From Octopus vulgaris (lineage: Eukaryota): a stretch of DNA of 64,000 nucleotides. Of this stretch, positions 1 through 64,000 are shown piece by piece; within the stretch, counting starts at the first letter, position 1; each line of letters begins with the position of its first letter. Position numbers and translations under genes: made by a program. Under the pieces are notes generated by a model. It worked only from the letters and a program-made list of their open reading frames with translations. It was not told the origin of the DNA and did not search any database. The stretch lies in NCBI GenBank assembly GCA_951406725.2, contig OX597817.1, positions 40,362,001 through 40,426,000 on the forward strand, given 5' to 3'.

Positions 1-517
1 GACAGAATTCTCACTGACATGATCAAAATCTCTAGACAAGTTTGCTAGAATCTGTTGTCAGATACGACCAAAGGGTTTAGATGATGTCAAGAGCATCCAA
101 AGAAATACTTTGCAGTGTTTAGTTACCGCCCTTTGTTTTCTGAGTTCGAATCCCGTTTTAATTAGTTTTGTCTTACATTCCTCTTGTGTCGAGTATTAAG
201 ATTGATCTGTGCTGATACTCAGCATTTTCTTTCGTAATGGCTCATATGTATGTTATATAAAGTCCCTATGTACCGGAACCTCCATTTCAATCACTGGCAA
301 TGCATATAAAAGTAAAAATTTAAACAAATCATCACACAAAATATTTAAAATGCGCTGGACTGTTCGTTCAGTGGCCTCACAATTACATTACTTTACATAT
401 CTTTTTTTTTTAACATACGAGTCGCGGCTCACTTGTTAAGTGAATAGAATTATGAGAAGAGCAACGGCTTAACATGTATTTGTGTTCTATTAAACACCAG
501 GCCACTTCCGTGTACGT

Positions 518-549
<32 letters not shown>

Positions 550-2261
550 TGCAGCATGCTTTCAGACTATCTCTCTACCTAACTTTGTTAGTTTTGTCAT
601 TATTTGCCCCAAGTCAACTCTGATTGATTAGAGACTTTTACCATGACCATCCTATCTTCTCTGACTTAATGTATCTAGGATTACATTACTCAATGCGCCC
701 CTAATTATAATTTAAAGACAGTAGGGTGTGATTTGAGAGGGATTTGGCTATTATTTTTAGTAAGTCGCGCGACGACTCTTATCGACCTGCCAGTTCTGTG
801 TTAGTGTCTGAGGACTAAAAGAGAATGATTCAAGGTGGTTAATGGGTTTCCAACGGCCTTGAAATACTGGATGCGAGATTAAACTCACTGTAGTTGTTGG
901 GACCAAAGTGGAGTGTAACGCAGTTGTAGGTTTTTATCCCTCATAATAAAATAAGGAAGAGATGGGTCTCTATCCAGAAACACACCGGACTTCTAAAACA
1001 AGTACGCCAACCAGGCAATGCAGCGTGTTCGCTGTGTTGTATTATGTTTGGGTTACATTGACCTTCCGTATAACAGTCGTCATAACACGCCGCTGTTAGA
1101 CATCACTCTTCGTGTGCTAGAATAAAGTATGTCTAGTACAGTTAATTTGTCGCAAATTAAACCAGTGAAGGATTTGGAGGGCAATTTGTTTGGGTGAAAT
1201 TCTGTTTCAAATTGGGGAGGAAAAAAGTTGTAATCTACCTTGACAGGTCGCCGATTATAACGACGAAGAGATTGAAAAACAAAAATTTGCTACATGAACT
1301 GCACACTGGTCCCTGAAAATGCGTTCTGGGATGTGTTCCAAAACAGGGTGGGTGTGGGGATTGGAAGCGGTCGTGTCAAAACTAGAGGGAACTATTTCGA
1401 AAGAGATCGAATTTTTTTTTCTAAGTCTGGTATTTTTTCCTGGACAGGCGGGCCTTGTATATTCTGTAGGATAGTTTTATTTAATGTCTTGGGTGAAAGG
1501 CTCGCGAAAATAAGGCCGTGGGTTCGATTCCTGGGCCGGGCATCGTGTTGTGTACCAATCTATTCAGCTGACGAGTCCCAGCCAACTGCTCATGTAGCCC
1601 TCCTTTCTTCCGCTGTAGTATAGTTGATGTTCTGTTGGATCAAGTGTGAGAGGGCCGGTAGGGTGTCTGTACTCTGCTCGCGATTACATAGGCTCTTACA
1701 ATAATTAGTGAAAGCCCTGAACAAGCTTTCGTTAATTGTTGTATACACGCCATGCTCGCTTGCGAGTGATTGCTGAGCATGAATTATTATGAGCGTTGAA
1801 TTTTACGAATATATGACCTGAATTAGGAGAAACATTTTAGGTACTTTTTGGTTATCTCACCCCTATTAAAAAATTGTCATTAAAAAATTGGGTCATCTCC
1901 TCACTAAAAATAATTGAGTTTATATGGCTACAAGAGAGATCCTTTTGATTCAATACTTCAACACATTGTTTAACTATTGGCATCCTCAATAGGCATTATG
2001 ATTTGTTATAAAAATATCATCAGATTCAATAAGATGTTCAATTTTTTCAGTTTTCATGTTTATTAATTTTTTAATTTTTTTTTTATTGAGGGTTAAACAA
2101 TTGTTTTTAGTTGAAGGAGATAACCAAAAGTACCGATATTTCTCGTAAAGCGGGTGGAGATAACCCAATTTTTTTAATGGGGATGAGTTAGCCACATTTT
2201 ATACCTGCGGGTCTGTAATATAAGGTTTATATTGATAAAATTTAATAAAAAGCTACTTGTT

Positions 2262-2505
2262 TACATTATTTACATTCGACGGATATTTATCCTCATCTTG
2301 TTTGTTGTTAACACAACGTTTCGGCTGATATACCCTCCAGCCTTCTTCAGGTGTCTTGGGGAAATTTCGAACCTGGGTTCTCATTCCTAAGGTATTTTTC
2401 GATGTTGCTGTTATTATCATTATTATTTTTATTGTTCAGGTCACTGCTTGGAATCGAACTCGGAATCTTGGGGTTAGTAGCCCGCGCTCTTAACCACTAC
2501 GCCAT
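2262..2505 (-). mobile_element. tRNA-headed SINE-like element with a hammerhead-bearing (Penelope-type) 3' tail, copy 1
   Basis: Minus strand reads box A TGGCGTAGTGG, anticodon-like arm GGGCTACTAACCC, box B GAGTTCGATTCC (2439-2505), then an (AAT)n linker, a hammerhead motif (2310-2355) and a tail ending GAATGTAAATAATGTA. A second copy lies at 41363-41702. Confidence 0.75.
2310..2355 (-). ncRNA. Minimal type I hammerhead ribozyme motif
   Basis: Minus strand GACAC-CTGAAGA-A-GGCTG-gagggtatat-CAGCC-GAAAC-GTT-GTGTT. Stem I is GACAC/GTGTT, the CUGANGA and GAAA cores are intact, stem II is 5 bp, stem III is the palindrome ACGT and the NUH site is GUU. Confidence 0.7.
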
Positions 2506-2873
2506 TTGTTATAAAAATATCAGATTCAATAAGATGTTTAATTTTTTTTCAGTTTTGTATGATTTGTTATAAAAATATTATCAGATTCAGTAACATGTTT
2601 CATTATTTCACTTTTGTTTTTTCGTTTTATTGACGGTTAAACATTTCTTAAGATGAGGGAGATAACCAAAAGTACCGATTTTCTCATAAAACATGGAGAT
2701 AACCCAATTTTTTTAATGGGGGTGAGGTGAGATAACCCAAAAGTACCAAAATATTCATAATTTTCAAAATAACGTGTTTTTTATTAATAAATCCTCTTTA
2801 TGCAATTTATTTTTCATTTAAAGTCTTATAAATTAGGGTGGAAGTATTGACTAAAATATAGATATAGGCTTTT

Positions 2874-4090
2874 TGGAGGGGCAAGTCGATGCCTTCGAAT
2901 AGCATCGTGGGATGCTGGACGGAGGGCCCGGTTAAGCTGCTAGGGATCTGGTTTGGTCCAGGTCTCCAGATAGAAAAGAACTGGTCTGAGGTGTCGGGCA
3001 AGGTGGCTCACGCGGTCGGGACTTGGTCCGGACGGTGGCTGTCCTTGAAAGGGAGGGCGGAGGTGCCAATGTGTTTTTAGCATCGGTCATCACCTACCGC
3101 CTGACCGTCGTCCCTTGTCCGGATTCGTGGTTGAGCAAGTTGGAGAGACAGATCTTCCACTTTTTGTGGAAGGGAAGTGCTCCTCTTGTAAGACGTTCTA
3201 TCTGCTGTCAGAAACCGTTAAAGGGTGGCTTGGGGATGCCTTGGCTGATGATGCGCAGAGATGCGCTGAGGTTAAGGCACCTTTGGCTCTACCTGGATGG
3301 TGAACGGGTGTGGTCCCCGCTTGCGAAGCAGATGTTCCCCAGCTTTGTCAGTTTCGGTGGCAGAGAAACCTGGTTTCGTCGCAGACTTAGATCGAGCATG
3401 TGGTATTCGGAGTGCCATAAGGCACTCTGCCACTTCCGCAAGTCGGGCAATGCCGGCGGCTTTGGTACCACCGCAGCTTTTTATAGCAGGTTGGTAGAGG
3501 CCGGAAATGACGATGCCTTAAGAAGGACCTTGGGCCTCGATAGAAATCAGTTGGACAGCCTGTTCCGAAGGACGTTCGGGCCGAAGACATTGGATAACTT
3601 CCAGAAGTCTTTGATCTGGCAATGTTTCAGAGGAGCTTTACCCGTTCGGGATAAACTCACAAGGCATGGTTGGAGTGGACCATCGAACTGCCCAAGATGC
3701 GAGCGGGATCTGGAAACAGTCTCGCACGCTATGGTTCAGTGTCCGAAAGTCTCGGACGTGTGGGTATATGCCGAACACCTGTTGTCGGACGGAAGAAGAG
3801 TACAGCTATCGGCTGAGACAATTATAAAAATTGACTCGCCTAGCTTTTTGACAAGTGAAGGTAAGCATTGCTTTCTCAGTACAGTAGCAGTAGCGAAAGA
3901 GTGTATATGGAAGACCAGAATGAAAGCGGTAACGACAGGCACCGTGATCTCTGGCTCCGCTTTGGTGACCTATTTCAGGTTCCACCTAAAAAGGAAGGTG
4001 GAGTTGGAGAAGAGGTGTCTGTCTGCGTGTGAGTTCGATAAAATATGGAAGCGTGTGGCACGGTTGCTGCGAGTGAGAGGAGCCACGTAA
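2874..4090 (+). pseudogene. Tx1-like ORF2 fragment (end of RT/thumb plus zf-RVT CCHC finger), one frameshift near 3065
   Basis: ORF 2889-3080 (VKLLGIWFG...WSGRWLSLKGRAEV) continues in ORF 3023-4090 (ANVFLASVITYRL...FLWKG...KGGLGMP...CPRC-x6-ETVSH-x4-C). These are typical L1/Tx1 motifs. Confidence 0.85.
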
Positions 4091-4353
4091 ACATGCTGTA
4101 GGTTGGCTGCCGAGTTTCGGTGGGAATAGCAGGGCTCGTGGGGTCGGCAATCCTGGTGTTCCCGCTTCATGTGTTACCTTTATGTTGTGTTGTTGTTGTA
4201 TATCATTCGATTTATCCGATTTTTTGTAATTTAAAAAAAAACAAAAAACAAAAAAAAAACATTTTTTCTGTAAATACCATCTGTGTCTCATGACCCCAAA
4301 TCATGATGTATTGTCCCATTCTTCGTTGGCCCCTTGTGGGTAATAAAGAAATC
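2874..4353 (+). mobile_element. 5'-truncated Tx1/L1-clade non-LTR retrotransposon
   Basis: Contains the ORF2 C-terminal half and a 3' UTR ending GCCCCTTGTGGGTAATAAAGAAAT. A 16-bp TSD ATAGATATAGGCTTTT lies at 2858-2873 and 4354-4369. Confidence 0.9.
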
Positions 4354-4755
4354 ATAGATATAGGCTTTTGGGAAAATGTACAAAGTTCCGCTACAAAATA
4401 ACTCAAGGAACAATCGGCCTAATTGACAACCAGGTAAGATTAACACGATTAATATTCAGTTTGAGCTTTGAGTGGAAGACGTAAGTGACGAATATTTTGG
4501 TATGCAGTTTTGGGTGTTATAATCAACTGGCGAAATAGAAAAATTCTCTACGTAAATGGCGCACTATCCTTTCCCTGGAAATTCCAAAACGAGAACAAAG
4601 AACATTAGAAATGGTGTATCAACACTTGGAATACCTTAACTAAAAAATAAGACACGGGAGTAGTTAGAGGACAGCAAGGCAAGTGAGCATAACCTTAAAA
4701 ATATAAAACATTCAATCAAATTCTTAACAACAGTTTGAATCTTGTTAAATTTCTT

Positions 4756-5419
4756 GGGTCTTTTCGGTTTGAACGGCAGTTTTTAAAAATAATTTCCACG
4801 TAACTAAACACTTTTAAACTTCGTATACTGGTAGAATGTGTTTATAAAACATCTTTTTCTCTTGGCTTTATTGAGAAAATTCTATAGTTTGTAAGATATT
4901 TGTTTTTTTTTTTCTTCAATTTCTGCAATTTCAACCAGTCAATGATGTCTATTGAGGTGAAAACATTCTGTGCCGTATGAATATGTCCCTCGTTTAAGAA
5001 ACGAATTGGGTTTATTTACATTTGTGAAGAAAAAAGATACCATTCCCCCCACCCGTAACCCTAACCAACCCTAAAACAGATTGAAACGCAATAGATCTAT
5101 CTCTCTATCCGCTCAGTCTAAGTCGACTCTCGGTCACTCGTTGGATTAGTATCCTCCAGTCAGTTCTATCCCGGGCCGCTTCAGATTGGCTATGTCAATT
5201 CCGGTGTCAATCCAGCGGGTTCTTGGTCGGCCTCTTCCTCTCTTGCCACTGACCATTCCGAGCATGATGTCCTTCTCCAGGGATTTTCTCCGCATAATAT
5301 GACCGAAATATGCCAACCTATGCTTGGTGATCCTAGCTTCTAGCGACAGGGTCATAATTATGGGTGACAATTTCATATGACACCGCTAGAAAAAACTGCT
5401 GTTCAAACCGAAAAGATCC
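4756..5419. mobile_element. MITE with ~30-bp TIRs and an 8-bp TSD (Merlin/MULE/hAT-type), interrupted by an RTE fragment
   Basis: TIRs GGGTCTTTTCGGTTTGAACGGCAGTTTTT and AAAAACTGCTGTTCAAACCGAAAAGATCC. TSD AATTTCTT at 4748-4755 and 5420-5427. Confidence 0.7.
5097..5347 (-). mobile_element. RTE-clade (BovB-like) LINE 3' fragment
   Basis: ORF 5146-5376(-) reads RLAYFGHIMRRKSLEKDIMLGMVSGKRGRGRPRTRWID, the typical RTE ORF C-terminus, followed by a short simple-repeat tail. Confidence 0.85.
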
Positions 5420-6398
5420 AATTTCTTCCAACAACTTTCAAATGGTTTTACAAACATTATGCAAGTTGTTAGTGCAGCGTTACTGAACTTTGTTTCTCGG
5501 GCCACAAGCATGTTTGTGTGGATCTGAAATCAGCTTTGCAACTACGCGGTATCAACTTCGATTCGATTGCGCAGTACCTTATGGCAGTGCTCCGCTACCT
5601 TTCTTCACTTGCGATACACTTATATTCTTTTCAAAATTCGGCGGCACACTGAAACTAAAAATACAACTAAAATTATAGGGAAAAAATTATATTCATGTTA
5701 CACTGCGGCACACCGGTTGTGTAGCATTGCCTTAGGGAAGTGTTTTCTACTTGAGAGTAAAATTTGACTGGCGCTAACAACGTAAAACAGTTATCATTTT
5801 CTCATAGTTTCCTCTCTTTTCTTATCAATGATTTGTAAAAAAACGTATTTTTATGTGAGTCATTCGTTGAATTGACTTAAGGCAGGTTGCGTGGTTCATA
5901 AATTCGCTTCGGTCTCATGTGGTTTCGTATTTGGTCCTACCATAGCCTCGAATCTACCTAAGCTTTGTGAGTGAAATTGAGTAGACAGAAACCTATTTGT
6001 ACCTGTTCTTTACTGGTAGACTTAATTTACCGCCTTGTTTAACACCATCACTTAGCCATTGGAAGCTTTCGATCCAAGTTGCCAGTCTGAGGATAACACT
6101 CCCACTTTCTTCTCATCACATTCGGCGGGTCTGAAAATGGTTTAAGGTTATTCCTATTCTCCTCTAATTTAAACCATTAATAAAAGAACAATAAAATAAA
6201 ATAAAAAAACGAAACCCATTAAAATTATCTTCTACTCACTGATATTTTGTGGTGGCTAATGAGATAAGATAACATAGCTCGTACCCCCTGTCCCCAATCA
6301 AATGAAACCTGATCAATACATGGAAAGTTTTGGTAATATGACACAACATAGGACTTCTCAATCTGAATTACTAATTTCCTCAATTTTGCATTAAAGAA

Positions 6399-6444
<46 letters not shown>

Positions 6445-7139
6445 ACTCCTTTCCGTTTTACTCTCTCGTCTAATTCCGCCTCTCTCCCACATACTGATAT
6501 AAGATATTTTATAAACATACACAGGAAAAAAAACGATTCTTTGACAGAAATTTCTACAATTTTTTTCTTGCAGTTTTGATTTGTAATTAAACTCTCAGTC
6601 TGATTAAATAATTATACAGTTTTCTTCAGAAAGCCTCTAGAGAAACCGTTGTAGTTGTTTAACGTTGAATTTTGTAAAATAAATTATGAAGTGAAATTAC
6701 TCTAAATTGTATAGCTAAGCATTTTTTAAAGTTGCACATATTAAATCTTTTACGATTAAACTTTACTACCATATATTCTTGATTTTTTAAAATATTCTCT
6801 TTGTGTGGTGTCTACCATTTGGTAAAGTTCAATATAAAAGATCTGTTAGGCATTAGTGTGTCTGGGCGGTGGTGTAGGGTTTGGTTTCTGAGGCCTGCAG
6901 AAAAATTAACACGTGTAATGAAATTTAAATGGCTTTTAAACTGTTTTCCCTTATCTAACATTGTGGATAAGAATGAACTATACGAATGCAGACTGTAGCT
7001 TATCTTTTCATGAATAAAGAGTGGGGTGGTAAAAATAAAAACAAAACAAACTTCTAATATTTTGCCAGTGCGTGGTATTCGTGAGTAGAGAACAGCTGTC
7101 CTAGCCATCAAAGTTGATGTTTTTCAGTGATTATTTGTA

Positions 7140-7495
7140 TTTCTTTTCATGCTGGGACACCGCTATGAAATATTTTGTCGAACAGATGGACTCCCAGTAC
7201 TTTTTAAAAAAATCTGTATTCCATCGGTCTCTTGCCGAACCGCAGTTATAGAGACATTAACAGACCAACACCGGTTTGTCAAGTGGTGGGCTCAGACACA
7301 CACACTAATATATAAATCGCCATGATAGATCACTAGCCACTACACATTCTTTTTCTCTCCTTGTTTCTTTCTGTGGAAGAGCGTAGGCTCGAAACGTTAA
7401 AGACTTTTTCACTTCCCGAGCGTTATACTAATACATCTGTTTGTTGTCTAAACCACCTGTCTTCGTCTTTTTTTTTTTGTTTTTGTGAATTCTCC

Positions 7496-7533
<38 letters not shown>

Positions 7534-7678
7534 GGCCTCCACAAATTGACTCACAAGGCATTATTCGGCCCGGTGATATAGTAGAAGGCACTTGCACAAG
7601 GTGCCGCGCAGTGGGACTGAACCCAAAACCATGTGGCTACAAAGCGAGTTTCTTAACCATATAGCCATGCCTGCACTT
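7140..7678 (-). mobile_element. SINE family A (tRNA-derived, CORE-like) interrupted by a hammerhead-like element
   Basis: Homologous to the copies at 51347-51736 and 53321-53721 (GGCACCTTG..CAAGTG, CAGTCCCACTGCG, ACCAACACCGGTT). An unrelated block at 7312-7498 sits in its central microsatellite. Confidence 0.6.
7366..7403 (+). ncRNA. Hammerhead-like motif (core variant CUGUGGA) in a Penelope-type terminal repeat (7312-7498)
   Basis: TCTTT-CTGTGGA-A-GAGC-gtag-GCTC-GAAAC-GTT-AAAGA. Stem I is TCTTT/AAAGA, stem II is GAGC/GCTC and stem III is ACGT. Core position 6 is U instead of A. Confidence 0.5.
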
Positions 7679-8341
7679 ATGAATTTTTTTTTTTTTGTGA
7701 ATGGGGTCAGCATATTTGTTGCTTGTGATTACTCGCAGTTTGGCCTCGATGTATTTTGACGTATTTTCTGTACAAATTAAACACCCAGAGAACAGTACGA
7801 GAGCACAACAGCCTGATCACCAAGGCTTTTTTTGAAACTCAGACAACGATTGGGAAAGACACTGCGAAATGGGCTGTTTGCTGTCAGTTGCCAATGTTTT
7901 TCTTCGAGAGAACGGGGGTTGGATAAAGTGCTGCTGAGATAGGTTAAGGATAAATCTCCTTTGTTTCGTTCACTATAAATAATCGTTTTAAGAGGTCTTT
8001 CTATTTTGGGTGGATAGTGAGCAATAGTCTATCTTCACTATACTGAGGTAAACCATCTTGTTAGCCCGAAAAAATACATCGGAAGTGGTTTATAGATAAA
8101 ATTCTGTTAAAATTGGAACAACATTCTAGTCAGCTTATTGTAGGTCATAGATTATGGTCATAGGTGTGTGGATTCTTCGATTTAGGGTGATGTATGTCGA
8201 AAAAAAAAAATCTTCACAAGTTTGGATTCATTCTTGATTTTTCATCGGCATATTAATCATATACACCAAAAACAGGGTTTCGATGTTGAATTATTCAACA
8301 TCCCCTCCAAAATTCTTGGAGCTGAAGACCGTAAGCATTGT

Positions 8342-8489
8342 TACTAGTGTAGCTAGAGTGTATGTCACTCGGGGCGGCCCTTCCGTTTGCCGCCCCCGGA
8401 CCACACAAAAAACATATTACCTTTGGCAGACGCAAAAGTACTGCATGGGGCGGACCGCCCCTACGCCCCACTCCCCAGCTATGCTAGTG
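8342..8489. mobile_element. Short GC-rich hAT-like MITE remnant
   Basis: Imperfect TIRs TACTAGTGTAGCT / AGCTATGCTAGTG with subterminal GGGGCGG/CCGCCCC motifs. The TSD is degenerate. Confidence 0.35.
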
Positions 8490-10058
8490 AGCGTTAGCGA
8501 GTACTGAAAGAATCCGTGGCTGCATATCATATTTGACATCAACAAGCTAAAGTAAAAAGACCAAGATGAAAGCAAAGAACCATTTTCCACTGCTTCAATA
8601 TTGATTTTGTGACCAACGAGTAATCGCTAACTTTAGTGGGCACAACCATTATAAAAATGGAAACATTATTGATAAAAATAAAAATCCCCAAAAAACCTTA
8701 GAAATTTCATTGATAACTAAGAAATACCAAGAGGCTTGTTTCAATTTATTATGAGTAGTACCTGTTTTTCAATGCATCTCTGACAACAGGCTGTTGTTTA
8801 GCTCCCAGGCTGTTGTTTAGCTCAGTTCTGATAAATAAATAAATGACAACTATTAAGGGCGTTCCAGCCATTACCATCCTGTCTTTTTCTAGATAGAGGG
8901 TACGTAGAACTACGTTATCCAATATATACCAGCTGTGTATTGAAGTGGGATTTGCCTGTTATTTCTAGCAAGTTGAATGTACACATAACGGTACCCTCGT
9001 TGGCTCGTTTAATAACTTAGTGCCAATTTCTGGTTGATTTCTAATTGCATTCACAGTGATCCTCTAAAAAAAATTATAAACATCAAAACTCCCTTTTCGC
9101 TACATCTTTATTTTGGTCCTCGTTTTTATTTGAAAACAAGTTTTGTTTGCCGAGCTCTAAACGGTAGAACATCCGACTTTTATGAACTTAACCGAGTGAA
9201 GTTAATAAAGTCAACATCTAGTTTTGATTTTGAACTGGGGTTGAGTTTTTAAGTAAGCAAATTTTAGATAAGACCAGATTTAAGAGTAAGACACAGACGG
9301 AGTATCTGGAAGAAAACAAATAGATGAAATAATTGAAAATCAAAGTTTACAGAGATAACATAAACACTACTTAATGCAGATAAACAGAGACCCTTATGTT
9401 ATCTAGATAAAGATAGGGGGGTGGGGGTGAAGAAGAGAACAGCTGTATGGCGGACAAATGATTACAAAAGAAGTAACATTGTCGAAGTTTACCGATGGGA
9501 GAGCAGTGTTTTATTTTTGATTGTTTTTTTAATGGAAGTCTGGAATGTGGATGTTTTTGGTGAGTGCATCGTCTTAGTGGTCTGAGTTCATTCTCCAGAA
9601 TTTTGGCAAAGTTTCATCTTGAGTTCGCTGCTATTCCCAGTCGATTCTGTGCGCTCGCGCGTGTGTGATGTTTATTAGAGTTCTTCAGAGAAAATTGAAC
9701 TTAGTACGTATCTGTAGGGAATTTATGAATTGTGAAATGTGTTTGATAGTACTGAGGATAAGGTTGTGTGTTAGATATTTATTTTCCATGTACGGTAATC
9801 TGCGTTGTACAAACTGATACAGCAGAATATTTCCGAGGAGTATGCACATCCTCCTTCGAAGGTGTTGAGGTTGCTTAAAGGTTGGGGTCTGATGGCAACA
9901 GTTGTAGCATGCTGCCATCTGAATAAGACGACATGCGATCAGAGGGTACGACGATCAGGTTATAATTGTCGATATTAGAGAGGGAAAAATATTGAGAAAC
10001 ACATCACAAGTTATCAGAACACTTTCTACACGAGTCGGGTTGAGGAAGTTGGCAGTCT

Positions 10059-10345
10059 TATGTTTAATAATATCGGAAAATAGAACATTTTTAGAGAACA
10101 TATAACGGTTCAAATAATTGTAATGGTAGACGATAATTAATTGTTAGTTAAATATATGATAATAACGGACAGTTTAAAAAGATTAATAGTAATGCATGTG
10201 ATGAGGGGCGCATGCAGCCATTCATAACCCCATTATTGTATAATCATCTCATCATATTCGTTCTATGTATTGTCCCCTCTGTGGTGTCCTGTCTGTCCTA
10301 GTTTGTCCCCCTCTATGTTTGGGCCCTTGTGGCCAATGAAGAAAC
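10059..10345 (+). mobile_element. Tx1-type LINE 3' UTR-only insertion
   Basis: Ends TTGTCCCC...GGGCCCTTGTGGCCAATGAAGAAAC, the same tail as 4330-4353. A perfect 16-bp TSD AGGAAGTTGGCAGTCT lies at 10043-10058 and 10346-10361. Confidence 0.7.
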
Positions 10346-11930
10346 AGGAAGTTGGCAGTCTGGTTTTTAGGGTTAGGTGAAGTACCATTGACTGAAAGTT
10401 TTCGTGACTCACATGGCCAAAAGCAAAGAGAACTAATTTACTTTGTAACAAAGTCTTCCGAAGTATTCGTATGTGATTCTGCAGAGAAGGTCACTGAATT
10501 ACTTAGCTCTTTGTAGAACTATATTTTTAATCTCTGGAAAGGTGCAAAGATTTAAGGTAAAGTAGTAATAAAAAAAGTGTTTTATGAAGCTTTCTATTAA
10601 TGTACATATGTTGATGCAGAGAATTTCTTGATCGATAGTTTGGAACAATCAAAGAGGTTTCCTGTTGTTTGATTGTATGACTTGTTTCTATTTCCGAGTG
10701 GAAATAAAGTTTAAAAATTTTGTGATGATGGAGATGGTGGCTGCAGCTTGAGACCACTGAGAGTGAAGCTGGAACGTAGCTTGTTTTCGGTTAAGTGGTT
10801 GTATGCATCCATTTGGTGTGGATAAAGAGATTCTAAGTGAGTGCGTGTGTGTGTCCGAGCGCGTACTGTCGAAACAAGGAGTGCATGTGTGACTGACTTT
10901 ATGCTAGTGTACTGCTTAGAGAATCGTCTGGTTTTGGGAATGGCATTGTAAAATTTACCAAAGAGTAGAGAAAGTATTGGCTGTGGATGGTGTTGGGTGG
11001 TAAGGACTGATTGAGCTGTATAAATTCTTGTCTCCGAGGGACGTTGAAGGTGCGGGGGTGGGGGGGTGTTTGTCAGTGCTTATTTCAGCTTTCTCAGCAT
11101 TCAGCAGTTGAGAAACAGCTTCGGCTATGAAACATTAGCCTTTTGTTGATCGTGTCCACTAAATGGTTTCATAGATGCACCATCTTCACCTCAAGCAAGT
11201 TTGCACATGTTTGCAACTATACATGGAGTTCACTTCATCCCTCATCTTCGTGTATCAACAATACGTTAATCTCCCATTATTTCATATTCTTGTTAACCTC
11301 CACTCATCTCATCCACCCTTTCATTTTCTTGACGACACTGTGCTATCGGGCATGACAGGACCACATACATACACACATACACAGGTAACAGTCTCGAAGA
11401 AATGTAGACAAAACGAATAAATAAATAAATAAATAAAAGATTCAAGTAAGCAGGCAAAAGCACAATCAAACAACTCTTTGTCAATATGTACATATACATA
11501 CACACAAGAAAACCGTACATTCATATCTAAGCATACATATGTAAGCATGCACACACGCACAATACACAGCCACGAGCACAGATACACGAAGCTTTATAAG
11601 CGGGACACACTCTGAAGTAGAAAAACGCATACATACAAGCAAGCATAAGGGACACACACACACAAAAGCAGGCATATAAACAAATAACCAGACACATACT
11701 TACACACACGGAAACAGATGGACACGCGCGCGCGCAACGTATTTCACTCAAACACCATCACATACTCACACATCTTCACGTGTTCTCACTCACACGCAAT
11801 TCCTTATTCTCACCCGTGCATACTTCTACAGAAGTATATTTCTATGATAATTACAGTATTTCCCCCCCTTCCTCTCAGTCTGGTGTTTCTTCTCCCGACA
11901 CAATTTAATTATGAAAACTCTGACTGTCTG

Positions 11931-11976
<46 letters not shown>

Positions 11977-13280
11977 TCTTTTTCATGTTTCCAAGCCACT
12001 CTTCCGAAAATATTCCAAGTATCCACGCTATTTGTTATCTAAATCATACACACGTACACACGCAACACATCGATATTCGTTGTAGCTTTCACTAAAGGTT
12101 ATACTAACATGATTTCCAGAGGCTTTCTATGTTTTTAAACAAGAATCCACTGCCACGCTCCAATATAGTTTTCTTCTTGTATTCTTCCCCTCCCCTCATC
12201 TTTATATCTACTCACCTTTCTGTCTCTCTTTCTCCCCTCTCTTTATCCTTTCCTGTCTCTCACTATATTTGTTCTTTTTCAATGAACCTCCTTTGGGATT
12301 TGCCCGTACTTTCTTCCTACTTGACGATCAAATATCTTACTCTTAAACCACTTAACTCACTATTTAACACTCCATTTAGCTTTCTGGGTTTTGTTTCTTC
12401 AAATAAATTCACTTTCTGTTTTACGTTGGTTAATTGTACGTATGTGGGGGTTGAAATACTAAGTTTTCTCCAACAACTAATCCTTAACAGCTTGTTTGTT
12501 GTTGTTATTGTTTAGAACCATATCAATCGCGATCGAATTAATCTATGATCAAAGGTTTCCGGACAAAATACCTTGCAGTATTTGTTCCGGCTCTTTTCGA
12601 TCTAAATTCAAACCTCGGTAAAGTTGACTTTGCCTTTCATCCTTTTGTGGTCGATAAAATATAGCGCTAGTGAAGTACTTAAGTCCAGTATAATCGACTG
12701 TTCCCCTCTTCTGAAATGTGTAGCCTTGAGCTTATGTTAGAAACGATTATTTTATCTATTTTTACCAGAGTGTATCCAACACTACGTTAACTAATATGTC
12801 CAGCTTTTAAGATTGGGGGTTTTATTTATGAAAGATTTGACTGCTATTTTTGTTATATGATTTGGTTTGGAAGAAGGGGCAGTTAACGCAAATGACAGTC
12901 ACCAACGACTGGTGGAGTTTATTTCTAATTGAATCACTACAAGTTGATAACTTCAGGAATATAGACTGGGGGACAATTCCGGAAGGATGGTGTCTATGGG
13001 AAGGGTCATAATAAGTAATTAGCGGAAGATCTAAGGGGCAGACAATATGGGTGACAAAAGGAGTGATGACGATTCAAAAATGGCACAAGATCTACTACTA
13101 ACTCGGATGAGCAAGAGACTGAGGTGGAGATTGAGAGAGAGAGATACGTATTTGTGTCTCAGATCTTGATGTGTGTCGATGGCCAACTCAGCGCCTATGA
13201 AGCAGGTGCACGTTTGGAAGTTTTGACAGCAGTGGTTTTTGAATCTACGTAGAATTTGTGGATACCTATTGCTTAGCTGA

Positions 13281-13787
13281 TAGGGGAACAAGGAGGAGCG
13301 ACCGTCCCCACCAGAGCACTTTTTTCAAAATTGGCACCTTTTCAACCATTTTTTAAAACTCTTTACTTCACTTGTGCGATAAAAGTTGAATGTCTTTTTT
13401 GTTAATCGCATGGCCTTGGGAAAAAAAACTGTGGGATCATTATTTTATTTGACCAATCTCCCGTGTTTTTGAACTGTTTATTCAATCTCCTGTGATGTGT
13501 GTTAGTGGCCGCTGACATCTGAAGAACCAAACCAAACCCTGATGTCATAACCTCTCGACACTGAACTATCCCGTGGAGTTGCATTTTTTTCACATCACAC
13601 ATATATTGCTAGATGAAGTTTCATTCATAATGGTATTGTTATTGAAACATGAAATTAGTGAATGTAGAATACAATTATGTAATATAACTAATGAAATATT
13701 TCACGTAATATAAGAGAAATTAATTAAAAATTGTTTGGTATGTGTCATGGCGCCTTTTTTTTTTTTTCGATTTACTTGCTCCCCTAA
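13281..13787. mobile_element. Possible old TIR element (hAT-like)
   Basis: 12-bp imperfect inverted termini TAGGGGAACAAG / CTTGCTCCCCTA. No clear TSD. Confidence 0.3.
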
Positions 13788-14584
13788 CTTTAGAACCTGA
13801 CTTCGTTTCTGGAGATGTATCTAAGACAAATAGTTTCAGCTGTTACTTATTAAGCTGTTTTAGATGTGTGAGATGTGGACTGACTACATTTTTGGTTACA
13901 TTTCTAGCCAGGGGTAGACAACATTGAATTGAGTTAGAACGTAGCCATCAGTCTTTAGATACCGAGACCAAATGTTGAGAAGAGGAATGAAACATTTTGG
14001 CATTGTTGATTTGATGCTGACTTATTTGACATTACCTGTTCAAATGTTTTTTGCAGTCTCTTCCACCCCCCCTCTCTCTCTCTGCATGTGTGTGTAATCA
14101 TCGAGTTATTTTTGTAAATGTAATAATGCTCCTCACAGTATGTGAATATTTCTGCATGCACATGTGTGTGTTTGCCTCTGATGTCAAAATGTTATCCACT
14201 TCAAGTTCCACAGTTAAAAATTGAAATAAATTTTTAAATATAAAATGTAAATGATTTTCAATACATATAAAAATAATAATTGGGTGCAACAAATTTAATG
14301 TATATTTTCAGTAAATGGTTAATGATGTTAGGTACAATTTCTCCAAACCTTTCCACCTAAATATATATTTGCAAATGTATGTTGATTTTAAACAACATAC
14401 CATGAGTGAAGCTCTAGAATTGATTAAATATAGTGACATAAAGAGAATGATTCCTGGCTTTTATACAGTGTCGTGACAGAGTAAGGAGTGTACATCTTAT
14501 GGTATTGGTGACTGAGCTGATTTTTAAAAACATTTTATTTCATTCATGGGCTATTAAATAGTGTTAATGAATACATACATATAT

Positions 14585-14800
14585 ACTTTTCTACTCTAGG
14601 CACAAGACCCGAAATTTTTGGGGAGAGAGCCAGTCAGTTAGATTGACCCAGTATGCAACTGGTACTTAATTTATTGACTCCGAAAAGATAAAAGGCAAAA
14701 TCGACCTCAGCAGAATTTGAACTCAGAATGTAAAGACAGACGAAATACAGCTAAGCATTTTGCCTGTAATGCTAAGGTTTCTGCCACCTCGCCACCTTAA
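14585..14800 (-). mobile_element. SINE family B (Meta/MESC-domain-like)
   Basis: Carries the reverse complement of the family core GACTTTGCCTTTCATCCTTTCGGGGTCGATAAATTAAGTACCAG, with a tRNA-like box B (GAGTTCAAATTC). More than 15 copies or fragments occur in the window. Confidence 0.7.
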
Positions 14801-14946
14801 TACATATATAATCCAACCACGTGGTTTCCTGTTCAGTCTCATTGCATTGCACCTTGATTAAGAGTTCTATGCTAAATTTTGTGAGTGGATTTGGCAAACA
14901 GAAACTGAAAAAAACCCATCACGTGTGTGTGTGTGTGTGTATATAT

Positions 14947-15423
14947 CATCATCATCATTTAATGTCTGCTTTCCATGCTAGCATGGGTTGGATGATTTGA
15001 CTGAGGACTGGTTAACCAGATGGCTGCACCAGGCTCCAATCTTGATCTGGCAGAGTTTCTACTGCTGGATGCCCTTCCTAACACTAATCACTCTAAGAGT
15101 GTAGTTGGTGGTTTTACGTGCCACCAGCACGAGGGCCAGGCAGGCGGTACTGGCAATGGCCATGCTCAAATGGTGTTTTTTATGTGCCACCTGCACAGGA
15201 GCCAGTGCAGCAACACTGGCAATGACCTCGCTTGAATGTTTTTTCACGTGCCACCGGTAGAAGTACCAGTAAGGCAATGCTGGTACGGATCACACTCGAA
15301 TGGTGCTTTTTATGTGCCACTGGTACGGAAGCCAGTTAGCTGCTCTGGCAATGATCACGCTTGGATGGTGCTCTTAGTGCTCCACTAGCACGGATGCCAG
15401 TCATCGAATTTGATTTCGATTTC
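14947..15423 (-). mobile_element. SINE/non-autonomous family D with an RTE-like (GAT)n tail and an internal ~65-bp tandem array
   Basis: Tail CATGGAAAGC.GAC.TTAAA(TGA)n and core GTTAGGAAGGGCATCCAG. Array units are marked by GCCAG/ACCAG at 15135, 15201, 15265, 15331 and 15396. Confidence 0.75.
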
Positions 15424-15991
15424 ATTTACCTCAACAAGCAGAGTTTAGTGTCCAATGAAGGAAAGGTACATATATACATATATATATATATATATATACA
15501 TACATATATATATATATATTCATCATGATGATGATGATATTATGTATGTGTGTGCTTGTCCCCATGTCTTGACATCATGCAATAGTTGTAACTGAGTGTT
15601 ATTGTCATACAAGCAGTGTTGCTTATTTCCAATCTTCTATGAAAGCCTGCCTGGCCATGGGGAAATATTACTTTTTGCTTTGAAAAAGATGAGGGTTAGT
15701 AACAGGAAAGGGATCTGGCTATAGATCTACCTCAACAAATTCAGTCTGATCCATGCAAGCATGGAAAAGTGGACTTTAAACAATGGTATATTTGTTCATA
15801 CATTAAATTTTGTTAAGAAAGGAAGAGACTACTCGATAAATATTGTAAAGTACATAGTGTTTTGAAACTGAATTCTTTATCTCAAGCTTCACTTTCATAG
15901 TACAGCAATTGTCAGACAAGATCCCCTGATTATCACTGTAGTGTCAATATATAATGATTTTATTCACTACAAAGAAAGGAAAGAATATAGG

Positions 15992-16125
15992 ATTTTAACA
16001 AAGTTTGGGCACATTATGTGGGGGCAGGTGAAACTATCTGCATGGTATATATATATATATATATATATATACCATGCAGATAGTTTCACCTGCCCCCACA
16101 TAATGTGCCCAAACTTTGTTAAAAT
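15992..16125. repeat. Perfect 134-bp palindrome centred on (TA)13
   Basis: 15992-16045 is the exact reverse complement of 16072-16125. Confidence 0.95.
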
Positions 16126-16469
16126 ATATATATATATATATAGATATAATATATATACAGTCTTATTAAGTAAGATTCATTAGTGTGAGAAAAGAGATAG
16201 AAATTGCCAATATGCATACAGTTCTTATGATAAAAGCTTGGTAGAAAGCTTTTACTCTTTCATTTGCAAAAAATTTTGAATATTCTTATCACTGATTTGA
16301 CTATTCTGAACCAATTTTAATCATAGCTTCCTTGGGCTACAATTCTTAATTGTCTTCTAATGAGGTATATTTTACAGAATATTTTAAAACTGAAAAAATA
16401 TTTTTTTCCATTATATATTTACAAAATATTTTTTTTCTCTTTCCATTTTTTTTCATTGTCACTCCTTTT

Positions 16470-16610
16470 TTTGCCTCTTAATCCTTTCTGTCAAAGAGTG
16501 TAGGCTTAAAATGTAAAAAACTTTTCCATTCTTCCCAAGTGTTAAACTAATACACCTGCTTGTTATTCTTACACCTGTCTTTGTCTTTTGTTTTCTGTAA
16601 ATTTAAACAA
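16470..16610 (+). mobile_element. Decayed copy of the 7312-7498 hammerhead-like element
   Basis: CCTTTCTGTCAAAGAGTGTAGGCTTAAAATGTAAAAAAC...CTAATACACCTGCTTGTT aligns with 7365-7490. The CpG sites and the GAAA core are mutated. Confidence 0.6.
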
Positions 16611-16625
16611 TATATATATATATAT

Positions 16626-17383
16626 CAGATGTGACTTCAGGTCATCAGCATCATTCAGGCTCATCACAGATTTCGCATAAGACACATGCCTACTTGAAGA
16701 ATTTCATGTTTTTCCACATTTCTAGCTCCAAAAGGCTTATTTTCTTATATCTGGTGCTATATCTTTCTCTGTTTCTAAGTTAACGGTAAAAATAAAACAA
16801 CCCTGCAAAACATAACCAATCTTTACACACAAACACACAGAATAACAGCAATCAAATAATGACAGCAGAGTGCACAACAAACAGCTATCTGACTGTCGCC
16901 TGTACTCTTGACAAGAGATGTCAGTTAGTCTTTTATACCCACCTGAGTTGCTGGATAATTTTTCGCCCCTTTAAGAATATTGTAGAACAGAAACTTTTCA
17001 TAGACTGGAATTTAAATTCTAATCTCTATAGAAACTTATTGTTTCAAGAAAAAAATTGAATTAAAATTACTTTTAATTTTTATGATTATAGATAACAACT
17101 CGGGCTGTAACTTCTGAGCCTAAGTCAGGCGCGTGTGAATGATGTTATGAGAACATCTGCTATGAATGATATTTTTTGACACGGGGCCCTCTAAGACGAC
17201 TGCTAGATGCTGAACAAAAGTAAATGAACTGCGATCAGGCTTAATAAAAGGATTCTGAGTTATCGGCTGCAATTACATACTCGAAGTCAGAAATTAAAAC
17301 AGCTTGCAAATACACATTCACTTTACTAAATTTATACTCAGGCTAAGCCTGAAGCCTGAACAGCCCAAGTGCCGGAGTCACCA

Positions 17384-17386
<3 letters not shown>
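16626..17386. mobile_element. Non-autonomous TIR element (hAT-like) inserted in a (TA)n run
   Basis: Termini CAGATGTGACTTCAGG / CCGGAGTCACCACTG are imperfect inverted repeats. TCAGGCT/AGCCTGA motifs recur near both ends and (TA)n flanks both sides. Confidence 0.5.
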
Positions 17387-17444
<58 letters not shown>

Positions 17445-17446
17445 AA

Positions 17447-17779
17447 GGTGCATGGCTCAGTGGTTAGAGCATCAAGCTTACAACCGTGAGGTTGTGAGTT
17501 TGAATCCCGGACTGGGCTGCATGTTATGTTCTTGAGCAAGATGCTTTATTTCACATTGCTCCAGTTCACTCAGCTGTAGAAATGAGTTGTGAAGTCACTG
17601 GTGCCAAGCTGTACCAACCTTTGCCTTTCTCTTGGATGACATCGGTGGCGTGGAGAGGAGGAGGCTGGTATGCATGGACAACTGCTGGCCTTCCATAAAC
17701 AACCTAGCCCTGACTTGTGCCTTGGAGGTTAACTTTCTAGGTGCAATCCCATGGTCATTCGTGACCGAAGGGGGTCTCT

Positions 17780-17780
<1 letters not shown>
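17447..17780 (+). mobile_element. SINE family C (tRNA head, V/CORE-like central domain)
   Basis: Box A TGGCTCAGTGG, box B GAGTTTGAATCC and central TGTTCTTGAGCAAG. Copies at 24396-24718 and 60565-60903. Confidence 0.75.
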
Positions 17781-17840
<60 letters not shown>

Positions 17841-19991
17841 AGAAAGAGAGAAACACACAATTTGTGCCGGGGGATGGGCTAAACATTGCTGCAAACAGTC
17901 TGTTAAACTATTTGAAAAAGTTCAAATTACCCATTTACGCACAGACATACTCTCACACATATCCAACAATGTCATTCTAAATATAAACAATAACCTCATT
18001 GAAATCTCAAAGCTATGAGATAATTCATGAGTAATTGAAAACCATGTAAATAAATAAGCATTATATTTGGCAGAGCAATCTAAATGCTAAAGGGCCAAAC
18101 AGAAGGACACATTAGACTTTGTCGCCTTTGATTCGCAGAAAGACTGGATAGTCATTATTTAAACACCTCTGATCATAAATCTACTCTATCAGAACTGAGA
18201 TGGTACTAACCAACAACCAAACAAGCTGGTTTGAACATGCCATTATTCAATTCTTATTTAATTAGTTGAATTCATCATGTCTCATGTGTTGTGGAGGGAA
18301 ATACCTTAATTAATTATTTATTCCTAATTAAACTATTTCCCTGTGATTAGTATTTACTCTCATATTTCATGTGTTACATAACTAGTCACACTTGAAATAG
18401 AGTCTTCAGAGGAGTAAAATGAGGAATACATGAGAAGGAAAATAAATGGGTTGCATGAATGGCTATGTGGTTAAGAGGTTTCCTTCACAAACACATGCTA
18501 CTGGGTTTAATTCCATTGCATGGTACCTAACATATGGCTTCTTTCATAGCCTCAAGTAGGGTAACACCTGCAAGTGGAATTTAGCAAATAAAAACTGTAC
18601 AGAAGCATGGTATACATGTGTGTGTGTGTGTATTTAAAAAAAAAATTATGTTTCAAATTAATAACCCAGTTGAACCGTCCAACCCATGCTAACATGGAAA
18701 ATGGATGTTAAACGATGATGATTATATATATGACCGGTTTCTTTCAGTTTCCATTTATCAACTCTGCACACAAGGCTTTGATAGAAGACACCCAAAGTGT
18801 CATGCTCTGGGACTAAGCCCAAAACTTTGTGGTTAAAAAGCAAATGTCTTAAGCACACCATGTGTGTATGTGTGTTTTTCAGTGGTAGATAAGCAGGAGA
18901 CAGGGAGGAAAAAACTGAAAAACAATTGCTTCACAAATAACATCCTTGTGTTATTCTGCATCCAATTACACGTACTCCCTTGTAACATTTATCACCAGAA
19001 ATGTAATGAACTCATAATTAGCCCATTGGATATCTGTAACCCATCACTGCTATTGAGCACCAGTGGTGATATATATGAATAGCTCTAATTGTATGTTCAT
19101 GCATTTCTCAGGTGACAAATGATCATTTCCTTCTTGATCTTGTGTCAGATGATGAAATGTTATAGTGAGACCAGGAGACAACAACACGTGTCCTGCTGTG
19201 TTCATTTTTTTTCTTTCCATCTAACAGAGAAAAACTGAGCTATTTTGTTGTATATGTCATGCATTCTATCATGACACCAGCTTTAGAGAGGTTTCCTCCA
19301 TGTAATGGAAGCTAAAGAAACCCCTTTTCCATGCTTGCATAGGTCGGATGGAATTTATTGAGATAAATCTATGACTGGACGCCCTTCCTGTTGCCATTCC
19401 TCACCTGTTTCCAAGCAAGGAAATATTTCCCCATGCCAAAACATGTTTCTGCAGAATATTGGAAATGGATAACATTGCTTGTATAGCAGTGATACTCATT
19501 TACAGCTATCACATGATGTCAAAACAAGGACACACAAACGCACACACACACACACCACCCACTACACTCACGGAGTGGTTGGCGTTAGGAAGGGCATCCA
19601 GCTGTAGAAACACTGCCACATCTGACTGGCCTGGTGCAGCCTTCGGGCTTCCCAGACCCCAGTTGAACCGTCCAACCCATGCTAGCATGGAAAGCGGACG
19701 TTAAACGATGATGATGATATATATATATAAATGTGTGTGTGCGCATATGCATATATGTGTATGTATGTGTGTGTCCTTGAGTGTATATACTCACACACCT
19801 GTGCACACACACACATACAACAGGTTTCTTTTAGTTTCTGTTTACCGTATAAACTCATAAAGCTTTGATTGGCTCAAGACACTTGCCCAAGAAGCCATGC
19901 AATGGGCCAGAACTGTAAACCATGTTGTTGAGAAATAAACATTTTCCACACAACTGTGGCTGTGCCTATACAGAATAATAAAATTGTTTAA

Positions 19992-20212
19992 CCCTTTCGT
20001 TACTGTATTTATTTTGAGATGCTCTGCGTTTCTCTCAATTATTTTAGATATAAAAAAGAATTTAGTAAAATAACTTAGTTATCATTAAGCTAATGTTAGG
20101 AACATTAATTGTGACTAAGGTTTGGTGAAAGATTTTAATACAAAACTTATGAAAACAAGACATTTGTACTACAGAGCCAGAGCCGGTTTCAGCCGGGTTA
20201 GTAACGAAAGGG
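19992..20212. mobile_element. piggyBac-like MITE family 1
   Basis: TTAA TSD on both sides and TIR CCCTTTCGTTAC/GTAACGAAAGGG. An empty paralogous site lies at 24781-24807. Confidence 0.85.
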
Positions 20213-21127
20213 TTAAAGAATAAATTACCCAGTAATGATAACTGCACGAGAAACAATTGCAGTTATTGTCTTCCTGTATGGGCAGCCTCAGAAACAGCTG
20301 ACATTCTAGAGTCTATTTGAAATTAGGTTACAATTCTGATTCACAAATATTAATGCACATGTCAATACTTTTAATTAAAATCACCATATTCATTTTCAAG
20401 TAATTTCTTCCTTTTACAGTTGCTATTCATTATCGTTTATATATTTTTTATACAATAATTAATGTGAACTAAAATACTATATGAAGAATTAATTCAGCAC
20501 GTTTTGTGTGTGTGTGTGTGTGTGTGAGAAGAAGTACTAATTAAATATTCTATTTCACATTGAGTCATTTCAATATCAACTAATGTAAATTCATTCAATT
20601 TTCAAATTGGTTATTAATTTGAAACATAAAATTTTAAAAAAAGAGATAAAGGATACTACTAGTTAATTGGTATTTAATTGGTTTTTAAAATTAATTGAAA
20701 TACAACTAATGTCATAGAATTGAGAATGTGGTGAGGTTTTTAGAAGTTTTGGTTACTGTATGTGTTTGTTGTTTTTTCATCTTTGTATTTAACTTTGCGA
20801 TTATAAGTTTGACTTTCATCTTAATTGCTTTCACTTCTGATCTGCTGTCTTTACTAATTTATTCTGATTTATTTATTTATCTTCTTTCACCTTTGTTTAT
20901 TTGTTTCAGTCATTGTACTGTGACTATGCTGGGGTACTTGCCTTGAAGGGTTCTTGCTGAATAAATCGCCCCTAGTATTTCTTTTTCTTTTGTAAGTCCG
21001 GTGCTTATTCTGTCAGTCAGCTTTGCTGGACTGTTATATTATGGGGACATAAATAAACCAACACTGGTTTTCAACTGGTAGTATGGAGGGCAGGGTCCAA
21101 AAACACACACACAGATAATGAATGTGG

Positions 21128-21425
21128 TGTCACATGGCCTAGTGGTTAGAGCAGCGGACTCGCGGTCGAGGGATCACGGGTTCAAATCTCAGACTGGGCG
21201 ATGTGTGTGTTTATGAGCGAAACACCTAACCTCCACGCATCTCCGGCAGAAGGTAATGGCGAACTTCTGCTGACTCTTTCACCACAACTTTCTCTCACTC
21301 TTTCCTCCTGCATCTTGCAGCTCACCTGAGACAGACTGGCGTCCTGTCCAGGTGGGGAACCTATATGCCAAGAAACCAGGAAACCAGCTCTTATGAGCCA
21401 GGCATGGCTCGAGAAGGAACAAACA
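21128..21425 (+). mobile_element. SINE family E (tRNA-derived)
   Basis: Box A TGGCCTAGTGG, box B GGGTTCAAATC and tail GAGCCAGGCATGGCTCGAGAAGGAACAAAC. A reverse copy lies at 57696-57952. Confidence 0.75.
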
Positions 21426-21672
21426 GAAAAAAAAAACAAAATGGATAATGAATGTTAAATGATGATGATGATACACATACATACACAACAGTTTTCATCT
21501 ACCAAATTTACTCAAAGGCATTGGTTGGCCTGAGGAACTTGCCCAAGGTGCTATGCAGTGCAAAGCAAGCTTCTTCACCATCCAGCCATGTCTCCACCCA
21601 TTTATATATTTATTTATCAATTTATTTACTTCTTTGTTTTTCAGATTCTATCATGTTTCCTTTGGTGTCATC

Positions 21673-22004
21673 ATGAAATCTTACAAAAATGGAGTAAATT
21701 CACACACAAATTCTAATTCTCACCATGAACCAAAATCTGTTTTCACCTGGGATGAATGCTTACCCATACCAAGGCTTTCATTCATTCCAGCAGCTACCAT
21801 TGTCTTCATTTTGGCCACAGCCTGTTTCCTTAACAGCGTTTCAGGCCATTTTGTTTTTGATGACTTTGAAGCCATCTTGAACAATAACGATCTCACACCA
21901 AGTGAACCTATTGGAAATTTATTTTTTCATGATTTTTGGGGCAACAAACTCAATTCCGACTCCAGCCACAAATCATACCGTCCATTTGCAGTTCTCACAT
22001 TCAG
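21673..22004 (+). CDS. TMTC4: N-terminal coding exon of a TMTC-family protein O-mannosyltransferase (TMTC4-like); exon 21645-22004
   Basis: A TM helix is followed by GHFVFDDFEAILNNNDL...LFFHDFWGNKLNSDSSHKSYRPFAVLTFR, the conserved TMTC signature (FVFDD, DFWG, SHKSYRP). The acceptor tttgtttttcag ends at 21644 and the phase-2 donor AG|GTAAAG starts at 22005. The paralog assignment is from recalled similarity and the true start could be upstream. Confidence 0.88.
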
Positions 22005-22022
22005 GTAAAGCAATTTTCTAAT

Positions 22023-22412
22023 TACTCTTTACTCTTTTACTCGTTTCAGTCATGTGACTGTGGCCATGCTGGAGCACCGCCTGTAGTCGAGCAAATCGAC
22101 CCCAGGACTTATTCTTTGTAACCCTAGTACTTATTCTATCGATCTCTTTTGCCAAACCGCTAAGCTATGGGAACGTAAACACACCAGCATCGGTTGTCAA
22201 GCGATGTTGGGGGGGACCAACACAGACACACAAACATATATTCACACATACACACACATGTATGTTTGTATGTACATATATATATATATATACGATGGGC
22301 TTCTTCCAGTTTCCGTCTACCAAATCCACTCACAAGGCTTTGGTCGGCCCAAGGCTATAGTAGAAGACACGTGCCCAAGCAAGCTTCTTACCACACAGCC
22401 ACTCCTACGCCT
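22023..22412 (-). mobile_element. SINE family A copy inserted ~18 nt downstream of the TMTC4 donor
   Basis: Tail (TACTCTT)n and body CCAAATCCACTCACAAGGCTTTGGTCGGCC. The head has an internal deletion. Confidence 0.8.
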
Positions 22413-22518
22413 AATTGTTAAGTTTATGTTTAACATATAGTATTTGCCAGCTTATATAACACTTTCTCCCATAAGATGCAACTTTACAAGTATATTTTGT
22501 GGAAAAAAACAAATTTAA

Positions 22519-22739
22519 TCCTTTAGCATTCGGATTATTCTGTTGAATCTAATACTCATTTATTCACTTTGTTTTGGAATTAATCATGAATTATCTTGTA
22601 GCTTCCAGATTCTGATGATGTGTTAGTTTATTTTTATAATGACATTGCAAGGCAAGTGTGAGGAGACAGGTTTGACTAGTCTGGACATAAAGCAGGTAGA
22701 ATATTTTGGCTGGATATGGCTGGTTTAAATACTAAAGGG
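22519..22739. mobile_element. piggyBac-like MITE family 2
   Basis: TTAA-(T/C)CCTTTAGCATT...AATACTAAAGGG-TCAA. Reverse-oriented relatives at 40773-40992 and a partial copy at ~17965-18095. Confidence 0.65.
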
Positions 22740-22819
22740 TCAATAGGTTTCATCAGGCAGTAATATACTCAGTATCCTATCTGTAATACAATTGCATGGC
22801 AATTTTTTGTTATGTTTAA

Positions 22820-23039
22820 CCCTTTCGTTACCAGCCTGGCTGAAACCGGCTCTGGCTCCGAGTACAAATGTCTTGTTTTCGTAAGTTTTGAATTAAAATC
22901 TTCCACCAAACCTTAGTCACAATTTATGTTCCCAAACACTAGCTGAATGATAACTAAGTTATTTTACTAAATTCTTTATTATATTTAAAGTAATTGAAAG
23001 AAATACAGAGCATCTCAAAATAAATACAGTAATGAAGGG
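22820..23039. mobile_element. piggyBac-like MITE family 1 (opposite orientation to 19992-20212)
   Basis: TTAA TSDs and CCCTTTCGTTAC TIR. The internal sequence is the reverse complement of the 19992 copy. Confidence 0.85.
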
Positions 23040-23430
23040 TTAAGAATGAAAAAGCATATCTTATATGCCAGTATACATGGTACATAATTCAAGTACAAAT
23101 CCTACCTAGATCATATTTACCTTTCATTCTTCCTAGTTTGATATAATCTGTTAAGTATTGGTTTGATGTAATCGGTTAACCCTCACCCACACTACAATTG
23201 CTAGCATTGAAGCCAAATTAGAAACAATAATTGATTGTTATTATCATCATCATCGTTTAACATCTGCCTTGCATGCTGGCATGGTCGGAATGGTCTGACA
23301 TGAGACGACTAGGCAGAAGCCTGCACCAGACTTTTGTAACTGTTTTGGCAGGATTTTTACAGCTGGAAACCCTTCTTAACACCAACCACTCAGCAGAGTA
23401 GACTTAGTGCTATTTATGTGGTGCACTTGT

Positions 23431-23823
23431 GCCCGTACTAGTAGGGTGCTAAGAGTACCATCCGAGCGTGATCGTTGCCAGAGAGGCTAACTGGCTTCCG
23501 TGCTTGTAGCACGTAAAAGGCACCATTCGAGTGTGATCGTTACCAGTGTTGCCTTAATGGCACCTGTGCCAGTGACATGTGTAAAAAGATTTGAGTGAGG
23601 CTGTTGCCAGTACCGCCTGACTGGCTCCCATGCTGGTGGCATGTAAAAAGCACCCACTACACTCTCAGAGAGGTTGGCATTAGGAAGGACATCCAGCTGT
23701 AGAAACTCTGCCAGATCAAGATTGGAGCCTGGTGCAGCCATCTGGTTCGCCAGCCCTCAGTCAAAATCGTCCAACCCATGCTAGTATGGAAAGCGGACGT
23801 TAAAAATTGATAATGATGATGAT
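23431..23823 (+). mobile_element. SINE family D with internal array
   Basis: Array units followed by CACCCACTACACTC...GGAAGGACATCCAGCTGTAG...GGAAAGCGGACGTTAAA and (TGA)n. Confidence 0.75.
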
Positions 23824-24395
23824 GAAGTACAGGCGAGGTAAGTTTTGGCAAGGTTTTTACAGCTGGATGCCCTTCCAAATGTCAGCCATTTTACAGTTCA
23901 GACTGGGTGCTTTTAAGTGGCACATACACTGACAGGATCACCAAGTACTTGGAAGACAAAAAAGCTTGGGTGGGGGTGATCTTGATGAAAGGTTATAGTG
24001 AGGCAGAGACAGAAACAGGTGTCTTGCTGTAGAAGAGGTACAAGCTTACTCAGTGAGAGAGAGAGAGGGAGAGATCAGGAATGAAGATGGAAACAGGTGT
24101 GCTGCCACAACAGCATGAACTTCAGTAAAAGTTCATGATGACATATCTAATTCATATGTTCATGTTAAAGTATTTAATTTAAAACTAATTTTTGAATAAT
24201 TCAGTTCACATTAACATGTTTAATTGAAGTCAAATAGAAATAGTTATGTGGTAATGAAAAAGTAATATTAATGAATAATTAAATTTTTTTTCATTTTTGA
24301 CAAATATGGGAGACAGCTCCTGTCATGTTTCTGTCTTCTTATCACCTCATCAAACTTAATTGTTACTTAACACGGTGGTGATGAGAGGTAGTGAA

Positions 24396-24718
24396 GGTGC
24401 ATGGCTCAGTGGTTAGAATGTCGATCTTACGATTGTGAGTTCGAATCCCAGACTGGGCTGCATGTTGTGTTCTTGAGCAAGACACTTTATTTCACTTTGC
24501 TCCAGTTCACTCAGCTGTAGAAATGAGTTACGATGTCACAGGCGCCAAGCTGTATCGGCCTTTGCCTTTCCTTTGGATAACACTGGTGGCATAGAAATGG
24601 GAGGCCGGTGTGCGTGGGCGACTGCTGGTCTTCCATAAACAACCTTGCTCGGACTTGTGCCTGGGAGGGTAACTTTCTAGGTGCAATCCCATGGTCAGTC
24701 ATGATCGAAGGGGGTCTC
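24396..24718 (+). mobile_element. SINE family C
   Basis: Colinear with 17447-17780. Confidence 0.75.
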
Positions 24719-25050
24719 AGCATCAGATGAGAGAATCAGTAAGTACAAGTATTAGACTATACACCTGTCAGTACAGAGAAATAAAATTGTTTAAAGAATA
24801 AATTACCTTGAGCTGACAGCTGTATGAAACAACAATAATTAAGGTAATGTTAACACATTTTATGTAGTGGGCATTAAAAAACTTTTATTCTCTAAAACAT
24901 TCCAATTTTCAAATACTTTGACATTTTTTTTTATTTAATAAAAGAATGCAAAATTAAATTTTTTTTTATTATTCCAGTACATGACAACAATTCCTTGGAT
25001 TTTGGCCCAGTTCTTAGCAAATAATAATAATAATAATGATGATGATGATG

Positions 25051-25545
25051 ATTTCTTTTATTTGTCACCAGGGCAAAGGATGAGGGGACAATACAAAGAC
25101 AGAGGGGACAATACAAAGACAGACATAAAGTGTTGGGGTTTACATATAACGGAATAATAAAATAAGAAGTATACTTGGTATATATTAGAAGAAGGGAAGT
25201 ATACTCAGTATATGACACTAGAAAAAGAGGGGAGAAAAAAGGGGATCATGATGGGATCCCTCTGGTTCAGGATGACATCTAGGGACAATCAAGGAACCCC
25301 ACCATCCAAGACCACTCTGAGTACCAAGGACGAGAGTCCACTCCAATTTCCTTCTTCCGACTCACAGGTTTACACTGAGAGTGGTACCATCCACTCTTGC
25401 CATTTTTGCATCTTTCACCCACCTTTTCATAAATTCACTCGAGGACAGCACCTCCCTCTCTATCCTCACTTTCCTTTTCAAGTGAAACTTGAAAAAGTTA
25501 ATGAGGGCTTTGCCAAAGAGGAAAGTTTCTGTTATCATTCCTTTT
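25051..25545 (-). mobile_element. Tx1/L1-clade LINE 3' end, second subfamily
   Basis: The minus strand translates to GKALINFFKFHLKRKVRIEREVLSSSEFMKRWVKDAKMARVDG, homologous to GSALVTYFRFHLKRKVELEKRCLSACEFDKIWKRVARLLRVRG of ORF 3023-4090. The tail ends AATAAAGAAAT. Confidence 0.8.
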
Positions 25546-26849
25546 GGCCTAATAATTTATTATAATAATTCTTTCTAACACCTGAAATTTTGAGGGAAGA
25601 GGCTAGTTGATTACATCAGCCCCTGTGCATAACTGGTATTTATCCATTGACCTCAGAAGGATGAAAGGTCAACCATGGCAGAATTTGAACTCAGACTGTA
25701 AGGACAGACAAAATGCTACTAAGCACTTAGCCTGGCTTGCTAACCATTCTGAGCTTGCCACCTTATATAATAATAATAATGATGAAAGGCATGAAATTTG
25801 CAGAGATGGGGTAAGTCAGTCACATCAACCCCAGTGTTGAATTGATAATTATTTCATCAATCCTGAAAGGATGAAAGGCAAAGCAGAATTTGAACTTAGA
25901 ATGTCAAGGTGGTTGAAATACTGCTAAGCATTTTTGACCAGTATGTTAATGATTCTGCTATCTCAGCTAATTATTATTAAGGTGTTGAGCTTGCAGAATC
26001 ATTCGCTCACTTCATCCTTTCAGGGTCAAAAAAAATAAGTACCTGTTGTGTACTGTGTTTTGTGCATATAGTAGAAAGAATTGTTAGGGTTGATAAAATA
26101 AGTATCCCCGCCCCCAAAATTGCTGGCCTTGTGCCAAAAATTGGCGATCATAATCATAATCATCATCATCATTATTATTATTATTCATTTCTAGGCATAA
26201 GGCCCAAAATTTTGGGGGAGGGAGCTGAGGTCAAGTTTGCCTTTCATCCTTTCAGGGTTGATAAATTAAGTTCCAGTTGAATACTGGGCTCGATGTAATC
26301 GACTTGTCCTCTCCCACAAAATTGCTGCCCTTGTGGCAAAATTTGAAACCATTATTATTATTAATGTTCTTGCTCTTCTGCTCAAAATCTTGCTATGGTC
26401 AACTTTACCTTTCATTCCTGAAGGGTCAGTAAAATGAAGCATCAGTCAAGTTTTGGGGTCAGTGAATATTGACTAAAACCCTTAAAACCCTTAAAAACTT
26501 AAAATGTAAAATGCTGGAATAAATGCTGCAAGGCATCTTTTCCATTGGCCTAATGCTTCTGCTAGATCATCACCTCATTTCTGATGTAGACACCAGGCAA
26601 GTAGTTTTAGAGGAAAGGTTTAATTGCTTAAACCAGCCCCAGTATCTGACTGATATTCTAGTTTTATCACTTGGTCCAGGAATTGAACCTGCAATTTTAG
26701 GATCAGGACCTAAAGACGACAACCAACAGATCGCACAAGCAATGGTTGCCTGTAATTTGGTTTGTTTTAAGATGAAATCTCGTGTTTTATATACAAGATT
26801 CTATCATTGCTGAATGATCTTACATATTCTGGTGCTTTAAAGTGCATTA

Positions 26850-27215
26850 ACTAATGTATGTTTTGGTTATATGTGCATTAATGTATGTATGTATGTTTTG
26901 TATGCATGTATGTGATATGTTTATAAGGAGTGTGTATGTATGTGTATGAGTAAAGAGTATGTGTGTATGTATTTGCATGTATGTATGTATATATGCATAT
27001 GAATGTGTGTATATATACGTACATATATATATATGTATGTATATATTATATATGTGTATATGTATATATATATGCATACATTCATATATATATATATATA
27101 TATGTATATATTATATATGTGTATATGTATATATATGCATACATACATTCATATATATATATGTGTATATATATATATATATGTATGTATATATACATGT
27201 ATGTATATATACGTG

Positions 27216-27255
<40 letters not shown>
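26850..27255. repeat. Compound (TA)/(TG)/(TATG) microsatellite
   Basis: Seen directly in the sequence. Confidence 0.95.
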
Positions 27256-27257
<2 letters not shown>

Positions 27258-27573
27258 AAATCAAAGTTATTTCAGTAAACACAACTTTCTCTCCCTCTCT
27301 CTCTCTCACTTATCTATCTACTTGTAGTTTCCTTCCTTACTCTGACAGCCACTCTTTCCATTTGTCAGTTCCAAAAGCTAAAAGCTTCAGACTACTGAAA
27401 CTGCCGGCTGATGTTAAAAAAAAATGTATTCTCACATGTTCACTAAAAACAAAAACAAAAAATGCACACCAGTTCCTGCTAATTAGATTGGACGGATGCC
27501 TTGCAATATCCAATGCCTCGTACTTTGCTGTTTGCTCCAAAGTGATATTTTGTAAGGGTTACATTTTATTATT

Positions 27574-27604
<31 letters not shown>

Positions 27605-27739
27605 TTTTATGTCATTCTGGAATAATTAAAATGAGAACTGATAATATTCTGGACTTAATAAGGTTTCAATTATTTATCTTGGTCAATGTCAACTGTGGTG
27701 TTTTGGTGTTTATTACTTGCAATTGTTCCTTTGTAATTT

Positions 27740-27773
<34 letters not shown>

Positions 27774-27985
27774 TTTTATCTTGTACTTGGACTGGGGCCA
27801 TGCTGGGATACTGCCTTGAAGTGATTTACTTGAGCAAATCAACCTCAGTACATTTTTTTATTTGCATTTTTAAGTTTGGTACTTACTCTATTGACCCTTT
27901 TGCTGAATTACTAAGTTATGGGGATGTAAACAAACAAACACCAGTTGTCAAATAGTGAGGGAAACAAACACACACACACACACAC

Positions 27986-28028
<43 letters not shown>

Positions 28029-28680
28029 ACACACACACATGCCAGTACTGCCTGACTGGCCCTTGTGCTGGTGGCATGTAAAAAGCACCCAGTACACTCA
28101 GAGTGGTTGGTGTTAGGAAGAGCATCCAGCTGTAGAAAATTTGCCCGGTCAGTTTAGAGCCTGGTACAGCATTCTGGCTTGCAAGTCCTCAGTCAAACCG
28201 TCCAACCCATGCCAGCATGGAAAGCAGACGTTAAACGACGATGATGATGATGATGACACACGACAAGCTTCTACACAGTTTCCATCTAACACATTCAATC
28301 AAAAGGCATTGGTTGACCTGTGGCTATAGTGGAAGACACTTATCCAAGCAGCCCACAGTAGGACTGAACCCAAAACTATATGATTGCAAAGCGAGCTTCT
28401 TAATCACATAGCCATGCCTAAAAATTTTACCTCTAGGTACAACATTTAGAAATGCCTGCAAAGGGAAATAATGTTATTGCAAAGAATGTGGTTTTTTTTA
28501 AAGAGGTGAGGCTTTATGCATTTGTCAGAAGAGGAAGATGATGTCCTTATTTCCTTACAGATCTTCCAACAACTGGTGAAAGAAAAGGAGGAAGCTATTT
28601 TCAGGCCAGAGTTTTGGCATGAATACTTGTTACAGAGTGGATTCTGCTAAAGACAGCCAAGGATCAGTTGGTGGTGTTAA

Positions 28681-29131
28681 ACCTTTTGATACCAACCTGG
28701 CTGAAACCGCCTTTGGCTCTGTAATACAAATGTATTGTTTTCAAAAGTTCTGAATTAAAATCTTCCACCAAACCTTAGCCACAATTTATGTTCCTAACAC
28801 TAGCTTAATGATAACTAAGTTATTTTACTAAATTCTTTCTTATATTTAAAATTAATTCAAAGAAACACAGAGCATCTCAACAGAAATATGGTAACAAAGG
28901 GGTTAACAAATGATTGATTTAACCCTTTCGATACCAACCTAGCTGAAACCACTTCTGGCTCTGTAGTACAAATGTCTTGTTTTCATAAGTTTTGAATAAA
29001 AATCTTCCACCAAACCTTAGCCACAATTTATGTTCCTAACACTAGCTTAATGATAACTAAGTCTTTGTTATATTTAAAATCAATTGAAAGAAACACAGAG
29101 CATCTCAACGGAATTATGGTAACAAAAATAA
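28681..29131. mobile_element. Two tandem piggyBac-like MITE family 1 copies (28681-28902, 28923-29131)
   Basis: Each copy is bounded by TTAA. They have the same orientation and are 20 bp apart. Confidence 0.8.
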
Positions 29132-29477
29132 TTAAACTGAGTTACAGATGAAGGCTACCAACTAATGACAAAGTCAGTTCTTCTAACAAGTTTCTGCACT
29201 GGGGAATATATGTAAGGTGAGGGTCAGACCAAGGCTATGACAGAAGGTCAAGTTACAGAAAAGTAGAATTGAAATAGGAATCACCTTGTCATGCCAGCTT
29301 TCAATAGAATATGTGTAAAAGACAACTCAGTCTTTGGTGATACAACCATGCTATGAATAGAAAAGAAATAAATATCTCATTATCATTATCATCATCTTTT
29401 GAGTTCTGTCTTCCATGCTGGCAAGGGTTAGATGGTTTGGTAGGATCTGATGAGTCCAAGGACTGCGTTTGTGCACA

Positions 29478-29841
29478 GACATGGCTGTATGGTAAGAAGT
29501 TTGCTTCCCAACCACATGGTTCTGGGTTCAGTCCCACGGTGTGGCACCTTGGACAAGTGTATTCTACTATAGCCTCAGGCCAACCAAATCCTTGTGAGTG
29601 GATTTGGTAGACAGAAACTGAAAGAAGCCCGTCGTATATATGTGTGTGTGTGTGCTTGTCCCCACCAACCACTTGACAACCAATGTTGGTGTGTTTATGT
29701 CCCCCTAACTTAGCAGTTCAGCAAAAGAACCTGATAGAATAAGTACCAGGCTTCAAAAATAATAAGCACTGGAGTTGATTTTTCTCGATAAAAATTCTGC
29801 AAAGCAGTGCCCCAAAATGGCCACAGTCTAATGACTGAAAC
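29478..29841 (+). mobile_element. SINE family A
   Basis: Full head-to-tail similarity to 51347-51736. Confidence 0.75.
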
Positions 29842-32047
29842 AGAATGGTTTTTACAACTGGATGCTTTTCCTAACATCAACTACTTTCCAAAGTGTACTA
29901 GGTGCTTTTTTTCATTGTGCCAGCACTGGTGAGGTTGCAATGCAGCTCACAGGACTAAGATCCTCTTTGACTGAGTGGGGTTACTATAGAAAAGGAGGTA
30001 GGTTTATGCTGGGTGATGTGAGGTTAACATATGAAAGAAGGGGTCAGAACAAGTCTTTTTGTTGTAGAGGAGATACATAGCTACTCACATTATGAAAGAC
30101 TGGGTGAGTGTTTGAAAGAGAGCTAAAAATAGTGATGAGGTGTCAGGGTATACTCTCAAAGTACAAGAAGGTGAATGAAAATGAGTAAAAAAAAGAACAG
30201 GGAAGGTGGGTGCATTGAGATTGCAAGAGTGTACAGGGAGAAAGAGAGATGGTTAGAGATGGTGGAATATTGATTTGTGCTTAGGAAAAAATAGTATTGA
30301 AGTATTATGTAATATTAATTCTTGTATAGGTCCACGCTCACCATCTTTTTTGTGGTGGTGGTGGTGATAATGGTAGGCTTTGTGACTGTGTGGTATTTAT
30401 GCCTTTCTTAAAGATAACAGTAACATACGTGATGTGAAACAGCTAGAAAGAGGAGTCCATAGTGTTCATTGTTGCAGTCTGTGGTTGATAAACAGAATCC
30501 TGTCCATTAGCGGTTTCTTCCATTTCAGTGAACTCTTGTGGCACTTTAAGTAAAGAATGGTTTCTCAAGTGACTCTGTATTGAATTAATAAGCCATGGCA
30601 GTTCATGTTATCTTGCTCAGGCACTACTGTATTGATTTATCACATTTTCCTACACTTTAAAAGAACTTGAAATCAGGAATATTGTTTCCAATCGCTCAAT
30701 AGTTGCATCCGTCTGAGATTCAAGTGCTAACTAATTGAAATATTCTCAGTTGAGTTTCGTACGATTGTTTTGTTACAATCCTGATGGAGTCAGCTGCATT
30801 TCAGAATTTATAATTATGTGAACACTGGAGAACTGAAGCAAGCTCTTGAAGAGATTGAATCAGTGAACTGACGTTTTTACTTCGATTTCACCATGGTATA
30901 CCTTTGGGAAATGTATGAATATCAAAATCTCATTTCCATTCATCTGTAAATCCGAGATCCTATCGCCATATTAAATATCATTAAATTGGTTAAACATGTA
31001 AAAATAGCAGTAATTTGACACTGTTGAATATTGGTATATTCATTTTGTCATTTTACCCCATGTCAGTTCTGAATGAACATATTTACGATCAAAGGCATTT
31101 CCGCTGTCACTCTAATATTACTGGCATTGCATACCCTGAACTACATTATCCAATGTGCTTTGTTTCTTTAAAGATTATAACATATGATTTGAGGGAGATT
31201 TGGCTGTTATTTCGAGCAGGTTAAACAACCAAGTTGAAGCTCTTTCATGTTTTTCTCATAATTTATTTTTCATTGACAATTAAAATTAGGCCATCGAGTC
31301 CTTTGAATGTATACTGTTCTAATTTTAATTAATTAGAGAATTTTATATATTTACTAATAAACAAGCAGTATTGACTAATGATGATTTTTGTAAATATGAA
31401 TAATGGGTGTATGTATGGCTGTGTGGGTAAGAAGTTTGCTTCTCAACCACATAACTTCAGGTTCAATTCCAATGTGTAGCACCTTGGACGAGTGTTTTCT
31501 ACTTTAGCCCCAAACTGTGGTACCTTGTGATGGAATTTAGTTGACAGAAGCTGGGAAAGAAACCATCATATCTCTTTCACTTTTCCTTCTTTCAATCATG
31601 TGACTGTGGCCCTGATTGGGCACCAATTTGAAGGATTTTATTATTTTTTTTGTGTTGAATGGATTAACTCCTAGTGTTTATTCTAATCTTAGTACCTATT
31701 TTATCGAGTCCTTTGCTGAACCACTAGGTTATAAGGACATAAACAAACTAGCACCTGTTGTCAAATGGTGTAGGGGTGGGTAGACAAACATAAAGACAGA
31801 TGCACACACACATGCACACACGCACACACACAAACACACACACATACACACACACAGATAATGAGCTTTCACACAGTTTCTGTCTTTGAAATTCACTCAA
31901 GGCATTGGTTGGCTCAGGACCGTAGCAGAAGACACATGCCCAAGTTGCTGTGCAGTGGAACTGAACCTGAAACCAAGTGGTTGCAAAGCAAGCTTCTTAA
32001 CCACACACCAAACTTCTTAACTTCTTAATGACATAGCCATACCAGCA

Positions 32048-32084
<37 letters not shown>

Positions 32085-32155
32085 ATAGTAATGGTAAAAC
32101 AACAAAAGAATGAAAGAGACCGTGATACTATGTAAATAGAGGAATTTATCTGTAA

Positions 32156-32367
32156 ATATAATATGTGACAATTATTCGGTAGCCATGATAAAACTCCAGC
32201 TTTCAAATGTTGGGGCGGAAACCTGCACCGGCATCTCTTCAATTATCGGGCCATCAAATAATTTTTTGATGGCCCAATAACTGAAGAGATGCCGGTGCGG
32301 GTTTCTGCCCCAACATCTGAAACTCGGAGTTTTATCATGGCTACCGAATAATTGTCACATATTATAT
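32156..32367. mobile_element. Head-to-head inverted pair of Penelope-type terminal repeats (~210-bp imperfect palindrome)
   Basis: 32156-32258 is the reverse complement of ~32265-32367 with scattered mismatches. Each arm carries a hammerhead-like motif. Confidence 0.65.
32277..32335 (+). ncRNA. Type I hammerhead ribozyme motif
   Basis: ATAA-CTGAAGA-GATG...CATC-T-GAAA-CTCGGAG-TT-TTAT. Stem I is ATAA/TTAT, stem II is GATG/CATC with a long loop and stem III is the near-palindrome ACTC-G-GAGT. Confidence 0.55.
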
Positions 32368-32382
32368 ATATATATATATATT

Positions 32383-32789
32383 AAAAAGCAGCAAAAATGT
32401 CACAGTCAGAGTTACACATTCCCCTTTGTCGGACAGTTTTGTTTAGAAATGACAAAATGAATAACTCAATATTCGACAGTGTCAAATTACTGCTATTTTT
32501 ACATGTTTAACCAATTTAATGATATTTAATGTAGCGATAGGATCTCTGATTTACGGATGAATGGAAACGAGATTTTGATATTCATACATTTCCCAAAGGC
32601 ATACCATGGTGAAATCGAAGTAAAAACGTCAGTTCATTGATTCTAAACAAAACTGTCTGATGAATGGGAATGTGAAAATCTGAGTAACAGTTTTTGTGAT
32701 ATTTTTGCTGCTTTCGAATAAAGCATATTACTCTACCTCTGGTATTTGAGTACTACTATTTCCCACCTTGTTTCACATTTATGTCCTTA

Positions 32790-32790
<1 letters not shown>
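32383..32790 (+). mobile_element. Penelope-type element with an inverted 5' terminal repeat enclosing a 197-bp block
   Basis: 32383-32446 (AAAGCAGCAAAAATGTCACA...GACAGTTTTGTTTAG) is an inverted, partly deleted copy of 32643-32714. Confidence 0.55.
32649..32694 (+). ncRNA. Minimal hammerhead motif with a reduced stem II
   Basis: AAAACTGT-CTGATGA-atgggaatgt-GAAA-atctgag-TA-ACAGTTTT. Stem I is a perfect 8 bp, the CUGAUGA and GAAA cores are canonical and the site is GUA. Stem III has one mismatch (the inverted copy implies ACTC-T-GAGT). Confidence 0.55.
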
Positions 32791-32875
<85 letters not shown>

Positions 32876-35800
32876 ACACACACACACACATCTTATCTCT
32901 TTTATTTGTTTCAGTCATCAGACTGTGGCCATGCTGGGACACCACTGTGAGGGATATTAGTTGAAATGGATCAACTCCAGTATTTCCATTTTTTTTAAAG
33001 CCTGTTACTTATTCTAATGGTCTCCTTGCTGAACCCACACCCATACCAGTTGTCAGTCGGTGGTGGGGTCAGCCACACACACACATACACACACACACAT
33101 ATATATATGCACACACACACGTATATATACACACACATATGTACATATACTTATATATGTACATATACATGAATATATATATATAAATATACATATATAA
33201 ATACACACACACACATTCACTTATATATATGTATACACATATATATGCATACACACACACACACCTATATATGTATACACATATATATACATACACACAC
33301 ACATACAACGGGTTTCTTTCAGTTTCTGTCTACCAAATCCACTCACAAAGCTTTGGTCATCCCGAAGCTATAGTGGAAGACACTTGCCCAAGGTACTATG
33401 TAGTGGGACTGAACCCAGGACCACGTGGTTAGGGAAGCAAACATCTTTCCACACAGCCAATATGTGTAAAATGTTTACAGTCAATATTGAGCTATGCCTT
33501 CAGATGGTGATATCAGCTTTCACAGCTCACCGAGTTTTGCAGTGATATTTGTGGCTTGGTTGTATCAAATGACATTTGTTGAAATTTCTTGTCAAACAAA
33601 TCATCTGATAGCTTTGCACATTCTAATTTCCTCATGGTAAAAAAAATCCCATTTAAAAAAAAAAACAGCAATGGTTAGCAACAGAGAGAGCATCATGCTG
33701 TAAATAATTCCTCAAATATTTCCTCTGTCTAATCTACACTAGCATGGGAAAAAAAACGAACGAATGATTGAACAATGTTTTAAAAACACAAACATAGCTT
33801 GGAAAATCACAAAGGCTACAGTTTTAGAGGAAAATTGCTATGAGCTGTAATGGTAGTTAGTGATGGTGATGATGGTGGTAGTAGTTGTAGATGTTCAAAT
33901 ATAGAACATAAGCTTTTTAAATATTTACATGTATCCTGGATAAAGAACAGACGAAAGAGGATTTGAGTTTTAAGTATTGGCTTTGAATTCCTATGTATAG
34001 AACGATAGAATGTTTTCTCTTTTTTTTTTCTTCCCTGTCAATTTGTGTAGATTATCTTTTAGATTTACAAAATGTAATCTTTATCTAGATTTGGTATTTT
34101 AGCAATCCCTATAAATAGTCCATGAAGCTGTACATTTGAGGGTGTTATTTAACCCTAGGTCAGCTCTGAAGAAGCAGTCTTATGATCCAATGGGCTCTAG
34201 TCATGATTCCACCCCACTGGATTATTTCCAGCCATGACTACTCCTGCCTCTATGGAAAATGGTTGCTAGCCTCTTGATCAGCCCTTCTCCATACCTGAAG
34301 ATCTGGAGAAAACAATGCTGTGTCTGGTGTCCCACAACTTTTCTCAGTGTAATTTTGTTGACTGACAGAGCAAGAGAAAGAGACAGAGAGGAATCAGTCC
34401 CAGTAACTAAATGGTACTTTATCAAATCCAGAAGGATGAATGGCAAACTTGACCGTGATAGGATTTGAACTCAGTGTACAGATTCTATCCGATGCTCTCA
34501 TGAATCTACTAATTCACCAACTTCTTTATGCTTGCAGATGTTTATCTAATAATAATAATAATAACAACAACAACAAAAACAATAATAACAATAATAATAA
34601 TAATAATTTCTGATTTAGGCAAAAGGCCAGCAATTTTTGAATACCTGCCCTGGTACTTTACTGGTGCTTTATTTTAACAATTCCAAAAAAAGTGAAAGAT
34701 TAAGTTAGCCTTGGTGAGTTTTGAACTCAGTTTGTGAAGACTGAGAAGAAATGTTGCTAAGTATTGTATCCAACATGCTAATGATTCTGCCAGCTTGTCA
34801 ATAATAATAATAATTATTATTATTATTGTGTCAAATTTGGAGTAAGGCTAGTAATTTTAGGGGAGCAAATTGTCGATATCATTAACTCCAGATATTTCAT
34901 TGATACTTTATTTAATTGACTATGGAGGGATAAAAACAAAGTTGACTTTATCAAGATTTGAACTCAGTGTGTAAAATGCTGGAACTAATACTGCAAAGCA
35001 TTTTTAACATCTTTTTCTTATGCTCATACAATTCTTTCAATCCATTATCCTAATAATCATCATCATCATCGTTTAATGTTTGCTTTCCGTGCTAGCATGG
35101 GTTAGACAATTTGGCTGCACCAGGCTCCAATCTGATCTGGCAGAGTTTCTACAGCTGGATGCCCTTCCTAATGCCAACCACTCCTAGAGGATTTCAAATT
35201 TTGGCACAAGGCCAGCTATTTTGATGGAAGGAAGTAGGTTAATTAGATTAGTCCCAGTACTTGACTGATACTTTATTTCATTGACTCTGAAAAGGATGAA
35301 AAGCTAAGTCACCTATTGACAGAGTTTGAACTCCGAAGATGAAGAGCCTGAAGGATTACTGCTAAGCATTTTGTCCAACATGATGATGATTCTGACAGTT
35401 AGCCACCTTACATGGTTATCTTCTCAATAATGATGGATTCTCTCATCGAGGACGACATATGAGTGTCCAGCTTTTATTGAATGACCAGGACAAATATTTA
35501 TAGGGATCAAATGTATGTGTTGTACATTAGCTCACTCCATCAAATTGATGTTGCCTGAACAGGTACACGGTGTACCACACTTCAGTTGTTGAAGTGGTTG
35601 CAGAACAATGTGAGATGAAGTGTTTTGCTCAAGAACACAATGCACCACCAAGTTTAGGAATTGAAACCACGATCTCACAATCCTGAGTGCAACACCCTAA
35701 CCACTAAGCCATGACTCATGATAATAATAATAGTAATAATAATGATAATGATGATGATTTCAAATTTTAGCTCAAGGCCTGCAGTTTTGGAATAAATCAA

Positions 35801-36131
35801 TTACATCCACCCCAGTGTTCAACTGGTACTTATTTTATCAACCTTGAAAGAATGAAAACCAAATTTGACCTTGGTGAGATTTGAACTCAGAATGTAAAGA
35901 CAGACAAAATGCCTCTAAGTTTTTTGTCCAATCTGTTAATGGTCCTGCCAGCTTATCACCTTACTACTAATAATAATAATAATAACCTTTTCTTCTATAG
36001 GCACAATGCCTGAGATTTTAGGGGAGGGAGAAAGTTGATCACGTCGCCCCCAGTGCTTAACTGGTACCTGTTTCACTGACCCTGAATGAATGACAGGCAA
36101 AGCCAATCTTAGCAAAATAATAATAGGGGTT

Positions 36132-36284
36132 TTGATGATGTTTATTAACCCCTCAGATCAAAACTGCTGGCCTTGTGCCTTAATCAGAAACATCATCATC
36201 AGAAAGCGGACGCTAAACGATGATGTTTCTGATTAAGGCACAAGGCCAGCAGTTTTGATCTGAGGGGTTAATAAACATCATCAA
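36132..36284. repeat. Perfect 66-bp inverted repeat with a 21-bp spacer
   Basis: 36132-36197 is the reverse complement of 36219-36284. The spacer is ATCAGAAAGCGGACGCTAAAC. Confidence 0.95.
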
Positions 36285-36421
36285 TATCCCTTGGTACTTA
36301 ACTGGTATTTTATTTTATTAAATCTTTTACTTCAGGGAGTTTTGAACTCAGAATGTAAAGTGTTGGAATCAATCCTACCCAAACCACCACACTTTTTTTT
36401 TATCTCTTGAGGTTTGTTTAA

Positions 36422-36641
36422 CCCTTTCAATACCAACCCACCTGAGATTGTCCCTGGTTCTATAATTTGAGCTTCGTGTTGTTAAGTGATCTAAAACCTT
36501 CCATTAATATTTCATGTTAATTTAATTTCCAAACACCAGTTTTAATAATGACATTTATTTTACTAAATTATTCATTTATTTTCAAAATTAGATGTAACAA
36601 AGGCAATGAAATATTTTCAAGAGAAATATGGCAATAAAAGG
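36422..36641. mobile_element. Diverged piggyBac-like MITE family 1 relative
   Basis: TTAA-CCCTTTCAATACCAAC start, colinear with 28923-29131. Confidence 0.6.
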
Positions 36642-36710
36642 TTGATAATAATGATTAATAACATTGATAATAATCATAATAATAATGATAATAATAGTAA
36701 TAATAAATAA

Positions 36711-37175
36711 TGTACATTGTTTTGTCTTCGTATAAAAGATGGGCTACAGCAAATATTCTCAATACCACCGATTTGCTTGTCAGTTGTTTGACCTTAACCA
36801 GTTGAGCATGTCCCTTAGTGGCTGACGATATGTGCATCTCTGATCATGAGCAGAAGTAGTGGAGGAGCATGTGTTGAGAGGGATTCTTTGGGGTTTGAAT
36901 AATTCACCTCTGGAAACATGGGTGTTTCATTCAACATCCTTAAACAACCCTTATTCAGGGACCTTTTGAGCAGGATGGGCTACTCGACCAGAAGAAAATT
37001 CTAACTGAGCCCCATCTGCAAGGACATGTGCTGTTTATCTTGATATGATATCACCATGTCGCGCACATATGGTTGTGATGCATGTGTCTAGTGTACCCTT
37101 ATCAGACGGGTAGTTATGATGGGTATACTGGGCTTCGTATATTCTACCCCACTGTCACTTTGATGGCATGCACTC
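36711..37175. mobile_element. Unassigned interspersed element embedded in (AAT)n repeats
   Basis: A higher-GC ~465-bp block with (TAA)n runs on both sides and no convincing ORF. Confidence 0.4.
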
Positions 37176-37989
37176 AATAATAATAATAATAATAATAATA
37201 GTAATTATTATTATTATTATTATTATTATTATAATGATAATAATAATACAGGCAATGAGCTGGTGGAAACGTTAGCTTGCCGGACAAAATGCTTCACATA
37301 ATTTTGTCCGTCTTTACAATCTGAATTCAAATTCTGCTTAGGTCAACTTGGCCTTCCATCCCAGTAAATAAGTAGAGATAAAGTAAGTACCAGTTGAGCA
37401 CTGGGGTCGATATAATCAGCTTGCATCCCCACCCCAACTTCCTGGCCATGTGCAAACATTTTAAATCAATAATAATAACAACAACAACAGTGATAATAAT
37501 AAAATGAGGATAAAAGAATTATGATATTATTCTTGTATAAATGAAGTTGTATGATGATTTCTTTTATTGGCCACAAGGGCTTAAGACGTTGGGGACAATA
37601 CAAAGGCGAAATACATTGGAAAACAATAAGCAATATACAATAGGGGTTTTATATCAAGTAAAAGGGTGAGATCAACAAAACAATGGTGTTTCAATGTTCT
37701 TAGTTGTTATTGATAAATAAATAAAGAACCAATTCTTTAAAACTACATATCTGTTTTGACAAAAATTAATGTTCTGTTGTTACGAATTACACACACACAC
37801 ACGCACTTACACACATCACATAGATATTAATTACACATAAGTATACACACTCACATGTATATATATATATATACACACTCGCATATATATATATACACAC
37901 ACACACACCTTGCAAACATACAATTTTCTCATAGTCATAAGACTATAGAAATCAATTGTTAATAGAATTCTTAAAATATATCACTAATC

Positions 37990-38080
37990 TTTATACATAC
38001 ATGCATGCATATATACACATATATATTTACATGATGATGATGATGATACACACACACACACACACATGTACACATATGTG

Positions 38081-38147
<67 letters not shown>

Positions 38148-38200
38148 GCATACACATACATAGACAAATCTTAAGTATATGTATATATATATGTGTATGA

Positions 38201-38242
<42 letters not shown>

Positions 38243-38293
38243 GCATACACATACATAGACAAATCTTAAGTATATGTATATATATGTGTATGA

Positions 38294-38325
<32 letters not shown>

Positions 38326-38372
38326 AACACATATACACACACACACACACACACATACACACACATACATGC

Positions 38373-38405
<33 letters not shown>

Positions 38406-38450
38406 TACATGCATATATATATATATACACACATACACACACATACATGC

Positions 38451-38481
<31 letters not shown>

Positions 38482-38488
38482 TACATGC

Positions 38489-38521
<33 letters not shown>

Positions 38522-38654
38522 CACACACACATACACACACATACATGCATATATATATATATATACACATACATGCATATATATATATACACACACACAT
38601 ACACACACATATATATATATATATACACACACACACATACACACACATACATGC

Positions 38655-38685
<31 letters not shown>

Positions 38686-38692
38686 TACATGC

Positions 38693-38727
<35 letters not shown>

Positions 38728-38785
38728 TACACACACATACATGCATATATATATATATATATATATAAACACACATACACACGCA
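37990..38785. repeat. Higher-order compound microsatellite array
   Basis: A recurring unit ACATACATGC(AT)n(AC)n appears about 7 times, plus a duplicated ~75-bp block containing CATAGACAAATCTTAAG (38138-38210, 38234-38300). Confidence 0.9.
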
Positions 38786-40772
38786 CAAGATTTGTGTGTG
38801 ATATTAATCTTAACATGATTTTCATCCTTATTGTCTTGTGTACGTTCTCTCTCTCTCTCTCTTTTTCTCCTCTGTGTGTGTGTATATGTCTCTCTCTCTC
38901 TCTCTTTCTGTTTACATGGATTAAACAAGTTGGTCTAGCCACAACTGTGAAATGGTATGCTATGTTGTAATGCAATGTGTTCAGCTGAGCGTATATAATT
39001 GAAGCAAGGAAATTTTTTTTCATTTATTTATTCGTTCATATATTTATTTATTTATTTATTTGTCTAATTATTTATTTTTATTTCTAACTGAACGTATGAA
39101 AGAGAAGAAGAGAAGGGGAAGAAAGTGGGAGGGAGAGAAGGAGAGGATAGAAGAGGAAAGAAAGAAAGAAAGAAGTTGAGTTGGCAAATGGGGGTGAAGG
39201 CGGGGAGAAAAAAAAAGAAACAAACAGGGAATAAATATATAAATAAATAAAGGAGTGAGGAGGAGGAGGAAGAGGAGGAGGGTGAATGATTAGGAAGAGA
39301 AAGAGCTAAAGAAGAGGAAAGAGAGTTAAAAATATATCAGATGTAAAAATCTAACTATCAAGAGCTAATATTACATATTCATAAAATGTAATTCTGGGAA
39401 AATAAAAATAATAATAATAATAAAATTTTCAATATCAAAATAGCAAACAGCCAAATCTTTCTATGGAGCCAGATTTATTAATGATTGATATTCTGGTTAT
39501 TTGCCTTTTTTGGGGTTTTTTTTTTTTGGTTTTGTTTTTTATCTTATATATATTTCCTCACTTTGCTATAGAACAAATAGCTTTTGTGTTCATGCCTTTC
39601 CAAAAACATTAGCATTATAAGAATCTGGCCACTGATTGAAACTGGGTCACAAACTTGACTTGCTCAGCAAAATTACCCCTGTTATATCCGTCTAACTCTC
39701 ATCTTTTCTTATTTGATTAAACAGCAAAATGGATTTAGCATCACATTTTTTTTTAAAGTTTTTCAAACATTTTTTGTTTGTTGTGCTTGTCTCGCTTTTT
39801 TTTTTCTCTTATTCTTACAATCAAAGATTTCCTTCCAAGTCTCTTATGAGAAGATACAATTTTAGCACTGAAAACAAAGTGTTTGTCGGTTTCCATTTCG
39901 TTTAATATTCTTCTACCAAGTCATTATCTCACCGTTCTTAGCTGTTTTATCACCAGGTTGGTACTCTAGGATGTGTTTTAAAATTTATCTGTAGCTCAGT
40001 GATGAGATAATAACATGCAACTTTATAGTTGAGCAGTTAATAATAAACTGGCTTGTATTATTACACAACTTGTATTAAATGGTAAGCCTAACACACCACT
40101 CTGTTTAACACCACCACCATGTTAATGGGTGCTTTTAGCAAATGTGTTGTAAATATTCAAACCGAACACCCAATTTTTTTCCTCATCCATATTCTCCTGA
40201 TAAAAAATTAGGTTAACTCTGTTGTCAGAATTCAGACCATTCTTTCTTCTTATTAGTCTTGGGGCCCTGAAAAAACATTAAAGGGCTGTGGACACTGGCC
40301 TTCCATCCCTAACTAAACATCGTTATCACTATTATCATCATCGTCATCATCATTTAACGTCTGCTATTTCATGCTTACATGTGTGAGACAGAATTTCTAC
40401 AGTCAGATGCTCTTCCTGTTGCCAACCCTCACCAATTTCCAAACGAGGTAATATTTTCCCATAGCTAGACTAGAAATGAACATGTTGGTAATGTTCATTT
40501 ACAACCATTATGTGATGGCTTGACAAAGGCGCACGCACACACACACGCATGTACGTGCGACAGGCTCTTTTCAGTTTCTATCTACCAACTCCACTCAAAA
40601 GGCTTTGATCAGCCCAGAGCTATATTTGAAGACACTTGCTCAATGAACTTTACAGTGGGATTGAACCCAAGGTCACATGGTTGGGAAGTTAGCTTCTTAA
40701 CCACATAACCACATTTGTGCTTAAATAGTAGAAAATAAGAATTGATATAATCAATGTCACCAATCTTTGTCA

Positions 40773-40992
40773 CCCTTTAGCTTTTAAACTGGCCATATCA
40801 AACCCAAATATTCTACCTGTTTTATGTTCAAACTGACTGGATCCAGCCTTTCACACCTACCTTACAATGTCAATCTATAAATAGACAATCACATCACTGA
40901 AATCTTGAAGCTACAAGATAAGGCATGATTACTTCAAAACAAGGTGAATAAATAAGGGTTACATTTGACAGAGTAATCTGAATGCTAAAGGG
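40773..40992. mobile_element. piggyBac-like MITE family 2
   Basis: TIR CCCTTTAGC...GCTAAAGGG, reverse of 22519-22739. The TTAA flanks have decayed. Confidence 0.6.
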
Positions 40993-41362
40993 TCGTGGTT
41001 TATAGACAGCTACCCCTCCTCCAATGACTTATTGCTTTGTTTTTATTTATTTACCTCTTTATATTTTTAATCTAGATACCTTTCCTTCCTTACCAGACAA
41101 TAGTCAATATCGGTTCTCATTGTACATAGCATTAATAAACATTCATATAGATTTCAAATTGTTTTTATGTAATATATTTTGTCCTACATGCTTTCCCTAA
41201 TCTGACAAATGTTGAATAGATTCTGTAAAGTCAGATGTTTACAAAGATTAGGCTATGGGCAGAGATCCTTATTACAGACCAAATCATTAATATAATATCT
41301 AAAAAAACAGTTATCTTTGCTTTTGTTTTATGGAATTTATGGAAGTAGAAAACAACAAAGTT

Positions 41363-41702
41363 CTATATTTAAGAGATGAGGAATTATGTACATTATTTAC
41401 ATTCAACGGATATTTTTCCTCGTCTTGTTTGTTGTTAACCACTACGCCATATGCTCATGGGCATATGGTGTAATGGTTAAGAGTGCGGGCTACTAACCCC
41501 AAGTTTCCAAGTTCGATTCCAAGCAATGACCTGAACAATAACGATAATAACAATAATAATAATAATAACATCGAAAAATACCTTAGGAATGAGAACCCGG
41601 GTTCGAAATTTCCCCAAGACACCTGAAGAAGGCTAGAGGGTATATCAGCCAAAACGTGTTAATGACAGATGAGGACAAATATCTGTCGAATGTAAATAAT
41701 GT
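41363..41702 (+). mobile_element. tRNA-headed hammerhead-tail SINE-like element, copy 2, with an inverted 5' extension
   Basis: Head 41461-41532, (AAT)n linker and a degenerate hammerhead at 41618-41660. 41389-41455 is an inverted tail-plus-head fragment. A flanking direct repeat AAAACAAC(A/T)AAGTT lies at 41349 and 41703. Confidence 0.75.
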
Positions 41703-42221
41703 AAAACAACTAAGTTTGAAATGAATTGCCTAAGCGTGAAGTGATTTTAATTTACTGGTCATTTAGAATATCCTTTAGTACCATTTTCATCTTTAGATTG
41801 TGGCTCCCGACCCTGTCATAGTGTTTGAGGGAATGAGTAAATCTTGGCTTCATCAATGAGACATTAAATATAAGATGTCTTAAGTAGCTGGGAATAATAT
41901 GAAATTGCAATCTTCTAGTTTGTTGGGAACATTCTTCCCTTCTGTTTTAATCATTGCAGGAAGCTTCAATTCTCAAATCTGCTAGAAGTAGCAATCAAAT
42001 CTCCCTTATCTTAAAAAAAGGAATGACACCTAGAGAAATGTATTCTTGATATACAAAAAAAGGTTGATATAATAATGACTGGAAGACTGTTGATCATAAG
42101 TCTATTGGAAAAGCAGGGATGTATGAGCTAAACAGCAGTAACTTTAATCATATACAAAATGCCTTACAGGGAGTTTTGTTATACTCATCTCCATTTCAAC
42201 AGTTTCTTCATTCACTGTTAA

Positions 42222-42441
42222 CCCTTTCGTTACTGTATTTATTTTGAGATGCTCTGTGTTTCTTTCAATTATTTTAAATATAACAAAAAAATTAGTAAAA
42301 TAACTTAGTTATCATTAAGCTAGTGTTAGGAACATAAATTGTGACTAAGGTTTGGTGGAAGATTTTAATTCCAAACTTATGAAAACAAGACATTTCTACT
42401 CAGAGCCAGAGCCAGTTTCAGCCAGGTTGGTAATGAAAGGG
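42222..42441. mobile_element. piggyBac-like MITE family 1
   Basis: TTAA TSDs and TIRs, same orientation as the 19992 copy. Confidence 0.85.
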
Positions 42442-44120
42442 TTAAGCCACTCTCGAATAAAGGAGATAGAAAGTAAAAATAAGAATATGTTATTAGCTCC
42501 TTTGGCATCAACCTCACCTGAATGAAGAAGACTTGCTTTTAGTTCTGTGAATTAATAAAACATTCATCAATTGTATAGTGCTGCTGTTGTGATGTGCTGT
42601 TATATCCTATGTTACCTACATTAGATTGTTTATATTGTAAGTTGAATGTTTTAACTATAGATGCAGTGCAGACTGATGGCAGATTGTGAACCCCCTAACA
42701 CTTTGGTTGTTTGTACTCACCTTATTATCTTAGCTGTCTTCTCAGCTCACAGGCACTTTTTGTAGCAAACAGTTATCATCCATTCATATCAAGCAATGAC
42801 ACATTTGTTTAATATACGGCATCCTTGTTTGCAGCAATGAACTGTATCTCCGCATCATGTTTATTTACAGCTTGATGGGCTGTACTATTGAGAGTTAAGT
42901 GTTTTTGTCTGTGACATAATGTAACACTGAGTACACAAACTATAAATATTTTAGCTAGTTGACTGGCATTCTAAACACACTTCCATTTGAAGTTATCTGT
43001 TCAATGGATATAATTAGAATTTTTATATTCTATGTGTTTTCTTCTATGTGCTTTCTTTTTCTTTTTCTTATTTTTAATGCTAACATATGTTGAATTCAAC
43101 AAATTTGTATATTTGAATTTTTATGTCTTTCACTTTCACTCTCCCTCTTTGTTTTGGTGCTGCCATCATATGACACTGTTTCACTGAATATTTATCATCC
43201 ATTCATATCATATGTCCATTGCAGTGCAGCCAACATCACTCCTGCATACATTAGCCTGTTCTTTTAATGTTCAGCTCCTTTCTCTTTTCCTCTGCTTTAC
43301 CTTTCGTGTTAAGGTTTCACATACAATAGAATATCACACAAATAATTTCTCTTTAACTCTTCTACATTCAAGGCTTATATTTTTACCAGCATTCAGCATC
43401 GTGCTTCTTACACCAAACAATAATATCCCTTTTGTGCAAGACAGAGATACCTTTTGTTGTTGAAAAATGCTAACAGCCCTTTCAACATCTTCGATCCATT
43501 TATCACTCTGAATACCTTACTTACGCTATCCACACTTTCAACCTCAATTGGTTCAGTTTGATAAAAACCATCAATAAGGATGATCACTATGTAGTTGCCT
43601 GACCTGCTAGAGATAGCAGTCAAATCTTTCTGAAATTACATTGTACCATTTATAAAACAGGACATTTTGGATAATGGTAATGCTATATATAAATATACAG
43701 TATGAATAGCCGAAAAGATCATCATAGCTAGTATGCCTTTGAATCCTGGGTTTCATCGAACAGAACCAATCAGAGCTTAACAGCAACAAATATCTTTCAA
43801 GCCATTTGAACAGTTGATAAACTTCTGTTCATGATGGTTGTATTGATCACTACTCAATATTGGGCAGTGATAACTATTCTGTATTGATAACTACTCGGGT
43901 GCTTCTAACACTTTTAAATCCAGGTTATTTATCAGCCAGTCAGATATCACACTGTACTGTATAACGGTAGCCATTGCCTAAACACTGTTTATTACATAGA
44001 CATAGCTGTGTGGTTAAGAAATTTGCTTCCCAACTATGTAGTCTTGGGTTCAGTTCCTCTGTGTGACACCTTAGGCAAGTGTCTTCTGTTATAGCCCCAG
44101 GCTGACCAAGTCCTTGTGAA

Positions 44121-44447
44121 CATGTAAAAGGTACTATCCGAGTGTGATCGTTACCTGCGTCACCTTGCTGGCACTTGTGCTGGTGGCACATGAAAAACAT
44201 TCAAGCAACGTCGTTGCCAGTGCCGCTGGACTGGCTCCTGTGCAGGTGGCACATAAAAAGCACCATTTAAGCGTGGCCGCTGCCAGTACTGCCTAGCTAG
44301 CCCTAGTGCTGGTTGCACGTAAAAGTACCCGCTACACTCTCAGAGTGGTTGGCGTTAGGAAGGGCATCCAGCTGTAGAAACTCTGCTAGATCAGATTGGA
44401 GTCTGGTGCAGCCATCTGGTTCGTCAGACCTCAGTCAAATCGTCAAA
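44121..44447 (+). mobile_element. SINE family D nested in a family A copy (43998-44485)
   Basis: The family A head breaks at CCTTGTGA (44119) and resumes at AACTGAAAGAAGCCC (44453). Confidence 0.7.
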
Positions 44448-44977
44448 TGATGAACTGAAAGAAGCCCATTGTGTGTGTGTGTGTGTACTCTTGTCTAATT
44501 ATCATGTGATGGTTGTAAATGAGCTTCATCGTCAGTCTTCTGTGAAAGATATGTCTAACTATAGGAAAATATTACCTTGCTTGAAAACAGGTGAAGGTTG
44601 GTGACAGGAAGGGCATCCAACTGTAGAAAAGCTGCCTCAAATTCCATCTGACCCATGCAATCATGGAAAAGTGGGCATTAAATGATAATGATATCTAGTT
44701 TCCATCACTTTCTTCACAAATTGTACTAAGTCACTTCTCAGATGACAATGAGATTTAGTGCTTTTGTTATGTAGTACTTTCATTTTCATTTTCTCAGGTT
44801 TGATACTTTTACTGCAGTTCTTTGTATTTTTCTAATTAACAACTAACAATTTGTATATAAGCTGTGTTAAACAGTATATGATAAATATGATAAGGTGTTG
44901 TTTACAAATATATTCCAATTAATACATACACGCATACATACACACACATACATATATACATACATACATATATACAT

Positions 44978-45041
<64 letters not shown>

Positions 45042-46007
45042 GTGCAGGAGAAGCTGTGTGGTAAGTAGCTTGCTTACCAACCACATGGTTCCGGGTTCAG
45101 TCCCACTGCATGGCACCTTGGGCAAGTGTATTCTACTATATATAATGTATACATGACTGACTTCTGTTAGTTTCTGTCTTTGGTTAGGTTGGGGCTATAG
45201 CAGAAGACACTTGCTGGTGTCATATAGTACAATACTGAACCTGGAATTATGTGGCTGGAAAGCAAACTTCTTTATTTCATGAAATTGGCTATGAAAACCG
45301 TACACAGATGGAGAAGCTAAGGGCTGGACAAAGACATTAATGAGATGAGATGAATGATGAACCAGATGATATTAATGAGAGAAGGCAAAAGACACCTGTC
45401 GATCTTTGCTTCTCTAAAATATTGTTCTTTTGTGAACTTATAATTTGAGGCAATAAACCTCTTACCTATATTTTGTTTGGACTCAAGGTCCTTACAATGA
45501 GGTTCTAAGCCTCTTACCTTTTTTTCCAAACTAGGAACTTTCATGCCTGACTAGGCACCTTGCCGGTGCCAAGTCGGGCCACTTCAACATAAACTTAAAT
45601 GTTTCCCTGGGGAAGGAGTTCATTACCCTGCACAAGTCAGTTTCCCATACAACCTCCGCAGCCACCTGCGTAGGCCAATCTGGGTCCTCAGTGCAGGATA
45701 GAACCCCTTCCCTCCAGCCTTTTTGTTTTTAAACTTCTTACCACACAGGGAAGCAAACTTCTTACCACACAGCTGCTTATGGTTAAGAAGTTCACTTCAC
45801 AAACTTAGGGTTCCCAATTCGATCCCTCTAAGCAACACCTTGGGCATGTGACTACTAGCAACATCAGGTTGATCTATTCCTTGAGAATATCATTAGGAAA
45901 AGGGAAATGCAGAAATTCACTGTGTGTGTGTGTGTGTGTGTTTGCATGTGTGTGTATGTGTGCTTGGGTGTAAACTGGTGTAAACATTAAGCAATATTTA
46001 AGTTCTT

Positions 46008-46592
46008 AAAGGCAGGGAGCTGGCAGAATGTTAGCATGCCAGGCAAAATGCTTAGCGGTATTTCATCTGTCTGTACATTCTGAGTTCAAATTCTGCTGAG
46101 ATAGACTCTGCCTTTCATCCTTTTGGGGTCAATAAATTAAGTACCAGTTGCATACTGGGTTGATCTAATCGACAGTCCCCCTCCCCCAAAATTTCTGCCT
46201 TGTGCCTAGAATAGAAAAGAATATTTAATTTCTTAAAGAGGAGTTAATTATTGAGAGGGGTGTAACTCAAGTAAACATGGGTGGATCAATAAATAAATGT
46301 CATAAAAATGGTTTCAAACGTTAGCACAAGGCCAGCAACCTTGGAGAGGGGAAGCAAGTCAATTCTTATTTTTTATTGCCCACAAGGGGCTAAACATAGA
46401 GGGGGACAAACAAGGACAGACAAAGGGATTAAGTTGATTACATCGACCCCAGTGCATAACTGGTACTTAATTTATCGACCCTGAAAGGATGAAAGGCAAA
46501 GTCGACCTCGGTGGAATTTGAACTCAAAACGTAACAGCAGACGAAATACTGCTAAGCGTTTCGCCCAGCGTGCTAATGTTTCTGCCAGCTCG
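46008..46592. mobile_element. Two family B SINEs in inverted orientation (46008-46222 +, 46365-46592 -)
   Basis: Both carry the Meta-like core. The second copy has the Tx1-type tail GCCCCTTGTGGGCAATAAA. Confidence 0.75.
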
Positions 46593-47003
46593 CAACTCAA
46601 TTCTATCAACCCCAGTGCTCAACTGGTAACTTATTTTATTGACCCTGAAAGGACAAACGGCAAAGATGGGCAAAATATTGCTAAGTCTCGTGTTACAGTT
46701 CAACGAGCATGTTACCTTAAATATCATTAAAATGAGTACCAAAATAAGTAGTGTGACCAATGTAATTGAATGAAATCCTTTGAAGCATGGCTGCAGTCAA
46801 ATGACTAAAATTAGTAAATGAATAAAAGAATAATGTAGGTAGCTAATTGTCTTTATAATATGGTTTTCATTTTCAGTTTAAACTATTCTGCTTAACTTTT
46901 CAGATACCCTTGATGAACATGAATGTCACATCTTCACTACTCTCCATTGTTTTTCTACTCTATGACTGTAGGGTATTAAACTTAATTAAGAACCTCCCCT
47001 CTA

Positions 47004-47073
<70 letters not shown>

Positions 47074-47379
47074 ATGGATGCAATCAGCATGATGTTATAG
47101 AGGGAATAAGAACAATTAGTTTGTACAGGAGGTTTCATATTTCTGTGCATTGTCACTGATAGACGCTAGGATAGGAACTGAAGTGTTGTAACAATTTACT
47201 GCTTATTAACTGTATTCCTTTCATCTCCTAATTAAAATTCCTTTGGGAGAGGCACACATTAAATCATGTTTCTGTGTCTGTGTCTGCAAATTATATATGT
47301 ATGTATGTGTGTTTGTATGTATAATATATATTTATATATGTTATATGTATGCATATGTGTGACTTTGTGTGTGTATGTA

Positions 47380-47414
<35 letters not shown>

Positions 47415-47762
47415 GTATGCATATGTGTGTGATTTTGTGTGTATGTGTGTGTATATATATATATATATATATTATATATTATATAGGTTTTCCAATGCAA
47501 GTACAATGAAAAGTAGACCAGTGATTGTGTATATGTGAGCATGCTTAAGTGAAATCCAAATAAATCTTAAACAATACATGCACTAAAAGAAGCAATTACT
47601 TTTTTTTATATTTTATCTTTAATAGTATTTATTATATTTTTATTCTTATATTTTTATATTTCAATAATATGGTGATTACTTTTCTGTGTTAGTTTTTACG
47701 CCAGAAGCCATGTTATAATGATTACATTTAGTAGTTTTCATACCAGAGGCAATATAAAACAT

Positions 47763-47829
<67 letters not shown>

Positions 47830-48216
47830 ATGTATGTTTATATATATCCACATATGCGCATACACATTTGGACTGTATTGTTTGTTCAGGTTTATTTCAT
47901 TTTATTTTTACTGATTTTACATCCTTGTTTGTTATACAACCATGATTGGGGTGGGGGGGTTCAGCAAATGTTAACCATTTATGTGATGTTGTAGCTGTTA
48001 TTCATGTAAGCCAGGCACTCTTCCTACTGCTAATCTACATATTCATGAAATGGGAGTGGCTTATGTTGATCAGTCAGGCAGACTAAGTGAAGCAGGCTCA
48101 TATGCCTTTGAAGGTGTGTACAATAGGAGATCCTTTGCTTGAATAACAGGTAAAGGTTTGCACCAAGAAGAGTATCAAGCTGTAAAACAGTACCTCAGCA
48201 GGATATGTGGGTAATA

Positions 48217-48452
48217 CCTATTTCTTTACTACCCACAAGGGGCTAAACACAGAGAGGACAAACAAGGACAGACAAACGGATTAAGTCGATTATATTGACC
48301 CCAGTACATAACTGGTACTTGTTTAATCGACCCCGAAAGGATGAAAGGCAAAGTTGACCTCGGCGGAATTTGAACTCAGAATGTAAAGGCAGACAAATTA
48401 ACGCTAAGCATTTCGCCCGGCGTGCTAATGTTTCTGCCAGCTCACTGCCTTA
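48217..48452 (-). mobile_element. SINE family B with Tx1-type tail
   Basis: Close reverse complement of 52511-52748. Confidence 0.8.
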
Positions 48453-48849
48453 TACGTGGGTAATAAACAAACAAGCAAATATGCAAGCAAAATGATAGTA
48501 ATTTTATTGAGAAAGTCATAATATACAGGCTGTAGCTGTTGGGTTTCAACACCTGGCTGAGTTAGTCAGTTGTCCAACAACTTAACTAAGCTAACCAAAC
48601 TAATTCAAATATTAGCCCATGGTGAACAAAAGAAAAATATTTCTTGTTTGTTTCCAGTTTGAAGTTGTTTAGACTTATTATAAACCTTTGTAGTGTATAG
48701 TTACGTGGAATAGCAGTAAAACCTGTTTTATTTTGTATTTATTTTCTGAGCCCTAAAACTAGTCAAACCAGAACGCGTTTCATTCTATGACATATATGTT
48801 TTCCTATGAAAAGAATTTGCTGATATATTGGCAAAGTATTTGTGTGTTT

Positions 48850-48890
<41 letters not shown>

Positions 48891-48963
48891 CAGCATGACC
48901 GCAACTTTCAAGCTGAAACTAGTTAAAGAGTTGTATGTATGTATGTATGTATGAGTGTGTATA

Positions 48964-49021
<58 letters not shown>

Positions 49022-49053
49022 AGGATATATGTGTGTATAAATGTTTCATATAT

Positions 49054-49443
49054 ACTCTTTACTCTTTTACTTGTTTCAGTCATTTGACTGCAGCCATACT
49101 GGAGCACCGCCTTTATAGTTGAGCAAATTGACCCCAGAGCTTATTCTTTGTAAGCCTATCGGTCTCTTTTGCCAAACCGCTAAGTTATGGGGACGTAAAC
49201 ACACCAGCATCGGTTGTCAAGTGATGTTTGTGGGGACAAACACAAACATATATATACATACATGTATATATACATATATGATGGGCTTCTTCCAGTTTTC
49301 GTCTACCAAATCCACTCACAAGGCTTTGGTCAGCCCGAGGCTATAGTAGAAGACACTTGCCCAAGGTGCCACACAGTGGGACTGAACCCGGGACCATGTG
49401 TTTGGTAAGCAAGCTACTTACCACACAGCCACTCCTGCGCCTA
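49054..49443 (-). mobile_element. SINE family A
   Basis: Near full length, inverted relative to 51347-51736. Confidence 0.8.
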
Positions 49444-51346
49444 TATATATATATATATATATAAAATTTCACATACATTGATCTGTATGTGTGTGCATAC
49501 ACATATGTACAAAATGTAGTGAGTGCCATTAGAACTAAACTTCTACAATTAAAACCTGATTTTTAAGGTGTTTGAAAGAAAGAAAAAGAGATAGAGAAAC
49601 TAAAAATGCTTGTACATGTATGTGTATGTGTTTGTGTGTACATACATGTGTGTCTATGTTTATTTATATGTGTGCATCCATTCTTCCTCTCCTGCTTAAC
49701 GAAGTATGTGTATGTTTTTCCATTTTGGGGTTACTTTTTAGGCAAACATTCAAGTTAGAGCAACCATCAGCTATTTTTGATATATTGTAACACTTTCGAC
49801 ATCTACTCGGTGCACAAATGGTTTTGTACCCATTATTACTTTCTTCTTGTTATGTTTTTTTTTCTCGTTTTATTTTACATGTAATATGATACTGGTTTTA
49901 TTAAGAAAGTTTCTAAATTGGTTTTTCTTATTTTTATACCATGTTGTTATGTAGCCAATTCTACTCTTGGTCAGTTCCGATCTAACTTTGGCAGGACGTA
50001 CTTAAAATTGGAATGGCACAAAGATTATATAGCATATCAACACTATTATAAGTTGAACTTGGTGAAATGCATGATATTGTGTAACTTATTTAATGATATC
50101 TCACCAGCTAATATCTTACTCCAAGTCCCGAACAAAAAAAAAAAGAAAGCAATAAAAGAGAGCAAAAAACAAAAAAGACCCTATCTAATTAAATTAAGCC
50201 ATTTTTTACTGACGACCTCTAGCTGATGAGCAACCAATATAAGGATACTTATTTTTTTCCCTCATCTATCATTGTTACATCTACTGCACCATCAACAGCA
50301 TATTGCACTGAACTGCATTCTGTTTCAAATTGTATACAGCTTGCTGCACCGATTACTTTGCATCTCCTCATTACTGACAACACCAGCAATTCCTGTTTCT
50401 CAAAGCACAATATTCTCTTTGTCGATCCTGCTTTGGTTGGTCAGTTCAGTATGTTCCTAGAATAAACAGGTGAAACAGGTTTTGATGTAATTAAAGTGCA
50501 ACACCCCTGGGCTGTATCCTAAAGTTTGTTCAGGTACCTCATTTTCACACTGCAGCTGTTCAATCAGAAGTGTGTGTGTGCTGATTGATTGCTCATCAAC
50601 AACAATAACAATACCAACATGCCTTTCTTTTAGTTAGAATTGAATTGACTTCCTCATGGCAAACAGAAAGTGTTTTATTAGCGAGAGAGTTTTATTAGTG
50701 TTAGCTTCCAGTCACTCTTTCAACACAATTTGTGTGCATGCATGTGTGTGCATGCATGCATGCATGCATGTGTGCAACAGAATGTGAAATATATATTGCA
50801 AGTGAAAGATCTCAACCAATTAGAAACGGAGTGATTGTGGTATTTGAAACCAGCTCAAAGGTCATTAGGCCAACTCATTGGAAGTGTTTTGTTGTGTGTG
50901 TGTATGTGTGTGTACATGCATGTGTGCATGCTTGTGCATGTGTTTTTTCTATTGATAAGACAGTAGTTTTGTTCATGATATTTGCGGGTCCTCTTTGATT
51001 GAAGAGATCAGTGCCTGTCCTGAATATCTGAGGTTTGATATCTGCAATAAAAATCATAGTTAGAAGAGGGTCTACCAGAAAGTCCCAGTCTTGTATAAAG
51101 TGTTTACTGCAAAACCTGGGACATGATACACTTGTATAGTTTGTGGTGGATGGAATGGAGGTTGTGAGTGTAGCTAGGTATTTCAGAGGAACAGAAGCTA
51201 TTGTGATAAATGATGCATAGAGAAACGGCAGCGTGTCTATGAAGGAATGACGGCAGCATATTGACAATTGAATCACCAGGAATCAGTCACCGTAGCCTTT
51301 TATTATTATTATTATTTTTTAAATGTTTTTTTTTAGATTATGTTCA

Positions 51347-51504
51347 AGGAGTGGCTGTGTGGTAAGTAGCTTGCTTACCAATCACATAGTTCAGGGTTCA
51401 GTCCCACTGCGTGGCACCTTGTCTTCTACTTTAGCCTCGGGCCGACCAAAGCCTTGTGAGTGGATTTGGTAGATGGAAACTGAAAGAAGCCCGTCGTGTA
51501 TATG

Positions 51505-51537
<33 letters not shown>

Positions 51538-51736
51538 TTGTGTATCTGTTTGCTACCCCAACATCGATTGACAACCGGTGCTGGTGTGTTTATGTCCCTG
51601 TAACTTAGCAGTTCGGCAAAAGAGACTGATAGAATAAGTACTAGGCTTACAAAGAATATGTCCTGGGGTCGATTTGCTCGACTAAAAGGTGGTGCTCCAG
51701 CATGGCCGCAATCAAATGATTGAAACAAGTAAAAGA
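51347..51736 (+). mobile_element. SINE family A, near full length
   Basis: Box A TGGCTGTGTGG, box B GGGTTCAGTCC, central (TA/TG)n and tail AAACAAGTAAAAGA. Confidence 0.8.
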
Positions 51737-52510
51737 AAAAAAAAGCTATTCATGTGTACCAATAGCATTATCTCAGATATGTGAGCAGTGCTCCCGTGTG
51801 AGTCACACTTGAGCTTTACAGAGAGCAAGCAATTTGATTAGAAAGCCTAGTTTTCCTGAAGTAATTTTGGCAAGGTTATAGTTATGTCACTATGAGAGAG
51901 AGAGAACGAAGATTGAGACCTAGTATTTTTGTAGTGATTTTGAGAGCTTTAGTTTTGTTGTTGTTGTTGCTGTTGTTATTGGTGCTGGTGTTGGTGTTTT
52001 TGTTGCTGCTGTTGTTACATATGTGGTTGGTGTGGTACAAGTCTCTCTACTGAAAATGACTGCTATTGAGGAAGTTTTTTTGGGTTTTTTATGGCTGTAT
52101 CACGTAGGCAGACTGTTTGGCTGGAAACTGAGTGCATGTGGATTACAGCCGTGTGAATAGCTAAGGTGGAGTGAAGAATGATATTGTCATCATAAAAATG
52201 TGTGTTGTTTAGAAATGTATACAAATGTTTGAACTTTACAGCAAGGACATTTATGTACACAATGTAGGACACAAATGAATCCGGATAGCCGAAGTAGAGA
52301 GTGTCACAAGCACATTTGTCAATGGTGTAATTGGTTTAATATGAAACATCCATTTCAAGATTTAAAAACAGATGAAGCTTTTAGGCAAGCAACTTACTTG
52401 GGTAATTTTTGTGTCAGAAAAAGAGAGAGAGAGAGTGTGTGTGTGTGTGCATGCGTGCAGGTGTGTAAATGAGGCAGTAATCTAATGCATAGCGGTAATC
52501 TAATCTAATG

Positions 52511-52930
52511 AAAGGCGGCGAACTGGCAGAAACATTAGCACGCCGGGCAAAATGCTTAGCGGTATTTTGTCTGCCGCTACGTTCTGAGTTCATATTCCAC
52601 CGAGGTCGACTTTGCCTTTCATCCTTTCGGGGTCAATTAAATAAGTACCAGTTACGCTCTGGGGTCGATATAACCGACTTGATCCGTTTGTCTGTCCTTG
52701 TTTGTCCCTTCTGTGTTTAGCCCCTTGTGGGTAGTAAAGAAATAGGTATTTCATCTGCCATTACATTCTGATTTCAAATTCCGCTGAGGTCGGCTTTGCC
52801 TTTCATCTTTTCAGGGTCAATAAATAAAGTACTAGTTACGCACTGGGATCAATGTAATCGACTTAATCCCATTGTCTGTCTTTGTTTGTCTCATCTGTTT
52901 AGCTCCTTGTGGGCAATAAAAAAATAAGTA
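52511..52930 (+). mobile_element. Tandem dimer of family B SINE
   Basis: Two consecutive units, each ending CCTTGTGGG.A.TAAA. The motif AGTAATCTAATGCAT occurs on both flanks (52476-52490, 52927-52941), consistent with a TSD. Confidence 0.75.
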
Positions 52931-53169
52931 ATCTAATGCATGGTATATGTTTGTTTACATCTATGATTGTTTTTTCAAATGTTATGATGCTTGAGCAGAA
53001 TTGTCTTTGGCACTTCTGTCAATAACTTGTCTACTCACTTAATACCTTTGAAGCTGTGTGGAATAAGAGATCACTGATTTGAACAACAGTGCATCTGGCT
53101 GTAAAGCAATACCTCAACAGCATATGCATCTAACCCATACAAGCATGGAAAATGGATGTAAAACAAATA

Positions 53170-53935
53170 GCTGACATGGCATTTGAGCACAGGTGCTTCA
53201 GAAGGCTGCTACACATCCTACAGACAGAGCACAAAATGAGTAACTTTGTCACACAGCAAGTCAACAATTACATTAACAGATACTACTTTTGAGGGAAAAA
53301 GACAAAACTGTGTCTGGTATACTCTCTTTTCTCTCTTTACTTGTTTCAGTCATTTGATTGTGGCCATGCTCGAGCACCACCTTTAGTCGAGCAAATTGAC
53401 CCCAGGACTTATTCTTTGCAAGCCTAGTACTTATTCTATCAGTCTCTTTTTGCCGAACTGCTAAGTTATGGGGACGTAAACACACCACCATCGGTTGTCA
53501 AGCGATGTTGGGGGGGACAAACACAGACACAAACATATACACACACACACACATATATATACATATATACGACGGGCTTCTTTCAGTTTCCGTCTACCAA
53601 ATCCACTCACAAGGCTTTGGTCAGCCCGAGGCTATAGTAGAAGGTACCATGCAGTGGGACTGAACCTGGAACCATGTGGTTGGTAAGCAAGCTACTTACC
53701 ACACAGCAACTCTACGCCTACATATGGTCAAGAATCCCGTCACAACTTCCTGTCCATAACCCTCTTCAGGACACAGTTGGAAGAGGGTGAAAGACAGGCA
53801 GGCAGAGAAAATTCTGCTTTGACAACATCAAGGACTGAATGGGTCACAACTCAGTGAACCTGTTTTGCATGACAGAGAACAGAGTCCAGTGGTGGTGGCT
53901 GACTATGAAAGCATCAGTTAAGGGACTTTGATAAT
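53170..53935 (+). mobile_element. Decayed RTE LINE 3' end split by a family A SINE (53321-53721, -)
   Basis: Reads AFEHRCFRRLLHI...TEHK before the SINE and YGQ...TVG...GRQRK...DNIKD after it, then a (TGA)n tail. A TAT duplication marks the SINE junction. Confidence 0.65.
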
Positions 53936-55675
53936 GATGAGTGTATTTGTGAGTTCATATCCTTGATGAAGCTACAAAGTAAATAAGAACCCCATATCTG
54001 GATAAAATAAATATTTAAGATGTTGGTTACAGCATTTCATTTCTTAAATGTTGTATCCTTAGAGTGATTGTCAGAAGAAATTGCTTGCAGCATTTTGGAT
54101 CTGATCGTGAGAGATCAGCCATTCTAATGCTGCTTTCTCATTTAATGATGATTTGATTACTACCTTAAGGATACCCTAAAGGCATGAAACCTTAAGCAAT
54201 TGGCTTTAAAGACTGAACCATAACTCACACACAAATAGTGTTTTATTACAAGTGATTATAATACTCAAAGCAGCTTAGCTTTAGGACACTTCACCACCCT
54301 GGATGTGTGGGAGGTTAAATCCAAACAGTGGCACAAAATTTACAGCAGAAAGGTATTCAGAAATCATGATGTGACCCTGCCCCTTAAAATGTAAAGAATT
54401 AAGGGCCAAAACACTTGCAAAAGGAGGGCTTCTTTGAAGACCTTTTTCTATTCAGTTCTCCATACAGTTTCTCACCACTATATATGTATGTTAAGCAAAA
54501 ATAATTAATTTTTTTTTTGATAGATATTCTTGTATTGAAATGTTGATGCTTTTTGTAAATTCTTTTCTTAATTACATGTTCTTTTCCACTTAAGTACTAA
54601 GGGTGCTCTGGAACTGGAAGTGAAGTGTTACCTTGAGGGGTGTTCACTCAGTTAACGAGATCTTGGAAGTGCTAGTATGGTTTGTAATAATCTTGGAACT
54701 CATCAGGAATATATTGTAAATGTATTCTAAACTCCAGGCAAGCTGTTCAGTTGCAGTTCTGTGTTAAGTAGATGGGATGCTAGGTTCGTCCTCTAATCAT
54801 TTCTCTTTTCAATGTAAGAGGTCAGTAGTTCTAATGTTACATTCTCATCTGATGTTCACTACCATAAGGATACCCTAAAGACATAAATCATTAAATATTT
54901 GTTTCAACTTTTGGTACAAGGTCAACAACTTTTTAGGACAGGGTTGAGTCAATTACATTGGCCCCAGTGCTCAACTTGTACTTATTTTATCAACTCCAAA
55001 AGGATGAAAGGTAAAGTAGACCTTGGCAGAATTTGAACTCGGAAAAATAAAGACAGACAAAATTCTGCTAAGTGTTTTGGCTAGCGTACTTACTTTATCA
55101 ACCCCGAAAGAATGAAAGGTAAAGTGGACCTTGGCAGAATTTGAACTCAGAACATAAAGACAGACAAAATTCCGCTAAGCATTATGGCCAGCTCGCTACC
55201 TGAACATTAAGCACTAAATATTGATTTCAAATTTTGGCACAAGGCCAGCAAGTTCAGGGATAAGTCAATTACATCGACCCCAGTGCTCAACTGGTACTTA
55301 CATTATCAACTCCACTAAGCATTTTGGCTAGCGTGCTAACGATTCTGCCAGCTCACTACCTTAACATTAAGCAATAAAATATTGAAGACTGAATTATAAT
55401 CAAAATACATACAGCTGGTGTCTGAAAGCAAAATGGTTACAATATTCAAGTCAACTTGGCTCTGGAGCACCTCACTACATTGACTGGTGTGGGTCTGATA
55501 TGGGGTAACATTCTCTGATAATCTCATTCTTATTCTTAAATGTAAAGCAAACCATAAAAATGTCCTGCACCAATACAGAATAAATTTCTCAAAGTGGATT
55601 TGAATTCAATAATCTTTAAGTTGGCAGTGCTATACCATACCTGTTTGACTATTTTGCTTCTACAATGGCAGTGTG

Positions 55676-55866
55676 TTTTGTGTGTGTGTGTGTGTGTGTC
55701 TATATATGTATGTATGCATATATGTGTATATGTATATATATGTATATGAATATATATGTATATGTATATATATGTATATATATGTATATGTATATATATG
55801 TATATATGTATATGTATATATATGTATAAATATATGTATGTATATGTATATGTGTGTATGTATATT

Positions 55867-55911
<45 letters not shown>

Positions 55912-57071
55912 ATATATATATATGTATGTGTATATATATATATGTATGTGTATATATATATATGTATGTATGTGTATATATATATATGTATGTATGTGTA
56001 TATATATATATGTATGTGTATATATATATATGTATGTGTATATATATATATGTATGTATGTGTATATATATATGTATGTGTATGCCAGCCTGTCCGTTGC
56101 CAGCCTCGCCTGGCCCTCGTGCCGGTGGCACATAAAAAGCACCATCCGTTCGTGGCCGTTTGCCAGCTCTGTCTGGCACCAGTGCGGGTGGCACGTAAAA
56201 AGCACCCACTACACTCACGGAGTGGTTGGCGTTAGGAAGGGCATCCAGCCGTAGAAACACTGCCAGATTTGACTGGGCCTGATGAAGCCTTCTGGCTTCA
56301 CAGACCCCAGTAGAACCGTCCAACCCATGCTAGCATGGAAAACGGACGCTAAATGATGATGATGATGTATATATATGTGTGTATGTATATATGTGTGTAT
56401 GTATATATATGTGTGTATGTATATATATATGTGTATGTATATATATATATGTGTGTGTATGTATATATGTATGTGTATATATACATGTATGTGTATATGT
56501 ATATATGTATATATATGTATATATGTATGTATATATATGTATATATGTATGTATATATATATATATATGTGTATATGTGTATATATATATGTATGTATAT
56601 GTATATATGTATGTGTATATATACATGTATGTGTATATGTATATATGTGTATATATATATGTATGTATATGTATATATGTATGTGTATATATACATGTAT
56701 GTGTATATGTATATATGTATATATATGTATATATGTATGTATATATATGTATATATGTATGTATATATATGTATATATGTATGTATATATATATATATAT
56801 ATATGTGTATATGTGTATATATATATGTATGTATGTATATATATTTATGTATGTATATATATGTATGTATGTATATATATGTATGTATGTATATATGTGT
56901 ATATGTGTATATATATATGTATGTATGTATATATATGTATGTATGTATATATATGTATGTATGTATGTATATATATGTATGTATGTATATGTATATGTAT
57001 GTATATATATGTATGTATGTATATGTATGTATGTATGTGTATGTATGTATGTGTATGTATATATGTGTATG

Positions 57072-57118
<47 letters not shown>

Positions 57119-57249
57119 GTATATATATATGTATGTATGTATATATATATGTATATGTATGTATATATATATGTATATGTATGTATATATATATGTATAT
57201 GTATGTATATATATATATATGAATATATATGCATGTATACATATATGTA

Positions 57250-57297
<48 letters not shown>
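55676..57297. repeat. ~1.6-kb compound (TA)/(TATG)/(TG) microsatellite containing a family D insertion
   Basis: Seen directly. It is the source of the many spurious Y/I/V/C/M and H/T-rich ORFs. Confidence 0.95.
56084..56367 (+). mobile_element. Young-looking family D copy (CpG-rich)
   Basis: Two array units, core GAGTGGTTGGCGTTAGGAAGGGCATCCAG and a (GAT)n tail. CpGs are retained. Confidence 0.8.
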
Positions 57298-57300
<3 letters not shown>

Positions 57301-57695
57301 GATCAGAGAGAAATGTATGGTTCAGTTGTTGTGGTCAGTAGAATTATTGTTCTAAAAATGTCTAGGAAGGTATTTTTCATTTTAATCCTATTATCTAACC
57401 ATTTATATTGATTAATAACATTTGCATTAGAATCTCTAGTAGCAGTCTATATTGAAGTGAATTCTTGCTTACATGTCAAAATCTGTTTTAGAGAATCTGA
57501 GATAAATACTTAATCTGCAAACAAGTGAGTTTATTTTGCTAAATTCTAGATAAAGTATGCGATGCCTTTGTGATGAGTTAATCTCTGGTTGAACAGGAAA
57601 CTATACGTGCGTGATAGGATGGAGGTGTGGCTGCCTGCTAAATAAATTTAGTTTAGAACCATATTGTTCTAAGTTGCATTCTGCTGTGTGATATA

Positions 57696-57952
57696 GTTTG
57701 TTCCTTCTCGAGCCACGCCTGGCTCATAAGGGCCAGTTTCCCGGTTTCCTTGGTGTATAGGTTCCCCAACTGAACGGGACGCCGGTCCATCACAGGTGAG
57801 CTGCAAGATTCAGGAGGAAAGGGTGAGAGAAAGTTGTGGCAAAAGAGTGAGCAGAAGTTCACTATTACCTTCTGTCAGAGCCGCGTGGAGCTTAGGTGTT
57901 TTGCTCAAAAACACTCACATCGCCCGGTCTGAGATTCAAATCCGCAATCCCT
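57696..57952 (-). mobile_element. SINE family E, 5'-truncated
   Basis: Reverse complement of 21168-21425. Confidence 0.75.
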
Positions 57953-58888
57953 GACAGTGACACTCATTTATAAATATCATGCAATGCCAAATCAGAGAGA
58001 GAGAGAGACAGAGAGAGAAGCTGGAAAAAAAGTCCTGTTGCATTTTTTGACCTGATCACTTTGAGAGGAATTTTTCAATACTTCCAATAAATTAAGCACT
58101 AATTTTTTTTACATTCTAAGTAAATCATCATCATTATTTGATATTTATCTTCCGTGATGGCCAGGGTTACACAGTTTGACAGGTCAGTGGATGGTGTGGG
58201 TCTTACATGGGTTAATCTGCTTTTTTTTCTAATGGCTGAGCAAACCATAAAATAAAGTGTACTGCTCAAACATTGAATAAAATATCTGAAGTAGATTTGG
58301 ACACAAGACCCTTTGAGTTGGTAGTGTAATACAGTACCTATTTATCCTTTTTACTTGTTTCATTCATTGGACAATGGCCATGCTGGGGCACCACCATGAA
58401 GGGTTTAGCTGAGCAAACTGACCCCAGTAATATTTTAAGCCTGGTACTTATTCTGTTGATCTCTTTTGCCAAACCACTAAGTTATGGGGATGTAAACAAA
58501 CCAATAAATACTGTTGAAAAGGGATGGTTGAGGTGCAAATACAAAGACACATACTATATATATATATTTATATACATGTCCAGCTTCCACACAGCTTCAA
58601 TCTACTAAATTCACTCACAAGGCACTGGTTGGTCCAGAGCTGTAATAGAAGACACCTGCCCTGGTTGCCATCCAGGGGGACTGAACCTGCAACCGTGTGG
58701 TTGCAAAGTGAATGTCTTAACCACTCAGCAATTTGATTTTTTTGCTTCTACATTGAAATTACATTAAGAAATATGCAAAACACAGACGAAAAAAATGCAG
58801 AAAAGAAAATATTAGCTTCTCTTTTTTTGAGTCAGCTATGTGCATTAGTAAATGAAAAGAACATTTTAAAGCCATTTCTCTCACTCAC

Positions 58889-58932
<44 letters not shown>

Positions 58933-58992
58933 TCACTCACTCACTCACTCTCTCTCTCTTTCTCTCTCTCTCTCTTATATATATATATCTAT

Positions 58993-59034
<42 letters not shown>

Positions 59035-59581
59035 GACTCTGTCTACTGCTCTCTTTCTATCACTCATAGATTTTGAAGAATGAGTGTTCCAGTTATTCCA
59101 TCAATGGAACTACATTTTCAGTGACTTAGTATAACTGGTTAAGCATTCTATAGACATGTACTTTTTCTCGCAATCCACATGTAGAATCAGCATGATACTG
59201 TAACAAGGCTGGACCTTCAAATCACATGTACAATCCATCCAACAGCCTTTTGCCTGGGATATCTTGATTGCTATGTAAATGCATTAGTCACATAGTAATG
59301 TGTCCGTATAGCTTCATATATCGTTACATAATCACATAGTAATACAAATTAGTTTGCTTTATGTCAGTGAGACCTTTTTCAAGTGAATACGGGAATCAAA
59401 AAGATTTGGCTCTCGTATGACCTACCTTCATCTAGATTGAAAATTCATTGCTGCAAAAGACTAATTTTTTCATTTATATTCTTATATAAATATATTTATA
59501 TAACAAATAAGGTGATATTTCCCCATGATCAGGCATGTTCTTGCAGAATTTTGGAAATGAATGGCATTGCCAGTATGACCA

Positions 59582-59778
59582 TGTTATGGGGATAATAGTA
59601 ATAATGGAACATCCCTCCCATCTAATGAGTGGTATGTGATAGTCATTATAAATACTGTGACATAGGCAGTCGAGAAGACGGTCATTAGATAGATTAGATA
59701 GTTGTGTCTTACTAGTCTAACTAACTATACTGTTATGCTGGAGTGGGTATTATAACAGTCCGACAGAGGATTACAACA
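59582..59778 (+). mobile_element. Possible solo LTR (~197 bp)
   Basis: TGTT...AACA termini and an internal TATAAATA. It interrupts a repeat at ATGAC|AGTGACACTC with an imperfect GAC(C)A duplication. Confidence 0.45.
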
Positions 59779-60564
59779 GACAGTGACACTCATTTATAAA
59801 TATCATGCAATGCCAAATCAGAGAGAAGGAGAGAAAGAGAGAGATAGAGTGAGAACAATTGAACATAAGACCACATAGTCATGCCTACATTAATATAGGC
59901 ATGGCTATGTGGACTTATGTTCAATTCCACTGTGTGGCATCTGTGGCATTGGCAAGTGACTTTTACTATAGCTGTGGATTTGGTAGACAGAAACTCAAAG
60001 ACAACTGTTGTCTGTTTTTATGTGTATGAGTGTATTGTCTTGGCATTATTTGGTAGTTGTCATAAGCTGTCCCTTTCATTTTCAATTTCAATGATAATAA
60101 TTCTTTCTACTGGAAGCACAAGTCCTCAAGTTTGTGGGAAGGGATTACGTCGATTACATCGACCTCAGTGCCTAACTGGTACTTATTTAATCAACCCCGA
60201 AAGGATGAAAGGCAAAGTCGATTTAAGCAAAATTTGAACTCAGAACATAGCGCCAGACGAAATATTTCAATGTATTTCACTTGGCATGCTAACGATTCTG
60301 CCTGCAAGCTACCTTAACCTCAATAATAATAATAATCCTTTCTGCTATAGGCACAAGGCCTGAAATTTTAGGAGAGGAGGAAGCAGTCGATTAGATCGAC
60401 CCCAGTATGCAACTGGTACTTAATCTATCGACCCCGAAAAGATGAAAGGCAAAGTCAACCAGAATGTAACAACAGGCGAAATACTGCTAAGCATTTTACC
60501 CATTGTGCTAACGATTCTGCCAGCTCACTGCCTTAATCTTAATGATAATAATAATAAAATTTGA

Positions 60565-60903
60565 AGGTGCATGGCTCAATGATTAGAGCATTGGGCTTAC
60601 AATCATGAGATTGTGAGTTCAATTCCTGAATCAGGCTGTGTGTTGTGTTCTTGAGCAAGACATTTTATTTCATGTTGCTCCAGTCCACTCAGCTGCAGAA
60701 ATGAGTTGCAGTGTCACTGGTATCAATCTGTATCTGTATCAGTTTTTTGCCTTTCTCTTGGATAACATTGGTAGCATGGAGAAGGAAGGCTGGTATGCAT
60801 GGGTGACTGCTGGTTTTTTACAAACAATCTTCCCCAGACTTGTACTTTGGAGGGGAACTTTCTAGGTGCAATCCCATGGTTGTTCAAGACTGAAGGGGGT
60901 CTT
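60565..60903 (+). mobile_element. SINE family C
   Basis: Colinear with 17447-17780. Confidence 0.7.
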
Positions 60904-61340
60904 TAATAATAATAATATGCGCCACGGGAAATATTGCCTTACTTGGAAACAGATGAAGGTTAGTGACAGGAAGGGCATCTGGTTGTACCCCAACAAACTT
61001 CACTTGAGCCTTGGAAGCATGGAAAACTGGACATGGAATCAATGGTAATGATGACTAACACTACAGAAAGCAGAACTGAAAAACCAGAAACCAAGAAAAA
61101 TGAAGAAAAAAAACAATAACATTTACAAATCATTCTGCTTTTAAGCACAATGAATCACTTGCAGCTTTAAGAATTATGTGTGAATATTTGCTTTGAAATA
61201 TAAAACACACTTAAAACATGGATTAAAGCATTAAGGCATGTACTTTAGGGACTGCAGCTTATCCATTTGCAAATGTTAAATCAAAGGATAACTACTCTAA
61301 ACTATCTATTTTAAAAAATTGGGCTCAATCACCATACTGT

Positions 61341-61409
<69 letters not shown>

Positions 61410-62734
61410 AACACTGACACACACAAACACATTTGTTGTAAACATTCTATGGCAACAAGAAACACACTGTATGCTTGCCAAGGGTATACATATAGTATTA
61501 TGTCTTACATATAGTTGTGTCTTGTGAATTTTAGACATGGCTGTGAGGGTATGAAGTTTACTTTTTAACCACATGGTTTCAGGTTCAGTCCCACTATGTG
61601 GCATTTCGGGCAAGTGTTTTCTACAATGGTTCCAGACTGACTGTGAGTAGATTTGGTCAACAGGAACTGTAAAAAAAAAAACGCACTTTTTAATATTATA
61701 TAGAGATATGGGATATATAGATAGATATACACACAAAGTGTTCAGAAAAAATTCAGACCAAAGACTTTGTGTTTGTGTCATATTATCTTGACATCACATG
61801 ATAATTGTAAATGAGTATCACTGTCATACAAGCAGTGTCATTCATTTCTAATATTCTATAAAATCCATCTACCTGAAGGCGTTTGTGGTTTTCTACCTTC
61901 CTACTTATTAGGACTTTAGTTTTAGGCTAGGTTGACTCTAAGGCCCTTCGATTCTAATCCTTGCTTCTACACCTGAAACTTCTCCAGTTCTGATAGTGAC
62001 TCAGCAATTAGAGCAAAGTCATCAGCATAGAGGAGCTCGGTTGTAGGGAAATATTAACTTGCTTGGAAATAAGTGAGGGTTGGTGATATGAAGGGCATCC
62101 AGCCATAGAAAATCTGCCTCAATTCCATCTACTCCATGCAAGCATAAAAAAGTGCACGTTAAATGATGACAATGGTGATGACAACTGAGTTCTGGGTGCA
62201 ATGCAGGAAACTTTGAATGACCAAAAAAATAATCTATATTATTAGACTCGTGTAGTTTGCAGATCTTGAGCAGTGAAACAATTAATGGAAGGGAAAAGCC
62301 ACAAGCAAGTGTGAGCAAGTTTAGTGGAGAATGTAATAGTGAGAGAAGGAGGAAAGAAATACTGCAAACATATAATCACACATACACACACACATGCATG
62401 CATGTACGCATACAGACAGCTAGTAGCTCTTAAAAGTTGTGGGAGTGCTATTGGAAGAGAAAATTGTTAATGCTAGTTGGGATGGTGAATTTGTATTTTT
62501 TTTATTCCACTAATTGTTTTAAAATTGCTAATCACTTAACATATGCATTTTCGTGCAATTGATTGTTGTCTGCTAAAACAAACCCTTCACATTTGTTGAT
62601 CTATAATATCATTGTGTCTGACTATGTCTGTAACTGTGGAATGAAACTGGTGGCATAATATTTTGTTAAAGGTACAGCATTTTTATTGTTACTAAGACCA
62701 CAGACTGTAGATGAAGTATGATATATATATTATA

Positions 62735-64000
62735 CAGGGTGTGGTGAATATATTGTCATCTAAATTACGCGAAAATGAAAATAACATTGACATCTCATTT
62801 TAACATATATTTACCAAAATAAAATTGCATTAAAATATCTTGAAATACTAAAGAATAAATTTATTGAATAAAATTGCCATTGGCTTCAACCATGACCTCT
62901 AGGCAACTTCAGAATCTCCTGTGACTTTTTTGGACAGTCTCCTTGTTTAAGTTGGTGAATGCTGCTATAATCCTTGCTTTCAGTTTATCTTTGGTGTTAC
63001 AAAGAGTTTTGTTGGTTTCCTGCTCAACTGCACCCCACACATAATAACCAAGGGGTTGCAGTGTGAGGAGTTAGGTGGCCAGATGTTAGTGGTGATGTGG
63101 TCACAGAAATTATCCGATAGCCATGACTGGGTTTTCCTGCTTCTGTGGCATGGTGCAGAGTCCTGTTGTCATACGTAGGGTCTTCCAGCAGCACTACTTC
63201 CTCCAGGCACTTGATATAGGCCTCCATGTTGAGTTTGAGGCCATGTGGAAAAATGAATGGAGGCATAACATCACCATCACTAGTCATCACTCCAAACACC
63301 ATGATGTTGACTGGATGTTTGATTTTTATCACTCTCAGTACATGTTTTGTGTACACAGCAAGCCAACGGTTGTTTTGTGTGTTCACCATCTGATCCTGGC
63401 AGAAATTTTTCTTATCTGAGAAAAGCCAAAGCATGTTTGGTTGGAAGGGATGTTTGAATTCGTTCAAAAGCTTCATAGCACGGCCTTTCCTCTTGTTCTT
63501 GATGGCTTGGAATAAAAGTTGGCCATTTTTCATCTTGTATCAGTAATACCGAATGTCTTCATGCACTACCTGCCTAATAACAAACTCAGACACTCTCGTG
63601 TCCCTGGCAATGGACCTGATTGACTTGGAGGGATTGTTGTTAATCATGGCCTGGATTTTATCAACGAATTCAGAACTGTCCGAGTGAGTTTTCCAAGCTG
63701 CTGTATCTTTGTAATCACCATTATTCTTATCCATCTCTTTCTGAATCCTCTACACTGTCTTCAGATTGACACCCAAACCCTCTAAAATGTTCGTATTGGA
63801 GCTTCCAGCATGAATGCCAAGCAGTACAGCATGTCGTTTCAAAATTTCTGGCTGAGTGAATTGTGTCATCGTGCTGTTTTTCACACAGACTGTGCCCAAC
63901 TAACCCTACTATACTGTGTAGTTAACAAAATCAAAAACTAACAATGTGCATGTGCAAAATTAAAAATATAAAATGGCAACAATTTACCCATCACACCCTG
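62735..64000 (-). mobile_element. Full-length decayed Tc1/mariner superfamily transposon, DD37D (maT) type
   Basis: TA followed by CAGGGTGTG at 62733-62743, and the matching CACACCCTG ending at 64000. Transposase remnants lie inside. Confidence 0.85.
62861..63869 (-). pseudogene. DD37D transposase pseudogene with stops and frameshifts
   Basis: Motifs SIRSIARD (HTH), WLFSDKKNF, KHP..IMVFG and QQDSAPCH...WPPNSSHCNPL. There are 37 residues between the second D and the mutated third catalytic position. Confidence 0.85.

Follow-up and report, generated by a model that had tools for sequence, protein, structure and literature searches.

SINEs are usually treated as separate Pol III parasites of LINEs. 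In octopuses, the tRNA-derived SINEs OK, OR1, and OR2 were reportedly described by Ohshima and Okada in 1994; OR1 and OR2 have an Arg origin. OR2 is a CORE SINE (PMC4758252). Within terminal repeats, Pol III promoters are described in PMC10886601 only for non-autonomous LTR elements; for one such group, TRIMp3, the author expects that the autonomous partners are transcribed by Pol II and do not have the LTR in common with them.

Penelope-like elements (PLEs) leave a characteristic insertion structure, with inverted 5' partial copies and a one-sided tail of 30–40 nt as its hallmarks (PMC8557442). In the Poseidon element of Anolis carolinensis, the tail is the interval between two internal RT start sites (PMC11167929). 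PLE hammerheads are marked by an extra base between positions 9 and 10.1, a G10.1-C11.1 pair, and a palindromic stem III (PMC4209133). The one PLE promoter that has been mapped, that of D. virilis Penelope, is LINE-like, TATA-less, and internal, with a downstream promoter element (PMC2377424).

Here we analyse a 64,000-nt stretch of Octopus vulgaris DNA (contig OX597817.1), referred to as the window. A first-pass annotation had read positions 2262..2505 as a SINE in which a tRNA-like Pol III head is fused to a Penelope-type hammerhead tail. The parts it named, a box A/B head, an AAT linker, and a minimal hammerhead, are all present on the minus strand, as judged by motif fits and a hammerhead descriptor. 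The supposed SINE is the pseudo-LTR (pLTR) of a pLTR-ORF-pLTR Penelope element, head included.

The unit and its hammerhead in the window

The features of copy 1 are listed below; the box A and box B consensus sequences used for the motif fits are those written in PMC8969392.

2260..2508, minus strand: copy 1, a solo pLTR unit of a Penelope/Poseidon-type element, with the short 3' end (without the 31-nt tail), without inversion, and without a clear target-site duplication (TSD)
2435..2508, minus strand: tRNA-like head of copy 1, from comparison with genomic tRNA genes
2494..2504, minus strand: candidate Pol III box A, fitting TGGCNNAGTGG at 11/11 positions
2450..2460, minus strand: candidate Pol III box B, fitting GGTTCGANNCC at 10/11 positions, after a 33-nt spacer from box A
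2405..2434, minus strand: (AAT/AAC)n linker, AAT-rich, highly variable in length from copy to copy and often hit by other repeats
2256..2384, minus strand: first 43 codons of the Penelope ORF (ATG at 2384-2382); in ORF-linked copies the frame continues into the RT/GIY-YIG protein
2310..2355, minus strand: minimal type I hammerhead, with core at 2350-2344 and 2322-2315 and stem II at 2342-2338/2327-2323, overlapping the ORF start

Compared with 30 tRNA genes of the same genome, covering six amino-acid types, the head is nearest to tRNA-Arg (TCT, TCG). ARAGORN, run on the window, reports no tRNA at copy 1, and Rfam reports neither a hammerhead nor a tRNA there, nor either of them among the window matches listed. 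The 3' end of the family lies about 31 nt past the end of copy 1. The copy is surrounded by partial tandem repeats of another AT-rich element carrying a GGAGATAACC motif (1996-2180 and 2506-2750).

The annotation had also placed a second copy of the same architecture at 41363-41702. The layout is indeed shared, and the forward unit is 88% identical to copy 1, but its hammerhead is broken by a G12>A change at 41651 and a 3-nt deletion at the cut site, and the range takes in an inverted partial copy (41360-41453) that had gone undescribed. The insertion is made up as follows.

41349..41362, plus strand: left TSD of copy 2, matching the right one at 13/14 letters
41360..41453, minus strand: inverted partial unit, internally deleted, bearing the long 3' end (the tail) and joined to the head start by a GTTAAC microhomology
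41459..41705, plus strand: forward unit, with the short 3' end and a broken hammerhead
41703..41716, plus strand: right TSD; the 14-bp duplication encloses the whole insertion

Elsewhere in the window there is a 366-aa open frame at 2990-4090 (plus strand), which resembles the C-terminal part of an L1/Tx1-type LINE ORF2, and there are open frames at 21750-22008 (plus strand) and 63024-63539 (minus strand), which we take to resemble a TMTC-family exon and a fragment of a Tc1/mariner transposase, respectively. Long near-perfect inverted repeats at 36127-36289 and 16014-16103 are MITE-like or microsatellite-centred.

The hammerhead of copy 1 consists of stem I (GACAC/GTGTT), CUGAAGA, one extra A, a 5-bp stem II, GAAA, a palindromic ACGU, and a GUU site, with the predicted cut between 2315 and 2314. 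Across the 64-kb window, the descriptor picks out no other site, and it picks out none at all in 30/30 shuffled windows. We identified the hammerhead by the descriptor and by its fit to published minimal-HHR features, not by an Rfam model; the core, the extra nucleotide between 9 and 10.1, G10.1-C11.1, and the palindromic 15.2-16.2 are all found in copy 1, bearing out its earlier description as a PLE-type hammerhead. Across 81 copies, the core is intact in 57, and the core together with all pairs in 28. Divergence of the hammerhead among copies is neutral (3.9% versus 3.4% non-CpG), and N7 is its only site of subfamily-level variation. In an older family, family B, core and stem II are identical and loop II is different, and the core recurs in other PLE families in combination with different stems; in both comparisons the overlap with coding sequence confounds any reading of selection. 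Truncation points fall at positions 88-93 in 4/26 cases, mostly explained by microhomology with the head, and we dropped truncation at the hammerhead cut as evidence of cleavage.

The palindromic stem III permits a predicted dimer fold. The predicted cut falls within the ORF start, with the head on one side of it and the RT start sites on the other, and the copies run through it unbroken. Mutating the hammerhead of Anolis Poseidon does not abolish insertion in vitro (PMC11167929). Because of the position of the cut and the behaviour of these mutants, self-cleavage is probably not needed for making copies, and the hammerhead would simply be inherited from the pLTR.

A pLTR shared with an autonomous Penelope element

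A profile search of all the DNA we fetched found a PLE ORF beside one copy of the unit. We selected 30 loci by the 3' end of this ORF. In 25 of them a leader of ~30 nt and then the tRNA-like head come after the stop codon, and in 23 the tail is present as well; the five misses are copies of one interrupted, duplicated insertion. At the other end, 9 of 30 loci selected on the 5' part of the ORF have an upstream unit that runs in frame into it. The ORF begins with the ATG at window position 2384, and its first ~55 codons are supplied by the hammerhead and tail. In two loci (L388 and L412) the unit stands on both sides of the ORF, which measures 2,413 nt from ATG to stop in L388. The order of the element is ORF stop, ~30-nt leader, tRNA-like head, AAT linker, ATG, hammerhead, tail, and the next ORF in frame, with a pLTR-ORF-pLTR length of about 2.55 kb per unit. 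The autonomous Penelope sharing the tail, for which a search had been suggested, is this element, and the tail is the start of its ORF.

The ORF translations show the RT motif YVDD and a GIY-YIG-type YSIPCSCG..Y.GET. Three broken pieces of the ORF gave no significant Pfam match; homologs of the ORF match PF00078 and PF26215, and two of them also PF01541. A distant homolog, P0006, is 52–53% identical in the C-terminal part and has a similar N-terminus that is likewise hammerhead-encoded (E=4e-5 for the pair). In contrast to a Neptune-like ORF, the translations have no Zn-finger linker between RT and EN, the architecture that separates such elements from Neptune/Nematis (PMC8557442). In a tree the ORF groups with P0002, P0006, and P0008, apart from the Neptune-like rows; the tree contains no named Poseidon reference, and we infer the Penelope/Poseidon clade name from the architecture. 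By every structural feature tested, the family belongs to the PLEs. Identity among its long copies is 89%, and across 60 loci no open frame exceeds 465 aa, with no intact ORF seen in these loci; the family therefore looks old.

Solo and ORF-linked units share their alleles at like frequencies in sets that were not selected on those alleles. Some alleles had appeared to be specific to solo units; they vanished in the unselected sets, revealing a bias of the query. These allele frequencies give no indication that solo copies founded subfamilies. What the family shares with its autonomous partner is the whole unit, whereas a SINE of separate lineage would share only the 3' tail. The earlier idea of a SINE fused from a tRNA head and a Penelope tail, independent of its driver, does not survive these results: the whole unit is part of the autonomous element, and no solo-specific alleles were found.

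From 4 insertions in 40 evenly placed 10-kb stretches, we estimate ~28,000 insertions of the family (95% interval 7,600–72,000). With many thousands of insertions genome-wide, this is a repeat family and not a chance nesting, as had been proposed. The genome-wide linkage of head and tail, set beforehand as a test, holds at 26 of 30 loci selected on the head; in the remaining four, the linker is followed by different sequence. Other repeats with AAT runs at their own ends, apparently the 3' ends of LINEs, break up the (AAT)n linker again and again (L048, L058, L117, L118, L129, L135, and L217).

An inverted partial copy abuts the 5' end in 52 of 86 units, counted after removal of five duplicate loci. 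The 3' ends fall into two classes ~31 nt apart, both internal to the start of the Penelope ORF; there is no 3' poly(A) or simple-repeat end of the kind that goes with reliance on a LINE. The long end, or tail, is present on exactly one side in 24/30 inverted pairs that were not selected on it (Fisher p=0.0016). A TSD score of at least 9 was obtained for 30/67 units with defined outer ends versus 3/670 permuted controls, and the TSDs measure ~10–14 bp. Because the 5' inversions and one-sided tail that are hallmarks of PLE insertion are present, the driver is a PLE and not a LINE; on mobilisation by Penelope machinery, the first pass was right. Units of this family, which we call family A, are solo or head-to-head, not the head-to-tail tandems of non-LTR retrozymes.

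Two older sister families have the same hammerhead core and a homologous tail: family B (L221, L228, L241-L254, and L258) and family C (L255-L257, L259, and L417-L434), the latter with a tRNA-like head as well. In family C, ~45 nt of the ORF start is fused with the end of the ORF; the resulting unit is short and non-autonomous and is sometimes partially tandem with two hammerheads; it is a retrozyme- or Sm-alpha-like derivative. Neptune-like queries found no PLE RT similarity in 23 loci of families B and C. A second box-B-like word (GTTCGA/GTTCAA) lies 15–25 nt upstream of the hammerhead core, at 2366-2373 (minus strand) in the window, in family B, and in 50/66 loci of a Poseidon-type family from another animal (L436-L513); it may be a promoter element or an RNA hairpin.

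Neptune-like PLEs, which we reached via GIY-YIG, were rejected as partners of the unit: they have other hammerheads and tails, those tails that were read through end in (TA)n, and the family A tail stands behind 0/70 of their ORF loci. Three pattern searches with negative constraints, aimed at a partner that has just a portion of the tail in common, gave no such cluster. Several other observations were made along the way. One young Neptune-like family has many intact 781-aa RT/GIY-YIG ORFs and a separate upstream ORF of ~480 aa (L091-L094; G000 C16, C17, and C5), with tandem pLTRs, a U3-A8 variant of the hammerhead core, and a (TA)n 3' end. A remnant of another PLE-type hammerhead and tail with a (TA)n end lies in the window at 32281-32335 (plus strand) and resembles that behind the Neptune-like ORF in L309. 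A long open frame at L209:8400-9900 (plus strand) encodes a divergent RT that we label, by inference, Naiad-like. A protein search with the 54-aa peptide of the unit gave one match, P0001, a chimeric gene model labelled Octopus sinensis, in which the pLTR peptide at the start is fused to a cysteine-rich receptor-like protein, presumably TNF-receptor-like; this fusion may be an exonisation or a mis-annotation.

Starts of copies and a candidate Pol III promoter

Exact 20-mer counts fall from 11,250 in the tail to 5,148 in the head and 865 in the leader at the stop codon, and within the ORF they are 800 at -111 nt, 550 at -366 nt, and 92 at -1,484 nt. There is thus a six-fold drop within ~60 nt at the 5' edge of the head and then a smooth decay through the ORF. 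The half-length of that decay is 460–560 nt, which amounts to a loss of about one tenth over the ~60 nt in which five sixths of the copies vanish. Head and leader words are equally preserved in ORF-linked copies (8/30 and 7/30), so the step is real; and because of this step, we conclude that most copies start at the tRNA cassette. Of 66 heads, 45 end 8–14 nt upstream of box A, and the beginning lies at the same place in L398 and L412, the two ORF-bearing copies in which the upstream pLTR extends to a plain head start. The step at the head is what a transcription start would give.

The cassette has the layout of a SINE promoter: a head derived from a tRNA stands at the 5' end, and its boxes A and B have a spacing of 30–35 nt. 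Both boxes are kept between family A and the older family C, and the spacer has diverged. Strict A..B pairs follow the ORF in 5/30 decayed ORF-linked copies, versus 0/66 in the Poseidon-type family of another animal. We also looked at T-runs in 11 long ORF copies: no TTTT site is common to more than three of them and there is no T5, although the same copies have 27 AAAA sites shared by seven or more, and a Neptune-like ORF of like composition has nine T4 and three T5 runs. The expected number of T4 runs is 2.6–4.1 per 2.1 kb, giving P(0) of about 0.02–0.07 under three nulls, and 0.09 when the expectation is scaled to the Poseidon-type family of another animal. The observed-to-expected ratio is 0.13–0.25 here versus 0.57 in that family, which is mildly depleted in its own right; the latter figure comes from 80 partly redundant loci. 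The missing ancestral TTTT is suggestive as a sign of Pol III, in what is a single lineage.

Because of the SINE-type box spacing, the boxes kept in family C, and the lack of an ancestral TTTT, we favour Pol III: the likeliest account is a Pol III promoter within the pLTR, which would yield a SINE-like RNA and possibly also a full-length RNA. In RNA-seq of a related species (three runs, one study), the unit is present in 5,762–7,908 reads of 11.5–12.9 million. These reads show no pile-up of RNA ends; they are unstranded and fragmented, such that Pol III RNA and passive co-transcription are inseparable in them. Several A>G differences over window positions 2255-2510 rise to 10–25% of RNA reads (runs X21-X23), but the contigs of run X1 show almost none of them; A-to-I editing of inverted-repeat insertions is a possible source.

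The reading that best accounts for the whole, and one that we consider probable, is a Penelope pLTR with a Pol III promoter cassette, internal RT starts, and an inherited hammerhead. In any 3' pLTR or solo copy, transcription by Pol III would begin 8–14 nt upstream of box A and continue to the next genomic T-run. The Penelope protein would bind the ORF-start region, and reverse transcription would initiate internally at two sites ~31 nt apart, as it does in vitro in Anolis Poseidon (PMC11167929). With internal initiation, neither a defined RNA 3' end nor poly(A) would be required. Priming on both strands of a staggered cut of ~10–14 nt could then give inverted pairs that carry the tail on a single side and meet at the palindrome immediately 5' of the head. 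The 2.5-kb coding RNA may likewise come from this promoter when it stands in an upstream pLTR. Taken to its end, this would be an autonomous coding retrotransposon transcribed by Pol III, in which one pLTR promoter gives both the short SINE-like RNA and a 2.5-kb coding RNA, the ORF is purged of T-run terminators, and translation proceeds without a Pol II cap; this extension, argued from sequence, we put forward tentatively, as more probably wrong than right.

The main competitor, which we think somewhat unlikely, keeps the same anatomy but holds that the tRNA cassette is a passive leftover from an earlier insertion of a SINE or tRNA, and that copies start at the head owing to a Pol II start site there or to 5' truncation and fold-back of long RNAs at a palindrome. 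Such a palindrome exists: 12 nt long, it lies just 5' of the head, at the step in copy number, and is the hinge of many inversions. The likeness of alleles between solo and ORF-linked units fits a passive cassette too, as do the heavy 5' truncation of PLEs (PMC8557442) and the LINE-like internal promoter of the D. virilis Penelope pLTR (PMC2377424). A relic would leave unexplained, however, that boxes A and B keep SINE spacing between families A and C while the spacer changed, that 5' ends cluster 8–14 nt before box A, that no ancestral T4 occurs across head, tail, and ORF, and that the Poseidon-type family of the other animal has no A..B pair after its ORF.

Two further models invoke self-cleavage. 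For family A, an independent SINE lineage, formed by fusion of a tRNA head to a Penelope tail, moved in trans, and using self-cleavage in its cycle, is largely refuted, and we give it little credence. Solo units do outnumber ORF-linked ones by ~5:1, and family C shows that an older ORF-deleted, non-autonomous derivative exists; yet the head lies within the autonomous element in 25/30 ORF-end loci and no solo-specific subfamily was found, and against a role for cleavage stand the copies intact across the predicted cut, the mere 4/26 truncation points near it, and the insertion in vitro of the Anolis hammerhead mutants. The least probable of the readings considered, in our view a long shot, is a retrozyme-type cycle, where tandem units would be cut by dimeric hammerheads into monomers, circularised, and reverse-transcribed. 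The palindromic stem III with its predicted dimer fold, the partial tandem units with two hammerheads in family C (L418), and the fact that PLE-derived retrozymes have already been described all speak for it, but insertions of family A occur singly or as head-to-head inverted pairs, their starts lie at the head rather than at the cut site, and no circular-type RNA joint stood out among the best 15 of 82 joints. A Penelope pLTR with its own Pol III promoter cassette therefore remains our preferred reading.

Comparison with described elements

A promoter-like cassette in the pLTR of an autonomous element means that one family yields both coding copies and thousands of SINE-like copies; automated repeat libraries would divide it between a "SINE" entry and a "Penelope" entry. 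The unit would work like a SINE if it is transcribed by Pol III, though it is not one in the sense of a separate lineage. And if the coding element itself is transcribed by Pol III, the LINE-like driver and the SINE would be united in one locus, and SINE-like families could be born from the terminal repeat of their own driver. The family allows a direct test of whether Pol III can produce the mRNA of a retrotransposon. Should the cassette be passive, what is left is a useful re-annotation of an abundant repeat. With its two anti-correlated 3' end classes and its TSDs, the family is also a large natural data set on how PLEs make inverted ends and one-sided tails. Full-text searches of freely accessible literature listed no paper on a PLE whose pLTR carries a tRNA-like cassette, nor one on this octopus family, and the available part of a recent octopus repeat annotation does not describe the structure of family A.

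The known octopus SINEs OK, OR1, and OR2 resemble the unit in having a tRNA-derived head; OR2 is a CORE SINE, whereas the middle of the unit is (AAT)n and Penelope sequence. The TRIMp3 elements (Cassandra, Helenus, and Ajax; PMC10886601) also have a small-RNA-derived Pol III promoter inside a retrotransposon terminal repeat. They are non-autonomous LTR elements with PBS/PPT and TSDs of 4–5 bp, whereas the octopus cassette lies in the coding PLE itself and its TSDs measure ~10–14 bp.

Among hammerhead-bearing repeats, Sm-alpha and Sj-alpha of Schistosoma (reviewed in PMC6765202) are likewise short, with a Pol III-type promoter followed by a hammerhead. They are non-coding, often tandem, and cleaved from multimers, and the available text of that review describes no autonomous element sharing the unit; the octopus units, in contrast, stand alone or inverted, begin with the head, and form the pLTR of a coding element. 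The non-LTR retrozymes of animals (PMC7229834; bioRxiv 10.64898/2026.07.22.740005) are, like the solo units, non-coding and derived from PLE pLTRs with a type I hammerhead, but they comprise tandem hammerhead units and circular RNA, whereas family A is non-tandem with a tRNA-like head; family C is nearer to them.

The element most like ours is Poseidon of Anolis carolinensis (PAc; PMC11167929). It shares the pLTR-ORF-pLTR layout, a hammerhead that overlaps the start of the ORF, two RT start sites with an optional tail of 30–40 nt between them, inverted 5' partial copies, and a GIY-YIG at the C-terminus without the Zn-finger linker of Neptune. The accessible portion of that paper mentions no tRNA-derived cassette. 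The octopus pLTR, in contrast, has a tRNA-derived box A/B cassette, about five sixths of the head-bearing copies start there, and the ORF has no ancestral T4.
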